Shown: piece after piece, positions 1-64,000 of the stretch
How positions within the stretch are numbered: position 1 is the first letter of the stretch
How the letters are laid out: each line of letters opens with the position of its first letter
Assembly: GCA_051867075.1 (NCBI GenBank)
Contig: JBJDYG010000017.1
Location: forward strand, 3,747-67,746
Direction of reading: 5' to 3'
Length of the DNA stretch: 64,000 nt
DNA from: Faecousia sp.
GTDB lineage: Bacteria; Bacillota; Clostridia; Oscillospirales; Oscillospiraceae
Position numbers and translations under genes: made by a program
Notes under the pieces: generated by a model
The model's input: only the letters and a program-made list of their open reading frames with translations
Told to the model about the DNA's origin: nothing
Databases searched by the model: none

Positions 1-100
1 GGAGCGCTATCTGACCGCTACATTCGGTGCAGAATATCTGGCGTATCGGCATCGGGTTTTCCGCTATCTGGGGCGACGCAAAGGAAAAAACGGAATTTGA
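1..100 (+). CDS. 3' end of isoprenylcysteine carboxyl methyltransferase (ICMT/PEMT)-like membrane protein, partial
   Basis: Frame from nt 2 reads ERYLTATFGAEYLAYRHRVFRYLGRRKGKNGI*, matching the typical E..L...FG.EY..Y...V.RY C-terminus. Confidence 0.65.
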   Translation, partial: ERYLTATFGAEYLAYRHRVFRYLGRRKGKNGI

Positions 101-306
101 GGAGGTACATATCAATGAGAAAGATGATTGCATAATAGCGTATTTCTTGATGGTAATTGGTGTTGGGATGCCAGTCCCTGTCAAGTGACCGATGAAACGA
201 AAGCGATGGTAGTACGCAATATTTGCTATTTGCAGAATAGTTTTATCCACTGTACTGCTTATGAAAATGTCATTTTTTATTCGTTAGGGAAAATAGAGGT
301 GGAAAC

Positions 307-816
307 ATGAATAAACGAACTCGGCAATATGTAGGACTGCTTTCAGCAGTATTGGCTTATTATTTTGTTCACGAAGGAGCGCATTTTGTATATGCACTGT
401 CTATCAATGTGTTTCAGCGGATCAACTTTTTGGGACTCGGTGTTCAGATTGCAATTTATTCGGAAGGAATGAGCAATCTCCAGCTGGGGATTTTTTGCCT
501 GGTCGGCCCTGCCGCAACAACCGTTACGGCCTATGTATTGACTTTGACAGCACCCCAAATCTGCAGGACCCGCTCCATGGTTTTCAGGGCATGTATGTAC
601 TATATCACCATTGCCATGCTGCTGATCGATCCGCTGTATTTAAGTGTTCTGTGCGGCCTTTTTGGCGGCGGCGATATGAATGGGATTGCGCTGTTGCTCC
701 CTGAGTGGATTGCAAGATTATGTTTTGGAGTATTGCTGGTAATCCATTGCCTGCTGCTCTGGATAGCAATTCTGCCGAAATACAGGAAGCCATTTGCGGA
801 AAGCAGTACACAGTAA
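307..816 (+). CDS. Small membrane protein with HExxH motif (M50-like metallopeptidase)
   Basis: HEGAH in the first TM segment, several TM helices, GAGG RBS; paralog at 62087-62596. Confidence 0.7.
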   Translation: MNKRTRQYVGLLSAVLAYYFVHEGAHFVYALSINVFQRINFLGLGVQIAIYSEGMSNLQLGIFCLVGPAATTVTAYVLTLTAPQICRTRSMVFRACMYYITIAMLLIDPLYLSVLCGLFGGGDMNGIALLLPEWIARLCFGVLLVIHCLLLWIAILPKYRKPFAESSTQ

Positions 817-847
817 TCATCGGGAACAGTTGTGAAAGGACAAAAAC

Positions 848-1987
848 ATGAATACACATTTTTACTTTCGAAACAAGGAAGCCTCGCCTTCTTCCGCGAG
901 GCATCGCAGAATCAGCGTTGTACTTCTCGTTCCGGCGGCGGCTCTGCTGACGGTATTGTTGACGGCGTGGGCCATGTTTGGCACCCAGCTTAAGGCGGCA
1001 ATGACCATTCAAAAGCAGGATGAAGGCCTTTGGTCCATGGAATACCGGGGTGATTACGGCTTTGATGCCTTTTTAGCCCAAGGCGGCGCGAGCAGTGATG
1101 CCCAGATGGGTGACTATCTGGCCGCTTACCTCTCCCACGGCTTTGGGAAGCCCGACACTTCCACTGCGGGCGGAAAGTATGGCTGCTCCACACTGGCGGT
1201 AAAAAGCCCTGATGGAGCCCCTCTGTTTGGACGAAATTTCGACTGGCAGGACTGCGATACCATGCTGATCCATACTGTTCCGAAAAACGGATATGCGTCG
1301 GTGTCTACCTGCTGCCTGGATTTTCTGGGCTTTGGCGAGAACTGGAAACCCGATGGAAACATTGGGGATCAATTCATGGCCTTAGCGGCAGTCTATGTCC
1401 CACTGGACGGTATGAATGAAAAAGGACTGTGCGTAGCCGATCTGATGGTGAGCCATGGGCAGGCCGTGGATCAGGATACCGAAAAGCCCGATTTGACAAC
1501 TACCTCCGCCATTCGGCTTCTGCTGGACAAGGCCGCCACAGTGGAGGAGGCACTGGAACTGTTATCGCAGTACGATATGCACTTCTCCATTGGTGCGGCT
1601 CAACACTTCTCTATTTCAGATGCTGCTGGCCGGAGCGTAGCCGTGGAGTGGTTGGACGGCAAGATGGTTGTCACTGATACGCCGGTGGTCACAAACTTCT
1701 ACCTTTATCAGGACGATGGCACCTCCGGCAGTGGGCAGTCCTATGTTCGGTTTAACACACTCACCACGCTGCGGAAGACAGCGGACGGCGTAATGACGCC
1801 TGACCAGGTGCGATCCGCCCTGGCGGCTGCGGCTCAGAGCAACTTCCCCGGCGAAAACGGCGGCGAGCTGACCTGCTGGAGCTGGGTGTATGACCAGCAG
1901 GAAAAGACAGCCCTGTTCTATGATACCGAGGATTGGGAGCATCCCTATACGCTGTCATTGCGCAGCGCAGAGTGGCTTCGCAAATAA
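848..1987 (+). CDS. Ntn-hydrolase (linear amide C-N hydrolase / choloylglycine hydrolase-like) with N-terminal membrane anchor
   Basis: GCSTL nucleophile motif, GRNFDW and DGMNEKGL motifs, TNF motif; hydrophobic N-terminal helix. Confidence 0.85.
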   Translation: MNTHFYFRNKEASPSSARHRRISVVLLVPAAALLTVLLTAWAMFGTQLKAAMTIQKQDEGLWSMEYRGDYGFDAFLAQGGASSDAQMGDYLAAYLSHGFGKPDTSTAGGKYGCSTLAVKSPDGAPLFGRNFDWQDCDTMLIHTVPKNGYASVSTCCLDFLGFGENWKPDGNIGDQFMALAAVYVPLDGMNEKGLCVADLMVSHGQAVDQDTEKPDLTTTSAIRLLLDKAATVEEALELLSQYDMHFSIGAAQHFSISDAAGRSVAVEWLDGKMVVTDTPVVTNFYLYQDDGTSGSGQSYVRFNTLTTLRKTADGVMTPDQVRSALAAAAQSNFPGENGGELTCWSWVYDQQEKTALFYDTEDWEHPYTLSLRSAEWLRK

Positions 1988-2012
1988 TACTGTTTTTTAG
2001 GAGTACATAACC

Positions 2013-2348
2013 ATGAGAGATTTGATTGCCTATTGCGGACTGGACTGTGAAAAATGCGATGCATATCTTGCAACAATCCATAATGACCAAGCATTGCGTG
2101 AGAAAACTGCAAAGTTATGGGCTGAGTTAAATCATGCTCCCATTCTGCCTGAACATATCAACTGTGAGGGCTGTCGTGTTAGTGGAAGGAAAACTGTATA
2201 CTGCGACCATCTTTGTCCCATTCGTCAGTGTGCACTGAAAAAAGGTGTGACGACGTGTGGGGATTGTCCCGATTTTGAAGAATGTCAAATGGTTGGACAG
2301 ATCATCACAAATAATCCTTCTGCAGGGGAGAATCTGAAAGTGAGATAA
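2013..2348 (+). CDS. DUF3795-like Cys-rich protein
   Basis: IAYCGLDCEKC...CEGCR...C..IRQCA..KGV..CGDC pattern; AGGAG RBS. Confidence 0.8.
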   Translation: MRDLIAYCGLDCEKCDAYLATIHNDQALREKTAKLWAELNHAPILPEHINCEGCRVSGRKTVYCDHLCPIRQCALKKGVTTCGDCPDFEECQMVGQIITNNPSAGENLKVR

Positions 2349-2362
2349 ACATCCAATGCCCC

Positions 2363-2584
2363 ATGTGGTTGCTGGTGGGTGAGCACGATAAAACAGACAA
2401 AGTCATGGCGTACAACAAAATGTTCCACAAAAGGGAAGGCTTTCCTCTTTATATCATTGAAGGAGCAGCTCACAACGCAAACGACGATCAGCCCCTGCGG
2501 ATCAATGAGCTGTTGCAGGCGTTTCTTCAAACACTGTATAACGTAAAGCAGCTTGCGCAGATAGATAAATGCCACTTTTTTTAA
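2363..2584 (+). pseudogene. C-terminal fragment of an alpha/beta hydrolase
   Basis: LLVGEHD and IEGAAHNANDDQP (catalytic Asp and His region) only; no N-terminal half and no RBS. Confidence 0.65.
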
Positions 2585-2679
2585 CAAAAGCCATACGGAA
2601 ATGTTCGCTCTTGTTGGTAGAATTACTTTTGTATTCGTGCTACCATAATGTTGAAAATCATGGCAAAGGTGGTACTTTT

Positions 2680-3747
2680 ATGAGAAAAACCTACATTGAC
2701 AACATCCGATGGATGACTGTCGTCGCCGTAGTCATTTACCATGTGCTGTATATGTTCAATGGCGTGGTAACCAGCGGCGTGATCGGGCCCTTCGCACCGG
2801 TTCAGTATCAGGACGCCTTCCTGTATTTCCTATATCCCTGGTTCATGCTGCTTTTGTTTGTGATCTCCGGCATGAGCGCAAGGTATTATCTGAATCGGCA
2901 TTCCGAGAAAGAATTTCGGAAAAGCAGAACCACCAAGCTGCTGGTTCCCTCCACCATAGGCCTGTTTGTATTTTGGTGGATTGCAGGCTATTTCAACATG
3001 GCCATCGGCGGTGCGTTTGAAAATATGTCCGCCGTACCGGGGCCTGTTCTGTATGTCATCATGGCGTTCAGCGGCATCGGTCCCATGTGGTACATCCAGC
3101 TGCTCTGGGTATTTTCTCTGTTCCTGCTTTTCCTCCGCAAAATCGAGAAAGACAGGCTCTACGGTCTGTGTGAAAAGGCGAATCTTCCTGTTTTACTCTG
3201 TCTGACCCCTGTGATTTGGGGTGCCGCCCAGATCTTAAACACGCCGGTGATTGTCGTGTACCGTTTCGGCATCTACGGCACGGGCTTCCTTCTGGGGTAT
3301 TTTATCTTTTCCCACGATGCCGTGATGGAAAGGCTGGAAAAATGGTGGCTCCCCCTTTCCCTGGCGGCGCTGGGGTTGGGTGTTGGCTTTGTGACCGTCT
3401 TTTGGGGCGAACCCTATGCGGAGCATCAGGTGCTGGACACCTTCCTGTGCAATGTCTACGCCTGGATTGCCACGCTGGCGGTTCTCTCGGTTATGAAAAA
3501 GTGGGGAAATTTTGAAAATGCGCTCTCCCGTTTTATGAGCCGGAAAGCCTGGGGACTCTATCTATTCCACTATCTTCCGCTGGCGGCCTGCGCCTGGTAT
3601 TTACATAAGTATCCTGACCTGCCGGCGTTTGCTATGTATTTGTGCGTAGGAGCAGCGGCCTTTATTGGTGCTTATCTGCTGTATGAAATCATAAGCCGCA
3701 TTCCTGTCCTGCGGTGGTGCGTATGCGGCATTGGGAGGAAGAAATAA
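2680..3747 (+). CDS. Acyltransferase family 3 membrane protein
   Basis: YIDNIRW, YH, MLLLFVISG, WYI and YLFH motifs; about 10 TM segments. ATG 2680 is preferred over the ORF-track start. Confidence 0.85.
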   Translation: MRKTYIDNIRWMTVVAVVIYHVLYMFNGVVTSGVIGPFAPVQYQDAFLYFLYPWFMLLLFVISGMSARYYLNRHSEKEFRKSRTTKLLVPSTIGLFVFWWIAGYFNMAIGGAFENMSAVPGPVLYVIMAFSGIGPMWYIQLLWVFSLFLLFLRKIEKDRLYGLCEKANLPVLLCLTPVIWGAAQILNTPVIVVYRFGIYGTGFLLGYFIFSHDAVMERLEKWWLPLSLAALGLGVGFVTVFWGEPYAEHQVLDTFLCNVYAWIATLAVLSVMKKWGNFENALSRFMSRKAWGLYLFHYLPLAACAWYLHKYPDLPAFAMYLCVGAAAFIGAYLLYEIISRIPVLRWCVCGIGRKK

Positions 3748-4214
3748 TGTTTGCGGATAATCTGATTGAGATGCGGAAGCTCCACAATTGGTCCCAGGAA
3801 GAACTGGCAGAAAAAATTGGAGTCTCCAGACAAACCCTGTCAAAGTATGAAACAGGCGAATCCCTGCCGGATATCGAAAAATGCAGGATGCTTGCGGATC
3901 TGTTTGGGGTAACGACAGATGATTTGATCCGTTATGAAAAGTCTGAAAACTTTGGCTTAGGGGTACCGCCAAAGGGCAAGCACATTTTTGGAATCGTCAA
4001 GGTTGGCGAAAAGGGACAAATCATCATCCCTGCCAAGGCAAGAAAGATTTTTGATATCAGTCCTGGAGATAATTTGATCGTTTTGGGGGATGATGGGCAA
4101 GGGATTGCAATCATAAAAGAGGACGCTTTGTTGGAACTGTTCCATTCAGTCAGAAGTAACAAGGAGAAAAAGGCTCCTTTGCCCAACGACATTTCACCAC
4201 GACGGGTACGTTAA
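3747..4214 (+). CDS. XRE HTH regulator with C-terminal AbrB/SpoVT-like domain
   Basis: N-terminal cro/C1 HTH (SQEELAEKIGVSRQTLSKYE); C-terminal VKVGEKGQIIIPAKARK; TAATG overlap with the upstream stop. Confidence 0.85.
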   Translation: MFADNLIEMRKLHNWSQEELAEKIGVSRQTLSKYETGESLPDIEKCRMLADLFGVTTDDLIRYEKSENFGLGVPPKGKHIFGIVKVGEKGQIIIPAKARKIFDISPGDNLIVLGDDGQGIAIIKEDALLELFHSVRSNKEKKAPLPNDISPRRVR

Positions 4215-4231
4215 AAAACAAGAAAAACCAC

Positions 4232-4263
4232 TTGACTCTCCCCTATAGGGGAGATGATACAAT
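4232..4263 (+). promoter_or_regulatory. MerR-type promoter with dyad operator
   Basis: TTGACT (4232) - 20 bp - TACAAT (4258), with a perfect palindrome TCTCCCCTATAGGGGAGA (4237-4254) in the spacer. Confidence 0.85.
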
Positions 4264-4295
4264 CCTCCTTGTAAAGAAAAACAAGGAGGATTTTT

Positions 4296-5024
4296 GTGAT
4301 GAACAAACCATCTGTCAGCGTAAGAAACCTGACAAAAACGTTTTCGGGCCGCACAGTCGTGGACGGACTATCCTTCGATGTGCAAAAGGGCGAGGTCTTT
4401 GCTCTGCTGGGGCACAACGGAGCGGGAAAAAGCACCACAATCGATCTGATTCTGGGCCTGAAGGAACCCGACGGGGGCAGTGCGAAGATTCTGGGAATGG
4501 ACGCCGCCAAACACAGAAAACAGGTGTTTGAGCGGGTTGGCGTGCAGCTTCAGAATACCCAGTATCAGCCCAATATCACCGTGGAAGAGGCGTGTATTGA
4601 GTACGCTTCTCTGTATGCAGCCCCGGCAGACTATCCGCGGCTGCTGGAGCAATTCGGACTAGGCACCCTGAGAAAGAGCTTTGTGTCCAAGCTTTCCGGC
4701 GGGGAACGGCAAAAGCTCTCTGTTGTTCTGGCACTGATCGGCAACCCGGAGATGGTCTTTCTGGACGAGCTGACTACCGGACTGGATGTGGTGGCAAGGC
4801 GTGAGGTATGGCGAACCCTGAAGGGACTGAAGGAACAGGGACTTACCATCTTCCTGACCACCCATTATATGGAAGAGGCGGAAGCCCTTTGTGACCGTGT
4901 GTGTATCATCAAGTCGGGAAAAAAGGTTGTGGAAGGTACTATCGAGGAAGTTATCGCGGCTTCCGGTCAAAGGAATCTGGAGGAAGCTTATCTGTTCTTT
5001 ATGGGTGAGGAGGAATTGTTATGA
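4296..5024 (+). CDS. ABC transporter ATP-binding protein
   Basis: Walker A GHNGAGKS, signature LSGGE, Walker B VFLDE, H-loop. Confidence 0.95.
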   Translation: MMNKPSVSVRNLTKTFSGRTVVDGLSFDVQKGEVFALLGHNGAGKSTTIDLILGLKEPDGGSAKILGMDAAKHRKQVFERVGVQLQNTQYQPNITVEEACIEYASLYAAPADYPRLLEQFGLGTLRKSFVSKLSGGERQKLSVVLALIGNPEMVFLDELTTGLDVVARREVWRTLKGLKEQGLTIFLTTHYMEEAEALCDRVCIIKSGKKVVEGTIEEVIAASGQRNLEEAYLFFMGEEELL

Positions 5025-5758
5025 GGCGTTTTTGGAAAATGTATCAGGTGGAACAGAAAATCTTTTTTCGCTCACCGGATGTGATCCTGTTTTGTCTGGC
5101 TATGCCGCTGGTAGTATTCTTTGTGATCACGATGATCACCGGAGAGAAAAATGCCGCAGATTCGGGTCTTACCTATCTGCAAAGCTCCTATGTAGCCCTG
5201 TCCACCGTGGGGATCTGCTGCAGCGCGTTTATGAGCATCCCCATTACCGTCGTGGAACTGCGGTCGCAGGGAATCTTGCGGCGGATGTACTGCAGTCCCT
5301 GTTCCCCCGCGAGACTCTTAGCCTGCGATACTATTTGCAGTGGTGTGGTTGCGGCGCTTTCCACCCTGATTCTGACCGTTGCGGCGGTGTTCTTCTTCGG
5401 CTACCGGATGCCGGGAAACGTGTTTGCCTATCTCGCTGTTTGGCTGCTGACCATGGTCTCCATGTTCTCCATCGGTCTCATGGTTGCCAGCCTGTGCAGA
5501 ACCACAAAATCCATGAATGTGGCCACAAGCCTGCTCTATTTCCCCATGCTGCTGTTCTCCGGGGCCACTATCCCCGCGGAGGTATTCCCGGGTGCCTTCC
5601 GGACCGTTGCCGGGTGGATGCCCCTGGGCGTGGGAATCAGACTGTTGAAATCCGTGTCCATGGGACGCTATGATAATATCATGATGCCGGTGGCTGCCCT
5701 GATCGCCATTACGGTCATTTGCGGCGCAGTCGCCGTCAAAACATTCAGATGGGAGTAA
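5021..5758 (+). CDS. ABC-2 type exporter permease
   Basis: Six TM segments, ATGA overlap with the ATPase, FSGATIP motif. Confidence 0.9.
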   Translation: MRRFWKMYQVEQKIFFRSPDVILFCLAMPLVVFFVITMITGEKNAADSGLTYLQSSYVALSTVGICCSAFMSIPITVVELRSQGILRRMYCSPCSPARLLACDTICSGVVAALSTLILTVAAVFFFGYRMPGNVFAYLAVWLLTMVSMFSIGLMVASLCRTTKSMNVATSLLYFPMLLFSGATIPAEVFPGAFRTVAGWMPLGVGIRLLKSVSMGRYDNIMMPVAALIAITVICGAVAVKTFRWE

Positions 5759-5762
5759 CGCT

Positions 5763-6614
5763 ATGGAGATGAAACAGGAACACAGACCCTGCAAAGAAAA
5801 GACAGGCGACACACTCTATAAGATCGGCATGTTCGCGGCCATGAATCATGTTACCGTCAAGACCCTGCGCTTTTACGAGGAACAGGGCCTGCTGATGCCG
5901 GCGCTGATCCATCCGGAGACCGGATACCGCTACTACACCCTCTCCCAGATGGCGGTGCTCCACCAGATCACCGCCCTGAAGCTGGCGGGATTCACCCTGG
6001 AGGAGATTGCCCATATCCATTCCGGGGCCGATGAAGAAGCGGTACTTTTGAAGAAAAAGTCAGAATTGGTTGCAAAAATCTCTGATCTCACGAGACAGAT
6101 CGCCGTGGTGGACGGATACCTGTCCAAAAAGAAAACCGGACTTTCCGCACCCGTCCTGATCAAAACCATCCCCGAAACCACCGTGGCCTATATGCGGATC
6201 CGGCTGGAATCCTACGACTGCCTGTTTGACCGGATGCCGGAAATGGGCGCGCTGATGGAGAAAGCGGGCTGTATCTGTGCCCTTCCGGAATACTGCTTTA
6301 CAAACTATCTGGAGCCGGGATACAAAGACGGGGACATTCCGGTTGAGATCTGTGAGTCCGTTGTGGAGGCGAAGAAAGAAGTCGGCGAGCTGCGCTTCAA
6401 AACCCTTCCCGAAATCCAGGCGGCCTGTGTTTTCCACAAGGGCTCCTATCGTACCTTTTCGGAATCCTATGAAACCGTGCTGCGTTATATCGAGGAAAAC
6501 GGGTACGAGATTGCCGGGCAGATCCGGGAGAGCTATATTGATGGAGTCTGGAATAAGGAGGATGAGAGCCAGTGGCTGTCAGAAATCCAGGTGCCGGTGA
6601 GAAGAAAGGCGTAA
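5763..6614 (+). CDS. MerR family regulator with GyrI-like effector domain
   Basis: YKIGMFAAMNHVTVKTLRFYEEQGLL...GYRYY; C-terminal GyrI-like region ending EIQVPV. Confidence 0.9.
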   Translation: MEMKQEHRPCKEKTGDTLYKIGMFAAMNHVTVKTLRFYEEQGLLMPALIHPETGYRYYTLSQMAVLHQITALKLAGFTLEEIAHIHSGADEEAVLLKKKSELVAKISDLTRQIAVVDGYLSKKKTGLSAPVLIKTIPETTVAYMRIRLESYDCLFDRMPEMGALMEKAGCICALPEYCFTNYLEPGYKDGDIPVEICESVVEAKKEVGELRFKTLPEIQAACVFHKGSYRTFSESYETVLRYIEENGYEIAGQIRESYIDGVWNKEDESQWLSEIQVPVRRKA

Positions 6615-6868
6615 TAATCCGTGTACCTTAAACGGTTGCAACCGTTTTAACGAGAAATCCGAATAACCCATCTTAACAACTGCCGCATGATGGAAAAGCC
6701 GTTATGCGGCAGACACTATCCACGCAATAGAAACTTTATGAAATCTTTGTAAAACCCATTGGCTACCAAACGATAGTTTGCCATACTATGCGTGCAATAA
6801 ACGCATATGTCATTTCGAAAATTGGGAGAAAGACGCAGCTATCGCATTACTTGAAGGAGATGTTTATT

Positions 6869-7858
6869 ATGAAAAGACTAATCACCCTGCTTCTAGCTAT
6901 GATCCTGTGCCTAAGCTTGGAAGCGTGCGACGTAAAGGCTGAACTCGTACCAAACTCTCAGGAAATCCATATCCAGGTAACCCCACAGGAAAAAACTGAG
7001 GAAGCCCAAACGGAAAGCAGCAATACCATTGCTCCAGAAGAAGCTACCGAAACTATGGAAGAAACTACCGAAATGATGAAAGAAACCACCGAAACAATTA
7101 ACAAAAACACAGAAACTACAGAAATAGCTACTGGAACGACGAAAAAGGCTACAGAAGCGACGAAAAAAGCTACAGAAACGGCGAAAAAAGCCACAGAAAC
7201 GGCGAAAAAAGCTACAGAAACGACGGAAAAAGCCACAGAAACGACGAAAAAAGCTACAGAAACGACGGAAAAAGCCACAGATACAATGGAAGAACCCATT
7301 CAGTTGAATTATGATCTCATCGGGCCGTGGCATTTGAATCCAAGTAAGAATGACCTTGCAGCCTTTGCAGATTCCCTCGGTCTGTTCCCCGGTTATGGAG
7401 AGTGGGGAGCCAGTATGGAAATTAGCGGCAACGGTGAAATGAGCTGGTACATCGGCGCAGAGAGCTGGCATGGCACATACTCTGTAGAGAAGAATACCCT
7501 CCATGCTCATCTGACCTCTGATTTGGAGCAGACCTCAAAGGTCTGGGACTTCCGTATCACCTCAGAAAATGGAACATATGGGCTAGAAATGGCTTATAAG
7601 AATATGACAATCTACTGGGTGTATGGCGATCAGGCGGAAGCCGCAACTGGAAATACCGTCCCTTCCAACTGGGAAAAAGCCACAGAGGACGAACCGTGGA
7701 AAGTGGCGCTAGCGGAAGACTTGTTCGCAAAATACGGTGTGATTCCGAAATACTATGAGGATCTGGGTGATGGGATTTATCAGGTCTATGTGGAAATAGG
7801 CGGTGAAATCGTCCCCTTCGTTGCAGTTAACTCTGCAACAGGCGATTATCACGGATAA
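6869..7858 (+). CDS. Secreted protein or lipoprotein with Thr/Glu/Lys repeat stalk
   Basis: Signal peptide MKRLITLLLAMILCLSLEAC, low-complexity TE/K stalk, C-terminal domains shared with 15762-16520. Confidence 0.8.
   Translation: MKRLITLLLAMILCLSLEACDVKAELVPNSQEIHIQVTPQEKTEEAQTESSNTIAPEEATETMEETTEMMKETTETINKNTETTEIATGTTKKATEATKKATETAKKATETAKKATETTEKATETTKKATETTEKATDTMEEPIQLNYDLIGPWHLNPSKNDLAAFADSLGLFPGYGEWGASMEISGNGEMSWYIGAESWHGTYSVEKNTLHAHLTSDLEQTSKVWDFRITSENGTYGLEMAYKNMTIYWVYGDQAEAATGNTVPSNWEKATEDEPWKVALAEDLFAKYGVIPKYYEDLGDGIYQVYVEIGGEIVPFVAVNSATGDYHG
7141..7287 (+). repeat. 7 x 21-bp coding tandem repeat (KKATETA/T)
   Basis: Units such as gaaaaaagctacagaaacgac; units 4-7 form a 42-bp higher-order repeat. 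Confidence 0.95.
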
Positions 7859-7957
7859 CGATAACTCCCCTCCCCTGCCCCACCACATATTGGCGTTGTT
7901 AATCCTGATAGGATAAGAAATATAGCATTTGTTTTTGTTGAATTTTAGAGGTGGAAT

Positions 7958-8836
7958 ATGGCAAAGAAACAAGCTATACCGAGAGTAATCTTAATCGTAG
8001 GAGCAAATCGCGGAATCGGTTATTATCTAGTAAAACGTCTGCTCGAACTTGGCGATTTTGTTTCGGTTTTAGATATTAATACGGATAATCTGAAGGAATT
8101 GAGAGAAGCGTATCCCGATAACTTAGTTGCAATTACAGCAGACGCGGCGAAAGACGAAGATATTAAAAACGGAGTAACCGAAACAATCAAGCAGTTCGGG
8201 GAAATTGATATCGCTGTACATAACGCCTGCCTTTGTACTTTTGAAAGCGAGCCAGAGAGCAATTACGAGCTTTACAGCAAAGTAATGGATATCAACTTCT
8301 TTGGGGCGTTACGCCTATCAAAAGCGGTTTTGCCGGAAATGCGCAAACAAGGTTTTGGCAGCATCATTTTTACCAGTTCGGGTGTAGGCGTTACTGGATT
8401 TGGCAACATTTCTCCTTACGCCTCGTCAAAGGGTGCAATAGAATCCCTGGCGAAATGCCTTGAAATCGAAAATCAGAGATATGGCATTTCCTTTCATTTA
8501 TTCCATCCCCCGCTTACGAATACGGCTTCATCATCGGAACTTCCCATTCCAAAAGAAATGATGGCAAGTCCCCAAAAAGTTGGAAAAGGGCTTGCCGAGC
8601 ATATCGGCTCCCCCAAATTCGTGATCTGTCATTCCTTTAGCCAAGCTATTCAAATGAACCTCTGCTATCGTCACCCTCTGTTTATGGGTAAGATGATGTG
8701 GAAAATGACAACACGAACAGTTCCAGAATCCGGAGCTGGCGAAGCTGCAAACGAAACAGAATTATTCCGATGTGCTGCAGTATTTCACCGGACTGATAAA
8801 GTGCCCGATTCGCAAAGGTGTTCTGACAGTGGATGA
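7958..8836 (+). CDS. SDR family NAD(P)-dependent oxidoreductase
   Basis: VGANRGIG, HNA, SSG and YASSK catalytic motifs; the last ~35 residues look foreign. Confidence 0.9.
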   Translation: MAKKQAIPRVILIVGANRGIGYYLVKRLLELGDFVSVLDINTDNLKELREAYPDNLVAITADAAKDEDIKNGVTETIKQFGEIDIAVHNACLCTFESEPESNYELYSKVMDINFFGALRLSKAVLPEMRKQGFGSIIFTSSGVGVTGFGNISPYASSKGAIESLAKCLEIENQRYGISFHLFHPPLTNTASSSELPIPKEMMASPQKVGKGLAEHIGSPKFVICHSFSQAIQMNLCYRHPLFMGKMMWKMTTRTVPESGAGEAANETELFRCAAVFHRTDKVPDSQRCSDSG

Positions 8837-8975
8837 CCCCGAAATCATGTCTGCGTAGCTCTGCCAGCCTATTTCCGTGTGGATTAACCTCTGCGACCGG
8901 GAGCCGGAACGGGAGCCGAAGGTCATGGAGCTGGTAGATAAACATATCAGGCAGTTTTGCAGAGTCTATCAGAAC
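8724..8975 (+). pseudogene. C-terminal remnant of a TetR/AcrR regulator with an in-frame TAG
   Basis: Alternate frame reads QNPELAKLQTKQNYSDVLQYFTGLIK...DDPEIMSA*LCQPISVWINLCDREPERE..VMELVDKHIRQF; TAG at 8856. Family recognised from memory. Confidence 0.55.
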
Positions 8976-9270
8976 AGCTCTGCAAAGTTATGTTGCGTAT
9001 CAAGAGGCAAATCATCGTTATCATAATTGGCAGGCGCTTTATACTGATTGCTATGGGATTCCAGAGAGCGGACTCGACAAAGCGGGACGACTTTGGAGGC
9101 CTGAACAGCAAAAGATAAAACGATTCCGGATATGTTTTCTGGCCTTGTTGAGGTGCTTGGTGAACTAAAAGGAATCCCGATGGGGATAATCGGCTATGAA
9201 CAACCAATGGAAATGTTTTTTATAAAAGACATTAAAACAACTAAGAAGTTTATGAATAGAGGAAAAGAAA

Positions 9271-9723
9271 ATGAATACTTTTGACTATATCACATTGAGA
9301 GAAAGAGCAGATTTAAAATATAGTGCAGCAGAATGGTTCCATTGTAAATGGGGCGTTCCAACGGAAGCCTATCTGGAATGTATGGAGGCTTATCTGAAAA
9401 AAGAAACGGAGTACGGTTGGTATCTCTGCATGATCGGTGACAAAATTGTTGGCGGTATGGGCGTAATCGAAAATGATTTCCATGACAGGAAAGACCTTAC
9501 CCCAAATGTCTGCGCAGTCTATACAGAAAAAGACTACCGCTGCAAAGGAATCGCAGGTCATCTGCTGAATATGGTCGTAGATGATATGAAATCCAAAGGC
9601 ATTACTCCTATTTATTTGGTCACAGATCATACCGACTTCTATGAACGATATGGCTGGGAGTTTTTGTGCATGGTACAGGGCGATGGCGAACCCAATATGA
9701 CCAGAATGTATATCCACCGATAA
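9271..9723 (+). CDS. GNAT family N-acetyltransferase
   Basis: AVYTEKDYRCKGIAGHLL acetyl-CoA motif A; FYERYGW. Confidence 0.9.
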   Translation: MNTFDYITLRERADLKYSAAEWFHCKWGVPTEAYLECMEAYLKKETEYGWYLCMIGDKIVGGMGVIENDFHDRKDLTPNVCAVYTEKDYRCKGIAGHLLNMVVDDMKSKGITPIYLVTDHTDFYERYGWEFLCMVQGDGEPNMTRMYIHR

Positions 9724-9760
9724 CTTCCAGTTTGTGGAGATAACGGCAAAATTGATTCTA

Positions 9761-9920
9761 GGGCGTATCTGAAAACTGTTAATATGACCAACAGTGAGGG
9801 ATTTTTCACTGTGCAAGCCGTTTTTTCGCAGGAATACTGGGCGTATTGCAAGGGAAAACGGTGCTGCACAGGGAAAAAAGAGCCGCTGTATGGGCGTTTT
9901 GACAGTTTTCAGATACGCCC
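9761..9920. mobile_element. 160-bp MITE-like element with terminal inverted repeats and TA flanks
   Basis: tagggcgtatctgaaaactgttaa (9759-9782) and ttgacagttttcagatacgcccta (9899-9922) are a 23/24 inverted match; no transposase inside. Confidence 0.75.
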
Positions 9921-10136
9921 TAATGTTAAGTAAGCTACAAGCATCTGGCGGTCATTCGGTCACGGGCTGTCGAAAGGAAGAATACTAAATTTCTGAGAAT
10001 AGAAACAGAAAGATTGATTTTACGAACATTTGAGGAATTTGACTATGATGACCTCTATGAGTATCTTTCTCAACTGGAGAATGATGAATTTGAGGGTTAT
10101 CCGGAAATAACTTATGATAGAAAGGCTGTTAATCAT

Positions 10137-11519
10137 ATGGAGAGAACAAGTCTAATAAAACTAGATAAAAATATTATAAAAGAAACAAGTCTGCTTGCAT
10201 TTCCGATCATTATACAGGGGCTTGTTTATGAATTACAATCACTTACCGATAAAGCTTTTTTAGGACATCTGAAAACGGAATATGTTTCGGCAATTGGAGC
10301 GGCTCAGCTTCCACTTAATGCTACGATGGATGGACTTGTGGCACTGTCAGTGGCAATTACAATTATCGTCTCTCAGCTATATGGTGCAAAAAAGCAGGAG
10401 AAAGCAATCAATTACGTTAAAAGTGCCATGTTGTACAGCGGTTTTTTAGGAGTATGTGTCTGTTTCCTGTGGGAGATTTTTACATATCCGATCTTGGATT
10501 TTTTTAAGGTAGATCCCTTGATCATCAACCACAGTGTGGGTTATGTAAAATTCTGTGCTCTGTTCTTCCTGGTTATAGGCATAGATTCATCATTAAATGC
10601 CATGCTGCAGGGACTTGGAAAAACAAAGATCATTATGTATTCCGGAATCATCAAAGTATTTTTTAATATTTTCTTGTCCTGGGTACTCATTTTTGGGAAA
10701 TTTGGTTTTAAAGAATATAATGTAGCCGGAGCTGCAATTGGAACGCTTATTTCAAATTGTTTTGCATTTTGCTTTGTTCTTAGCTATTGTTTTATAAAAC
10801 GAAAAGAATTAGGATTTGGAAAATTCAGACCGGAAGATTTTTCTATTACTTACTATAGCAAAGTGATAAAGGTTGGTGCCCCGGCTGGTATAGAGTATTT
10901 GTTATGGAACTTTTCCAATCTGATCCTGGTGAGATTCATTAATGAATTCAGCTATATCAGTATGTCGATCTATACAGTAACATTTGGAATCCAGTGTATC
11001 GTCTATGCTGTGTTTTCAAATTATTCAAAAGCTGCATTGACACTGATCGGGCAAAACATTGGAGCGCGAAACTATAAAAAAGCAAATGATGTTTTTTACA
11101 ATTGCCTGATCATTAATATATTGATCATTCTATGTGCCAATGTTGCTTTCTTTCTCTTTACAGAGGATATACTCAGTATGTTTTTAAAAGAATCATATAT
11201 TGTTGCACAGGGCGATAAATATCTGAAGCTGATTGGACTTACGATGTTGCCACAGAGTCTGAATGTCGTATGTGGACACGCAATTAAAGGAAACGGGAAT
11301 ACAAAATGGATGCTGCTTTCACAGATATTTGGTTCGTTTTTTGTGATTAGTGTGTCTTTTATATTGATTAGAGGTTTCCATATGGATATGGTAGCCATTT
11401 ATCTGGTAATTATTTTGGACGAGACGATCAGAGGGATTACCAATTACATTTATTATAAGAGAAAATATCTGAACGCAAGAATACCGGATGAAATGATGAA
11501 CGAATATAGGAGGGATTAA
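10137..11519 (+). CDS. MATE family efflux transporter
   Basis: About 12 TM segments, TDKAFLGHL, SQLYGAKK, LIGQNIGARN motifs. ATG 10137 is preferred; the upstream in-frame 41 codons resemble a GNAT N-terminal stub. Confidence 0.9.
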   Translation: MERTSLIKLDKNIIKETSLLAFPIIIQGLVYELQSLTDKAFLGHLKTEYVSAIGAAQLPLNATMDGLVALSVAITIIVSQLYGAKKQEKAINYVKSAMLYSGFLGVCVCFLWEIFTYPILDFFKVDPLIINHSVGYVKFCALFFLVIGIDSSLNAMLQGLGKTKIIMYSGIIKVFFNIFLSWVLIFGKFGFKEYNVAGAAIGTLISNCFAFCFVLSYCFIKRKELGFGKFRPEDFSITYYSKVIKVGAPAGIEYLLWNFSNLILVRFINEFSYISMSIYTVTFGIQCIVYAVFSNYSKAALTLIGQNIGARNYKKANDVFYNCLIINILIILCANVAFFLFTEDILSMFLKESYIVAQGDKYLKLIGLTMLPQSLNVVCGHAIKGNGNTKWMLLSQIFGSFFVISVSFILIRGFHMDMVAIYLVIILDETIRGITNYIYYKRKYLNARIPDEMMNEYRRD

Positions 11520-11520
11520 A

Positions 11521-12429
11521 ATGAGTCAAACAGCATATCTTTATGGACAGATTTTGGGAACACATTCTTTTTGGTTAAAGGATGGTTTTTTGAAGCCGGA
11601 TGAATATTCAGAAATCAGTGAAAAGTATTTTCTGCCGGGAGGGGAAACCGGAACGGCAGCAACTGTACTGGCTTCTTTAGAGGTGCAGGTTAAGATGGAC
11701 GGAACACATATTGGAACAGAGGTTGCAGGTATGTTAAAGCAGTTTTATGCGGATAAGCCGGTTGATCTGTCTTCACTTACTTATGTCACAGATTATGAAG
11801 GGCTGATGGATTATGTGGTTGTCGCTGATATGGTGCGTTCTCCTATGGGTTTTTTTCAACAACTGTATGCTTCCGGGACAAAGCGCTGGAATGAGCCGAG
11901 GGAAGAGGATATCTCAGCATGTACGGTTGCGGCGATTGATCCTTTTTTTCGGGAGGAAACACAGAAGGTAGCAGAGCTTTGTGTGAAGTATGGAAAACCA
12001 TATGTTACGATTGATTGTAAGCATGACACTTATTTACACCGACATGCAACAATCAATGTTGTATCCAAGGAATGTACAGGAACCGCTTATGCCGGCATGG
12101 ATAAGGAAGAAATCTATGCGCTTTTGACAGAAAATACGGAGGGACTAGTGATCATTACTTCCGGAGAAAACGATATGATATGGGGCAGAAAGGGCCAATC
12201 GGCGCACCATACAAAACCATTTCAGGCAGAAGTGCGCAGTACACTTGGCGCGGGAGATACCTATAAGGCAGGATGTGTATATGGCTTGCTTCATCATATG
12301 AAAGATGAGGAAATCGTTCGTTTTGCCAGTGCTTGCTCAGCGGTTGCGATTTCAAGATTTCCACTGCCATTAAATCCACCGCGATTGGATGAGGTTAACC
12401 AATTACTCAAGCAGGAAAAGGATAATTGA
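11521..12429 (+). CDS. PfkB family carbohydrate kinase
   Basis: PGGETG near the N-terminus; STLGAGDTYKAG PfkB signature. Confidence 0.85.
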   Translation: MSQTAYLYGQILGTHSFWLKDGFLKPDEYSEISEKYFLPGGETGTAATVLASLEVQVKMDGTHIGTEVAGMLKQFYADKPVDLSSLTYVTDYEGLMDYVVVADMVRSPMGFFQQLYASGTKRWNEPREEDISACTVAAIDPFFREETQKVAELCVKYGKPYVTIDCKHDTYLHRHATINVVSKECTGTAYAGMDKEEIYALLTENTEGLVIITSGENDMIWGRKGQSAHHTKPFQAEVRSTLGAGDTYKAGCVYGLLHHMKDEEIVRFASACSAVAISRFPLPLNPPRLDEVNQLLKQEKDN

Positions 12430-12592
12430 AAGTAATGAGATTCCAGAGGTATGTGTTTAATTTTTGGAGATATCTGCAGAACGTGTTGTGGCTGAATAGG
12501 AAAATTTGAAGTTACAGAGTTAAAAAAACTAAGAATTTGTCTAGTTGATGAATTCTGATTTAGTAATCATTTTGAAAAGGAGGAAGAGTAAT

Positions 12593-13069
12593 ATGTTATC
12601 TGGTGGGGATATGATAGTTGGACTGTACAATCTGCCTCAAGTTGAGATTAGTAAAACAATAAGAATAAAACGAGCGTTTGTGGGTGATAAAGAGGAGATT
12701 CTGGAATTTGTGAAAAAGAATTTTCAAAAGAATTGGGTATATGAAGTAGAACATGCACTTATGGAACCTGTTTCAAAATGTTATATTGCGACAGAAGATG
12801 GGGAAATTCTTGGATTCGCATGCTTTGACTCTACAGCAAAAGGTTTCTTTGGACCTATTGGAGTGGATCCGGCACGAAGAGGTGAGGATATTGGTAAAAT
12901 GTTATTGGTAAAGACACTTGAAAGCATGCGTGAATATGGTTATGGGTATGCTATTATTGGATGGGTAAGTGAAGCTGAACAGTTTTATAAAAAAACTGTT
13001 GGTGCAGAATACCTAAAAGATGGCAATCCTGAGAATAGTGTTTATTCCAATTTGGTCTTTATGGATTAA
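12593..13069 (+). CDS. GNAT family N-acetyltransferase
   Basis: FGPIGVDPARRGEDIGKMLL motif A; AGGAGG RBS before ATG 12593. Confidence 0.85.
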   Translation: MLSGGDMIVGLYNLPQVEISKTIRIKRAFVGDKEEILEFVKKNFQKNWVYEVEHALMEPVSKCYIATEDGEILGFACFDSTAKGFFGPIGVDPARRGEDIGKMLLVKTLESMREYGYGYAIIGWVSEAEQFYKKTVGAEYLKDGNPENSVYSNLVFMD

Positions 13070-13256
13070 ATACTATGTATTTAGCGTTGAACACCAACCT
13101 TTTGAGATGTGGTATCATTAACAAATTAGGGTCTCGCCTCCCAAAAGCAAAGCTCTGCTCAGGATGATCGAATGCTGGAGCTACTGAGCAAGGACAAAAG
13201 CTTCGTCAAACCGGAAAACCTTTCCAATTTTTACAATGGTACAAGGAGCAATATAC

Positions 13257-13325
13257 ATGAACTGCATTTTGAGAAAATGGCGGCTGTCAGACGCAAAGGA
13301 TCTGGTAGCCACTTTGAAACCATGA
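13257..13325 (+). pseudogene. N-terminal stub of a RimJ/RimL-type GNAT
   Basis: AAGGAG RBS then MNCILRKWRLSDAKDLVATLKP*, resembling the start of clostridial RimL GNATs. Confidence 0.45.
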
Positions 13326-13515
13326 ACGAAAAATTGATTACACATCGGTAGGTGGTTTTTCTCATATTCAAGCATATTCTTTTTACTGGCACTTACAAAT
13401 GTATTAATGCAACTAAACATAACTCATTTTTAATAATTATGTTATCTGCAGTTGGTGGATGTTTCTGCAACTATATATTACAATATTCATACTAATTGTA
13501 ATGCGGGAGGCAATT

Positions 13516-14235
13516 ATGAGTATTGTAGAAATAAAGAATTTGAAAAAAGAATACCCGTTATTTTTATTAGACAATGCCTCATTCAATCTTGAAGCAGGCA
13601 GAATTACAGGTTTTGCTGGGCGAAACGGCGCTGGCAAAACCACAACGATAAAGTCAATGCTAAATCTGATTCATCCGGATAGTGGAGTAATTACCTGTTT
13701 CGGTATGTCGCTGAACGGTCACGAGGCGGAAATTAAGAGGCGGATCGGGTATTCCACGGGTACTGTCAGTTGGTATCCAAGAAAAACGCTGAAGGATATT
13801 GTTGCAATTACAAGGAGCTTTTATCCGAATTGGGATGAAAATGCTTACCGAAAATATCTTGCGCTGTTCCGGTTGGATGAGAACAAAACGCCTTTGGAGC
13901 TTTCTGAGGGGATGAAGGTGAAGTTTAATCTGCTGTTGGCACTTTCCCACAGAGCAGAGCTTCTCATTCTGGATGAGCCAACCAGTGGCCTGGACCCTTT
14001 CTCCCGGGATGAACTGCTGGATATTTTCATGGCACTGCGTAAGGATGGTGTTGCGGTGTTCTTCTCGACCCACATTATCTCAGACCTGGAAAAGTGTGCG
14101 GATGATATTGTGTACATTTCCGGAGGCAGGATCAAAGCGGCAATGCCGACGGAAGATTTCCGCTGCGCATATTCTCTGCCCGGAGAGAGCCTGGAGCAAA
14201 CCATACTGCGTCTGGAAAAGGAGAAAACAGTATGA
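13516..14235 (+). CDS. ABC transporter ATP-binding protein
   Basis: GRNGAGKT, LSEGMK, LLILDEPT, STH. Confidence 0.95.
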   Translation: MSIVEIKNLKKEYPLFLLDNASFNLEAGRITGFAGRNGAGKTTTIKSMLNLIHPDSGVITCFGMSLNGHEAEIKRRIGYSTGTVSWYPRKTLKDIVAITRSFYPNWDENAYRKYLALFRLDENKTPLELSEGMKVKFNLLLALSHRAELLILDEPTSGLDPFSRDELLDIFMALRKDGVAVFFSTHIISDLEKCADDIVYISGGRIKAAMPTEDFRCAYSLPGESLEQTILRLEKEKTV

Positions 14236-14885
14236 AAAACATATTGAAAAAGGAATTGACCCTCAGTGCCTCCATTTTGTCCTATCTGTTTATCCTCTTT
14301 GGCCTTATGTTTTTTATCCCCGGCTATCCGATTTTGTGCGGTGTATTCTTTGTGACACTTGGTATTTTTCAAAGCTTTCAAAGTGCGCGTGAAGCAAACG
14401 ATATTGTTTTTTCCGCGCTTCTGCCAGTTGCCAAGAAGGATGTGGTCAAAGGCAAATTCATCTTCTCTTGCTTTATCGAGTTTTGCAGTATCCTTTTGAT
14501 GGTAATTGCAACCTTGATGCGTATGACGGTTTTAGAAGATGCTGTCGTTTATCAAAACAACGCTATGATGAATGCAAATCTCTTTGCTCTGGGCATGGCG
14601 CTGTTTATCTTCGGTCTTTTCAATCTGATATTTATCGACGGTTTTTTCAAAACAGCCTATAAATTCGGAAAGCCTTTTGTCACACACATCATTATTACTT
14701 TTGTAATCATTGGAATCGGCGAAGCGCTGCACCACATTCCGGGATTGGAGGCAATCAATGCTTTCGGTTTTGAATATTTCGGTTTGCAGTTTGGTCTTTT
14801 TGTCTTGGGAGCCATGGCATATATTGCACTCACCGTTTTATCCTATCGATGTGCCTGTCGGAATTTTGAAAGAATAGACCTATAA
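14232..14885 (+). CDS. ABC-2 transporter permease
   Basis: Six TM segments, LPVAKKDVVKGKF motif, ATGA overlap. Confidence 0.85.
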   Translation: MKNILKKELTLSASILSYLFILFGLMFFIPGYPILCGVFFVTLGIFQSFQSAREANDIVFSALLPVAKKDVVKGKFIFSCFIEFCSILLMVIATLMRMTVLEDAVVYQNNAMMNANLFALGMALFIFGLFNLIFIDGFFKTAYKFGKPFVTHIIITFVIIGIGEALHHIPGLEAINAFGFEYFGLQFGLFVLGAMAYIALTVLSYRCACRNFERIDL

Positions 14886-14896
14886 GGAGAAAACTA

Positions 14897-15337
14897 ATGC
14901 TGCAGGATAATTTGATTATGTTACGAAATATGTATGGAATGTCCCAGGAAGAGATTGCAGTGAAAATCGGTATTTCCCGACAGGCGTATGCCAAATGGGA
15001 GAGCGGTGCGACTGTACCCGATATTGAAAAATGTAAGCGTTTGGCAGATTTCTATGATGTCACCATTGATAGTTTGCTCAAAACGGCAACTGAAGATAAA
15101 ATTGGGATGATTCCGCCTGCACCAAAAGGTAAAAACATTTGGGGCAGTGTTACAATAAACGAGCGGGGACAGTTGGTTATACCAAAAGCAGCAAGAGAAA
15201 AGTTCGGTTGGAGCGGAGGGCAGAGACTGATCGTTCTCAGCGATCATGATGGTATCGCTTTGATTTCTGCAAAAATGTTTGAGGAGAATATGAAAGCGGC
15301 TATGGAATATGCTTCTATGACAGTAAAGAATGATTAG
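14897..15337 (+). CDS. XRE HTH regulator with AbrB/SpoVT-like domain
   Basis: SQEEIAVKIGISRQAYAKWE; VTINERGQLVIPKAAREKF; paralog of 3747-4214. Confidence 0.85.
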   Translation: MLQDNLIMLRNMYGMSQEEIAVKIGISRQAYAKWESGATVPDIEKCKRLADFYDVTIDSLLKTATEDKIGMIPPAPKGKNIWGSVTINERGQLVIPKAAREKFGWSGGQRLIVLSDHDGIALISAKMFEENMKAAMEYASMTVKND

Positions 15338-15761
15338 AACTATTGAAAATAAAGAGTTAAGGTTATCTGATCATCTGTTTTGGTTCCCTCTCCAGGTCAA
15401 GGGACAGGCTGTGGCTGGAATGATTCACAGTTTATGTGAATCATAGGAAATCAAGAGAAAGACAAATTGAAATATGTAGCATAGGATAAATTTCAATGTG
15501 CAGAGCAATGCGGCTGTGTCCGCCGGGCATGGCCGCGTTATTTGGGTCCGCAAACCTACCGAACGCTAGGTAATGTGTAAGAAAAGGATGTTATGATATG
15601 CAAGAAGAAAAGACTATATGGATTGATGCTAAAAACAGAATTCTTGCATTCAAACCGGCTGAGAACAGTAAAAGGATTTCAAAACAGAAGGCCATTTGGA
15701 GATTACATAATGAAGTTAATTAAATCCGGATACCGGATTATGAAAAGGAGAATGATTCAAT

Positions 15762-16520
15762 ATGAAAAGAAAAAATGCACTGTTGATTACGGTGATCTTG
15801 TGCCTGTCTTTGGCAGCATGCAGCAAGACACCTGAGTTTGAACAAGGCTCGAAGGAAAACCATACGGGAACAACCCATACGGAAAGCTCTGAGCAGATGC
15901 AGCAGCAAAGCGATAATTCGACCCAAATCGGGAGTACAACTGAAAAACCGGAAGAAGTCACTCAACAAAGTATTGATTTAGCTGGGCCTTGGCATCTGGA
16001 CATCGAAAAAAACGATCTTGCTGTATTCGCTGAGTCTTTGAATTTGTTCCCCGGTTATGGAGAGTGGGGAGCCAGTATGGAAATTCTCGGAAACGGTGAA
16101 ATGAGCTGGTACATCGGTGCAGAGGGCTGGCATGGTACATACTCGGTAGAGAAGAATACCCTTCATGCGCAGCTGACCTCCGACTTGGAGCAATCCACAC
16201 AAAATTGGGATTTGCGCATCACCTCGGAAAGTGGAATAGCTGGACTGGAAATGGATTATAAGGATATGACAATTTACTGGGCGTATGGCGATCAAGAGGA
16301 CGCCGCAAGCGGAAATACTATCCCTTCCAACTGGGAAAAAGCCACAGAGGACGAACCGTGGAAAGTGGCGCTATCGGAAGACTTGTTCGCAAAATACGGC
16401 GTGATTCCGGAATACTATGAGGATCTGGGTGATGGAATCTACCAGGTCTACGTAGAAGTTGGCGGTGAGCTCGTCCCCTTTGTGGCGGTAAACTCTGCAA
16501 CAGGCGATTATCACGGGTGA
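15762..16520 (+). CDS. Lipoprotein, paralog of 6869-7858
   Basis: Lipobox LAAC; C-terminal ~165 aa highly similar to the 6869 gene; lacks the 21-bp repeat. Confidence 0.85.
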   Translation: MKRKNALLITVILCLSLAACSKTPEFEQGSKENHTGTTHTESSEQMQQQSDNSTQIGSTTEKPEEVTQQSIDLAGPWHLDIEKNDLAVFAESLNLFPGYGEWGASMEILGNGEMSWYIGAEGWHGTYSVEKNTLHAQLTSDLEQSTQNWDLRITSESGIAGLEMDYKDMTIYWAYGDQEDAASGNTIPSNWEKATEDEPWKVALSEDLFAKYGVIPEYYEDLGDGIYQVYVEVGGELVPFVAVNSATGDYHG

Positions 16521-16732
16521 CAACAAAAAGGAGTTGGAAATGATGAAGATTCCATTCGAAGAAGGGATGCTTGTTGTCGTTTCTTGATTATAGAATAGGA
16601 CCCTTTATTTTAGACCTGCCAACTGTTTCAGTCATAGTAGGCGATTCCGAAAACCGCGGAAACTGTCCCGACCAATTGGGAGGAATCTTCTAAGAATGTG
16701 CCGTAGAAAGCGGAGAAAGTGAAGTATACAAC

Positions 16733-17905
16733 ATGGTACATATCCTTTTAATTGTCATTTATCTGTCATTTATCAGCCTGGGGTTGCCGGATGCACTGTT
16801 GGGGGCTGCTTGGCCAACGATGTGCGGGGAATTGCTTGTACCGCTGTCTTACGCGGGAGGTATTTCTGTAATCATCTCCATCCATACCGTGGTGTCCAGT
16901 TTGCTGGCAGAGCGTATGAATCGATGGCTTGGAACTGGAAAAGTAACCGCCATCAGCGTGGGAATGACAGCGTTTGCCCTACTGGGTTTCTCCCTTAGCA
17001 GAGAATACTGGCAGCTGTGCCTTTGGGCGATTCCCTACGGCCTTGGTGCAGGCAGTGTGGATGCCAGCCTGAATAACTATGTGGCGATTCATTACGCCAG
17101 CCGTCATATGAGCTGGCTGCATTGCATGTGGGGTTTGGGCGCCAGTGCGGGTCCATACCTGATGGGGTTTGCGATCAGTGCCGGGATGGGCTGGGCCGGA
17201 GGCTATCGCATTATCGCCATCCTGCAATTTGCGTTAACGGTTCTTCTGGTGGTGAGTCTGCCGCTGTGGAAACGAGGAAATGCGAATGCAGGTGACGACC
17301 CTGTACATAGCCAGGGCATTCGGAAGACCATACGCATACCTGGTGTGAAAAAGGCGGTGCTTGCCTTTGCCTGCTACTGTGGATTGGAACAGAGCTGTAT
17401 TCTTTGGGCAAGCTCTTATCTGGTTCTCAACGGCGGCATGACAGAAGAAACGGCGGCAAGCTGTGCCGGTATCTATGTTTTGGGAATTGCCGTTGGGCGG
17501 CTACTCGGTGGGTTTTTGACCATGAAATTCAGCGATTTGACCCTTGTCCGACTTGGTCAGGGAATGATTCTGGCAGGCATTCTGGCAATGCTGCTGGGTG
17601 GGCCGGCTCTGTTGCCGGGACTGCTGCTGATGGGGTTGGGCAGTGCACCGATTTATCCCTGTATGATTCACGCAACACCCCGGCATTTTGGCGAGGATAA
17701 ATCCCAAGCAGTGATCGGCCTGCAAAGTGCTGGAGCGTTTGCGGGAATCTGCTGCATGCCGCCTCTGTTTGGTCTGATCGCACTGCATATTGGCGTTGAA
17801 CTTCTGCCATGGTATTTTCTGGCAATTCTGCTGGCAATGACAGCCGTACACGAGTCATTAATCCTAACAGACCCGGCTGCATTTGGGCTGGCAGGTGAAA
17901 AATGA
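16733..17905 (+). CDS. MFS transporter
   Basis: About 12 TM segments; LAERMNRWLGTGK motif A-like; GLGAGSVDASLNNY. Confidence 0.9.
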   Translation: MVHILLIVIYLSFISLGLPDALLGAAWPTMCGELLVPLSYAGGISVIISIHTVVSSLLAERMNRWLGTGKVTAISVGMTAFALLGFSLSREYWQLCLWAIPYGLGAGSVDASLNNYVAIHYASRHMSWLHCMWGLGASAGPYLMGFAISAGMGWAGGYRIIAILQFALTVLLVVSLPLWKRGNANAGDDPVHSQGIRKTIRIPGVKKAVLAFACYCGLEQSCILWASSYLVLNGGMTEETAASCAGIYVLGIAVGRLLGGFLTMKFSDLTLVRLGQGMILAGILAMLLGGPALLPGLLLMGLGSAPIYPCMIHATPRHFGEDKSQAVIGLQSAGAFAGICCMPPLFGLIALHIGVELLPWYFLAILLAMTAVHESLILTDPAAFGLAGEK

Positions 17906-17925
17906 TGGCCAGAACTGCCTTTCTA

Positions 17926-18380
17926 TTATGACAACGGCTTTTCTAAGGCAGAACGGGAGGCAAGCAGAGTGGTAAAGCGCGTCCAGTCAATATGCGTGGA
18001 GTTTTTCAGACGGTAAACCGTGTCCTTACGAAATTCCGGTGCCTTCTCCGACTGCATATCCGGAAACATGCTGCGGTTGCGGAATACCAGACAAAACAGG
18101 TGCTGAATCAGCGTAACAACAGAAAGCCCCTGCTCTTTGTAAGCGTTACACCTCTTCAAAATGCCGCTGCTCTGATACCGCCTGAAATATTTCTGGATTC
18201 TGAAAGAAAAACGCATTTCATTTTCAACATCAAATGCTATACTGTTCATAGTACAGCCCCCTTGTATGTGTTTGGTGTTGTGTAGCGATTACATTATGCC
18301 ATACATTGGGTCTGTACTGCTTTTTTATTTCATAAAGTCGGCTAAAAAGTTCGATTTTCTTTGGGTGGGAAGTTTGAGTA
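17926..18380 (-). pseudogene. IS4-like transposase 5' remnant
   Basis: ORF 18249-17926 (LKRCNAYKEQG...KDTVYRL..STHIDWTRFTTLLASR) resembles the N-terminus of clostridial IS4-family transposases; no DDE domain. Left end is approximate. Confidence 0.65.
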
Positions 18381-18411
18381 TCTAATAAAAGAGGAAAAGA
18401 AAACCAGAGAA

Positions 18412-18771
18412 TTATTCCACTGGCTCTTTTACCTTACATAGTCCAATAACGGTAGCCTCTATAACAGACAGTTCTCTATCGTTTAATTTATCGAGCTGTG
18501 TGTCCAAGCGTCTGCGGACGGTGCTCTTTTTGACTTCTTTTGGGGGAAATATGTATTCATCAACTGACACATCGAACATAGTCACAAGCTGAATGAACAG
18601 TTCCATACTTGGGTATTGCCCCTCATTTTCGATTGCTTGAAGATGTCTTGGATCGTAATCAACGATACGAGCAAGTTGCTCTCTGGTCATACCTTGGGCT
18701 GTTCTGGCTTTTTTAATTGCCTGTCCAATAGGCATAAAATCAAAGTCAAAATCGTTGTTTTTTTCGTCCAT
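18412..18771 (-). CDS. XRE family HTH regulator of the element
   Basis: IGQAIKKARTAQGMTREQLARIVDYDPRHLQAIENEG; divergent from the sigma-like gene, as Orf9/Orf7 are in Tn916-type regulation modules. Confidence 0.85.
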   Translation of the reverse strand: MDEKNNDFDFDFMPIGQAIKKARTAQGMTREQLARIVDYDPRHLQAIENEGQYPSMELFIQLVTMFDVSVDEYIFPPKEVKKSTVRRRLDTQLDKLNDRELSVIEATVIGLCKVKEPVE

Positions 18772-19549
18772 AAACTTATCACCTTGTAAAATATAGTATT
18801 TCCAACATATTTTACAGAAATTGAAGTTCTTCTTGAACGGTCTGAAATCCCTTGTGATAGGAGATTTGATTTCTATATCATGGTGATCAAAACTCATAGT
18901 TGAATTTAGTTTTATACTCCACAGTTTTCCACCAAAGCTTACGTTGATGGTATTCTTTATCCGACAAACGTGAAAAGGATATAAAACCGTGAGGTTCCCT
19001 ATGAAAAGGGAAAATGAAAAACCGGTTTGTTCCGGTCATTCGTATGCAAAATCTGAATTTAAGTTGCATAGACAGAAGAACAAAGTAGCCTGCTTACATA
19101 GCATAGTCATTTAGTAAGCCAAATAACAAAAGAAATCGTAATAGAATTATCTGCCGGACGATGGCAAAAGAAAAAAAAGCCGTCGTACAGCAGACACATT
19201 TTCATGCGCTCATGAAGCGGCGGCTCAATTTTCAGAGCCGTCGTTTCTTTTTGCCCATCGGGATCTTTTTTCGATCCTATTCCAAGCAATCGGCACGACG
19301 GCCCATTGGAGGGGGTTTCCGTGCCACCAGTGCTTTTGCATAGCCCACTGAATTTTAACTTATCAAAACTGCTAAAAAAAGCCTTGTTTGCACATGGCAC
19401 CTTTCTACATTTCAAGTAGAAGTTAAATCTCCATTTCATAGAAATAATTATGCTTATTGCCGTAAAGGTCTCAGTACCTTTGCGGCTTTTTGCTTGTCGC
19501 ATTGTGCCGGGGCATTGGATAAGCCCGTTTCTGGTACAGGCTGCCGTGG

Positions 19550-19595
19550 TCCTCCATCAAGTGGTTTTCTCTTTCGAAAATCACTTGATGGAGGA
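19550..19595 (+). promoter_or_regulatory. 20-bp stem hairpin occluding the Shine-Dalgarno of the sigma-like gene
   Basis: tcctccatcaagtggttttc / tctttc / gaaaatcacttgatggagga; the GGAGG is in the 3' arm, 8 nt before ATG 19603. Confidence 0.75.
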
Positions 19596-19602
19596 TACGA
19601 AT

Positions 19603-27484: not shown

Positions 27485-30400
27485 GCGCACCCATCTCCTT
27501 TCCGATCTCGTCCCAGAAGCGCTGGGCATCCATGGTCTTATAATTGCGCCGCCCTTCCACACTTGCCGGATGACATACAGCGCCATAGGGACAGAACCGG
27601 CAGGCGTCGTGGGCGCTGCCCCGGGTATAGGGATTTGGCTCCACATTGCCGGAGGCAATGTCCTCTACCAGTCCCGCCAGTACCCGGAACACATACCCTT
27701 CCAGCAGCTTCAGCTGGTCCCGGTCGGCAAGGTCGCCGGCGAGGCTGCCGTCCTTTTTCACGCTGTAGCACATCCGCTGGGGGGCATCTCCCGGCTCCAT
27801 AGCCTGCAAAACCGTCTCGTCCCGCAGCAGCAGTCCCCTGCGCTTCCACTCCGCTTTCCGCTCCTGCTCCGCTTCCTCTTCACTCAGTTTTCCGTCCGAA
27901 GAAAGGTACGGAGCACGGGCAGGAAAATACTGCACCCCGGCAGCCACCGGGCGGTCGCCCAGCATCTCATCCCCGCTGCTTTTCAGAGCGAACATGTAAA
28001 GCAGCATCTGCAGTCCCACGCCGTTGAATACGTCGCAGTAATCAAAATCCTTTTTGCCGGTCTTGTAATCCACTACACGGAAATACCGGCTTGCGCCGCT
28101 GTCCCAGGTGTCCACCCGGTCAATAAAGCCCCGAAGAACCGCGTTCATGCCGCCGTTGGGAACGGGGATTGGCGGCAGTCCGCCGTCGCTGCCGAAGCTC
28201 ACTTCAAAGCCCACCGGGGAGAAAAGGGATTCCTTCAGTTCCAGCCACAGTTCCCGCACCACCATGTCCAGCTCCTGAATATGGCGGTGAAACAGGTAAG
28301 TCACACGTTCTGATTCGATCTGACTGAAATGCTCCCGGGCGTATTCGTCACTGAACCGGTGGGCAATGTCCAGGGTTTCCTCCAGAGAAACCCTGTGAAA
28401 GCCCCCCATGTCCCGGATACAGCGGGCGGTATTTTCCAGCACGGCATGAACATAGGTGCCGAATTCTGCCGGATCGATAACAGCTTCCTTCCGTTCACGC
28501 GCCCGCAGGCCGTATTTGAGGAAGTAAGAAAGGCGGCATTCTGCCTGCCGGTCAATCTGGGATGCGGAAAGATTCAAGGTGGCACCATAGAGCTTTCCGA
28601 TATTTTCCCGTTCCACTTTTCCAAGGCAATAATCCCGCCGGCGACAGGTTTCGGCGTATGTATCCGGAACGTTCAGCCGCTTTGCTGCGTCCTCAGCGTC
28701 CCACCGGGCAAGGTATGCCCCCGCCTCCTGTGCGTCCGCCGTGGCAAAGCCCAGTATATCCTTTGCCTGCTGCTCCCCGCCTGCCAGATCAGAAAGGCGG
28801 CGATACACGAAGGAGGGCTGCTCTGCGGAGCAGAATACGGTAACACTCTCCATAGCGCCGCAGAAGCATCCGTAAATCTCCGCGAATTCCGCCTGCACGC
28901 CCTCCATAGCGCCGCCGGTGAGGGGTACGCCCAGTTCCCGGAGGGTGACACGCTCCTGATCCGTCAGGACGCCGGCAGAGCCGGAGTAGCCGGGGAGTTT
29001 GCCTTCTTCCGCCCCCAGCACAATCAGATGCTTTTCCTGATGGCAGCGCATGGCGGAAACGGGGCCAACCTGCACCGCATCCAAAACCGGCGGGATGGTG
29101 CCCACGTCGTACTGGCTTAGCAGCAGACGGAAAAGCCGGGTAAAATGCTCCGATTCCCAACGGGTATCCCCCAGAACGTCATACATCTGCTCCAAAGCAC
29201 CCAGCAGAATTTCCCAAAGCTGGTTCAATATCTGCGCACCCCGGTTATCACCGGATGCGTCCAGTTCCTGCGCCAGATCGGAAAGGCGCTGCCCCAGCGA
29301 AATATCCTCCAAAAACGCATACAGCGCCAGGACCTGTCCCCGCAGATCATCTGCATCCCGGAAGCCCTGCTGCAACCGAATCAGCGGAGTCATGGCTAAG
29401 TTTCTCGCCTCGTTCAGCTCTGCCAGCCGCGCCCGGTCATTGTCCGTCCATACGCCGCTCAGACCGTCCGGGTGGTTTTCCCAGTCCTTTATCCACTTCT
29501 GCCCACGGATGCCCCAGATAATGGCATAATTCTCCACCCGGTCACAGGTATCCGGGTCAATGGGCGACAGAGCGGAGCGCAGATAGCGCAGCACATTTTT
29601 CAGATCAAAGCCGCTGAGGGCGGCATCCAGCGCCGTCAGCACCGTGGCAATGACACTTTTTTGCAGAATGTCCTCAGTGCCGGACTGGTACACCGGAATG
29701 TGGAAGCGATGGAAAATCAGATTCACCAGTGGCTGATACACCGTTATATCGGTCAAGATCAGCGAAATATCCCGGTAGCGGCACCCGGACGCCACCAGTT
29801 CCATCACCTGACGCGCCGCGCCCATGCACTCAAGATAGGGTGATCCGGTGCGGAAAACCCGCAGGCAGTCCTGTGCACCGCCCCTGCGGATGGTGCCCTG
29901 AAACAGCCCCTCCCGCACCGGGGAAAGGGGCAGATGCTTTTCGGGAATGATCTCGAGCTTCACCTCCACCCCGGCATGCTGGGCGCAGCGAAGCAGCTGG
30001 GACGCCGTATCCCCTGCCTTTTCAAAGGCCAGCAGGTGTGAATCCACCCGGTCACAGTTCAAACTTACCGTCACATCGGAAGAAGCCTGAATAAGGTGCT
30101 CCAAAATAGCAAGGTGCTGCCGGGTAAAGTCCGGGAAGCCGTCTATGTAAAATACATGCTCCTGGGCAAAGTCGCCCTGCTCCATCTGTTCCAAAAGCCA
30201 GGTCATCTGATCTCTCGGGTCGCGTCTGCCCCGGCTGCACAGGGCATCATAGCTCTCCATCAGAAGCGCCAGCTCTTCCAGCTTCTGAGCAAGGCTGCCC
30301 TCCGTCTCTCCGGCGGCACGGCTCAAATCCCCCGAAGTGATGCAGCAGCGCTTGAATTCATCCAAAGCGTCAATGAGGCCGGTGAGAAATTCCGGCTTCG

Positions 30401-30734
30401 TCTCTACGGCGGCATAGGCTTTCAGGCGACTGGATAAGTGCCTTGCCGCCGCCGCCATTGCGACCACCCGGCCACCGTTATCCAGACATTCTTCCGCGGC
30501 GCTGCCCATGGAATCCTCCACCCGGCGGGCAAGGCGGGTAAACGACAACACCTCAGCATACCGGCTGGCGGTGTCTCCTGTCGCGGCGCACAGCCGCCGC
30601 TCCGTTTCGTGGCTGATCAGCTCAGGGACCATCAGAATGCGGTTTCCCTTCCTCCCGGCCACGTCCGCCGCGATGCGCTTCAAAATCTCATCCCGGTTGG
30701 CAGTCCAGTCCCTGCCAAGCAAAAGGTGCAGCAT
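27474..30734 (-). CDS. addB: AddB/RexB-like PD-(D/E)XK nuclease subunit
   Basis: LSASQID..C..SYFL, GFIDRVD, VVDYKTG, QMLLY, C-terminal CRFCPYGAVC Fe-S cysteines; overlaps addA. Confidence 0.9.
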   Translation of the reverse strand: MLHLLLGRDWTANRDEILKRIAADVAGRKGNRILMVPELISHETERRLCAATGDTASRYAEVLSFTRLARRVEDSMGSAAEECLDNGGRVVAMAAAARHLSSRLKAYAAVETKPEFLTGLIDALDEFKRCCITSGDLSRAAGETEGSLAQKLEELALLMESYDALCSRGRRDPRDQMTWLLEQMEQGDFAQEHVFYIDGFPDFTRQHLAILEHLIQASSDVTVSLNCDRVDSHLLAFEKAGDTASQLLRCAQHAGVEVKLEIIPEKHLPLSPVREGLFQGTIRRGGAQDCLRVFRTGSPYLECMGAARQVMELVASGCRYRDISLILTDITVYQPLVNLIFHRFHIPVYQSGTEDILQKSVIATVLTALDAALSGFDLKNVLRYLRSALSPIDPDTCDRVENYAIIWGIRGQKWIKDWENHPDGLSGVWTDNDRARLAELNEARNLAMTPLIRLQQGFRDADDLRGQVLALYAFLEDISLGQRLSDLAQELDASGDNRGAQILNQLWEILLGALEQMYDVLGDTRWESEHFTRLFRLLLSQYDVGTIPPVLDAVQVGPVSAMRCHQEKHLIVLGAEEGKLPGYSGSAGVLTDQERVTLRELGVPLTGGAMEGVQAEFAEIYGCFCGAMESVTVFCSAEQPSFVYRRLSDLAGGEQQAKDILGFATADAQEAGAYLARWDAEDAAKRLNVPDTYAETCRRRDYCLGKVERENIGKLYGATLNLSASQIDRQAECRLSYFLKYGLRARERKEAVIDPAEFGTYVHAVLENTARCIRDMGGFHRVSLEETLDIAHRFSDEYAREHFSQIESERVTYLFHRHIQELDMVVRELWLELKESLFSPVGFEVSFGSDGGLPPIPVPNGGMNAVLRGFIDRVDTWDSGASRYFRVVDYKTGKKDFDYCDVFNGVGLQMLLYMFALKSSGDEMLGDRPVAAGVQYFPARAPYLSSDGKLSEEEAEQERKAEWKRRGLLLRDETVLQAMEPGDAPQRMCYSVKKDGSLAGDLADRDQLKLLEGYVFRVLAGLVEDIASGNVEPNPYTRGSAHDACRFCPYGAVCHPASVEGRRNYKTMDAQRFWDEIGKEMGALGG

Positions 30735-30800
30735 AGGCCCACCCCTTTCTCTGTTTTGCTCCATCATACCACAGATTCCGTCCAATGAACAGAGCGGGAT

Positions 30801-31412
30801 TTATCCTGCAAACAAAATATTTTCCAGTTCTCCCAGAGCATCCAGCAGGAAAAAACGCACCTCGTACGCTTCCTCCCCGGTAAGCGCCCCGGTGAGGCTG
30901 TCAGGAAAGCCCGCCCCTGCCGCCTCCGATGCAAAGCCCTCGGAGGTTGCAGGCAGGCACAGCGTTGGAAACGCTACGCACCACCAGTTATGCCCCTCTC
31001 CCCCGCCGATGGTGATCCGCAGGGCTTCATACACTCCGGCAGGCAGAGTAAAGGTATCATAATAGCGAGTGTCAAAGGCTTCCCTGCACAGCGTCACCAC
31101 TGCTTCGCAGTCGCACCCGGCAGCTTCCAGCGTTTTGTTGGCAACTGCCTGAATTTTGGGCAGGTTCGCCTGTAAGTACGCCTTAGCTTCCTCCACATCC
31201 GCGATTTTGGCAAGGTCATTTTGCAGGCTCGCAGTCACCGCATCCCGAACCTGCAGCTTGATTGCCTGATCTTCGTCGCTGTCGGAATTGGCAACCACAT
31301 GGAGCCGGATCAATTCTTCATTCAGCCGCTGCCGGTCGGCAATCAGCGTCCCGCACCACACGGACGCCGCAAGAATCAGGCAGATACCGATTCGTTTCAC
31401 AAGTTTCTTCAT
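30801..31412 (-). CDS. spoIIR: Stage II sporulation protein R
   Basis: LIRLHVVANSDS..DQ..KL.VRD; LPAGVYEALRITIG.GEGHNWWCV.FP.LC. Confidence 0.95.
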   Translation of the reverse strand: MKKLVKRIGICLILAASVWCGTLIADRQRLNEELIRLHVVANSDSDEDQAIKLQVRDAVTASLQNDLAKIADVEEAKAYLQANLPKIQAVANKTLEAAGCDCEAVVTLCREAFDTRYYDTFTLPAGVYEALRITIGGGEGHNWWCVAFPTLCLPATSEGFASEAAGAGFPDSLTGALTGEEAYEVRFFLLDALGELENILFAG

Positions 31413-31441
31413 AAAAAACACCGTCCATACGGAAATGCTTC

Positions 31442-31471
31442 CAGTATGGACGGTTTGCGCCGGAATTATAC
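31442..31471 (-). promoter_or_regulatory. SigF-type promoter of spoIIR
   Basis: Minus strand GTATA - 15 nt - GTCCATACTG; spoIIR is SigF-dependent in Bacillus and Clostridia. Overlaps the ispE terminator hairpin at 31420-31454. Confidence 0.65.
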
Positions 31472-32323
31472 AGGTTTGGCAATAAAAACATTGGGATAGT
31501 TATCTTTCAGCATACTGCACACCACGGCGGCGTATTCAAAGTCCTGCAAAATGGCAAAAACCGCCGAGCCGGAGCCGGTCATCTGCTGATTCAGAGAACC
31601 GTAGCTATTGCAGATGGATTTGATGTAGTTCAGTTCCAGATGCTCCGAGGTTACCACCGGGTCAAAAACGTTATACACGTTTTCCGCCACCTTCCCTAAG
31701 TCCCCTGCAAGCAGGGCGCTTTCCATGGCCTGATTGTCCGGCCGGTGGGGAATCGCCACCTCGTCGATCTTTTGATACAGTTCGGGCGTGGAGACGGAGA
31801 AATCCGGCTTGCACACCACGAATACGCAGTCAGGCATGTCCGGCAGTTTCCTGAGCCGTTCGCCCCGGCCCTCCACCATGGCTGTACCGCCTACCACGCA
31901 GAAGGGCACATCGCTTCCCACCTGCGCGCCCAGCTCCGCCAGCGCCAGCACGGAAAGGGGGTCGCCGTAGTGCCGATTCAGCGCCCGGAGCACAGCCGCC
32001 GCATCGGCGCTGCCGCCGCCCATGCCGGCCCCGGAGGGAATGCGCTTGAGAATGCGGATTTCCAAACCGTCCGGGTCTTTCTTCATGGCGTCGCAGTAGA
32101 CCTTCGCCGCCTTCCAGGCCAGATTCCGTTCATCGGTGGGAATGCCCTCCACGGAGCACAGCAGCCGCCAGGGCTTTCCCGTGCCAACGTCGATTTCCAC
32201 ATCATCCCGGACAGAGATGGTCTGCATCACGCTTTGCAGGTCATGGTAGCCGTCCTCCCGCCTGCCCAGAACATCCAGCGTCAGGTTCAGCTTGGCGAAG
32301 GCGCCTTCGTAAAGTGTCGTCAT
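31466..32323 (-). CDS. ispE: 4-diphosphocytidyl-2-C-methyl-D-erythritol kinase
   Basis: AKLNLTLDVLG...GYHDL, KRIPSGAGMGGGSADAA, GSDVPF, MTGSGS. Confidence 0.95.
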   Translation of the reverse strand: MTTLYEGAFAKLNLTLDVLGRREDGYHDLQSVMQTISVRDDVEIDVGTGKPWRLLCSVEGIPTDERNLAWKAAKVYCDAMKKDPDGLEIRILKRIPSGAGMGGGSADAAAVLRALNRHYGDPLSVLALAELGAQVGSDVPFCVVGGTAMVEGRGERLRKLPDMPDCVFVVCKPDFSVSTPELYQKIDEVAIPHRPDNQAMESALLAGDLGKVAENVYNVFDPVVTSEHLELNYIKSICNSYGSLNQQMTGSGSAVFAILQDFEYAAVVCSMLKDNYPNVFIAKPV

Positions 32324-32454
32324 TTTGTAAAATGTCCTTTCTGTCATATACGGCAATTATAACGAAACAACCGGAATTTTGCAATGCTTTCCTGATAAAA
32401 TACGAAAAAGAGTGCATCCTATCTTCATCCGGGATGTGAAATGGAGGTAAGAAT

Positions 32455-32658
32455 ATGGATACCCTTGCGCTGATTCTGTCCATCATCGGCTGTCTCAACT
32501 GGGGGCTGGTGGGGATTTTCCGGTTTGATCTGGTAGCCTGGCTCTTCGGAGGCGCCGGCTCTTTATTCAGCCGGATCGTCTATACCATTGTGGGGCTGGC
32601 AGGTCTTTGGTGCATTTCCTTCCTGTTCCGCAGGAAAACCTTCGTTGAAGGGGAATAA
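32455..32658 (+). CDS. DUF378 domain protein
   Basis: IIGCLNWGLVGIFRFDLVA.LFG...SRIVY.IVGLAG. Confidence 0.9.
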   Translation: MDTLALILSIIGCLNWGLVGIFRFDLVAWLFGGAGSLFSRIVYTIVGLAGLWCISFLFRRKTFVEGE

Positions 32659-32701
32659 TCAATGGGCAGTTCCGTACAGAACTGCCCATTTTCGTTCTCT
32701 G

Positions 32702-33730
32702 TCAGGTGTAGCACCGCACGATGCACTTGACTTCCTGATCGCCGTACTTCGCGGTGACCTCCGTGGTGCCGCTCTGCAGGGCGGTGACATAGCCGTTTTC
32801 CACCTTGGCAATGTAGCCGTGTTCCACGCTCCACTCCACGTCCTCAGGCTTCAGCTCGCCGCAGTCCACCAGCTCCAGCTGGGTGCTGTAGCCCACCATC
32901 AGGCGCATGTCGGTTTTATTCAGCTTCAGCTCCACCTGAGGCAGCGTCGCTGCTTCCGTGGTTTCTTCGGCGGTTTCCGCCTGGGCGTCCGGAGAATCCT
33001 CTGTGGGCGGCTCAGTCTCCTCCTCAAAGCGGCAGGTTACAGGGCAAGTCAGCTGCTTTTCGCCGCAGGTAATGTAAATCACCGTCTCGCCCTCTCCAAC
33101 GGCGGTAATTCTACCGTCGGCGCTGACAGTGGCAACGTTCTCGTCGCCGGAGGTGAACACCAGCTCGTCCGTGGTATCCTCAGGCTTGACCACCACATTC
33201 AGCAGGAAGTAATAACCCGGCTGGGTCAGCTCCGCCGCGCCGCCGGGCAGAGACAGGCTCTGGCAGGGAATGCGCTGCTCGGTGGTTTCGGTTTCCGTCT
33301 GCAGGACCTGCTCCGTCTCGACGGCCGGGACGGTTTCTTTTTCCGGCCTCAGGTTGGGAAGCAGGAAGCGGAAGAACAAAAATGCAGTTCCCGCCAGCAG
33401 CACCACAATCAGCACCGTCAGTAATATCACCACAAAGGTGTTGTGCTCCTGGGGCTGCTCAAAGTCTCCCTCATCGTCGTCCTCCTCGGAGGAATAAGGC
33501 TCGTTCTCCGTTTCCGGGAAATCGTCGCTCTGCTCGTCAAAATCGAAGATTTCCTTTTTCTTTTTACTGGAAGAGTATCGTCCGCCTTTTCCCAGTGCGG
33601 GCATCTCCTTCATGACAAACTCGTCATCGGAAAGACTTTCGGATATATCCCGGTGATAACCGCAGATAGGGCAGCAATCCGCCGTGTCCTGGTAAGTCGT
33701 TCCGCAAATGTCGCAAATTACCTTGCTCAT
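32702..33730 (-). CDS. Membrane-anchored protein: N-terminal Zn ribbon, acidic linker, TM, two Big_2-like Ig domains
   Basis: CDIC...CPIC; TM segment; FTSGDENVATVSADGRITAVGEGET and VEWSVEH..IAKVENGYVTAL..GTTEVTA. Confidence 0.8.
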   Translation of the reverse strand: MSKVICDICGTTYQDTADCCPICGYHRDISESLSDDEFVMKEMPALGKGGRYSSSKKKKEIFDFDEQSDDFPETENEPYSSEEDDDEGDFEQPQEHNTFVVILLTVLIVVLLAGTAFLFFRFLLPNLRPEKETVPAVETEQVLQTETETTEQRIPCQSLSLPGGAAELTQPGYYFLLNVVVKPEDTTDELVFTSGDENVATVSADGRITAVGEGETVIYITCGEKQLTCPVTCRFEEETEPPTEDSPDAQAETAEETTEAATLPQVELKLNKTDMRLMVGYSTQLELVDCGELKPEDVEWSVEHGYIAKVENGYVTALQSGTTEVTAKYGDQEVKCIVRCYT

Positions 33731-33873
33731 ATGATACCTCCTGACAAAAATACACATAATGTACCATTATCATCGGCCATTATAACACTCTTTTCCAAAG
33801 AAAACAACTACAAAACTGTTGCTTTTTTCGTAATTTTATTTTATGATAGATGGGTTAAAGGAGGCGATTACGA

Positions 33874-36693
33874 TTGGCTGAATCTGAACTCATCTCTCCT
33901 TTGCTGGACGGATTCGCCATGGGCAACCCCATGAGCGATCATGACGGCGTTCGCTGCTGTCCCGCCATAAAGGAAAACTCGGATGACAAATACATAGTCA
34001 AAATCATTTCCGTGCCTGCTTCGCAGGTACAGATGGATGCGCTGCTCCTGGCCGGAGCCTATAAAGATCCTGCCGGCGCCATGGATTACTTCCAAGAAGT
34101 AACCGGCGACATTGAAAAGGAAGCGGAGTTTTTGCAGAAGCTCGCCAAGCTGGAGGGATTCCTGCCCTACGAAGGCTGGCAGACCGTGCCCATCACCCGG
34201 CGTCGGCTGGGATATGAGGTGTATCTGGTCAGTCCCTACAAGCGCTCGCTGGCAAAATACATCCGCCGCAATCCGGTGACGCATCTGGAAGCGGTAAATC
34301 TGGGACTGGATCTGTGCTCCGCCCTTTCCGTGTGCCGTCAGGCGGGCTGCCTGTATGTGGATCTGAAACCCACCAACATTTTCCTGACTGAGGACAAGAG
34401 CTACCGAATCGGCGATCTGGGCTTCATCCCCATGGATGCCATGAAATACACGTCCCTGCCGGACAAGTACCGCAGTCCCTACTCTCCCCCGGAGCTGCAC
34501 GACCCCATGTCCACCCTGAACGAGACTGCAGATACCTACGCCGTGGGTATGATCCTCTATCAGCTTTATAACGACGGCAATCTGCCTTTCAAGGGCATGG
34601 CTCCCGCCGAGGTGCTGCCCTCTCCCGTGAATGCTGACTATGAGATTGCGGATATCATTATGAAAGCCATTGATCCCGACCCTGCCAAACGGTGGGCGGA
34701 TCCAAAAGAGCTGGGAAAGGCGCTGGCTGCCTACATGCAGCGCAATTCCATTAATGATACGCCCATCACCATCTACACTCCCATTGAGGCAAAGCTGGAG
34801 GATATCGTGCCGGTTCCGCCCGAGCTGGTACCCGCTGACCCCGCCTTAAAACCGGAGGACGCGGCGGAGGAAGATTCTCAGGATGAAACCGCCCCAACCC
34901 CGGAGGACGCAGCGGACCTTCTGCCCCATCAGATGTCCGAGGAAGTATCCCGGATGGTGGAGGAGGCCGACGACCTGATTGCCCACGAGATTCCCAAAGC
35001 CGCGGTCATCACCGAGACGGAGGACATCCCTGACCGCTTCGCCTTCGCCCAGGAGGAAGAGGACAATGAGCCTCTGCCCGACAACAGCAACGAACCCTTC
35101 GCCGATGCGGAGGAGGAAAAGCGGCTGCAAAAAGAGGCACGGAAGCAGGAACGGAAGCAGAAGGCGAAAAAAATCATGTCTGCCGTCATCGTACTTGCCA
35201 TTCTTGCCGCTATCGGCGCAGGTGTGCTATGGGCGTACCAGAACTACTATCTGCAGACCATCAACAGCATTTCCATTGACGGCGACCAGTATCTGCTCGT
35301 TGTCAGCGTTGACACCGAGGTGGACGAGTCCATGCTCAGCGTCATCTGCATGGACAACTACGGCAACGCCGAAACCCAGCGCGTTGTAAACGGTCAGGCG
35401 ACCTTTACGGATCTGCTGCCGGATTCCCTGTATCGGATACAGCTGGATATCAGCGGCTTCCACAAGCTGGTAGGTCAGACCTCTGATATTTTCACGACTG
35501 AAAGCTCAACGAAGATTGCCAGCTTCTCTGCCATCACCGGATCTGAGGACGGTTCCGTCATGCTGAACTTTGCTGTCAGCGGCGCTGACCCGGAGCAGTG
35601 GGTGGTCACCTTCTCTACCGAGGGAGAAGAAGCACGCAGCGAGACCTTCTCCGGTCACACCGTCACCGTCAAGGGACTGACCGTAGGTAAAAAGTACACC
35701 TTCACTCTGGAGCCGGCAGCGGAAGCCACCCTCACCGGGGATAATACCCTGGAGTTCATGGCCTCCCGCCTGGTTCTTGCGGAAAACCTCACCGTTGCTG
35801 CCAGCAGCGGCAGCGACATGACCGTCCGCTGGGATCCTCCCGGAGACGTCGTTATTGAAAGCTGGGATGTCCGCTGCTACAGTGACAGCGGCTACGACAA
35901 ACAGCTCACCGTCACCGATACCGAGGTCTACTTCACCGATATTGATCCTACGGTGCCTTACACCGTAGAGGTCACTGCCTCCGGTATGACCCAGCCCGCC
36001 CGCACCAGCATCACCGCCAACCCCATCAATATCACAGGCGTAAAGGTGGACGAAGCTGAGCTGGAGCAGCTCACCGTGAACTGGGAGTACACTGGCGCCG
36101 CGCCCGCCGGCGGCTGGCTGCTGATGTACAGCATCGACGGCAGCGAGACCCCCAACGTAGTCAAATGCACTCAGCCGACCGCTGTGATCTCCCCCCGGAT
36201 CCCCGGCGCCAAGTATCAGTTCACCATTCAGGCGGCGGACGGCACCTCCATTTTCGGAAACGTCCAAACCTACACCTGCCCCAATGCCAGCGTGTATGAG
36301 GGCAACGGCCTGTCCGCAGACTATATCACCGCCCATCTGGTCAAAACTCCCGACACTGAGAACTGGCAGTTTGAGTCGGTAGGCACCGGCTCCTTCACCG
36401 ATCAGTTTACCGTGGGAGACAAGATTTCCGTGGTACTGCAGGCCACCGCCAATTTCTATGTACCCGAGGATCCGCTGAGCATTCTCTATGTCATCCGTGA
36501 CGGCTACGGCAACGTGATCCCCAAGTACATCTCTCAGGATACCGGCGACTGGAAGGAAGTATGGTATGCGGGAGACTATCACTACGGCGAGCTGGACGTC
36601 CCCACTGCCCCGGACACCCCGGGTGATTACTCCCTCAGCATCTACTTCAACGGCATGGCCATTACGGTCATTACCTTCACCGTCAGCGAATAA
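33874..36693 (+). CDS. Hanks-type kinase-like membrane protein with extracellular FN3-like domains
   Basis: IVKII, YVDLKPTN, IGDLG, YSPPE, DTYAVG motifs; single TM at about aa 435-455; beta-rich ectodomain. Confidence 0.8.
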   Translation: MAESELISPLLDGFAMGNPMSDHDGVRCCPAIKENSDDKYIVKIISVPASQVQMDALLLAGAYKDPAGAMDYFQEVTGDIEKEAEFLQKLAKLEGFLPYEGWQTVPITRRRLGYEVYLVSPYKRSLAKYIRRNPVTHLEAVNLGLDLCSALSVCRQAGCLYVDLKPTNIFLTEDKSYRIGDLGFIPMDAMKYTSLPDKYRSPYSPPELHDPMSTLNETADTYAVGMILYQLYNDGNLPFKGMAPAEVLPSPVNADYEIADIIMKAIDPDPAKRWADPKELGKALAAYMQRNSINDTPITIYTPIEAKLEDIVPVPPELVPADPALKPEDAAEEDSQDETAPTPEDAADLLPHQMSEEVSRMVEEADDLIAHEIPKAAVITETEDIPDRFAFAQEEEDNEPLPDNSNEPFADAEEEKRLQKEARKQERKQKAKKIMSAVIVLAILAAIGAGVLWAYQNYYLQTINSISIDGDQYLLVVSVDTEVDESMLSVICMDNYGNAETQRVVNGQATFTDLLPDSLYRIQLDISGFHKLVGQTSDIFTTESSTKIASFSAITGSEDGSVMLNFAVSGADPEQWVVTFSTEGEEARSETFSGHTVTVKGLTVGKKYTFTLEPAAEATLTGDNTLEFMASRLVLAENLTVAASSGSDMTVRWDPPGDVVIESWDVRCYSDSGYDKQLTVTDTEVYFTDIDPTVPYTVEVTASGMTQPARTSITANPINITGVKVDEAELEQLTVNWEYTGAAPAGGWLLMYSIDGSETPNVVKCTQPTAVISPRIPGAKYQFTIQAADGTSIFGNVQTYTCPNASVYEGNGLSADYITAHLVKTPDTENWQFESVGTGSFTDQFTVGDKISVVLQATANFYVPEDPLSILYVIRDGYGNVIPKYISQDTGDWKEVWYAGDYHYGELDVPTAPDTPGDYSLSIYFNGMAITVITFTVSE

Positions 36694-36700
36694 CACGCCG

Positions 36701-36729
36701 GGAAGCAGCTCCGTTATGGGGCTGCTTCC
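36701..36729 (+). terminator. Terminator hairpin
   Basis: ggaagcagctcc gttat ggggctgcttcc. Confidence 0.65.
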
Positions 36730-36886
36730 TTCCAGTTTCAGGAAATAGCCATGTACTTTTATCCAAAAGCCTTCATCTTTTTTCACGGCGCATTGTGACA
36801 ATCCCTGATTTTTGGGATTGTTCACACATTTCCCTCATAATTGTGTTATACTTGCGCAGAAAAATAAGGATGAAGGAGGCTGCCGC

Positions 36887-37438
36887 ATGCGTGGAAAAAG
36901 CCACCGCTGCCTGGGTCAGTATCTGGTGCAGCATTATTTAAGTGATGTCCCGGAGCGGTATGTAAAGGCGTTTTTGGTGGGCTGCATAGAGCCGGACCGG
37001 AATCCCGCTACATACCTGAAAGGCTCCATCCGCTGTCAGTGGCTGCGGGGTCACAACTACCGCAACGCACGGCGCTTCATGCGTGCCATCTCTGCCCGGC
37101 TGGAAAAAAAGGACAATCTGAAGCTGTTTGACTACTATACGCTGGGAAAGCTGATCCACTATACCGCCGATGCCTTCACATATGCCCACAACGATACCTT
37201 CCCCACCGCCCTGAGCGATCACCGGGAATATGAGGCTGCGCTGCAGGAGCATTTTCTGGATTATATGAAGCAGGATCCCCAGGTGAATCCTAAAGTTGCC
37301 GGAAGCGTGATGGATGCGATCTACAGCTACCATCGGGAATATGAGGCGCAGGAAGCGAGCATTTACATTGACACCCGCTTTGCCCTGAACGCCTGCTGCT
37401 GCGTGCTGGCGGTGCTGCTGGCCAAACCAATTTTCTGA
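36887..37438 (+). CDS. Zinc-dependent phospholipase C family protein
   Basis: N-terminal SH, GCIEPD, LGKLIHYTADAFTYAH, H..YE metal ligands. Confidence 0.75.
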   Translation: MRGKSHRCLGQYLVQHYLSDVPERYVKAFLVGCIEPDRNPATYLKGSIRCQWLRGHNYRNARRFMRAISARLEKKDNLKLFDYYTLGKLIHYTADAFTYAHNDTFPTALSDHREYEAALQEHFLDYMKQDPQVNPKVAGSVMDAIYSYHREYEAQEASIYIDTRFALNACCCVLAVLLAKPIF

Positions 37439-37452
37439 TTTGGAGGTTCCAA

Positions 37453-38043
37453 ATGCACAGAATTTTTGCCATGTGTCTGGAAGCCGGTGTGGCCGCGGTC
37501 GTGCTTGTGCCGGTGTTTCTGATTGTGAATCGACTCTATTTTCACAATCTGAACCAAACCATAGGCTATCTTCTTTTTGCAATTTATCTTGCCGCCGTGG
37601 ATGCCGTGGTTGGACTTCCCTGCGTTTCCTATATCCGGCTGGACTTTAACTTTAATTTCACCCCGTTTCTTTATATGTTCTCGGACTACAAAAACAGCCT
37701 GCTCAATGTGCTGCTGTTTGTTCCGCTGGGTTTCTTTCTTCCTTTCTTCTGGAAGAAATTCAGTTCCTTCGGATATACGGTTCTGTTCGGCTTCTGCACT
37801 TCCCTGCATATTGAGCTTTTGCAGATCTTTACGCTCCGGGCAACCGACGTCAACGATCTGATAACAAACACCTTTGGCACGGTTTTGGGCTATCTTCTTG
37901 CCAGAATCCTGCTGAAGCTCCTGCCGGAGGCTGCCCCCTCGGCACGGACAAGGGATGTGTTTCTCGTCTGCGGCATTGTCTTCGGCGTCATGTTTTTTCT
38001 ACAGCCGTTCCTGGCGGAGCTGGTGTGGAGTCTTCTGTTCTGA
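37453..38043 (+). CDS. VanZ family membrane protein
   Basis: LNVLLFVPLG, IELLQ...RATDVNDLITNTFG. Confidence 0.9.
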   Translation: MHRIFAMCLEAGVAAVVLVPVFLIVNRLYFHNLNQTIGYLLFAIYLAAVDAVVGLPCVSYIRLDFNFNFTPFLYMFSDYKNSLLNVLLFVPLGFFLPFFWKKFSSFGYTVLFGFCTSLHIELLQIFTLRATDVNDLITNTFGTVLGYLLARILLKLLPEAAPSARTRDVFLVCGIVFGVMFFLQPFLAELVWSLLF

Positions 38044-38359
38044 TACCGTTTCTGGACCAAATCCCCACGCGAAACCATCGTACCACGAACTATATTCGAT
38101 CTGCATGTCGCGCCTTGCAAATTGGCAGGTGCAAGGGCTTTGCGCTGTTTTGTGCCAAAACCCTACCCCAAAACAACGTATTAAACAGCGGTATCCGGTT
38201 GGGATACCGCTGTAAATTTTATAAGCAATCTGTAAGCAGGCAAAGCTTTTTGCCCTATTGTGTCTGGTTCTGCATTGCGTCTTTGTGCCTGCCTTTTTGG
38301 TTCTCTTTCTGCCGCCCGGGCATAGGATGTTCCATACATCTGAAACTTGAGGTGGTACT

Positions 38360-38971
38360 ATGGAACATAGCGCAAATCAAATCACCCTGCGGGGAAACCT
38401 GTCCGCGCCCCCCACGTTCTCCCACGAAAACCACGGACGGAAGTTTTTCAAGTTTTATCTGGAAGTGCCGAGGCTGTCCGGGGTTGTGGACAGCCTGCCC
38501 GTTATCGCGGAAAAATCGCTTCTGGAAGCCGCCGGGGCGGAAAACGGAAACATGCTCACCGTCACCGGGCAGATCCGCTCCCACAATGTCCGCACCGATG
38601 GACGGCGGCATCTGATGATCTTCGTCTTTGCCGCCGAACTGACCTGCGAGGACGGAGAAGCCAGGAACGATGTGACGCTGGAGGGCTTTCTCTGCCGGGA
38701 GCCGATCTATCGCCGCACGCCTTTGGGGCGGGAGATCTGCGACGTGATGCTTGCAGTGCCAAGGGCATTCCAGCGGGCGGATTATCTGCCCTGCATTCTC
38801 TGGGGACGGACGGCGCAGGACGCTTCCCGGTGCCATACCCGGGACAAAATCGGCATCACAGGCCGCCTGCAGAGCAGGGTCTACACCAAACTGACGGAAG
38901 AAGGCGTGGAGGAACGGACAGCCTATGAAATCTCCGCCCTGACTGCGGAAATTCCGGAAGATCTATACTGA
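38360..38971 (+). CDS. ssb: Single-stranded DNA-binding protein (two OB folds, clostridial type)
   Basis: Two OB-like halves; YRRTPLGREICD..LAV.R...RADY.PCI.WGR; GRLQSRVY. Confidence 0.85.
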   Translation: MEHSANQITLRGNLSAPPTFSHENHGRKFFKFYLEVPRLSGVVDSLPVIAEKSLLEAAGAENGNMLTVTGQIRSHNVRTDGRRHLMIFVFAAELTCEDGEARNDVTLEGFLCREPIYRRTPLGREICDVMLAVPRAFQRADYLPCILWGRTAQDASRCHTRDKIGITGRLQSRVYTKLTEEGVEERTAYEISALTAEIPEDLY

Positions 38972-39236
38972 TACGCCCTTGATAGACACCGCCAAGTGGC
39001 GTTAACGCGCTAAGCGCCGCCTTTGGCGGTTGCGCTCTGTACGCCCACTTCGGCAGGGAACCCGTCTCATTATGACCTTCCTATCAGATGCTTCCGTTCT
39101 TTCGAATTAAAGTTTTTAATTGAGTATCGGTATATGAAATATCCACTTTTTGTTACCGATCAGTATGATGTTTTCTATTGCATCGCCGTCTTTTTCGTGA
39201 TATATTGGAATAAAACAGAGAAAAGGACAGATACCT

Positions 39237-39869
39237 ATGAACAAGACAGAAAAGGTAAACGCCATCATAGACATTCTCAAGCAGCGCTACGGCGACGCGC
39301 CCTGCGCTCTGCATTATGGCAAGGACTACGAGCTGATGATCGCCGTGCGGCTCTCGGCCCAGTGTACCGACGCCCGGGTTAATCTGGTCACCCCCGCCCT
39401 CTTCGCCGCCTATCCCACGCTGGAAGCCATGGCAGCGGCGGATATTGCGGACGTGGAAAACTATGTCCATTCCTGCGGCTTCTACAAGCACAAGGCACGG
39501 GATATTGTTCTTGCCTGCCAGATGCTTTTATCCGACTACGGCGGAAAGGTCCCCGGCACCATGGAGGAGCTGCTGCGCCTTCCCGGCGTCGGGCGGAAAA
39601 CCGCCAATTTGCTGTTGGGCGACCTGTATGCCGTCCCGGGCAGTGTGGTCTGCGATACCCACTGCATCCGTATCTGCGGCCGGCTGGGGCTGAGTAAGGG
39701 CAAGGAACCGGAAAAAGTGGAGCAGCAGCTTCGCAAAATCCTCCCGCCGGAGGAAAGCTCGGACTTCTGCCATCGGATCGTACTCTTTGGCCGGGACTGC
39801 TGCACGTCCCGGAATCCCAAATGCGGAGAATGTCCGCTGACAATGTACTGCAAGGAATTTAATCCGTAA
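39237..39869 (+). CDS. nth: Endonuclease III
   Basis: LSAQCTD, LPGVGRKTA HhH, DTH, C-X6-C-X2-C-X5-C Fe-S motif. Confidence 0.95.
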   Translation: MNKTEKVNAIIDILKQRYGDAPCALHYGKDYELMIAVRLSAQCTDARVNLVTPALFAAYPTLEAMAAADIADVENYVHSCGFYKHKARDIVLACQMLLSDYGGKVPGTMEELLRLPGVGRKTANLLLGDLYAVPGSVVCDTHCIRICGRLGLSKGKEPEKVEQQLRKILPPEESSDFCHRIVLFGRDCCTSRNPKCGECPLTMYCKEFNP

Positions 39870-39895
39870 TTTCTCCCCCCTCGTCCGCATAGGCT
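39866..39895 (+). promoter_or_regulatory. Possible SigE promoter of the flippase gene
   Basis: gtaattt - 15 nt - cataggct resembles the SigE consensus; a SpoVB-like gene follows. Confidence 0.45.
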
Positions 39896-39915
39896 GTGGA
39901 CAAGGGGGGATCGCT

Positions 39916-41412
39916 TTGCCCAAAAAGCTGCCGATATTTTATTCCGCCCTGCTGCTCACCGGGGTTAATTTACTGCTGCGGCTGGTAGGGACTTCCTTTC
40001 AGGTGTACATATCCGGGCGGATCGGCGCCGCCGGAGTTGGACTGCTGCAGCTTACCATGTCCGTGGGGAATCTGGCTATGGTGGCAGGTATTGCAGGAAT
40101 CCGAACCGCCGCCATGTACCTCACTGCCGAAGAGCTGGGGCGGAAAAGGGCTGGAAATGTGACCTGGGTGCTGTCCGGGTGTTTTCTTTACAGCATTCTA
40201 TGCAGCGGAACTGTCGCGGCTGTCCTGTATGCCTCCGCTCCGGCGCTGGCAGAGAACTGGATCGGTGATGTGCGCACCGTGAATGCCCTGCGGCTGCTGG
40301 CGGCATTTCTGCCTGTCACCTGTCTGTGCGGTGTGATGACCGGGTATTTTACCGCCGCAAACCGTATTGGCACGCTTTCCGCTGTGGAAGTCGCGGAACA
40401 GCTGGCATCCATGGCAGTCACCATGGCGGCGCTGAAATTCTGGGCAGGAGGCGATCCTGGGCGCGCCTGCCAGAGCGTTGTGCTGGGCGGGTGCTTTGGA
40501 GCCTGTCTGACCCTTTGCTGCCTGATGATTCTGCGGCTGGGCGAACGGATAAAGCCCGGGCCGAGAATTCCCATAAGAAGCCGGCTTCTGCAGGCAGCCG
40601 TTCCGCTGGCGCTGGCGGATGTGCTGAAATCCGGCATCAGCACCACGGAAAACCTGATGGTTCCCAAACGGCTGGCGCTGAATTCTCTGATCGACAGTCC
40701 TCTTGCGGCCTTCGGCGTGGTCAGCGGCATGGTTTTTCCCGTTCTGATGTTTCCTGCCTGTATTCTGTTTGGTCTGGCGGAGCTACTGATCCCGGAGCTT
40801 GCCCGGTGTGCTGCCGCCGGGAGCAAAAAACGCATTTCCTATCTGGTGCGGCGAAGTCTACGCACTGCCATGCTGTATGGCATTTTGTTCAGCGGTCTGG
40901 AATTTCTGTTGGCTGACAGGCTGTGTGCGTCTCTTTACAGCAATGCGGAAGCGGGACGCTGGCTGCGGCTTTACGCCCTGCTGATCCCCATGCTTTACTG
41001 CGACGCCATCACCGATGCCATGACCAAGGGTCTGGGGCAGCAAAAGATCTGCGTCCGCTATAATATCCTGACCAACGCCATGGACGTGGCGTTTCTCTAT
41101 CTGTTACTGCCGAAATACGGAATGCAGGGCTATTTTTTCAGCTTCTTCGTCACGCATCTGGTGAATTTCATCCTCAGTCTGCGCAGGCTTTTGAAAATCA
41201 CCGGAGAAACGATCCCCTTTTCCATTCCGGCGCTGTCCGCCGCAGCCGCCCTTGCCGCGGTTTGGGGTGTTTCCCATGTGTCTTCTCCTGCCCTGCAGAC
41301 AGTTCTTTACCCCCTCCTGCTTGCTTGCCTGATGTATCTTCTCGGTATCGTCCGGCTGGAGGATATCCAATGGCTCAGAGGACTGATCCTCAGGAAAAAA
41401 GCTGGAAGCTGA
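39916..41412 (+). CDS. Polysaccharide biosynthesis / MOP flippase (SpoVB-like)
   Basis: About 14 TM segments; RIGAAGVGL.QL; AVPLALA; LIPELA motif as in SpoVB. Confidence 0.8.
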   Translation: MPKKLPIFYSALLLTGVNLLLRLVGTSFQVYISGRIGAAGVGLLQLTMSVGNLAMVAGIAGIRTAAMYLTAEELGRKRAGNVTWVLSGCFLYSILCSGTVAAVLYASAPALAENWIGDVRTVNALRLLAAFLPVTCLCGVMTGYFTAANRIGTLSAVEVAEQLASMAVTMAALKFWAGGDPGRACQSVVLGGCFGACLTLCCLMILRLGERIKPGPRIPIRSRLLQAAVPLALADVLKSGISTTENLMVPKRLALNSLIDSPLAAFGVVSGMVFPVLMFPACILFGLAELLIPELARCAAAGSKKRISYLVRRSLRTAMLYGILFSGLEFLLADRLCASLYSNAEAGRWLRLYALLIPMLYCDAITDAMTKGLGQQKICVRYNILTNAMDVAFLYLLLPKYGMQGYFFSFFVTHLVNFILSLRRLLKITGETIPFSIPALSAAAALAAVWGVSHVSSPALQTVLYPLLLACLMYLLGIVRLEDIQWLRGLILRKKAGS

Positions 41413-41442
41413 CTTTTCTCAGCTTCCAGCCCTTTCTTCCTA

Positions 41443-42885
41443 TCACAGCGCTTTCAGCACTTCCAGCAAGAACCGCCAGGTGCGCTCTGTGGAGGCAATG
41501 TCCAGCTTTTCACGGCTTGTGTGGATATCATGCATCTGCGGGCCGATGGATACGCAGTCCAGTCCCGGCAGCTTTTCCCCCAGCAGGCCGCATTCCAGTC
41601 CCGCATGGATCGCCAGCACCTGAGGCTCCTTGCCGAACATCTCCCGGTAAAGGCGCACCATGGTATCCCGGAGGTTGGAGTCCTTCTTAAACTCCCAGGC
41701 GGGATACTCCCCGGCCTGAGAATAGGCGCCCTCATAAAACTCGCTGAGGGTTTTCAGCTGACTCAGCAGCTCCTCCTTCTCGCTGTTGACACTGCTGCGG
41801 ACGGAGAAGGTGGCGCTGAACCGGTCTCCCAGCTTGGCAATGCCCAGATTCAGGCTGGTCTGCACCAGTCCGTCAATGTCCTTACTTCTGGCCTGAACCC
41901 CGTTGGGGGCAGCGCAAAGCAGGCCGATGACCTTGGCAGTGGACTCGGTGGACAAGCTGTTGCCACCCAGCGCGTCTACGTCAAAAGCCTGAATCACAGC
42001 CTCCGGCTCGTCATAGGTTTCCCGGATCTCCGCCTGCAGCTCTTCCGCTATGGTGTTGATCCGCTCCAGGTGAATGCCCATGGCAACCATGGTTGCCTTG
42101 CAGGACCGGGGAATGGCATTGTCCTTGGTACCGCCGGCAAGGGAGGTCAGGCACAGGGGCATAAGCTTCTGAATCCGGTTCATGAATTCACCCATGACCT
42201 TGTTAGCGTTGGCCCGGTTCCTGTGGATATCCGCCCCGGAGTGACCGCCCTGCAGGCCGTCCACGCTGAGACGAATGCAGGGGCCGTAGACAGCCCGGCG
42301 CTCCACAGGCAGGCTGATAGCGGCAGTCGCCCCACCGGCACAGGACACGGTGAAGATTCCTTCGTCCTCAGAGTCCAGATTGATCATGGTTCTGCCTTTC
42401 AGTTCGGACAGGTCAATGGCATCCGCACCCAGCATCCCGATTTCCTCATCCACCGTGATAATCACTTCCAGCGGCGGATGGGGAATGGTGTCGTCAGCCA
42501 GCAGCGCCAGGGCGTAGGCCACGGCAATACCGTCGTCGCCGCCGAGGGTGGTGCCTTTGGCAAAGACGAACTTGCCGTCGTGGGTAATGTCCAGTCCTTC
42601 TGTCTCCATATCCACAGCGCAGTCCGCGTCCTTTTCGCAGACCATGTCCATATGTCCCTGCAGGATCACAGGAGCATGGTCTTCCATACCGCAGGTGCCC
42701 TTTCCAAAGAGGACAACGTTGTTCGACTCGTCCTGAACACAGCGCAGATCATGGTCTTTCGCAAAGCTCACAAGATAGTCGGAAATTCTTTTCGTATTCC
42801 GGGAACCATGGGGAATGGCACAGATTTCTTCAAAATAACCAAAAACCGCGGCAGGCTCCAGACCAGCCAGCTTTTTCATTTCCAT
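41443..42885 (-). CDS. pepD: Aminoacyl-histidine dipeptidase (M20C)
   Basis: LQGHMDMV, TTLGGDDG, TVDEEIG, NLDSED, GGHSG, HAGLECG. Confidence 0.93.
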   Translation of the reverse strand: MEMKKLAGLEPAAVFGYFEEICAIPHGSRNTKRISDYLVSFAKDHDLRCVQDESNNVVLFGKGTCGMEDHAPVILQGHMDMVCEKDADCAVDMETEGLDITHDGKFVFAKGTTLGGDDGIAVAYALALLADDTIPHPPLEVIITVDEEIGMLGADAIDLSELKGRTMINLDSEDEGIFTVSCAGGATAAISLPVERRAVYGPCIRLSVDGLQGGHSGADIHRNRANANKVMGEFMNRIQKLMPLCLTSLAGGTKDNAIPRSCKATMVAMGIHLERINTIAEELQAEIRETYDEPEAVIQAFDVDALGGNSLSTESTAKVIGLLCAAPNGVQARSKDIDGLVQTSLNLGIAKLGDRFSATFSVRSSVNSEKEELLSQLKTLSEFYEGAYSQAGEYPAWEFKKDSNLRDTMVRLYREMFGKEPQVLAIHAGLECGLLGEKLPGLDCVSIGPQMHDIHTSREKLDIASTERTWRFLLEVLKAL

Positions 42886-43076
42886 ATAAACGCACTCCTT
42901 TTCCATTGGATGTACTTACCTCCCGGGCAGCGGGCAGCTTTCTGATGGAAACGGGTCATGTCTCCACTGTCCATTGCCGCTTTCATATTTTACCACAGCC
43001 CCAGGAAAAAGTCTATCGCAATCTCTCACCAGAAAACAGCAAAGACTACGGGAAAATCCGTAGTCTTTGCACATTA

Positions 43077-43790
43077 TTACTCACTCAGGAGAAACCTCTT
43101 AAGTTTCTCCAGATCGTTATTGAGGATCAGCTCCTCGTTTACCTCCAGCGGCTCCAGCAGCTGCCGGGCAAGGGCAAAGTCACCCACTGCGCCAGGATCA
43201 TGGGCATCGGTGTTGACAACGATGTAAACCCCCTGCTCCATGCACAGCGGAACCATCTTCCGGTAGTTTTCCTCACAGTTGGGGCGCAGCCAGGGCTTGC
43301 GCAGGGAACTGTTGTTCACCTCCAGGGCGACGCCGAATTCCTTCGCGCCCGCTACCAGAGCCGGATAGTCCAGCGGGTACTGGTCGGTGTCCGGATGGGA
43401 GATAAATTTCACCTTGGGATTTTCCATGCAGCGGATTACGTTGTCCGTATTTTTCACGGTTCCCACATTCTCATAGCAAAGCCCGTGAATTCCGGCAATG
43501 GCATAGTCAAGGCAGTTTAGGTGCCGTTGATCCAGGGACAGTTCTCCCCCTGCCAGCACATTGACCTCGCTGCCGTAGAGCATTTCTACACCATAGAGCA
43601 TTCTGGGGGCATCACAGATATTCCGAAAATAAATGGGATCCACCGTGCCGGGAATGCCGGGGCCATGTTCCGTAACCCCGATCAGCTTCAGCCCCCGCTG
43701 GGCAGCCTCCGCCGCCAGCTCCCGAACAGTGCCGAAGGCGTGGCCGCTGAGCAGAGAGTGCATATGCACATCCGCAATCAATGGCTTCAT
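43077..43790 (-). CDS. PHP domain phosphatase (YcdX-like)
   Basis: DVHMHS, TEHGP, ISHP, NTDAH. Confidence 0.9.
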   Translation of the reverse strand: MKPLIADVHMHSLLSGHAFGTVRELAAEAAQRGLKLIGVTEHGPGIPGTVDPIYFRNICDAPRMLYGVEMLYGSEVNVLAGGELSLDQRHLNCLDYAIAGIHGLCYENVGTVKNTDNVIRCMENPKVKFISHPDTDQYPLDYPALVAGAKEFGVALEVNNSSLRKPWLRPNCEENYRKMVPLCMEQGVYIVVNTDAHDPGAVGDFALARQLLEPLEVNEELILNNDLEKLKRFLLSE

Positions 43791-43862
43791 AACAATCAGT
43801 CCTTTCCAGATATTCCATGCAAAAAGGCCACGGACATCTCCGTGGCCTCTTGATTCTTCGGA

Positions 43863-44099
43863 TTACACCAGGCTCAGCGCCAGAGTCAGCAGAACCCACG
43901 CGGCAGCAATCCACTTGGTGGAAGCGGCAAGCGTCTGATCCAGGCCGCCCTTCTTATTCTTACTCAGATAAGATTCGGAAGCACCGGTAATCGCGCCGGA
44001 CAAGCCAGCCTCCTTGCCGGACTGCAGCAGCACGACAACGATCAGTGCCAGGCTGCACAGAGTCTCCAAAACAATCAGAATCGTCTCCAAAACACCCAT
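43863..44099 (-). CDS. secG: Preprotein translocase subunit SecG
   Basis: VLLQSGKEAGLSGAITG; two TM segments. Confidence 0.93.
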   Translation of the reverse strand: MGVLETILIVLETLCSLALIVVVLLQSGKEAGLSGAITGASESYLSKNKKGGLDQTLAASTKWIAAAWVLLTLALSLV

Positions 44100-44233
44100 T
44101 ACAAAAACCTCCCTCCGCCAGATTCGCGGACAGCGAATGGTAAATGGCTCGTCATAACCACACGAACCTCACGATAGCCCGAATAGTATAGCATATGTTT
44201 TTCCAAATATCAAGGGGAAATCCAGAAAAAATC

Positions 44234-45361
44234 TTATTTCTGCACCCAGGTATTTGTGGCAAGGCAGTTCAGATAGCTCTCGATGAAGGGATCCAGCGCG
44301 CCGTCCATGACCGCGTTCACATTGGAGGTCTCGCACCCGGTGCGGGTATCCTTCACCAGCGTGTAGGGCATGAACACATAGTTGCGGATCTGACTGCCCC
44401 ACTCGATTTTCTGCTGAACACCCTTGATGTCGGAAATCTTGTCCAAATGCTCCCGCTCCTTGATCTCAACCAGCTTGCTGCGCAGCATCCGCAGACAGGT
44501 CTCCTTATTCTGGAACTGGCTGCGCTCTGTCTGACAGGAAACCACAATGCCTGTGGCCTTGTGAATCAGACGGACGGCGGAGGAAGTCTTGTTGATGTGC
44601 TGACCGCCGGCGCCGGAGGAACGGAAGACCTGCATTTCGTAATCCTCGGGTCTGATCTCCACGTCCTGACTGTCGTTTTCGATGTCGGGAATGACTTCGA
44701 TGGCGGCAAAAGAGGTCTGACGGCGGGCATTGGCATCAAAGGGAGACACCCGCACCAGACGGTGGACACCATTCTCCCCCTTCAGGAAGCCATAGGCGTT
44801 CTCACCCTCGATGAGGATATCCGCGCTTTTGAGTCCCGCTTCATCCCCTTCCAGATAATCCATGATCTTGTAGGTAAAGCCGTGGCGCTCCGCCCAACGG
44901 GTGTACATCCGGTAGAGCATCTGACACCAGTCCTGTGCCTCGGTACCGCCGGCGCCGGCGTGGAAGCTCATCAGGGCGTTGTTCTTGTCATAGTGTCCGG
45001 TGAGCAAGGTCTCGAGGCGGCAGGTCTCCATTTCTTCTGCCAAAGTATCATAGCCCTGTTTCAGCTCGTCCAGCATGGAGTCGTCGTCCTCTTCTGCGGC
45101 CATCTCGCAAATGGTCATCAAATCGTCCCAGTCCGACAGCATTTTCTCATATCGTTCAATCTTGCTCTCTGTCTGCCGTGTCTTGACCACGATCTTCTGG
45201 CTCTTTTCGGGGTCATCCCAGAAGCCGGGAGCCTCCTGCATGGCGTGCAGCCGCTCCAGTTCGTTGCGAAGGCCATCCAGATTCAGAGAATCCGCCAGCC
45301 CTTCCAAAGCGGGGCGGCAGTCATTCAATTTCTGCTTGTAGGCGTCGAATTCAATATTCAT
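44234..45361 (-). CDS. prfB: Peptide chain release factor 2 (single uninterrupted ORF)
   Basis: GAGGTEAQDW, SPF, GGQ and GSQIR motifs. Confidence 0.95.
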   Translation of the reverse strand: MNIEFDAYKQKLNDCRPALEGLADSLNLDGLRNELERLHAMQEAPGFWDDPEKSQKIVVKTRQTESKIERYEKMLSDWDDLMTICEMAAEEDDDSMLDELKQGYDTLAEEMETCRLETLLTGHYDKNNALMSFHAGAGGTEAQDWCQMLYRMYTRWAERHGFTYKIMDYLEGDEAGLKSADILIEGENAYGFLKGENGVHRLVRVSPFDANARRQTSFAAIEVIPDIENDSQDVEIRPEDYEMQVFRSSGAGGQHINKTSSAVRLIHKATGIVVSCQTERSQFQNKETCLRMLRSKLVEIKEREHLDKISDIKGVQQKIEWGSQIRNYVFMPYTLVKDTRTGCETSNVNAVMDGALDPFIESYLNCLATNTWVQK

Positions 45362-45433
45362 AACAAAAATCTCTCATTTCGTATAAGATGCAGCAGAAAA
45401 GGCCGCAAGTCCGAAAGCAAGGCTTGCGGCCTT

Positions 45434-45510
45434 TGGCACACCAGAGGGGATTCGAACCTCCGACCTACCGCTTAGGAGGCGGTCGCTCTATCCTGCTGAG
45501 CTACTGGTGC
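45434..45510 (-). tRNA. tRNA-Arg (anticodon CCT)
   Basis: Reverse complement GCACCAGTAGCTCAGCAGGATAGAGCGACCGCCTCCTAAGCGGTAGGTCGGAGGTTCGAATCCCCTCTGGTGTGCCA; 77 nt with encoded CCA. Confidence 0.97.
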
Positions 45511-45622
45511 ATATGCCATTATATTCTACCCAAATTTTTCTTGTCTGTCAAGAAAATACGTCACTTTTTTTAACTTCGGAAGCATATACTGTCAGGTAGC
45601 ATTTCGTAAGGAGGTAAACCGC

Positions 45623-45703
45623 ATGCACAGCAGTGACGATCCCCGGGCCGATTTGGATGATTTGATCTTCGAAAAAGGAGACGGTGGCCCCAGCGAGCGC
45701 TGA
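45623..45703 (+). CDS. Possible 26-aa acidic small protein
   Basis: AAGGAGGT RBS then MHSSDDPRADLDDLIFEKGDGGPSER*; CATATACT upstream at 45583. Confidence 0.35.
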   Translation: MHSSDDPRADLDDLIFEKGDGGPSER

Positions 45704-45926
45704 AACAAACCGGGCAGAAATGCCTGGTTTCTTTCATTTTATGCTGATTGTACAAATCCGGTTCCATTATTTTAATGATTTTGCACAATTAATATCCCGA
45801 AACCGGCAAATATTTGGCAGGAATTTCGCTTGCATCTGTGTATCTGGGGTGGTATGATACCGTGGATTACAGGATGGGGCTATCTCGTCTGTCGGATCGG
45901 ATTTTGGAAAAGAAGGCATAGATTCT

Positions 45927-47207
45927 ATGGAAATTTATCTGATTTGTCTCGCTGTCGCACTGGTTGGCGGTCTGATGATGTCCCGCCTTTCCAGGCTTTT
46001 GCATCTTCCCGCGGTCACCGCGTATCTGGTAGCGGGACTGCTGCTCGGCCCCTTCTTTCTCGGGGCATTGAACGTGCCCGGTCTGGGCTTCAACTCTCTG
46101 GAGCAAGTCGGAACGCTGAGCATTATAAGCCAGACCGCCCTTGGCTTTATCGCTTTTGCCATGGGCAACGAGTTCCGCCTGAGCCAGCTGCGGGCAATCG
46201 GCTCCCGCGCCATCCTCATTGGTATCCTGCAGGCAGTGATCACCACTGTGGCTGTGGATGTGGTTCTTGTGGTGCTGCATCTGTGCTTCCCCCACATTAT
46301 CTCCATTCCCTGCGCCATCACTCTGGGCGCCATCGCCGCTGCCACCGCACCCGCCGCTACCTTGATGGTGGTTCGCCAGTACAAGGCCGAAGGCCCCATG
46401 ACCCAGCTTCTGATGCTGGTGGTCGCCATTGATGACGCTGTTGGCCTGCTGCTGTTCTCCGTTTCCTTCGGAATTGCCATGGCGCTTTCAAACGGACAGA
46501 TCAGTGTGCTGGCTGTTGTGGTGGAGCCCATTGTAGAGATCATTCTGTCTCTGGCGCTGGGCGGCTTTATGGGATTGCTCCTGCACTGGGTGGAGCGGTT
46601 CTTCCACTCCCGCAGCAAGCGTATGTCCCTTTCCGTCGCCTTTGTCATGCTGACAGTGGGCCTTAGTATGCTGGAATTCCAGATCGGCCCGGTGCACTGC
46701 GGATTTTCCCTTCTGCTGGTGTGCATGATGACCGGCACCATTTTCTGCAATGTCTGCTCCACTTCTGAAGAACTGATGGAACGTGTGGACGGCTGGACAA
46801 TGCCGCTGAACATTCTGTTCTTCGTCATTTCCGGCGCGGAGCTGGATCTGCAGGTTCTGTCACAGCCCGTAACGCTGGTCGTGGGCATTATCTATATTGT
46901 CTCCCGTTCCATGGGTAAGTACTGGGGGGCAAACCTGAGCTGCCGGATCACCAAGGAGCCCAAGCCCATCGTGGATCATCTGGGCATCACTCTGCTTCCC
47001 CAGGCAGGCGTCGCACTGGGCATGGCACTCACTGCCGCTACCCTGCCAGACGGTGCACTGGCCCGGAATGTGGTGCTTTTCGCGGTTCTGGTGTACGAGC
47101 TGGTGGGCCCCGCGCTGACCAAGCGCTCCCTGCTGGCCGTGGGCGAAATCAAGCCGGAGGGCCGCACCAGCGCCCGGAAGCACAACGCGCCGAAAGAAGC
47201 CCGGTAA
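45927..47207 (+). CDS. Cation:proton antiporter (CPA2-like)
   Basis: About 12 TM segments; AATAPAAT, VAIDDA, FFVISG, LLPQAGVA. Confidence 0.9.
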   Translation: MEIYLICLAVALVGGLMMSRLSRLLHLPAVTAYLVAGLLLGPFFLGALNVPGLGFNSLEQVGTLSIISQTALGFIAFAMGNEFRLSQLRAIGSRAILIGILQAVITTVAVDVVLVVLHLCFPHIISIPCAITLGAIAAATAPAATLMVVRQYKAEGPMTQLLMLVVAIDDAVGLLLFSVSFGIAMALSNGQISVLAVVVEPIVEIILSLALGGFMGLLLHWVERFFHSRSKRMSLSVAFVMLTVGLSMLEFQIGPVHCGFSLLLVCMMTGTIFCNVCSTSEELMERVDGWTMPLNILFFVISGAELDLQVLSQPVTLVVGIIYIVSRSMGKYWGANLSCRITKEPKPIVDHLGITLLPQAGVALGMALTAATLPDGALARNVVLFAVLVYELVGPALTKRSLLAVGEIKPEGRTSARKHNAPKEAR

Positions 47208-47226
47208 CCTTTTCATATATTGCATG

Positions 47227-47260
47227 AGCGCCCGGTTTGGCATATGCCGAACCGGGCGCT
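47227..47260. terminator. Hairpin between convergent genes
   Basis: agcgcccggtttggc atat gccgaaccgggcgct. Confidence 0.8.
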
Positions 47261-47264
47261 TATA

Positions 47265-48737
47265 TCAGTTCCGAACCCCGTGGTGAACCCCGGGGCTGTT
47301 TTCGGTCAACGGTTCGAAGGTATAACCGTTGTTCAGACCCCAGACAATAATATCCTCCACTGCGTCCACGCTGAAATCGTGAATGTCATGCTGCAAAACC
47401 ACGGAGACCCGGCTCTGGCTGACCCCTTCGGTCACATTGTTAAACACCGTCTGGGCCTTTTTCGCACCGCCTGCATCGTTGCTGTCCACATTCCAGTCAA
47501 AATACTGGAAGCCCGCATCCTGCACCGCCTGGGTCAGAATGGTCATCAGCCCTTCGCAGGTATGCGCGCTGACGGTGTTGGAGCTGCCGCCGGGAAAGCG
47601 CATCAGTGTGGTTTTTACGCCGGTATTCCGAAAAATAATGTCCTGCATTTCGTAAAGATCCGCAAAGTAAGCTTCCGGACTGGAATAAATACGCTCATAA
47701 TCGTGGGACACCGTGTGGATGCCGATGCTGTGCCCCCTGTCCACAATCTGCCTCATCATTTCACCGTAGCCCCGGTTTGTGACAAAAAATGTGGCCTTTA
47801 CGCCGTAGCTGTCCAGCACATCCAGCAGCCGCTCCGTATAAGGGCCGGGGCCGTCATCAAAGGTCAGGTAAATCACCTTCCCGTCAGGCCATACCGTCTG
47901 GGGACGGGGTACCGCCGTCACCTCCACTGTACGGGTAACGGTTGTGACGTTTTCAAAGCCGTCGCTGACGCTGTAGGTCACGGAATATGTTCCGGGGGTG
48001 AGCCAGTCCACCATACCGTCTACCTGTACCTGCTCCGTCAGATCACCGTCCACATTATCCAAAGCGGTGTAGCCCGGCTCCTCATAAAATGTACCGGTGG
48101 TGATGGCAATTTCCGAACCGCCCTCCAGCAGGATCTCCGGGGGAATCGGATCATAATAGGGAACCTCCCGCTCCGCGTAGCCGGGGTTACCGGAAGAGTC
48201 CGTAACAGCATAGATGATCTTCCCGTATTGCTCCGTCCGGATCACGCGGTCCGTAATATCACCGTCGTGATTATCCACGGCCTTGTACCCTGCCTCTTCA
48301 TAAGGGGTGCCGGGAAACAGCGTCCCCTCCGGATCCGGGGTCAGGATGATCTCCGGACATACCGTATCCACAATGCGGACTATACGCTGTGTTTCAGCGT
48401 GCATTCCCCGGTACTCCGCCGAATAAGTCAGGATATACTTTCCCGGCGTTCCCTCGTCCACGCTGCCCTGTATGCTGACCGTGGCGTCCTTCGGGACCAT
48501 CCCATCCCTCCACAGCAGAGAGCCACGCAGGCACAATTCCACACCCGGATCCTGAAAATGCCCGCCGTATTCCAGCATCATCTCCGGTTCCCCGTTCATC
48601 TGAAGGGAAAGGGAAAACTGATTTACCATCAAGGTAAAAAAAGCCGCCCCTCCCAGCAGCAAAGCCAGCACCGCGGCAACACCCAGTATCCATTTCCAGC
48701 CGCCTCCCCGGGGCTGTTTGTAAACCTGTTCCTCCAT
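47265..48737 (-). CDS. Polysaccharide deacetylase with DUF5011/Ig-like repeats
   Basis: YLTFDDGP, ATFFV, H..SH, RFPGG, DWNVDS.D, VLQHD; three A.D..DGD.T repeats. Confidence 0.93.
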   Translation of the reverse strand: MEEQVYKQPRGGGWKWILGVAAVLALLLGGAAFFTLMVNQFSLSLQMNGEPEMMLEYGGHFQDPGVELCLRGSLLWRDGMVPKDATVSIQGSVDEGTPGKYILTYSAEYRGMHAETQRIVRIVDTVCPEIILTPDPEGTLFPGTPYEEAGYKAVDNHDGDITDRVIRTEQYGKIIYAVTDSSGNPGYAEREVPYYDPIPPEILLEGGSEIAITTGTFYEEPGYTALDNVDGDLTEQVQVDGMVDWLTPGTYSVTYSVSDGFENVTTVTRTVEVTAVPRPQTVWPDGKVIYLTFDDGPGPYTERLLDVLDSYGVKATFFVTNRGYGEMMRQIVDRGHSIGIHTVSHDYERIYSSPEAYFADLYEMQDIIFRNTGVKTTLMRFPGGSSNTVSAHTCEGLMTILTQAVQDAGFQYFDWNVDSNDAGGAKKAQTVFNNVTEGVSQSRVSVVLQHDIHDFSVDAVEDIIVWGLNNGYTFEPLTENSPGVHHGVRN

Positions 48738-48937
48738 AAGCGTCCCTCTCCCATAACGCGTTTAGTTTACATAACTATACTATATTCTATGCGAAATTGG
48801 AAGAGTGTTTCAGAAAAATTTTCAGGAAAAACATGGCAAAATACGAGAGCGTATCTGAACATGACAAGCACTCAGGAAACCGTAAACATCAACTGCTGTA
48901 GCTTTTGAAATTTCATAGTACTTCGCATTGGATTGGA

Positions 48938-49762
48938 TTATTCCCCCAGCATCCTGGCCAACTCCGGCAGAAGCGGCTCAAATTTCACGCCGTACCAGTG
49001 TGCTGGGGCTTTCACCGTGTTTTCAATGCACATGCATGTAAAATCAGCGGCAATTTTCACCGCGTCCAACCTATTCTTCCCCCGCAGAAGTGCCCCGGTA
49101 AAGCTGGCGGCGAAAATGTCTCCGGTGCCGTGGCAGCTTTTTCCAATCCGCCTGTGCCGGTATGTGTGCTGCGTCTCCCCGTCGCGCAGAACAACGCCGG
49201 TCAGTCCATTTTCAAAGTCCACGCCGGTGAGCACAGTACACTTTTGATTCAGACCGTCCAAGACTCGGTTTACATAATTCTGGTCCATTTCCTCCTGATA
49301 TGGCATTTCGGACATCATGGCAGCCTCCGTAACATTTGGCAGAATAATATCCGCCTTTCGGGCAAGCTCGCCGATCAAACGGGCATAGGCGCCGTCAAAC
49401 CCGGAGTACAGCTTCCCATGATCCGCCATGGCAGGGTCAACGATAGCTACGCCCCCGGGTGCCAGCAAATGTCCGATGATCTCCCCTGCCGTCTCCACCG
49501 CCGCAGGGCTGCCCAGGTACCCCACCAGAATAGCGTCAAAGACAATGCCGTTTTCCTTCCAGTGCTGCCACATGGCTGGCAGAACCTCGTCGAAGTGAAC
49601 AACGGCAGGTCTGCCGAAACCGCCGGTATGGGTAGACAGGACCGCGGTGGGCAGGATACAGGTTTCCAGCCCGCAGGCACTGAGAATGGGCAGCGCTACT
49701 GTCATGGAGCACTGTCCTACACAGGAAATGTCCTGGATGGTCAAAACACGCCGGTATGCCAC
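48938..49762 (-). CDS. pdxK: Pyridoxal/pyridoxamine kinase
   Basis: TIQDISCVG, LSTHTGG, VDPAMAD, PNVTEA, HGTGD; GTG start. Confidence 0.88.
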   Translation of the reverse strand: MAYRRVLTIQDISCVGQCSMTVALPILSACGLETCILPTAVLSTHTGGFGRPAVVHFDEVLPAMWQHWKENGIVFDAILVGYLGSPAAVETAGEIIGHLLAPGGVAIVDPAMADHGKLYSGFDGAYARLIGELARKADIILPNVTEAAMMSEMPYQEEMDQNYVNRVLDGLNQKCTVLTGVDFENGLTGVVLRDGETQHTYRHRRIGKSCHGTGDIFAASFTGALLRGKNRLDAVKIAADFTCMCIENTVKAPAHWYGVKFEPLLPELARMLGE

Positions 49763-49763
49763 T

Positions 49764-50696
49764 TTAGTCCTCCACATCCATATCCAGCCCCAGCTCTCTC
49801 GGACGGAACCGGGGACATACGTTTTCCGAAGTTACGATAACGGAGGCAGCCAGCATGGCACCGATTTCGCAGGCCTCCTTCAACCCTTTTCCATAGGTCA
49901 GGCCGATTGCCGCCCCGGCGCAGAAGGAATCCCCGGCGCCTGTGGTATCCTTAACCTCCACCTTTCGTGCGGGACAGAAGCCACGGTCCCCGTGGATGTC
50001 GGCGTATACCGCGCCGTCGGCGCCCATGGTGACGATCATGGCAGGGATCCGGGCCGCCCGCACCTTTTCGGAGATAATGGGGATCATCTCATCCGGGGTT
50101 TTTCCGGAGTAGTCGTCGGAAAACAGGATACCCGCCTCCTGAAGATTACAGACAAAGCAATCGATGGACTGAAGAAAATCCCGCCGTTCCAGCGCAATGC
50201 TCATGTTCGCCACCACAGCATAGACCGGCTTAGCGTACTTCTTCGCCAGCTTGAAGGTGCGCTTAACAATTTCCTTGTCAATATCAATTTCAATTACGAT
50301 GCTGTCGGCATCCCGGAATATCTCGTCACCCTGCTGCTCCAGAATATCCGCGATAGGCAGAAGGTTCGGCCGTTTGGAGATGGAGGCTGCCACATCGCCG
50401 TCGTTGTCAAACACTGCCAGCCATGTCCCCATTCCGTCCCTGGTCTGACGGATGTAGTCGGTGTTGACCCTGTGGCTTTTCAGCTTGCGGACAACGTCCA
50501 CACCGGTGCCGCTCTTATCCACAAGGCTGACAAAGGTAGGACGCAGCTCACAGTTTGCGATATCTTCCGCCACATTCCGTCCAACGCCGCCGTGAATCTG
50601 CTCCACCCTGCCCACATTACGCCCGGTGGGGATAAAGGCTGCCGACGGATAGCCCTTGATATCCACAAAAACCGCGCCGATCACAACCATGCCCAT
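49764..50696 (-). CDS. PfkB family kinase (ribokinase/pseudouridine kinase-like)
   Basis: GGVGRNVA, NLQEA, VTMGADG, DTTGAGDSF. Confidence 0.88.
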   Translation of the reverse strand: MGMVVIGAVFVDIKGYPSAAFIPTGRNVGRVEQIHGGVGRNVAEDIANCELRPTFVSLVDKSGTGVDVVRKLKSHRVNTDYIRQTRDGMGTWLAVFDNDGDVAASISKRPNLLPIADILEQQGDEIFRDADSIVIEIDIDKEIVKRTFKLAKKYAKPVYAVVANMSIALERRDFLQSIDCFVCNLQEAGILFSDDYSGKTPDEMIPIISEKVRAARIPAMIVTMGADGAVYADIHGDRGFCPARKVEVKDTTGAGDSFCAGAAIGLTYGKGLKEACEIGAMLAASVIVTSENVCPRFRPRELGLDMDVED

Positions 50697-50869
50697 GCTA
50701 AAGCCCTCCATCTGTCTGTTCTGCGGTCATTATACCATAGCTTTTCCAATTTGCAACAAAATGCCTTTTCCTTTTTTTGCTCAGGATATCAGGGGAAAGG
50801 GATTGCAAAATATCGAATAATCCGATATAATGTTCTTGTTATGAAAAAAACAAATTGGAGGATTCTGAA

Positions 50870-51850
50870 ATGTCAAGTAACGTACGTCCCGAATCCATGG
50901 AGCGTATCACAACCCCTGAGCTTGCCAACGCCTTTATCACCCAGCAGGTCGACGAGATCCGCGCACAGGTGGGCGGCAAGAAGGTACTTTTGGCACTGTC
51001 CGGAGGTGTGGACTCCAGCGTTGTGGCAGCCTTGCTGATCAAGGCCATTGGCAAGCAGCTGGTTTGTGTCCACGTCAACCACGGTCTGCTTCGCAAAGGT
51101 GAGCCGGAGCAGGTGGTCAAGGTGTTCCGCGACGAGATGGACGCAAATCTCATCTACGTTGACGCCGTTGACCGCTTCCTGAACAAGCTGGCGGGGGTCT
51201 CCGATCCCGAAACCAAGCGGAAGATCATCGGCAAGGAGTTCATCGAAGTATTCAACGATGAAGCGAAGAAGCTGGAGGGTATTGATTTTCTGGCGCAGGG
51301 CACCATCTATCCCGACATTCTGGAATCCCATGGCGTCAAAGCGCACCACAATGTGGGCGGTCTGCCCGAGGGCATGAAGTTTGAACTGGTGGAGCCTGTC
51401 AAGCTGCTCTTTAAGGACGAGGTTCGTGTTGTGGGCGAAGCCCTTGGCCTGCCCCATAACATGGTCTACCGTCAGCCCTTCCCCGGCCCCGGTCTGGGCG
51501 TACGGTGTCTCGGCGCCATTACCCGTGACCGTTTGGATGCCCTGCGGGAAGCAGATGCCATCCTGCGTGAGGAATTTGACAAAAGCGGTCTGGCCGGGAA
51601 GGTCTGGCAGTACTTCATCGCGGTACCGGACATGAAGAGCGTGGGTGTAAAGGACGGCAAACGCTACGAAGGCTGGCCCGCCATCATCCGCGCCGTCAAC
51701 ACCACCGACGCCATGACCGCCACCATTGAAGAGATCCCCTATCCCCTGCTCCACCACATCACCGACCGTATCACCCACGAAGTAGAAGGCATCAACCGCG
51801 TCCTGCTGGATCTGACGCCCAAGCCTATCGGAACGATTGAGTGGGAGTAA
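50870..51850 (+). CDS. guaA: GMP synthase, ATP-pyrophosphatase + dimerisation domains only (no GATase domain)
   Basis: ALSGGVDSS PP-loop at residue ~40, QGTIYPD, HHNVGG, RQPFPGPG, KP..TIEWE. Confidence 0.92.
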   Translation: MSSNVRPESMERITTPELANAFITQQVDEIRAQVGGKKVLLALSGGVDSSVVAALLIKAIGKQLVCVHVNHGLLRKGEPEQVVKVFRDEMDANLIYVDAVDRFLNKLAGVSDPETKRKIIGKEFIEVFNDEAKKLEGIDFLAQGTIYPDILESHGVKAHHNVGGLPEGMKFELVEPVKLLFKDEVRVVGEALGLPHNMVYRQPFPGPGLGVRCLGAITRDRLDALREADAILREEFDKSGLAGKVWQYFIAVPDMKSVGVKDGKRYEGWPAIIRAVNTTDAMTATIEEIPYPLLHHITDRITHEVEGINRVLLDLTPKPIGTIEWE

Positions 51851-51863
51851 TCACCAAAATCCC

Positions 51864-51890
51864 AAAAGCCGTTGCGTTGCAACGGCTTTT
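51864..51890 (+). terminator. guaA terminator
   Basis: aaaagccgttgc gtt gcaacggctttt followed by a T-rich run. Confidence 0.8.
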
Positions 51891-51998
51891 TCCTTTCCTG
51901 TCCGCCAAATGATAACGGTTTGATAACATTCGTCCTAAACAGGTTTGTTTATTTTATTTCAGGGTGACGGGTGGCTTGCAGGTTGTTCTAAAAAGAGC

Positions 51999-52040
51999 AA
52001 TGGCTCTACTGACTTTTGTTACGAAGTCGGTAGAGCCATT
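51999..52040 (-). terminator. Terminator of the XRE repressor
   Basis: aatggctctactgactt ttgttacg aagtcggtagagccatt. Confidence 0.75.
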
Positions 52041-52056
52041 TTTGTTTTCAAAAAAG

Positions 52057-52587
52057 TCAATCCACGTTCTCTTTCAGTGCATTCACAATCAGATCATTCA
52101 GGCCCTGAGAAGGAATCGTCTTTACCCAGCCGGGCTTGTTGTCAAACTCAGGATATTTGTATCGCCACTGGTCGTATTCTTCTTTTGTGATTTCCCCGGC
52201 TTCCAGCTTAGCTGCCTCCTTCTGCCAGCTGGTGAACATGTCAAGCAAATTCAGGTAATCGCTCCCCTTGCTCTTGTCCAGCCGCAGGCAAAGTTCCCCA
52301 TCAATCTCCCCGATTCTCAGACCGTAACGATCTTCCAACGCAAAGAATGTGTGCATTAGACCAATGTAGCTGTCAATGTCCGGGAGATCAATCGCCTTGG
52401 GTGACACATCCAGAACACCTGCCAGCTTTTCCATAATCTCCGCCTTGGGCGTGCGGGTTTCAGATTCGTACTGCGCAAGACGAATATCCGCAGAGCGTTC
52501 CGGGAAGCCAACCATCATGCCCAGGTATTTCTGTGTCATTCCACGAAGGTTGCGGAAGAAATGAATCCGTTCTCCAGTTGCCATATT
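52057..52587 (-). CDS. XRE family repressor of an integrative element
   Basis: MATGERIHFFRNLRGMTQKYLG...RLAQYE...RTPK, a typical element repressor upstream of xis/int. Confidence 0.85.
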   Translation of the reverse strand, partial: NMATGERIHFFRNLRGMTQKYLGMMVGFPERSADIRLAQYESETRTPKAEIMEKLAGVLDVSPKAIDLPDIDSYIGLMHTFFALEDRYGLRIGEIDGELCLRLDKSKGSDYLNLLDMFTSWQKEAAKLEAGEITKEEYDQWRYKYPEFDNKPGWVKTIPSQGLNDLIVNALKENVD

Positions 52588-52682
52588 CAACATCTCCAAT
52601 CGTTTTTCTCTGTATGCTTTGAGTATAGCATATCAGTTTAACCACGTCAAGAAAAACTTAAACATAATTGCTTTATATATGC

Positions 52683-52711
52683 TTGACATAAACGAAGATG
52701 TTTAGTATAAT
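52683..52711 (+). promoter_or_regulatory. Consensus SigA promoter with operator dyad driving the xis-like gene
   Basis: TTGACA - 17 bp - TATAAT; the spacer holds TAAAC-N6-GTTTA and a related dyad lies at ~52719-52737. Confidence 0.85.
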
Positions 52712-52831
52712 ACAGATACTAAGCTATATAGTTTAGTATGACAATTGAATAAACTAAAATATGATAACATGGGCTTGAACTACCAAGCAGCAGGTTATCA
52801 GACAGAAACGAGGAAAGGAGGTAAATTGCCT

Positions 52832-53020
52832 ATGGCAGCACAGATGTTCATGCGAGCAGATGAGGTAGCTGAAGTGCTGGGAGTATCCAAGCCCTACGCT
52901 TACAAACTCATCCGAGAAATGAATGAAGAACTTAAGAAGACCGGCTGTATCACCATCTCCGGACGCATCGACCGGAAGTTCTTCAATGAAAAGTGGTCAA
53001 GCAACTGTGCTTTCATATAG
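52832..53020 (+). CDS. Excisionase-like HTH DNA-binding protein, probably 3'-truncated
   Basis: FMRADEVAEVLGVSKPYAYKLIR..NEELK..G.ITISGRI; no integrase follows. Confidence 0.75.
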   Translation: MAAQMFMRADEVAEVLGVSKPYAYKLIREMNEELKKTGCITISGRIDRKFFNEKWSSNCAFI

Positions 53021-53151
53021 CAATGCCTCCTATATCTATGGTTTGTAACAACGCCAGAACAATTTGTAAAAAGTGTCCGCTTCATTTTGGAAAACCGGAG
53101 TACCGGAATCGCAAACGCATTCCATCCTCGTCATACATGCAAGGCGGAAGC

Positions 53152-53448
53152 TCACTCGATGGTCAGAATATCTGAGAAGCCCGTTATGTCAAAGACCTCC
53201 AAAACTGCTTCGCTGACATGGCGGATGACCATCCTGCCCTGCTTGTTCATGATCTTCTGGGCTGTCAGCAGCACACGCAGCCCGGCAGAGGAGATGTACT
53301 CCAGCTCAGTAAAATCAAAGGAAAGCTCCGTCACCTGGGAGATGTCCGACTTGATTTCTCTCTCCAGCTCGGGAGACGTAGTGGTATCCAGCCGTCCGCT
53401 CAACGCAATTGTCAGCGCGGAGCCCGCAGTTTTCTTCGTGATTTTCAT
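53152..53448 (-). CDS. STAS domain anti-sigma factor antagonist
   Basis: LSGRLDTTTS, LEYISSAGLRVLL with the phospho-acceptor Ser, ITGFSDIL. Confidence 0.93.
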   Translation of the reverse strand: MKITKKTAGSALTIALSGRLDTTTSPELEREIKSDISQVTELSFDFTELEYISSAGLRVLLTAQKIMNKQGRMVIRHVSEAVLEVFDITGFSDILTIE

Positions 53449-53548
53449 AATCATACCTCCATTACAGCAATTTTGATTCTGCTATATGCTTTTTCAGTAT
53501 AACAGAGTCGGTATCCTTTGTTAAGATTAGCAAAATACGAACGAGTTT

Positions 53549-53709
53549 GGTAACATCTGATGAAATCAGCTGCGGCTGAGCGGCGGGCCTTTCGCCCCAT
53601 CCGCGCAGTATCAAATTGGGAAATACACAAAGGATTCCTGCAATTTTGGTACTTTCGGCTGAGTCAAAATCCCTCGCCACCAGCTCTTGCTGATTTATCG
53701 GAGGTTTCC
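53549..53709. mobile_element. Possible degenerate 161-bp MITE
   Basis: ggtaacatctgatgaaatcag and ctgatttatcggaggtttcc are imperfect inverted repeats (~17/21) around a GC hairpin. Confidence 0.35.
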
Positions 53710-53800
53710 TAAGCGTGAAAGCTTGAATGCAGCGCATGGTAATATCGTCAAACTGGGGCGCATTGCCCACAAATTGGTTCCCATCCGCCGTCGCACCCGT

Positions 53801-55828
53801 TTACCAGCTCTTTTCTATGGTCAGGATATTAAAGCCATCCAAATATTCATAATGAATCCCATCCATGATTTTTTTGACAACGAAAATGCCCAGGCCGCCA
53901 ATATCCCGCTCCTCCGCTGGCAGGGTGATATCCGGATCCGCCTTTTCTGTGGGATCATAGGGTTTTCCGTTGTCTACGAAGCGGAGTACGGCCCGGCGCC
54001 CTGCCACCTCGCACCCTACCGTGGCGGTGGTAGCCCCGCTGTACCGTACGATATTGGAAAAGATCTCATCCACCGCGATGTTCACTTGGGTGATGATTTT
54101 TTCCGGTGCGTCGTGCCTGACAAGCTCCTGCTCAAAAAAGCCACTGACCTCCGGGATACTTTCCGGCTTTGGCGCGATGTTGCGTTTACGCATCATCTCC
54201 CCGCCTTTCCGCTGAATGGACAGCATGGTGATATCGTCAAACTGGGGTGCGTCTCCCACAAACCGATCAATATCCTCTTTGACGGTTTGGAGCAGCTGGG
54301 CAGGTGCCCCGGATGGGCAGCGGTTCAGCGCCTGAAGCATGCGCTCCGTTCCGTACAAGACACCCTCCGTGTCCGTGGCCTCCGCCACACCGTCGGTGTA
54401 GACGAACAGGGTATCCCCAGGTTCCAGCGTCAGCTCGTATTCCCGGTATCGGGACCCCTCCATCCCGGCCAGCACAAACCCGTGCCTGTCCCGCACCAAT
54501 TCAAAGGTGCCGTCCGCCCGCCGCAGGGCCGGATACTCATGGCCGGCATTTGCGGCGGTTAGCCTGCCGGTGGAGATCTCATAGACACCCAGCCAGACGG
54601 TTACAAACATCTCCGCCTCATTGTTCTCACAGAGCTGGTCGTTGACCTTCTCCAGCACCGCCTTGGGGGACAGTCCGGTCTGGGCGGCGTTTTTCAGCAA
54701 AGTCTTGGCGATGACCATGAACAGCGCCGCCGGTACCCCTTTGCCTGACACATCCGCAATGACAAGTGCCAGATGGTTGTCGTCCACAAGAAAGAAATCA
54801 TAGAAGTCGCCGCCCACTTCCTTTGCAGGCGTCATACCGGCATAGACATCAAACTCCGACCGATCCGGGAACGGGGGGAAAATGCGGGGCAGCATATCCG
54901 CCTGGATCTGTGTAGCCACATTCAACTCCGCGCCGATGCGCTCCTTCTCCGCCGTGACCTTCCTGAAGTCCCGGAGGTAGGAGATCACATCTTCCTCCAT
55001 CTTTCGGAAGGAATGCGCCAACAGTTCCACCTCGTCCCCGGTCCGGATGTTCGGTACATTCACCGTGGCTTTGCCCTCCGCCAATTCCTTCTCGTTGCTT
55101 TGAATGAAAGCACCGGTGGCCTGGGTTAACTGGTCGATGGGGCGGATCACCTGGCGGCGCATGATGGTGAGAAACAGGGCGATAAAGCCAACAGTCAGGG
55201 ATGCCAGCAGGGCAGCCAGTGTGACAAGAAAGGTACGCCGGGTGTTCATCACCTCGTTCATGCTAATGTCCGTCATGACATAACCGGCCATGGTGCCGTC
55301 CTCATGGAGCACCGGGGTCATGGCAGTCATCAGCCAGCCATAGCTCTCATCCCACTGGACGATGGGCGCAACCGGCCGTCCAGCCAACAGATTGTCCAGA
55401 TTATCCGCGAAGCCTCCCACCAGATCCACATAGGTGCCCAGGGCGCAATAACCCCCGTCAGCATAAGTCCCTCCCTCGTCCATCTCCATATCGGAGTCGA
55501 AGAGGAAGGTCACACCCACTCCGTGGGGGCGCACCACATAGAGATATTCCACATCGTTGCTTTCCACCAGATCCCGGATAAAGTCCTGGGTGGCGTAGTA
55601 CGCCTCATCCATCTGGCCGGTCTCAAAGTAGTTGTCCAGCTTTTCCGCCTCCAACTGACCAGCCAATGTGCGTACCAGATTGGTGCCCAGCCGCTGGTAG
55701 TAGTCGGTCATAGTGGAGCTGAAGATATGGTAGCTTGCCGCGATCGCCACAAAACTCAGCGTGATACTGAGCAGCACAATCAGCGCGGTCAGCTTTTTAC
55801 CCAAGGAAAACCTGACTTTGCGTTTCAT
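53801..55828 (-). CDS. Membrane sensor: TM-ectodomain-TM-HAMP-PP2C (SpoIIE/RsbU-type) fused to an RsbW-like HATPase
   Basis: VGGDFYD, ADVSGKG, YTDGVAE, QFDDITM; then DEIFSN, DNGKPYDP, GGLG. Confidence 0.92.
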   Translation of the reverse strand: MKRKVRFSLGKKLTALIVLLSITLSFVAIAASYHIFSSTMTDYYQRLGTNLVRTLAGQLEAEKLDNYFETGQMDEAYYATQDFIRDLVESNDVEYLYVVRPHGVGVTFLFDSDMEMDEGGTYADGGYCALGTYVDLVGGFADNLDNLLAGRPVAPIVQWDESYGWLMTAMTPVLHEDGTMAGYVMTDISMNEVMNTRRTFLVTLAALLASLTVGFIALFLTIMRRQVIRPIDQLTQATGAFIQSNEKELAEGKATVNVPNIRTGDEVELLAHSFRKMEEDVISYLRDFRKVTAEKERIGAELNVATQIQADMLPRIFPPFPDRSEFDVYAGMTPAKEVGGDFYDFFLVDDNHLALVIADVSGKGVPAALFMVIAKTLLKNAAQTGLSPKAVLEKVNDQLCENNEAEMFVTVWLGVYEISTGRLTAANAGHEYPALRRADGTFELVRDRHGFVLAGMEGSRYREYELTLEPGDTLFVYTDGVAEATDTEGVLYGTERMLQALNRCPSGAPAQLLQTVKEDIDRFVGDAPQFDDITMLSIQRKGGEMMRKRNIAPKPESIPEVSGFFEQELVRHDAPEKIITQVNIAVDEIFSNIVRYSGATTATVGCEVAGRRAVLRFVDNGKPYDPTEKADPDITLPAEERDIGGLGIFVVKKIMDGIHYEYLDGFNILTIEKSW

Positions 55829-55857
55829 ATAAATCCCTTTCTCTCGTCCATAACCTC

Positions 55858-57609
55858 TTATATCCGCACCACCAGCGTGTTAAAACCAGCGTACCGGCGG
55901 TAAAAAAATTCTTTTGCTTTCTTCTTGATCATCTTCACGCCGATGGCATCCAGGCCGGTACCGTCCTCCAGGCTGATGGCATCGGTGTCCATCTCAAAGG
56001 GATTGAAGGCTTTGGCATTGTCCCGGAGATGGAGAGTCACGGTGCCGTCCTCATGGGGCACGATGGTAAACTGGATGTAGCCGTCGCTTGTGGAGAAGGC
56101 GTGGCTGAGGATCACCCCGCACACCTCTTCCACGGCAATGGCGGCAAAGTAGTTCTGGGCGGCGCTGGCGCCGATTCTCTCCAGATAGGCGGACACCTCC
56201 GCTTCGGTTGTCCCCAGGTTGGCGGCCCGGCTGTCCAGGAAGGCGCTGAATACCCGACTGTCGTCCTCCTGCAAATAGGTCCAGGATCCATTTTTATGAT
56301 TGTATAGGCACACGACGCCCAAGGTAGCAAGCTCCATACAGGGATAGGTCCACCAGAACAAATCCACGGTGCCGCGGCTGAAGAGTAGACTGAATCCCAG
56401 AAAAAATGCAAAGGAGCGCAGTGTGAACAGAAGATAGCTGATAAACTCCCGTCCCAGGGCCTGATAATAGTAAGTCAGTACCATGTTGATCCCTGACGGC
56501 AGGAGACACAGGGCATAGATACGGATGGCTGTGCTTCCCATGTCCAATTCCTCCGCTGTACGCAGCCCAAAGAGGAAACTGACCCACCGTGGAACGCCCA
56601 GCAGCAGGGTAGCCAGGAGAACATCCACCACCAGAGACACCCGGAATGCCTGCCAAAGCGTGCAGCGGATGTTGGCACTGTTGTGTTCGCTATGAAAGGT
56701 ACTGACCATGGGATGGAGCGCCATGCTGATGGCATCATACACCGATGCCGCCACCAATGACACATTGAACACGATGCCAAATACCGCCACGGCCAGTTCC
56801 CCATTGATGGACATGAGCAGGCGGTTGCATACCAGAATGGTAATCAACTGATAGACATACTGCACCGATGTGGCAAAGCCTGTCCGAAAGGACAGCAGCA
56901 CTGCGGAAAACCGGTACTGCGGCCATCGAAAACGGAGGCAGCCCCTTTTTTTCACAAAGTGGATCAGGCTGATCAGGATCATTGCCGCGGCTCCCAAGCC
57001 GGTGGAATATACCGAGCCGGCAATCCCCAGGTTCAGCAGGACCACGAAGATATAATTGAAGACAATATCCAGAATATTGCTGGTAACAAAAGCCACAGCC
57101 GCCAGCTTGGGGTCGTTATCGCAGTTGACAAAGTAGTAGAATGGGCCTTGGCAGAACATAATTGGCACCAGCAGCAGCTGGGCCCGTACCAAAGCCTCGC
57201 AGTTGGCCCATACCTCGGTTCCCTGTTCCCCCGCGCCCAGGAAAGATAGTACCTGGGGCAGAAAAAGCAGCCCCAGGATGCACAGCGTCACATTGAGCAG
57301 CAGGTCGGTACACAGGACATTGGCAAAAATCTGATTACCCTCCTCCTCTGCGCCCTCGCCCAGGACATTGGCATAACGGATGGAGCCGCCGATAGACAGG
57401 GAGTAACTGATGGTATTAAACAGCATATAAACGGGCTGACCGATGCTGATTGCCGTCATCCCCACCGGCCCGATGGCATTGCCCACGAAGACGCAGTCCG
57501 CCAGCCCACCGGCCGCAATCCCCAGGCACGAGAGCAAACTGGGGATAAAAAAGCGGTAAAAAGATTTTCGGACAAACACAGTTTCCCGGGCGGATGGCTG
57601 AAATTCCAT
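55858..57609 (-). CDS. MATE family transporter fused to a C-terminal RsbW-like HATPase domain
   Basis: About 12 TM MATE (DCVFVGNAIG, NCDNDPK); tail AVEEVC...LHLRDNAKAFNP...IG...KKAKEF.YRR..GFNTL. Confidence 0.88.
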   Translation of the reverse strand: MEFQPSARETVFVRKSFYRFFIPSLLSCLGIAAGGLADCVFVGNAIGPVGMTAISIGQPVYMLFNTISYSLSIGGSIRYANVLGEGAEEEGNQIFANVLCTDLLLNVTLCILGLLFLPQVLSFLGAGEQGTEVWANCEALVRAQLLLVPIMFCQGPFYYFVNCDNDPKLAAVAFVTSNILDIVFNYIFVVLLNLGIAGSVYSTGLGAAAMILISLIHFVKKRGCLRFRWPQYRFSAVLLSFRTGFATSVQYVYQLITILVCNRLLMSINGELAVAVFGIVFNVSLVAASVYDAISMALHPMVSTFHSEHNSANIRCTLWQAFRVSLVVDVLLATLLLGVPRWVSFLFGLRTAEELDMGSTAIRIYALCLLPSGINMVLTYYYQALGREFISYLLFTLRSFAFFLGFSLLFSRGTVDLFWWTYPCMELATLGVVCLYNHKNGSWTYLQEDDSRVFSAFLDSRAANLGTTEAEVSAYLERIGASAAQNYFAAIAVEEVCGVILSHAFSTSDGYIQFTIVPHEDGTVTLHLRDNAKAFNPFEMDTDAISLEDGTGLDAIGVKMIKKKAKEFFYRRYAGFNTLVVRI

Positions 57610-57762
57610 AGCTTTCTCCTCTGATTATGATTTGCACTTTGCAAAATCGGTATTTGACTCTGGATTTGCAACAACCACCGTAGGACAGAGACTTTGCCCC
57701 CCCGTCCTACGGTGCGCAGCATACCCACCACGTCAATATCCAGTTGTAAGCGGGCAGCAGCG

Positions 57763-58095
57763 TTACCGGGCGGCCAGGGAAGCAACAAATATAGGCCATC
57801 CGTCTCCAATGGTCAAAATGTCAATGAATCCGGTGACCTCGAACACTTCCATAATGGTATTATTCACATGATGGATGACCATTTTGCCCTGCATATTCAT
57901 GGCTTTCTAGGCAGCCAGGATCACCCGCAGGCCGGCGGAGGACAGGTACTCCAGTGCTGCGAAGTCCAGATTCAGCTCTGTGACGCCCTTCAGGGATTTG
58001 AGCTCCACTTCCAACTGGGGAGCCGTTGCAGTGTCCAACCGGCCCTCCAGGGCGATGTTCCAGAAAGTCCCTTCCAATGTTTTCTTGATGTTCAT
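57763..58095 (-). pseudogene. Second STAS gene with an internal amber stop
   Basis: LEYLSSAGLRVILAA*KAMNMQGKMVIHHVN..IMEVFEVTGFIDILTI; TAG at 57907-57909 where the paralog has Gln. Confidence 0.8.
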
Positions 58096-58277
58096 ACCTA
58101 AACCTCACAAATATGATAATCAAGGCCAGCGTACCATCTTGAGCCAAGCCCGCAACGATCGCGTCAATCGCTTCCGTCAGGGGATTGTTTTTGTCCTGCA
58201 AGGTCTCAAACCGGATATCGCCGGTATTTACTTTGTTTTCCGCGCGGCCCGCTAAGAATGCCGCTGACTCTAAAGGT

Positions 58278-58904
58278 TTATATCCCTAAAAACCGTCTAT
58301 ATTCTGTCGTCGTTCCCGACCTTACTTTCGGGTTATATTTCATAATAAAGAGTTCAAGGGTTTCCTTCAGCGTTTCTATCTGAGATTTCAAATAGAATTC
58401 ATCCTCAAACAGTGCGTAGTGAACGCAGGCTCTGATTAGAATGAATATCAGCGGCGTCAGCTTTTCGTAGGGAATACCAAGCTTGCTCTCTAAACTTTTT
58501 GCGTATTGCGTATAACGCTTATCTACGCCCGCGAAGAATTTCTGACCGTATTCTCTGTATTTCGGGTGGGTATAGACCTGATACATCAGGCGGTATTTCT
58601 TTCCGTGCTGTTTTGCCGTCCAGTAGGGTATCTCGTCAATAAACCGCCATAGGTTCTCAACACCTGTGGGGGCTTTCGCCATAAAATCATCTTCTACCTT
58701 GCTCATACAGTATTCAGTGGATTGGATGATAAGGTCATCCAAATCCTTGAAATATGTATAAATCAAAGATGTGTTATATCCGCAATGTTTCGCCAAGGAA
58801 CGAATACCGGTGCCGTGCAAACCCAACTCTGCAAAGCCGTTAAAGCACTTTTCCATAAGCTCAACTTTTTTAGCATTCCATTGTTCGTCTGTATAATTCG
58901 CCAT
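58278..58904 (-). CDS. TetR/AcrR family regulator
   Basis: FAELGLHGTGIRSLAKHCGYNTSLIYTYFKD HTH. Confidence 0.88.
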   Translation of the reverse strand: MANYTDEQWNAKKVELMEKCFNGFAELGLHGTGIRSLAKHCGYNTSLIYTYFKDLDDLIIQSTEYCMSKVEDDFMAKAPTGVENLWRFIDEIPYWTAKQHGKKYRLMYQVYTHPKYREYGQKFFAGVDKRYTQYAKSLESKLGIPYEKLTPLIFILIRACVHYALFEDEFYLKSQIETLKETLELFIMKYNPKVRSGTTTEYRRFLGI

Positions 58905-58991
58905 CTGTCAGTCTCTCTAATTCAAATCGTTCGTAATGAATAAAGTATAACATACATCGGATAAATAATCAATGTGTTACGCAATTATAAC

Positions 58992-59515
58992 ACGACGATT
59001 GCATGAATGCTTCCCTTAGTCTTATTTTCAAAGGGCATATTTTTTTAAGAATTGAGAACCACTTCAAGGAACCTTGTTGGGCGCAGACTGATAACGAAAC
59101 GTTTTCTCTTCATAGACAGTTTCTTCTCATACAGTTCTGTAGCTTTGAGAATGCTAAGACACCATTTTCTGATGATATTCAGGTTCTGTGCAGCGTTTTT
59201 GTCTATCGTTGCATTTGCATCTTCACGGAAGGTGACGTCCAAATGCCAGTGCATACTTTCAATACTCCAATGTCCACGGATCGCACGGCTGGCCAGTTCT
59301 ATATCTTCCGGAAGACTGCTTATAAAGTAACGATATTCAACACGCTCTATTTCTCCCTTTTTAAGTGTTTTCTTCTCCATTATGATACTTTTTAGCCCTT
59401 TCCACGCCCCTTTCTGCGTTATCCATTTAATATCCATTGTTTGGTAATACTCTCTTATTTCCAGCTGCCCATGTGCTTTTTCGGATGTCTTCTTGTAGGT
59501 TCCCTTTTCTGTACT
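58992..59515 (-). pseudogene. ISAs1-family transposase 3' remnant
   Basis: EKAHGQLEIREY...YRYFISSL...IRGHWSIESMHWHLDVTFRED; 5' part missing; end sequence CATGCAATCGTCGTG. Confidence 0.85.
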
Positions 59516-59681
59516 TTAGATGTCAGTATTCCTCAATATCTGATGCTGTCTGTCATATTGATCCCCATGATGTATCTTGAATATCAGAGGAGGAGAGCAT
59601 AATCATTACAGTACGGTATGAATAGCTGCCAAATTGATTCAATGTATGATAAGCGCGAAATCAAAAAGGAGGTATTACACC

Positions 59682-59756
59682 ATGTATCGAAAAGTCATTG
59701 TCTTTCTTCTGACCATCCTTGTTGTGATCGCCATTGCAGGATGCTGGATACCGTAA
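59682..59756 (+). pseudogene. Lipoprotein signal-peptide stub
   Basis: AAGGAGG RBS; MYRKVIVFLLTILVVIAIAGCWIP*, a lipobox followed by a stop. Confidence 0.4.
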
Positions 59757-60213
59757 AAACAGTATGATCTACAGACACCGGCATCCCAACCGATCGAGTA
59801 AACAGAGCATATGCCGGATGCACCGCCTACAGAGATAGTGCTAGAAAGAAATAGAGCCAACGGTGACGAGCTGCTTTCGATCTCTAAATAAAACGGAGCG
59901 TTTTCAGAATAGACAGAAAATGGCTATACTCTAGCGCTGACCTATGTAGAAGTCTGTGCGCTCTGTAAGACGGAACACCCCGGACATTCAGGTGTCCGGG
60001 GCGTTTTGCGTCATTGCTTTCCAAACAAGGGGCTGCACCCTTGCACCGCTAAGCGGCTATCCTTGCATATCTGGCCAGCAGAAACGGTTTTGCAAATTGG
60101 GAATTGCATTTAACTTATGAACGCTATTGATTTTTTTGGAAAAAACGAGTATACTGTAATTACTGTTACAGAATATTCGTTACAGAATAAATATTACAGA
60201 TAGGAGGAGCATT

Positions 60214-60819
60214 ATGCCACCGAAAGCAAAATTTACAAAGGAACAAATCACAAAAGCTGCACTTGGCGTTGTTTCTGAAAAAGGGGCGCAGGCACTGACT
60301 GCTAAGGAGCTGGGTGCCGCTCTTGGCACATCCACCACCCCGATTTTTACAGTGTTCAATTCTATGCAGGAAGTTCAGGATGCAGTGATGCTCGCCGCTA
60401 TGGAGCGATTTGAAGAATACGCACACAAAGCCGCAGATTCAGGGCCTGTTTTTAAGCAGGTGGGTATGCAGATGATTCTGTTTGCGAAAGCAGAGCCAAA
60501 GCTGTACCAGCTCATTTTTATGTCTTCCATCAGCAAAGCACAGACCTTTGAGGATATTTACGCTCGCCTGGGTTCGGTTGCCGATGAATGCCTGGATGTA
60601 CTTCAAAAAGACAATAATTTGAGCAAAGACAATGCAAAAACGCTGTTCGAGCATGTTTGGATTCACACATTCGGCATCGGCGCTCTTTGCGCCACCGGTA
60701 TGTGCGATTTCTCCCATGAACAGATCGCCGAGATGCTGACACAGGATTTTACCGCCATGATGATGCTGATGAAATCCGGTAAATCCAGTCAGCCTACGAC
60801 GCAAAAGACGAAGGGATAA
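60214..60819 (+). CDS. TetR/AcrR family regulator (WHG-type)
   Basis: MPPKAKFTKEQI...LTAKELGAALGTSTTPIF; WIHTFG; upstream dyad ctgtaa-N6-ttacag at 60154-60171. Confidence 0.88.
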   Translation: MPPKAKFTKEQITKAALGVVSEKGAQALTAKELGAALGTSTTPIFTVFNSMQEVQDAVMLAAMERFEEYAHKAADSGPVFKQVGMQMILFAKAEPKLYQLIFMSSISKAQTFEDIYARLGSVADECLDVLQKDNNLSKDNAKTLFEHVWIHTFGIGALCATGMCDFSHEQIAEMLTQDFTAMMMLMKSGKSSQPTTQKTKG

Positions 60820-60822
60820 CTT

Positions 60823-62010
60823 ATGAAACTACTGAAAAACATACTAACTATACTACTATGTGCGGCAGTGTTACTGCTTGCCGTCTTTCTGATTGGCAGA
60901 TACGGCTGGAAACTGGTCGGCTTCCGTGCCTGCGAAAGCGCCGGAATCCAACAGGTGAATGTAGAAGAAAAACAAGTTCAGATTCATGGTTTTTACCCCG
61001 GCTCTTTCCCACAGGGGTTCTTGGGATACCATGCAGAACAGGTGGATAGCACCCTATATGTGGGATTTAAGTTCAGTGGCGTGTTCGGCTTTTTTGAAAC
61101 CGGGGATTTTGATATTACAATTCCTACCAACGGAACCGTCTCGCAGGTCGTGGTCAAAAGCGGTGAACAGGAATATCCCATCTGGCCCGAAGAAGAGGAT
61201 CCGCTTCTTCGGGATACGCAGGCAGCGGAAAACGGAATCTATGTCTATTTGGAGCGAGACGATGTGTATTCCGTGGACTGGCATTTTGAAAACCAAAGCG
61301 GCGGTATGGCGAATGCGGACGGTACTGCACTGGAAGACAGAAAAAATATCTACTTGGATAATGATATTTTCTTCGCGGCGGCGAATCAGGAACGCCCGGT
61401 TCCTGTTATGCTGACATTCTCTGATAAAGACGGAACGCCCATTGCCCGGACGAATACCAGCTTTGATTCACAGTCGCCAACGCTCATTGTTACGCTGACA
61501 GCGGATACAAAAATCCTTTTGAATGGAGTCGAAGCGGAAGTCCCTGCCGTTCCGACTGTATATGAGCAGATTCTCGACCAGTATCACGCCGCGTTGGAAG
61601 AGAATTGGGATGGACAGCAGCTGACAGATGCGGGATTGAACCTCATGCTAAGAGATGTTGCACTGGAAACAGTGGGCTACGCCATAGATGATCTGGATGA
61701 TAACGGTATTCCGGAGCTTGCGATTGGAACGATTTCCGGGGATGACTTTTATGGGAGACTTATTTTCGCCCTCTACACAGTGGACAGTGACGGCGAACCC
61801 GTTTCGGTTTTCAGCAGTATCGAACGGGATCGTTACTATTACGCAGGGGGTAATCGGTTTGCCAATCTGGGTTCCTCATCTGCCGCTGACAGCTTTGTGA
61901 CTACCTTGAAGCTGGAGGGCGAAGGACTGGTGGATATGACCTTTACCACCGACCCGGCGGAGTATGTACAGATGGAACTGGTATCGATTATAGAATCAGA
62001 TGGGGAATAA
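60823..62010 (+). CDS. Membrane-anchored secreted hypothetical protein
   Basis: N-terminal TM helix, acidic ectodomain, DLDDNGIPEL EF-hand-like motif. Confidence 0.7.
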   Translation: MKLLKNILTILLCAAVLLLAVFLIGRYGWKLVGFRACESAGIQQVNVEEKQVQIHGFYPGSFPQGFLGYHAEQVDSTLYVGFKFSGVFGFFETGDFDITIPTNGTVSQVVVKSGEQEYPIWPEEEDPLLRDTQAAENGIYVYLERDDVYSVDWHFENQSGGMANADGTALEDRKNIYLDNDIFFAAANQERPVPVMLTFSDKDGTPIARTNTSFDSQSPTLIVTLTADTKILLNGVEAEVPAVPTVYEQILDQYHAALEENWDGQQLTDAGLNLMLRDVALETVGYAIDDLDDNGIPELAIGTISGDDFYGRLIFALYTVDSDGEPVSVFSSIERDRYYYAGGNRFANLGSSSAADSFVTTLKLEGEGLVDMTFTTDPAEYVQMELVSIIESDGE

Positions 62011-62086
62011 AAATTGTTCTCGTTATGAACGGATATGAGAATATCGTACTTCCCGTGGAACTGTACGATTTGAAGGAGGTTACTAT

Positions 62087-62596
62087 ATGAGCAAACAGAT
62101 ACGACAATACCTCGGTTTATTTACAGCAGTGCTGATTTATTACCTGATTCACGAAGGTGCGCATCTGATTTACGCGCTGTCTATCGGCGTGTTCCGCCAA
62201 ATCAACTTTATGGGGGTGGGGATTCAGGTCGATGTTTATGCGCAGCAGATGAGCAATCTTCAGATGGGTGTTTTCTGCCTGGTTGGTGCCGTTGCGACAA
62301 CCCTTGCAGCCTATGTATTGACTTTGGCGGCACCAAAAATCTGCAAGGCTTCTTCCCTGGTTTTCAAAGCCTGTATGTACTATATAACACTGATTATGCT
62401 GCTGTTGGATCCGCTGTACTTAAGTGTCCTGTGCGGCTTTTTCGGCGGCGGTGATATGAACGGAATCGCCCTGTTGCTCCCGGAAGTGGCTGCAAGAATC
62501 CTTTTCGGCGTGCTGCTTCTGATCCACGGCTTGGTATTCTGGAAAGTGATTCTTCCAAAATACAAAAGGGCTTTTTCCGAAAACGAGGTACAGTAA
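62087..62596 (+). CDS. HExxH membrane protein (M50-like), paralog of 307-816
   Basis: HEGAH; same 169-aa length; shared LYLSVLCG.FGGGDMNGIALLLPE. Confidence 0.75.
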   Translation: MSKQIRQYLGLFTAVLIYYLIHEGAHLIYALSIGVFRQINFMGVGIQVDVYAQQMSNLQMGVFCLVGAVATTLAAYVLTLAAPKICKASSLVFKACMYYITLIMLLLDPLYLSVLCGFFGGGDMNGIALLLPEVAARILFGVLLLIHGLVFWKVILPKYKRAFSENEVQ

Positions 62597-62737
62597 TTTA
62601 TGGAGAATACAAACATGAAAAAATAATGTAAATGCTTATCGAAATATCGAAGAAGAAGGATATATGGAAATTGATATCTGTTTTCCATTGAAATAATTCA
62701 TAATGAGGAATCTATTATCTGTAGAGGTGATTACAAA

Positions 62738-63340
62738 ATGAGGCGTATCATTATATACATACATGGCAAAGGCGGAAATGCAGAGGAAGCAAACCACTAC
62801 CGGCCTCTGTTTACTGGAAGTGATGTGATTGGTTTTGACTATACATCACAAAATCCATGGGATGCCCAAATTGAGTTTTCTAAGTTTTTTAATTCGTACA
62901 GCAAAGGCTATGATGAGGTTATTCTGATTGCAAACAGTATTGGCGCTTTCTTTGCAATGAGCACTCTTGCCGAAAAGAGTATTTCTAAGGCTTTGTTTAT
63001 TTCTCCTATTGTGAACATGGAGAAATTGATTGCCGATATGATGCTGTGGGCGAATGTTACAGAGGATGAATTGCAGAGCAAAAAAGAAATTCCCACGGAG
63101 TTTGGCGAAACCTTGTCCTGGGAATATCTGTGCTATGTGCGCAAGCATCCGATCAAATGGAACATTCCCACCTGCATTCTGTATGGTGGAAAGGATCACC
63201 TGACCTCCAGAGAAACCATATCCGAGTTTGCGGAAAAACAAGGCGCAGACCTTACCGTAATGGAGGATGGTGAGCACTGGTTCCATACCAATGCGCAGAT
63301 GCAGTTTCTGGACGATTGGATTCGCAGGTCTATTCCATAA
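62738..63340 (+). CDS. Alpha/beta hydrolase
   Basis: YIHGKGG, ANSIG nucleophile elbow, YGGKD, GEHWFH. Confidence 0.88.
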   Translation: MRRIIIYIHGKGGNAEEANHYRPLFTGSDVIGFDYTSQNPWDAQIEFSKFFNSYSKGYDEVILIANSIGAFFAMSTLAEKSISKALFISPIVNMEKLIADMMLWANVTEDELQSKKEIPTEFGETLSWEYLCYVRKHPIKWNIPTCILYGGKDHLTSRETISEFAEKQGADLTVMEDGEHWFHTNAQMQFLDDWIRRSIP

Positions 63341-63422
63341 CATTTCGATTGGAAGATAGCAAAAATGGTCGAGAGAATTCCAGGCACATTGTTGTAAAAT
63401 GGTTACGCCCGGAGGTGAGAAA

Positions 63423-64000
63423 ATGCAGGAACAAATTGAAGCGGTACAACGAATGCAGGAGTATATCGAAAAACATCTGCGTGAGAATATTTCTTTTGCG
63501 GATGTGGCAAAGGCATCGCTGTTTTCTCCATGGCACGCAAGGCGGTTGTTTTTGGAGTATACAGGTGTTACGCCGTCTGATTATATCCGAAAGCTGAGAT
63601 TAAAACAGTCTGCCCTCAAATTACGGGATGAAGATGTCAACATCCTGGACGTTGCGCTGGATTCCGGCTTTGGAAGCGTTGACGGATACCAAAGAGCCTT
63701 TCGTAAAGAGTTCGGCTGTAATCCAAGCGCCTATGCCGCCGATCCGATTCCCCTGCGTTTGTTCACCCCCTACGGCGTGAAATTTCGTTATATGGAAAGG
63801 AAGGAAACGACCATGGGTGCAAGAAATGTGTTTATTCAGGTAATCGACAAGCCGAAAAGAAAGGTTATTATCAAACGGGGAAAAACAGCCACGGAGTATA
63901 TGAAGTATTGTGAGGAAGTCGGCTGTGATATTTGGGGGCTGCTGGTGAGCATGAAATCCCTTTGCGGGGAGCCGGTATGCCTGTGGCTGCCGGAAGCGTA
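63423..64000 (+). CDS. AraC family regulator, partial (runs off the window; not in ORF track)
   Basis: GGAGG RBS; MQEQIEAVQRMQEYIEKHL...LFSPWHARRLF...ILDVALDSGFGSVDGYQRAFRKEFG. Confidence 0.9.
   Translation, partial: MQEQIEAVQRMQEYIEKHLRENISFADVAKASLFSPWHARRLFLEYTGVTPSDYIRKLRLKQSALKLRDEDVNILDVALDSGFGSVDGYQRAFRKEFGCNPSAYAADPIPLRLFTPYGVKFRYMERKETTMGARNVFIQVIDKPKRKVIIKRGKTATEYMKYCEEVGCDIWGLLVSMKSLCGEPVCLWLPEA

Follow-up and report, generated by a model that had tools for sequence, protein, structure and literature searches.

A MATE transporter fused to a conserved putative pseudokinase in a predicted sigma-independent partner-switching locus of Faecousia sp.

In the window, i.e., the whole 64,000-nucleotide stretch of Faecousia sp. 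DNA analyzed in this work, we distinguished a minus-strand locus (positions 53152-58095) for which the chances seem roughly even that it constitutes a sigma-independent partner-switching module, in which a pseudokinase domain joined to a transporter takes the part of the switch partner. The list of open reading frames (ORFs) and Pfam domain mapping confirmed the four-gene order and the coordinates given in a preliminary description of this DNA: an amber-broken STAS gene is followed by a MATE-tail fusion gene, a sensor-HAMP-PP2C-kinase gene, and an intact STAS gene. The features of the locus, with the evidence for each of them, are listed below.

57766..58095, minus strand: syntenic STAS gene, now a pseudogene (translation, Pfam STAS_2, DNA alignment with loci L014, L017, and L027)
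55858-57609, minus strand: MATE-tail fusion, 583 aa (Pfam MatE and HATPase_c_2)
56275..57609, minus strand: MATE transporter domain, residues 1-445 of 583 (Pfam, AF2, Foldseek, family profile)
55861..56274, minus strand: RsbW/SpoIIAB-like tail, a putative pseudokinase, residues 446-583 (Pfam, hhalign, AF2, Foldseek, dN/dS)
53801-55828, minus strand: sensor-HAMP-PP2C-kinase protein, 675 aa (Pfam)
54998..55828, minus strand: sensor part of the 675-aa protein (HAMP match, hydrophobic stretches)
54209..54784, minus strand: PP2C (SpoIIE-type PPM) serine phosphatase domain, residues 349-540 (Pfam SpoIIE, NCBIfam)
53816..54175, minus strand: RsbW-like serine kinase domain, residues 552-671 (Pfam HATPase_c_2, 19-orthologue alignment)
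53696..53797, minus strand: 3'-terminal remnant of a further PP2C gene, ...GNAPQFDDITM... (tblastn)
53152..53454, minus strand: intact STAS gene, 100 aa (Pfam STAS, TIGR00377)

In this genome, the module is held by an island with low-GC flanks and is adjoined by a guaA-like GMP synthase gene. An excisionase-like HTH and a putative transposase fragment (an ORF read by eye, with no Pfam match) were found within the flanks.

The tail of the transporter, joined to the MATE domain without a break, is the most unusual element of the locus. Its residues 460-582 match Pfam HATPase_c_2 with an E-value of 3.6e-6, exactly at the Pfam cut-off, and both single-sequence and profile searches against PDB sequences gave only marginal SpoIIAB matches (E about 0.3), so that its homology was demonstrated by means of profile-profile alignment and fold. 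The hhalign comparison of 28 tails with 19 neighbouring kinases yielded a probability of 98% (E = 1e-13), and the AF2 model of the tail (pLDDT 89) has the Bergerat/GHKL fold of the anti-sigma kinase type. The best Foldseek matches were SpoIIAB (1tid), RsbW (6m37), UsfX (8ih8), and SiaB (6kko), all of which were crystallised with STAS-type partners; TM scores for the first three were about 0.7, with E-values down to 3e-6, and Rv1364c was also found among the matches. In the profile alignment, V499 of the tail corresponds to the N-box Asn of the kinase, its DNA motif to DNG, and its DAIG motif to GGLG, which bears out the loss of the N-box Asn and the degeneration of the G boxes noted in the preliminary description for the MATE-linked domain. 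These replacements are not limited to the window: the N-box Asn is substituted by Ala or Val in all 28 diverse tails, the G1 Gly by Ala in 26 of them, and the GG pair of G2 reads (A/D)(S/A). This residue check, together with the hhalign and Foldseek results, identifies the tail as a degenerate RsbW-like domain, as had been proposed. Its dN/dS values are 0.11-0.27, and its degree of conservation equals that of the membrane domain, with purifying selection acting on both (dN/dS about 0.1). As the ATP-binding motifs are lost across the 28 homologues and the domain is nevertheless under purifying selection, the tail is, judging from its motifs, a conserved pseudokinase and not a kinase.

The domain that carries this tail is a DinF-type MATE transporter. 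It matches Pfam MatE in two stretches (E = 4e-28), and its AF2 model (pLDDT 86, pTM 0.80) shows 12 helices in an inward-facing MATE fold, which Foldseek searches matched to PfMATE (6fhz, TM 0.86), DinF-BH, and VcmN; the best sequence match of the family profile was DinF-BH (E = 6e-50). The aspartate D38 in TM1 is invariant in 30 family members and aligns with D40 of DinF-BH, the TM1 aspartate for proton/substrate coupling; the entry of the D40N mutant (5c6n) differs at exactly this column. The modelled fold and the equivalence of these aspartates suggest that the transporter is probably functional. It shares the 12-helix fold and the conserved TM1 Asp with DinF-BH and PfMATE; however, ordinary MATE proteins stop after TM12, whereas in this family some 138 aa follow that form a conserved domain on the cytoplasmic side.

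The neighbouring 675-aa protein contains two hydrophobic stretches (about residues 13-35 and 199-222), read as transmembrane helices from the sequence, which enclose an extracytoplasmic domain of about 165 aa and are followed by a HAMP domain (a weak Pfam match, residues 248-277). In its orthologues, the same sensor region gave weak dCache_1 and CHASE4 matches. The PP2C domain matches Pfam SpoIIE over profile positions 1-191 of 192 (E = 9.4e-55), as well as the SiaA and RssB phosphatases of NCBIfam. The kinase domain (Pfam HATPase_c_2, E = 3.4e-17) retains intact N-box, G1, and G2 motifs, with E43, N47, D74, G76, and GGLG invariant in 19 orthologues, and its profile matches RsbW (6m36, E = 8e-9). 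The Pfam matches, the orthologue alignment, and the RsbW profile match hence agree with the earlier suggestion that a PP2C phosphatase and a motif-complete RsbW-like kinase are united in one protein; by their motifs, the phosphatase looks active and the kinase competent. The PP2C domain is 81-83% identical to the second PP2C of loci L021, L022, and L047. We considered whether the protein could be a chimera, and rejected this, as comparison over the full length identified it as the orthologue of the MATE-adjacent phosphatase-kinase (77% identity over 682 aa).

Two STAS genes flank this pair. The first encodes 62 aa of a STAS domain (57910-58095; Pfam STAS_2, E = 1.7e-7) and is then interrupted by TAG at 57907-57909, past which the frame runs on to TAA at 57766-57768. 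DNA alignment revealed CAG or CAA, i.e., Gln codons, at this position in loci L014, L017, and L027; relative to these kin, the amber codon is a real lesion. The normal stop has been lost as well (GGA GAC is read there), which adds 13 codons. Reassignment of TAG is unlikely in view of the same Gln codons and of the fact that TAG ends two of the 47 long ORFs of the window. The amber-broken gene is what remains of the syntenic STAS, now a pseudogene. The intact gene located downstream is a paralogue, whose product (Pfam STAS, E = 2.9e-16; NCBIfam anti-sigma factor antagonist TIGR00377, E = 6e-21; a weak NCBIfam match to MlaB) carries a phosphorylatable serine in YISSAGLR. The SSAG phospho-serine motif, mentioned already in the preliminary description, turned out to be conserved across 45 STAS proteins from related loci, where Ser55 and Ser56 of YLSSAGLR are invariant or near-invariant. 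Locus L028 also has a STAS gene downstream of the phosphatase-kinase gene. In the window these two genes are separated by the PP2C relic, non-coding debris whose ORF gave no Pfam match and of which only about 30 aa are matched in tblastn by the second PP2C of L021, L022, and L047 and by the PP2C of L028. This relic shows that the locus was rearranged; with the syntenic STAS being a pseudogene as well, the system may be partly out of use here.

At the sequence level, the locus therefore contains a STAS protein with the serine, a kinase with N, G1, and G2 boxes, and a PPM phosphatase, and lacks a cognate sigma factor. No sigma factor was found on the whole 69-kb contig, and the 16 sigma-70-family genes of the genome are all located on other contigs. 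The absence of a sigma factor, first noticed in the window, proved to be the rule among the relatives: in a tblastn survey seeded with these 16 genes, which very divergent sigma factors could escape, sigma-like ORFs occurred in just three of 58 homologous loci, in two of which (related rumen loci) an ECF-like sigma factor is encoded 1-3 kb upstream. A recurrent cognate sigma factor in such neighbourhoods had been named in advance as the observation that would speak against the sigma-less reading; with sigma-like ORFs in so few loci, that reading stands. These data also bear on the idea that the tail is a membrane-tethered anti-sigma factor, with the MATE domain serving only as an anchor and unphosphorylated STAS freeing a remote sigma factor, as in the RsbW/sigma-B system. 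The best fold matches of the tail are indeed anti-sigma factors, including those in sigma complexes (1l0o, 8jzt), the genome offers 16 possible sigma factors, and the two rumen loci have one nearby. On the other hand, 55 of the 58 loci have no sigma factor within 10 kb, canonical anti-sigma kinases keep the ATP binding that is lost everywhere in this tail, and a mere anchor would not be expected to retain the mechanistic Asp or to be under the same constraint as the tail, which makes this explanation very improbable.

The fusion itself is widespread. The searches (E-value ≤ 1e-10, clustering at 50% identity) gave at least 327 clusters of MATE-tail proteins, distributed in Oscillospiraceae, Lachnospiraceae, and rumen Clostridia; almost all have a length of about 580 aa and end with the tail. 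Close homologues of the window protein numbered 155. All 58 genomic loci of homologues contain the fusion, and in every locus with downstream sequence available a PP2C gene follows the transporter. A STAS gene on the same strand was found in 38 of the 58 loci (approximately two thirds). In the class linked to extracellular contractile injection systems (eCIS; see below), the STAS gene abuts the MATE start (in O. valericigenes the former ends at 8000 and the latter starts at 8001), while in about 16 of the 20 loci of the rumen clade the flanking sequence present contains no STAS gene, which implies that the STAS partner is not always encoded in cis. In the tree, the copy from the window and those of nine other genomes form one well-supported, eCIS-free clade of ten members, in which the transporter is the sole non-signalling member of the conserved set. 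In four class-B loci, the N-terminal half of a glyoxalase-domain protein encoded after STAS was considered as a further RsbW-like domain, and no likeness was detectable.

Based on these observations, the following sequence of events may be proposed. STAS would be phosphorylated by the kinase domain on the serine of SSAG, and an extracytoplasmic signal, transmitted via HAMP, would tip the balance to the phosphatase. Unphosphorylated STAS could then dock on the MATE tail, as RsbV does on RsbW, and, because the tail would be unable to phosphorylate and release it, the complex would persist and alter the activity of the transporter in either direction. Docking of STAS on the tail with transport as the output seems the most parsimonious reading, as the transporter is the only non-signalling component in the clade of the window. 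The tail could, however, bind a partner other than STAS, e.g., a sigma factor encoded elsewhere or the kinase domain to which it is homologous.

It is also conceivable, and in our opinion unlikely, that the MATE protein acts as a sensor and not as an output (a transceptor), with its tail pairing with the kinase domain or holding STAS as a membrane sink. The flux of substrate would then set the phosphorylation state of STAS, and free STAS would act on a different target, which in the eCIS-linked loci could be the assembly or firing of the machine, e.g., via the Afp15-like AAA ATPase. In favour of this, both RsbW and SpoIIAB form dimers, and the kinase is a homologue of the tail. In about 23 complete clusters, moreover, the STAS gene has the eCIS AAA ATPase gene as its direct neighbour on one side and the MATE gene on the other, and these clusters encode additional membrane sensors, namely a HAMP protein and two PP2Cs of the Cache-HAMP type. 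Against it, the clades of the window and of the rumen keep the module with no eCIS within 10 kb, eCIS genes are entirely absent from the genome studied here, and the three locus classes do not share a conserved alternative target of STAS.

The genomic context of the eCIS-linked relatives provides the evolutionary background of the locus. In about 23 of the 58 loci, the module is placed inside a full Afp/PVC-like eCIS cluster (sheath, tube, spike, gp25, baseplate J, and Pvc16_N), between the genes for the Afp15-like AAA ATPase and the effectors with the eCIS_core domain, and is usually accompanied by an LPG_synthase_C-like gene and a GNAT gene. Cultivable relatives with an eCIS include Oscillibacter valericigenes Sjm18-20 and Flavonifractor sp. 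In the window, neither of these two genes adjoins the module. For Pvc16_N, DUF4280, 244-aa, and MORN proteins, tblastn gave no match in the genome of the window (97%-complete), the eCIS AAA ATPase query gave weak, generic AAA-domain matches only, and the Pvc16_N family search found no match there, nor did it with the control. The module was ancestrally part of an eCIS cluster, and the copy in the window belongs to a derived clade that left it. This clade arose within the eCIS-embedded versions before departing from the cluster, on which occasion the phosphatase and kinase genes were fused and the first of two phosphatases was lost; in this genome, the original STAS has been inactivated, with the paralogous STAS located downstream.

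Such a history raises the question of whether the locus is merely the decaying, functionless remnant, on a mobile island, of a module associated with an eCIS. The syntenic STAS pseudogene, the PP2C relic, the missing eCIS genes and neighbouring LPG_synthase_C and GNAT genes, and the low-GC flanks with their excisionase-like HTH and putative transposase fragment all fit this picture. Nevertheless, both large genes are intact and show dN/dS of about 0.1 in comparison with relatives at dS 0.7-2.0, the downstream STAS is intact and has its phospho-serine, and the same arrangement without an eCIS recurs in nine other genomes, as one well-supported clade. We therefore rejected the decayed remnant as the principal explanation and retain it with low weight, as quite improbable.

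Because it is located inside complete eCIS clusters of gut Oscillospiraceae, the module is a concrete candidate for a circuit that controls the regulation and release of these machines. One may tentatively go further, to a proposal that we rate as rather unlikely, and regard the set of STAS, MATE-pseudokinase, and sensor-phosphatase as a signal-controlled gate of the contractile injection system in gut Clostridia. In eCIS-bearing relatives, the Cache-HAMP phosphatases would sense an extracytoplasmic cue and thereby change the state of STAS, and the pseudokinase-MATE protein would license either the export of a small-molecule product of the co-encoded LPG_synthase_C-like and GNAT enzymes or the assembly or release of the particle; the clade of the window would have the same phospho-gated exporter, freed for another use. 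The constant presence of these companions, i.e., the gene with the aminoacyl-transferase fold and the GNAT gene, hints at an exported small molecule. If true, this would be the first post-translational control circuit to be described for an eCIS, as well as the first case of a partner switch gating a transporter. In the literature searched, no paper connected eCIS clusters with a MATE gene or with a partner switch, and neither STAS nor SpoIIE nor a MATE transporter is mentioned in the main text of the 2021 eCIS survey.

Regulation of sigma factors is the textbook role of partner switches; only a handful with other outputs are known, and for most of these the physical target is unclear. With the RsbU/RsbV/RsbW and SpoIIE/SpoIIAA/SpoIIAB systems of Bacillus the module shares a phospho-Ser STAS protein, a GHKL kinase, and a PPM phosphatase with an N-terminal sensor. 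It differs from them in having no sigma factor, in the placement of kinase and phosphatase on one membrane protein, and in the second RsbW-like domain, predicted to be catalytically dead, which is fused to a transporter. Fusion of kinase and phosphatase in one polypeptide is also known from SypE and Rv1364c. A STAS-type phospho-switch with a non-sigma output is common to SypE/SypA (Vibrio fischeri), SiaABCD (Pseudomonas), HenR/All4160 (Anabaena), and Rv1364c (Mycobacterium), but those outputs are enzymes or unknown, and none of these systems is known to have a docking site formed by an RsbW-like pseudokinase fused to a transporter or to lie within the gene cluster of a contractile injection system. 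As SypE/SypA, SiaABCD, and HenR/All4160 are already known as sigma-independent switches, the new element is the transporter-fused pseudokinase and not the lack of a sigma factor. Contig C21 of this genome carries a candidate for a fusion of such a domain to another transporter, of the SDF type. Modulation of the cytoplasmic face of a transporter by a STAS fold is known from the C-terminal STAS domain of SulP/SLC26 proteins and from MlaB on the MlaFEDB lipid transporter; here, in contrast, STAS is free-standing and predicted to be phospho-regulated, and the transporter carries a kinase-like receptor instead of STAS. Precedents for non-sigma outputs come from the SiaB-SiaC and Rv1364c structures among the fold matches of the tail, and also from the HenR/All4160 preprint. 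While Afp/PVC-type eCIS surround the module in about 23 relatives, neither the window nor its genome contains eCIS genes.

No paper on MATE-RsbW fusions was found in the literature searched. In this family, the target of the switch may be read from the gene architecture, as the MATE exporter, i.e., the presumed output, carries the docking domain on the same polypeptide, which makes the target of a sigma-less switch directly testable with three or four proteins. The family of at least 327 clusters is large, and its named close homologues are hidden in NCBI behind such names as "MATE family efflux transporter" (i.e., an efflux pump) or "hypothetical protein".

The preliminary description of the region 53152-58095 listed four features, all of which proved accurate to the residue in ORF translations and in Pfam and TIGR00377 searches. 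They are as follows:

58095-57910, minus strand: STAS gene interrupted by an amber codon (TAG at 57907-57909), with the frame running on to TAA at 57766-57768 (translation, sequence and Pfam)
57609-55858, minus strand: 583-aa MATE-tail protein with two MatE repeats (E=4e-28) and a C-terminal HATPase_c_2 domain
55828-53801, minus strand: 675-aa sensor-phosphatase-kinase with HAMP, full SpoIIE/PP2C (E=9e-55) and HATPase_c_2 (E=3e-17) domains
53454-53152, minus strand: intact 100-aa STAS protein, TIGR00377 anti-sigma-factor antagonist (E=6e-21)

In the MATE-tail protein, HATPase_c_2 spans residues 460-582 (E=3.6e-6), with a score exactly at the Pfam cut-off. In the 675-aa protein, two transmembrane segments flank an extracytoplasmic stretch and HAMP comes next; a 346-nt gap separates its gene from that of the intact STAS protein.

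Within 19 aligned kinase orthologues (PP2C-linked or, in some relatives, free-standing), the N-box Glu and Asn (EEIFxN), DxG and GGLG are invariant, and the kinase profile matched Bacillus subtilis RsbW (6m36) with E=8e-9. An alignment of 28 MATE tails matched the same profile (98% probability, E=1e-13), so the tail (residues 446-583) is a true homologue of the kinase. The position of the N-box Asn is occupied by Ala in 19 tails and by Val in nine, and by Asn in none; the G1 glycine is replaced by Ala in 26/28, and the two lid (G2) glycines are (Ala/Asp)(Ser/Ala). The AlphaFold2 model of the isolated tail (pLDDT 89) found its best PDB matches in SpoIIAB, RsbW, UsfX, SiaB and the RsbW domain of Rv1364c (TM ~0.7, E down to 3e-6), kinases whose crystal structures include STAS-type partners. 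As the ATP-binding positions are lost family-wide and the fold matches are of the RsbW type, the tail is an RsbW-fold pseudokinase. The two alignments thus back the earlier claim that the PP2C-linked kinase keeps its motifs while the MATE-linked domain is degenerate. Judging by motifs, both the kinase and the phosphatase of the 675-aa protein are probably competent, and the STAS motif YLSSAGLR, with its phospho-serine, is invariant in 45 STAS proteins.

The transporter domain looks functional as well. The full-length model (pLDDT 86, pTM 0.80) superposes on inward-facing PfMATE (6fhz) with TM 0.86, the best PDB sequence match of the family profile is DinF-BH (E=6e-50), and the family-invariant Asp38 of TM1 aligns with DinF-BH Asp40, the residue mutated in entry 5c6n.

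The MATE-tail fusion defines a family. A word-indexed search gave 155 close homologues, all of ~580 aa, among them sequences from Oscillibacter valericigenes and, at 85% identity, from Candidatus Ventricola; the few with a source name were annotated as 'MATE family efflux transporter', 'MatE efflux family protein', 'Na+-driven multidrug efflux pump' or 'hypothetical protein'. With one genome scanned per species, 58 loci were obtained, spread over Oscillospiraceae, Lachnospiraceae, Christensenellales and rumen Clostridia, with identity down to 32%, and wherever the 3' end of the gene was present the match reached query residue 579-583, i.e., through the tail. The tail profile, run in a full HMMER search, returned 327 clusters (clustered at 50% identity) with E<=1e-10, and almost all full-length hits were of 570-590 aa with the tail C-terminal. 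In the distant rumen clade, the tail is the better conserved part, at 39-48% identity to that of the window versus 28-35% for the membrane domain.

The 58 loci were mapped with seed proteins, ORF clustering and Pfam, which gave three classes. Class A (~23 loci, including O. valericigenes, Flavonifractor, Intestinimonas and Christensenellales) has the order MORN protein, Pvc16_N, 244-aa protein, DUF4280, AAA ATPase, STAS, MATE-tail, PP2C (HAMP), second PP2C and RsbW-like kinase, followed in most loci by LPG_synthase_C-like and/or GNAT genes and by proteins with the eCIS_core domain of extracellular contractile injection systems (eCIS). In 3/3 class A genomes tested, the same strand carries a sheath gene at a distance of 20-30 kb upstream. 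In O. valericigenes, the 20 kb upstream hold sheath, two gp19 tubes, CIS_tube+LysM, GPD hub, VgrG-like spike, gp25 and two Baseplate_J genes; the cluster is a complete Afp/PVC-type eCIS enclosing the module. Class B comprises the window and ~10 loci, with STAS nearby, the MATE-tail gene, and then PP2C and kinase as a single fused gene. In class C, which comprises ~20 rumen loci, the genes run LPG_synthase_C-like, MATE-tail, GNAT and PP2C-kinase, and STAS was found just upstream in only four loci.

Complete Afp/PVC-like eCIS clusters of gut Oscillospiraceae/Christensenellales were seen in O. valericigenes AP012044 (L043/L088, about 2,445,000-2,487,000) and ~22 other loci. They also hold membrane sensors, namely two Cache-HAMP PP2C phosphatases and an 860-aa HAMP protein whose C-terminus resembles a nucleotide cyclase by eye, and the STAS/MATE module sits just before the eCIS_core-domain effector genes. 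In four class B loci (L016, L022, L042 and L047), STAS is directly followed by a 393-aa protein that ends in a glyoxalase/bleomycin-resistance domain; its N-terminal half is unassigned, and RsbW likeness was not detected there (hhalign 0.2%). Paired ABC exporter genes occur a few kb from the module, with no eCIS genes in the available flanks, in L041, L059, L066, L002/L003 and contig C21 of the window's own genome; Peptidase_C39 was confirmed for L002/L003, and the other exporters were linked by homology. LytTR response regulators near the module (L066, L067, L042, L046 and L047) form a partly overlapping set.

In a maximum-likelihood tree of 50 proteins, in which nine class B loci besides the window could be placed, class B forms one clade (support 100/99) nested inside class A, and the rumen class is a distant group. 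This nesting indicates that the window version is derived, by one exit from the eCIS cluster, loss of the first phosphatase and fusion of the second to the kinase. For the eCIS proteins Pvc16_N, DUF4280, 244-aa and MORN, the own genome (2.57 Mb, 97% complete) lacks homologues, and the AAA ATPase query gave generic AAA-domain matches only. A free-standing LPG_synthase_C-like gene (E=1e-48) beside a GNAT (Acetyltransf_9) gene, the pair accompanying the module in relatives, is found at C45:51440-53147 in this genome, distant from partner-switch genes.

A rival reading is that the locus is decayed in its own genome. At the amber position of the syntenic STAS, three relatives have CAG or CAA versus TAG in the window, and they stop where the window frame continues for 13 further codons. 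TAG does act as a stop in this genome, ending 2/47 long ORFs in the window, and the gene with its two lesions is most plausibly a pseudogene. Another PP2C gene has left a relic of its C-terminus, 30 aa long, between the genes of the phosphatase-kinase and the intact STAS. This downstream STAS shows 59-68% identity to the STAS proteins of class B relatives and sits where the related locus L028 has its STAS. For the window MATE-tail gene versus five of six close relatives, dN/dS was 0.07-0.13 in the membrane domain and 0.11-0.27 in the tail (0.116 and 0.122 at dS 0.73 versus locus L014), so both are under purifying selection.

The module has a GC content of 0.54-0.59 versus 0.41-0.45 for the bracketing DNA (51850-53150 and 58100-60900), which contains or adjoins the following genes:

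50855-51850: GMP-synthase C-terminal-domain (guaA-like) gene, right after which the low-GC DNA begins
52057-52599: XRE-type HTH repressor gene, low-GC flank
52745-53020: excisionase-like HTH_17 gene, low-GC flank
58278-58904 and 60214-60819: two TetR genes, low-GC flank
59045-59437: putative transposase fragment ORF, read by eye, no Pfam match

The low-GC brackets, these ORFs and the guaA-like neighbor suggest that the module and its flanks form a genomic island.

That the locus lacks a sigma factor, as had been noted, was borne out. The own genome has 16 sigma-70-family genes, none on the window's 69-kb contig, and tblastn with all 16 as seeds found a sigma-like ORF in only 3/58 loci, a count limited to tblastn-recognisable sigma factors: two rumen loci related to each other, with the ORF 1-3 kb upstream, and a third, in which the ORF is on the opposite strand and the MATE gene itself is deleted. 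Homologous loci therefore do not regularly include a sigma factor, which had been named beforehand as a finding that would refute the proposal. A less likely alternative is that the tail, tethered to the membrane, acts as anti-sigma factor of a distal sigma; its best fold matches speak for this, and the counts above against it. In the eCIS-linked locus L071 (4822-5100), the MATE-tail gene is cut to a ~40-aa fragment between STAS and the first PP2C, with a sigma-70-family gene downstream on the opposite strand; this natural deletion could inform on function.

We infer, mainly by parsimony, that the transporter is the output of the switch, since it is the only non-signaling member of the conserved set in class B, and since STAS and MATE genes in class A are abutting or ~20-100 nt apart (in O. 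valericigenes, the last STAS base directly precedes the MATE start codon). The kinase domain would phosphorylate STAS, and an outside signal relayed by HAMP would tip the balance to the phosphatase. Unphosphorylated STAS could then dock on the MATE tail in the RsbV-on-RsbW fashion, and, because the tail cannot phosphorylate it, the complex would be stable and transport altered. Alternatively, the transporter may serve as sensor or scaffold and the output may lie elsewhere, e.g., in the eCIS, a reading that suits the class A clusters; in the mapped class B loci, eCIS genes are absent within 10 kb.

Sigma-independent partner switches, such as SypE/SypA and SiaABCD, are known, SypE and Rv1364c are fused phosphatase-kinase proteins, and SulP/SLC26 and MlaFEDB are transporters under the control of STAS domains. 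A further sigma-independent switch, HenR/All4160, was recently reported to control a polysaccharide enzyme. Among the papers searched, none described a transporter with a fused RsbW-like pseudokinase or a partner switch inside eCIS clusters, and the main text of the 2021 eCIS survey mentions neither STAS, SpoIIE nor a MATE transporter. Thus, sigma-independent outputs and phosphatase-kinase fusions have precedents, and for the transporter-fused pseudokinase and the eCIS-embedded switch none was found in that search.

A second fusion lies at C21:6364-9984, where a sodium:dicarboxylate symporter of 536 aa (Pfam SDF E=5e-56) carries, as its N-terminal 130 aa, a degenerate RsbW-like domain (hhalign 91%, E=1e-6, versus the kinase profile) from which the N-box Asn and all of G2 are missing. 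Together with the MATE-tail protein, it indicates that a dead RsbW domain was fused to a transporter at least twice, which favors a general logic in which STAS docks on a transporter. Its neighbors are STAS (7464-7757), LPG_synthase_C and PP2C relics and an intact RsbW-like kinase (6364-6777). The same contig carries two ABC exporters, at least one of which resembles the Peptidase_C39-type exporters of L002, and a TetR gene at its end that is 94% identical to a TetR gene of the window.
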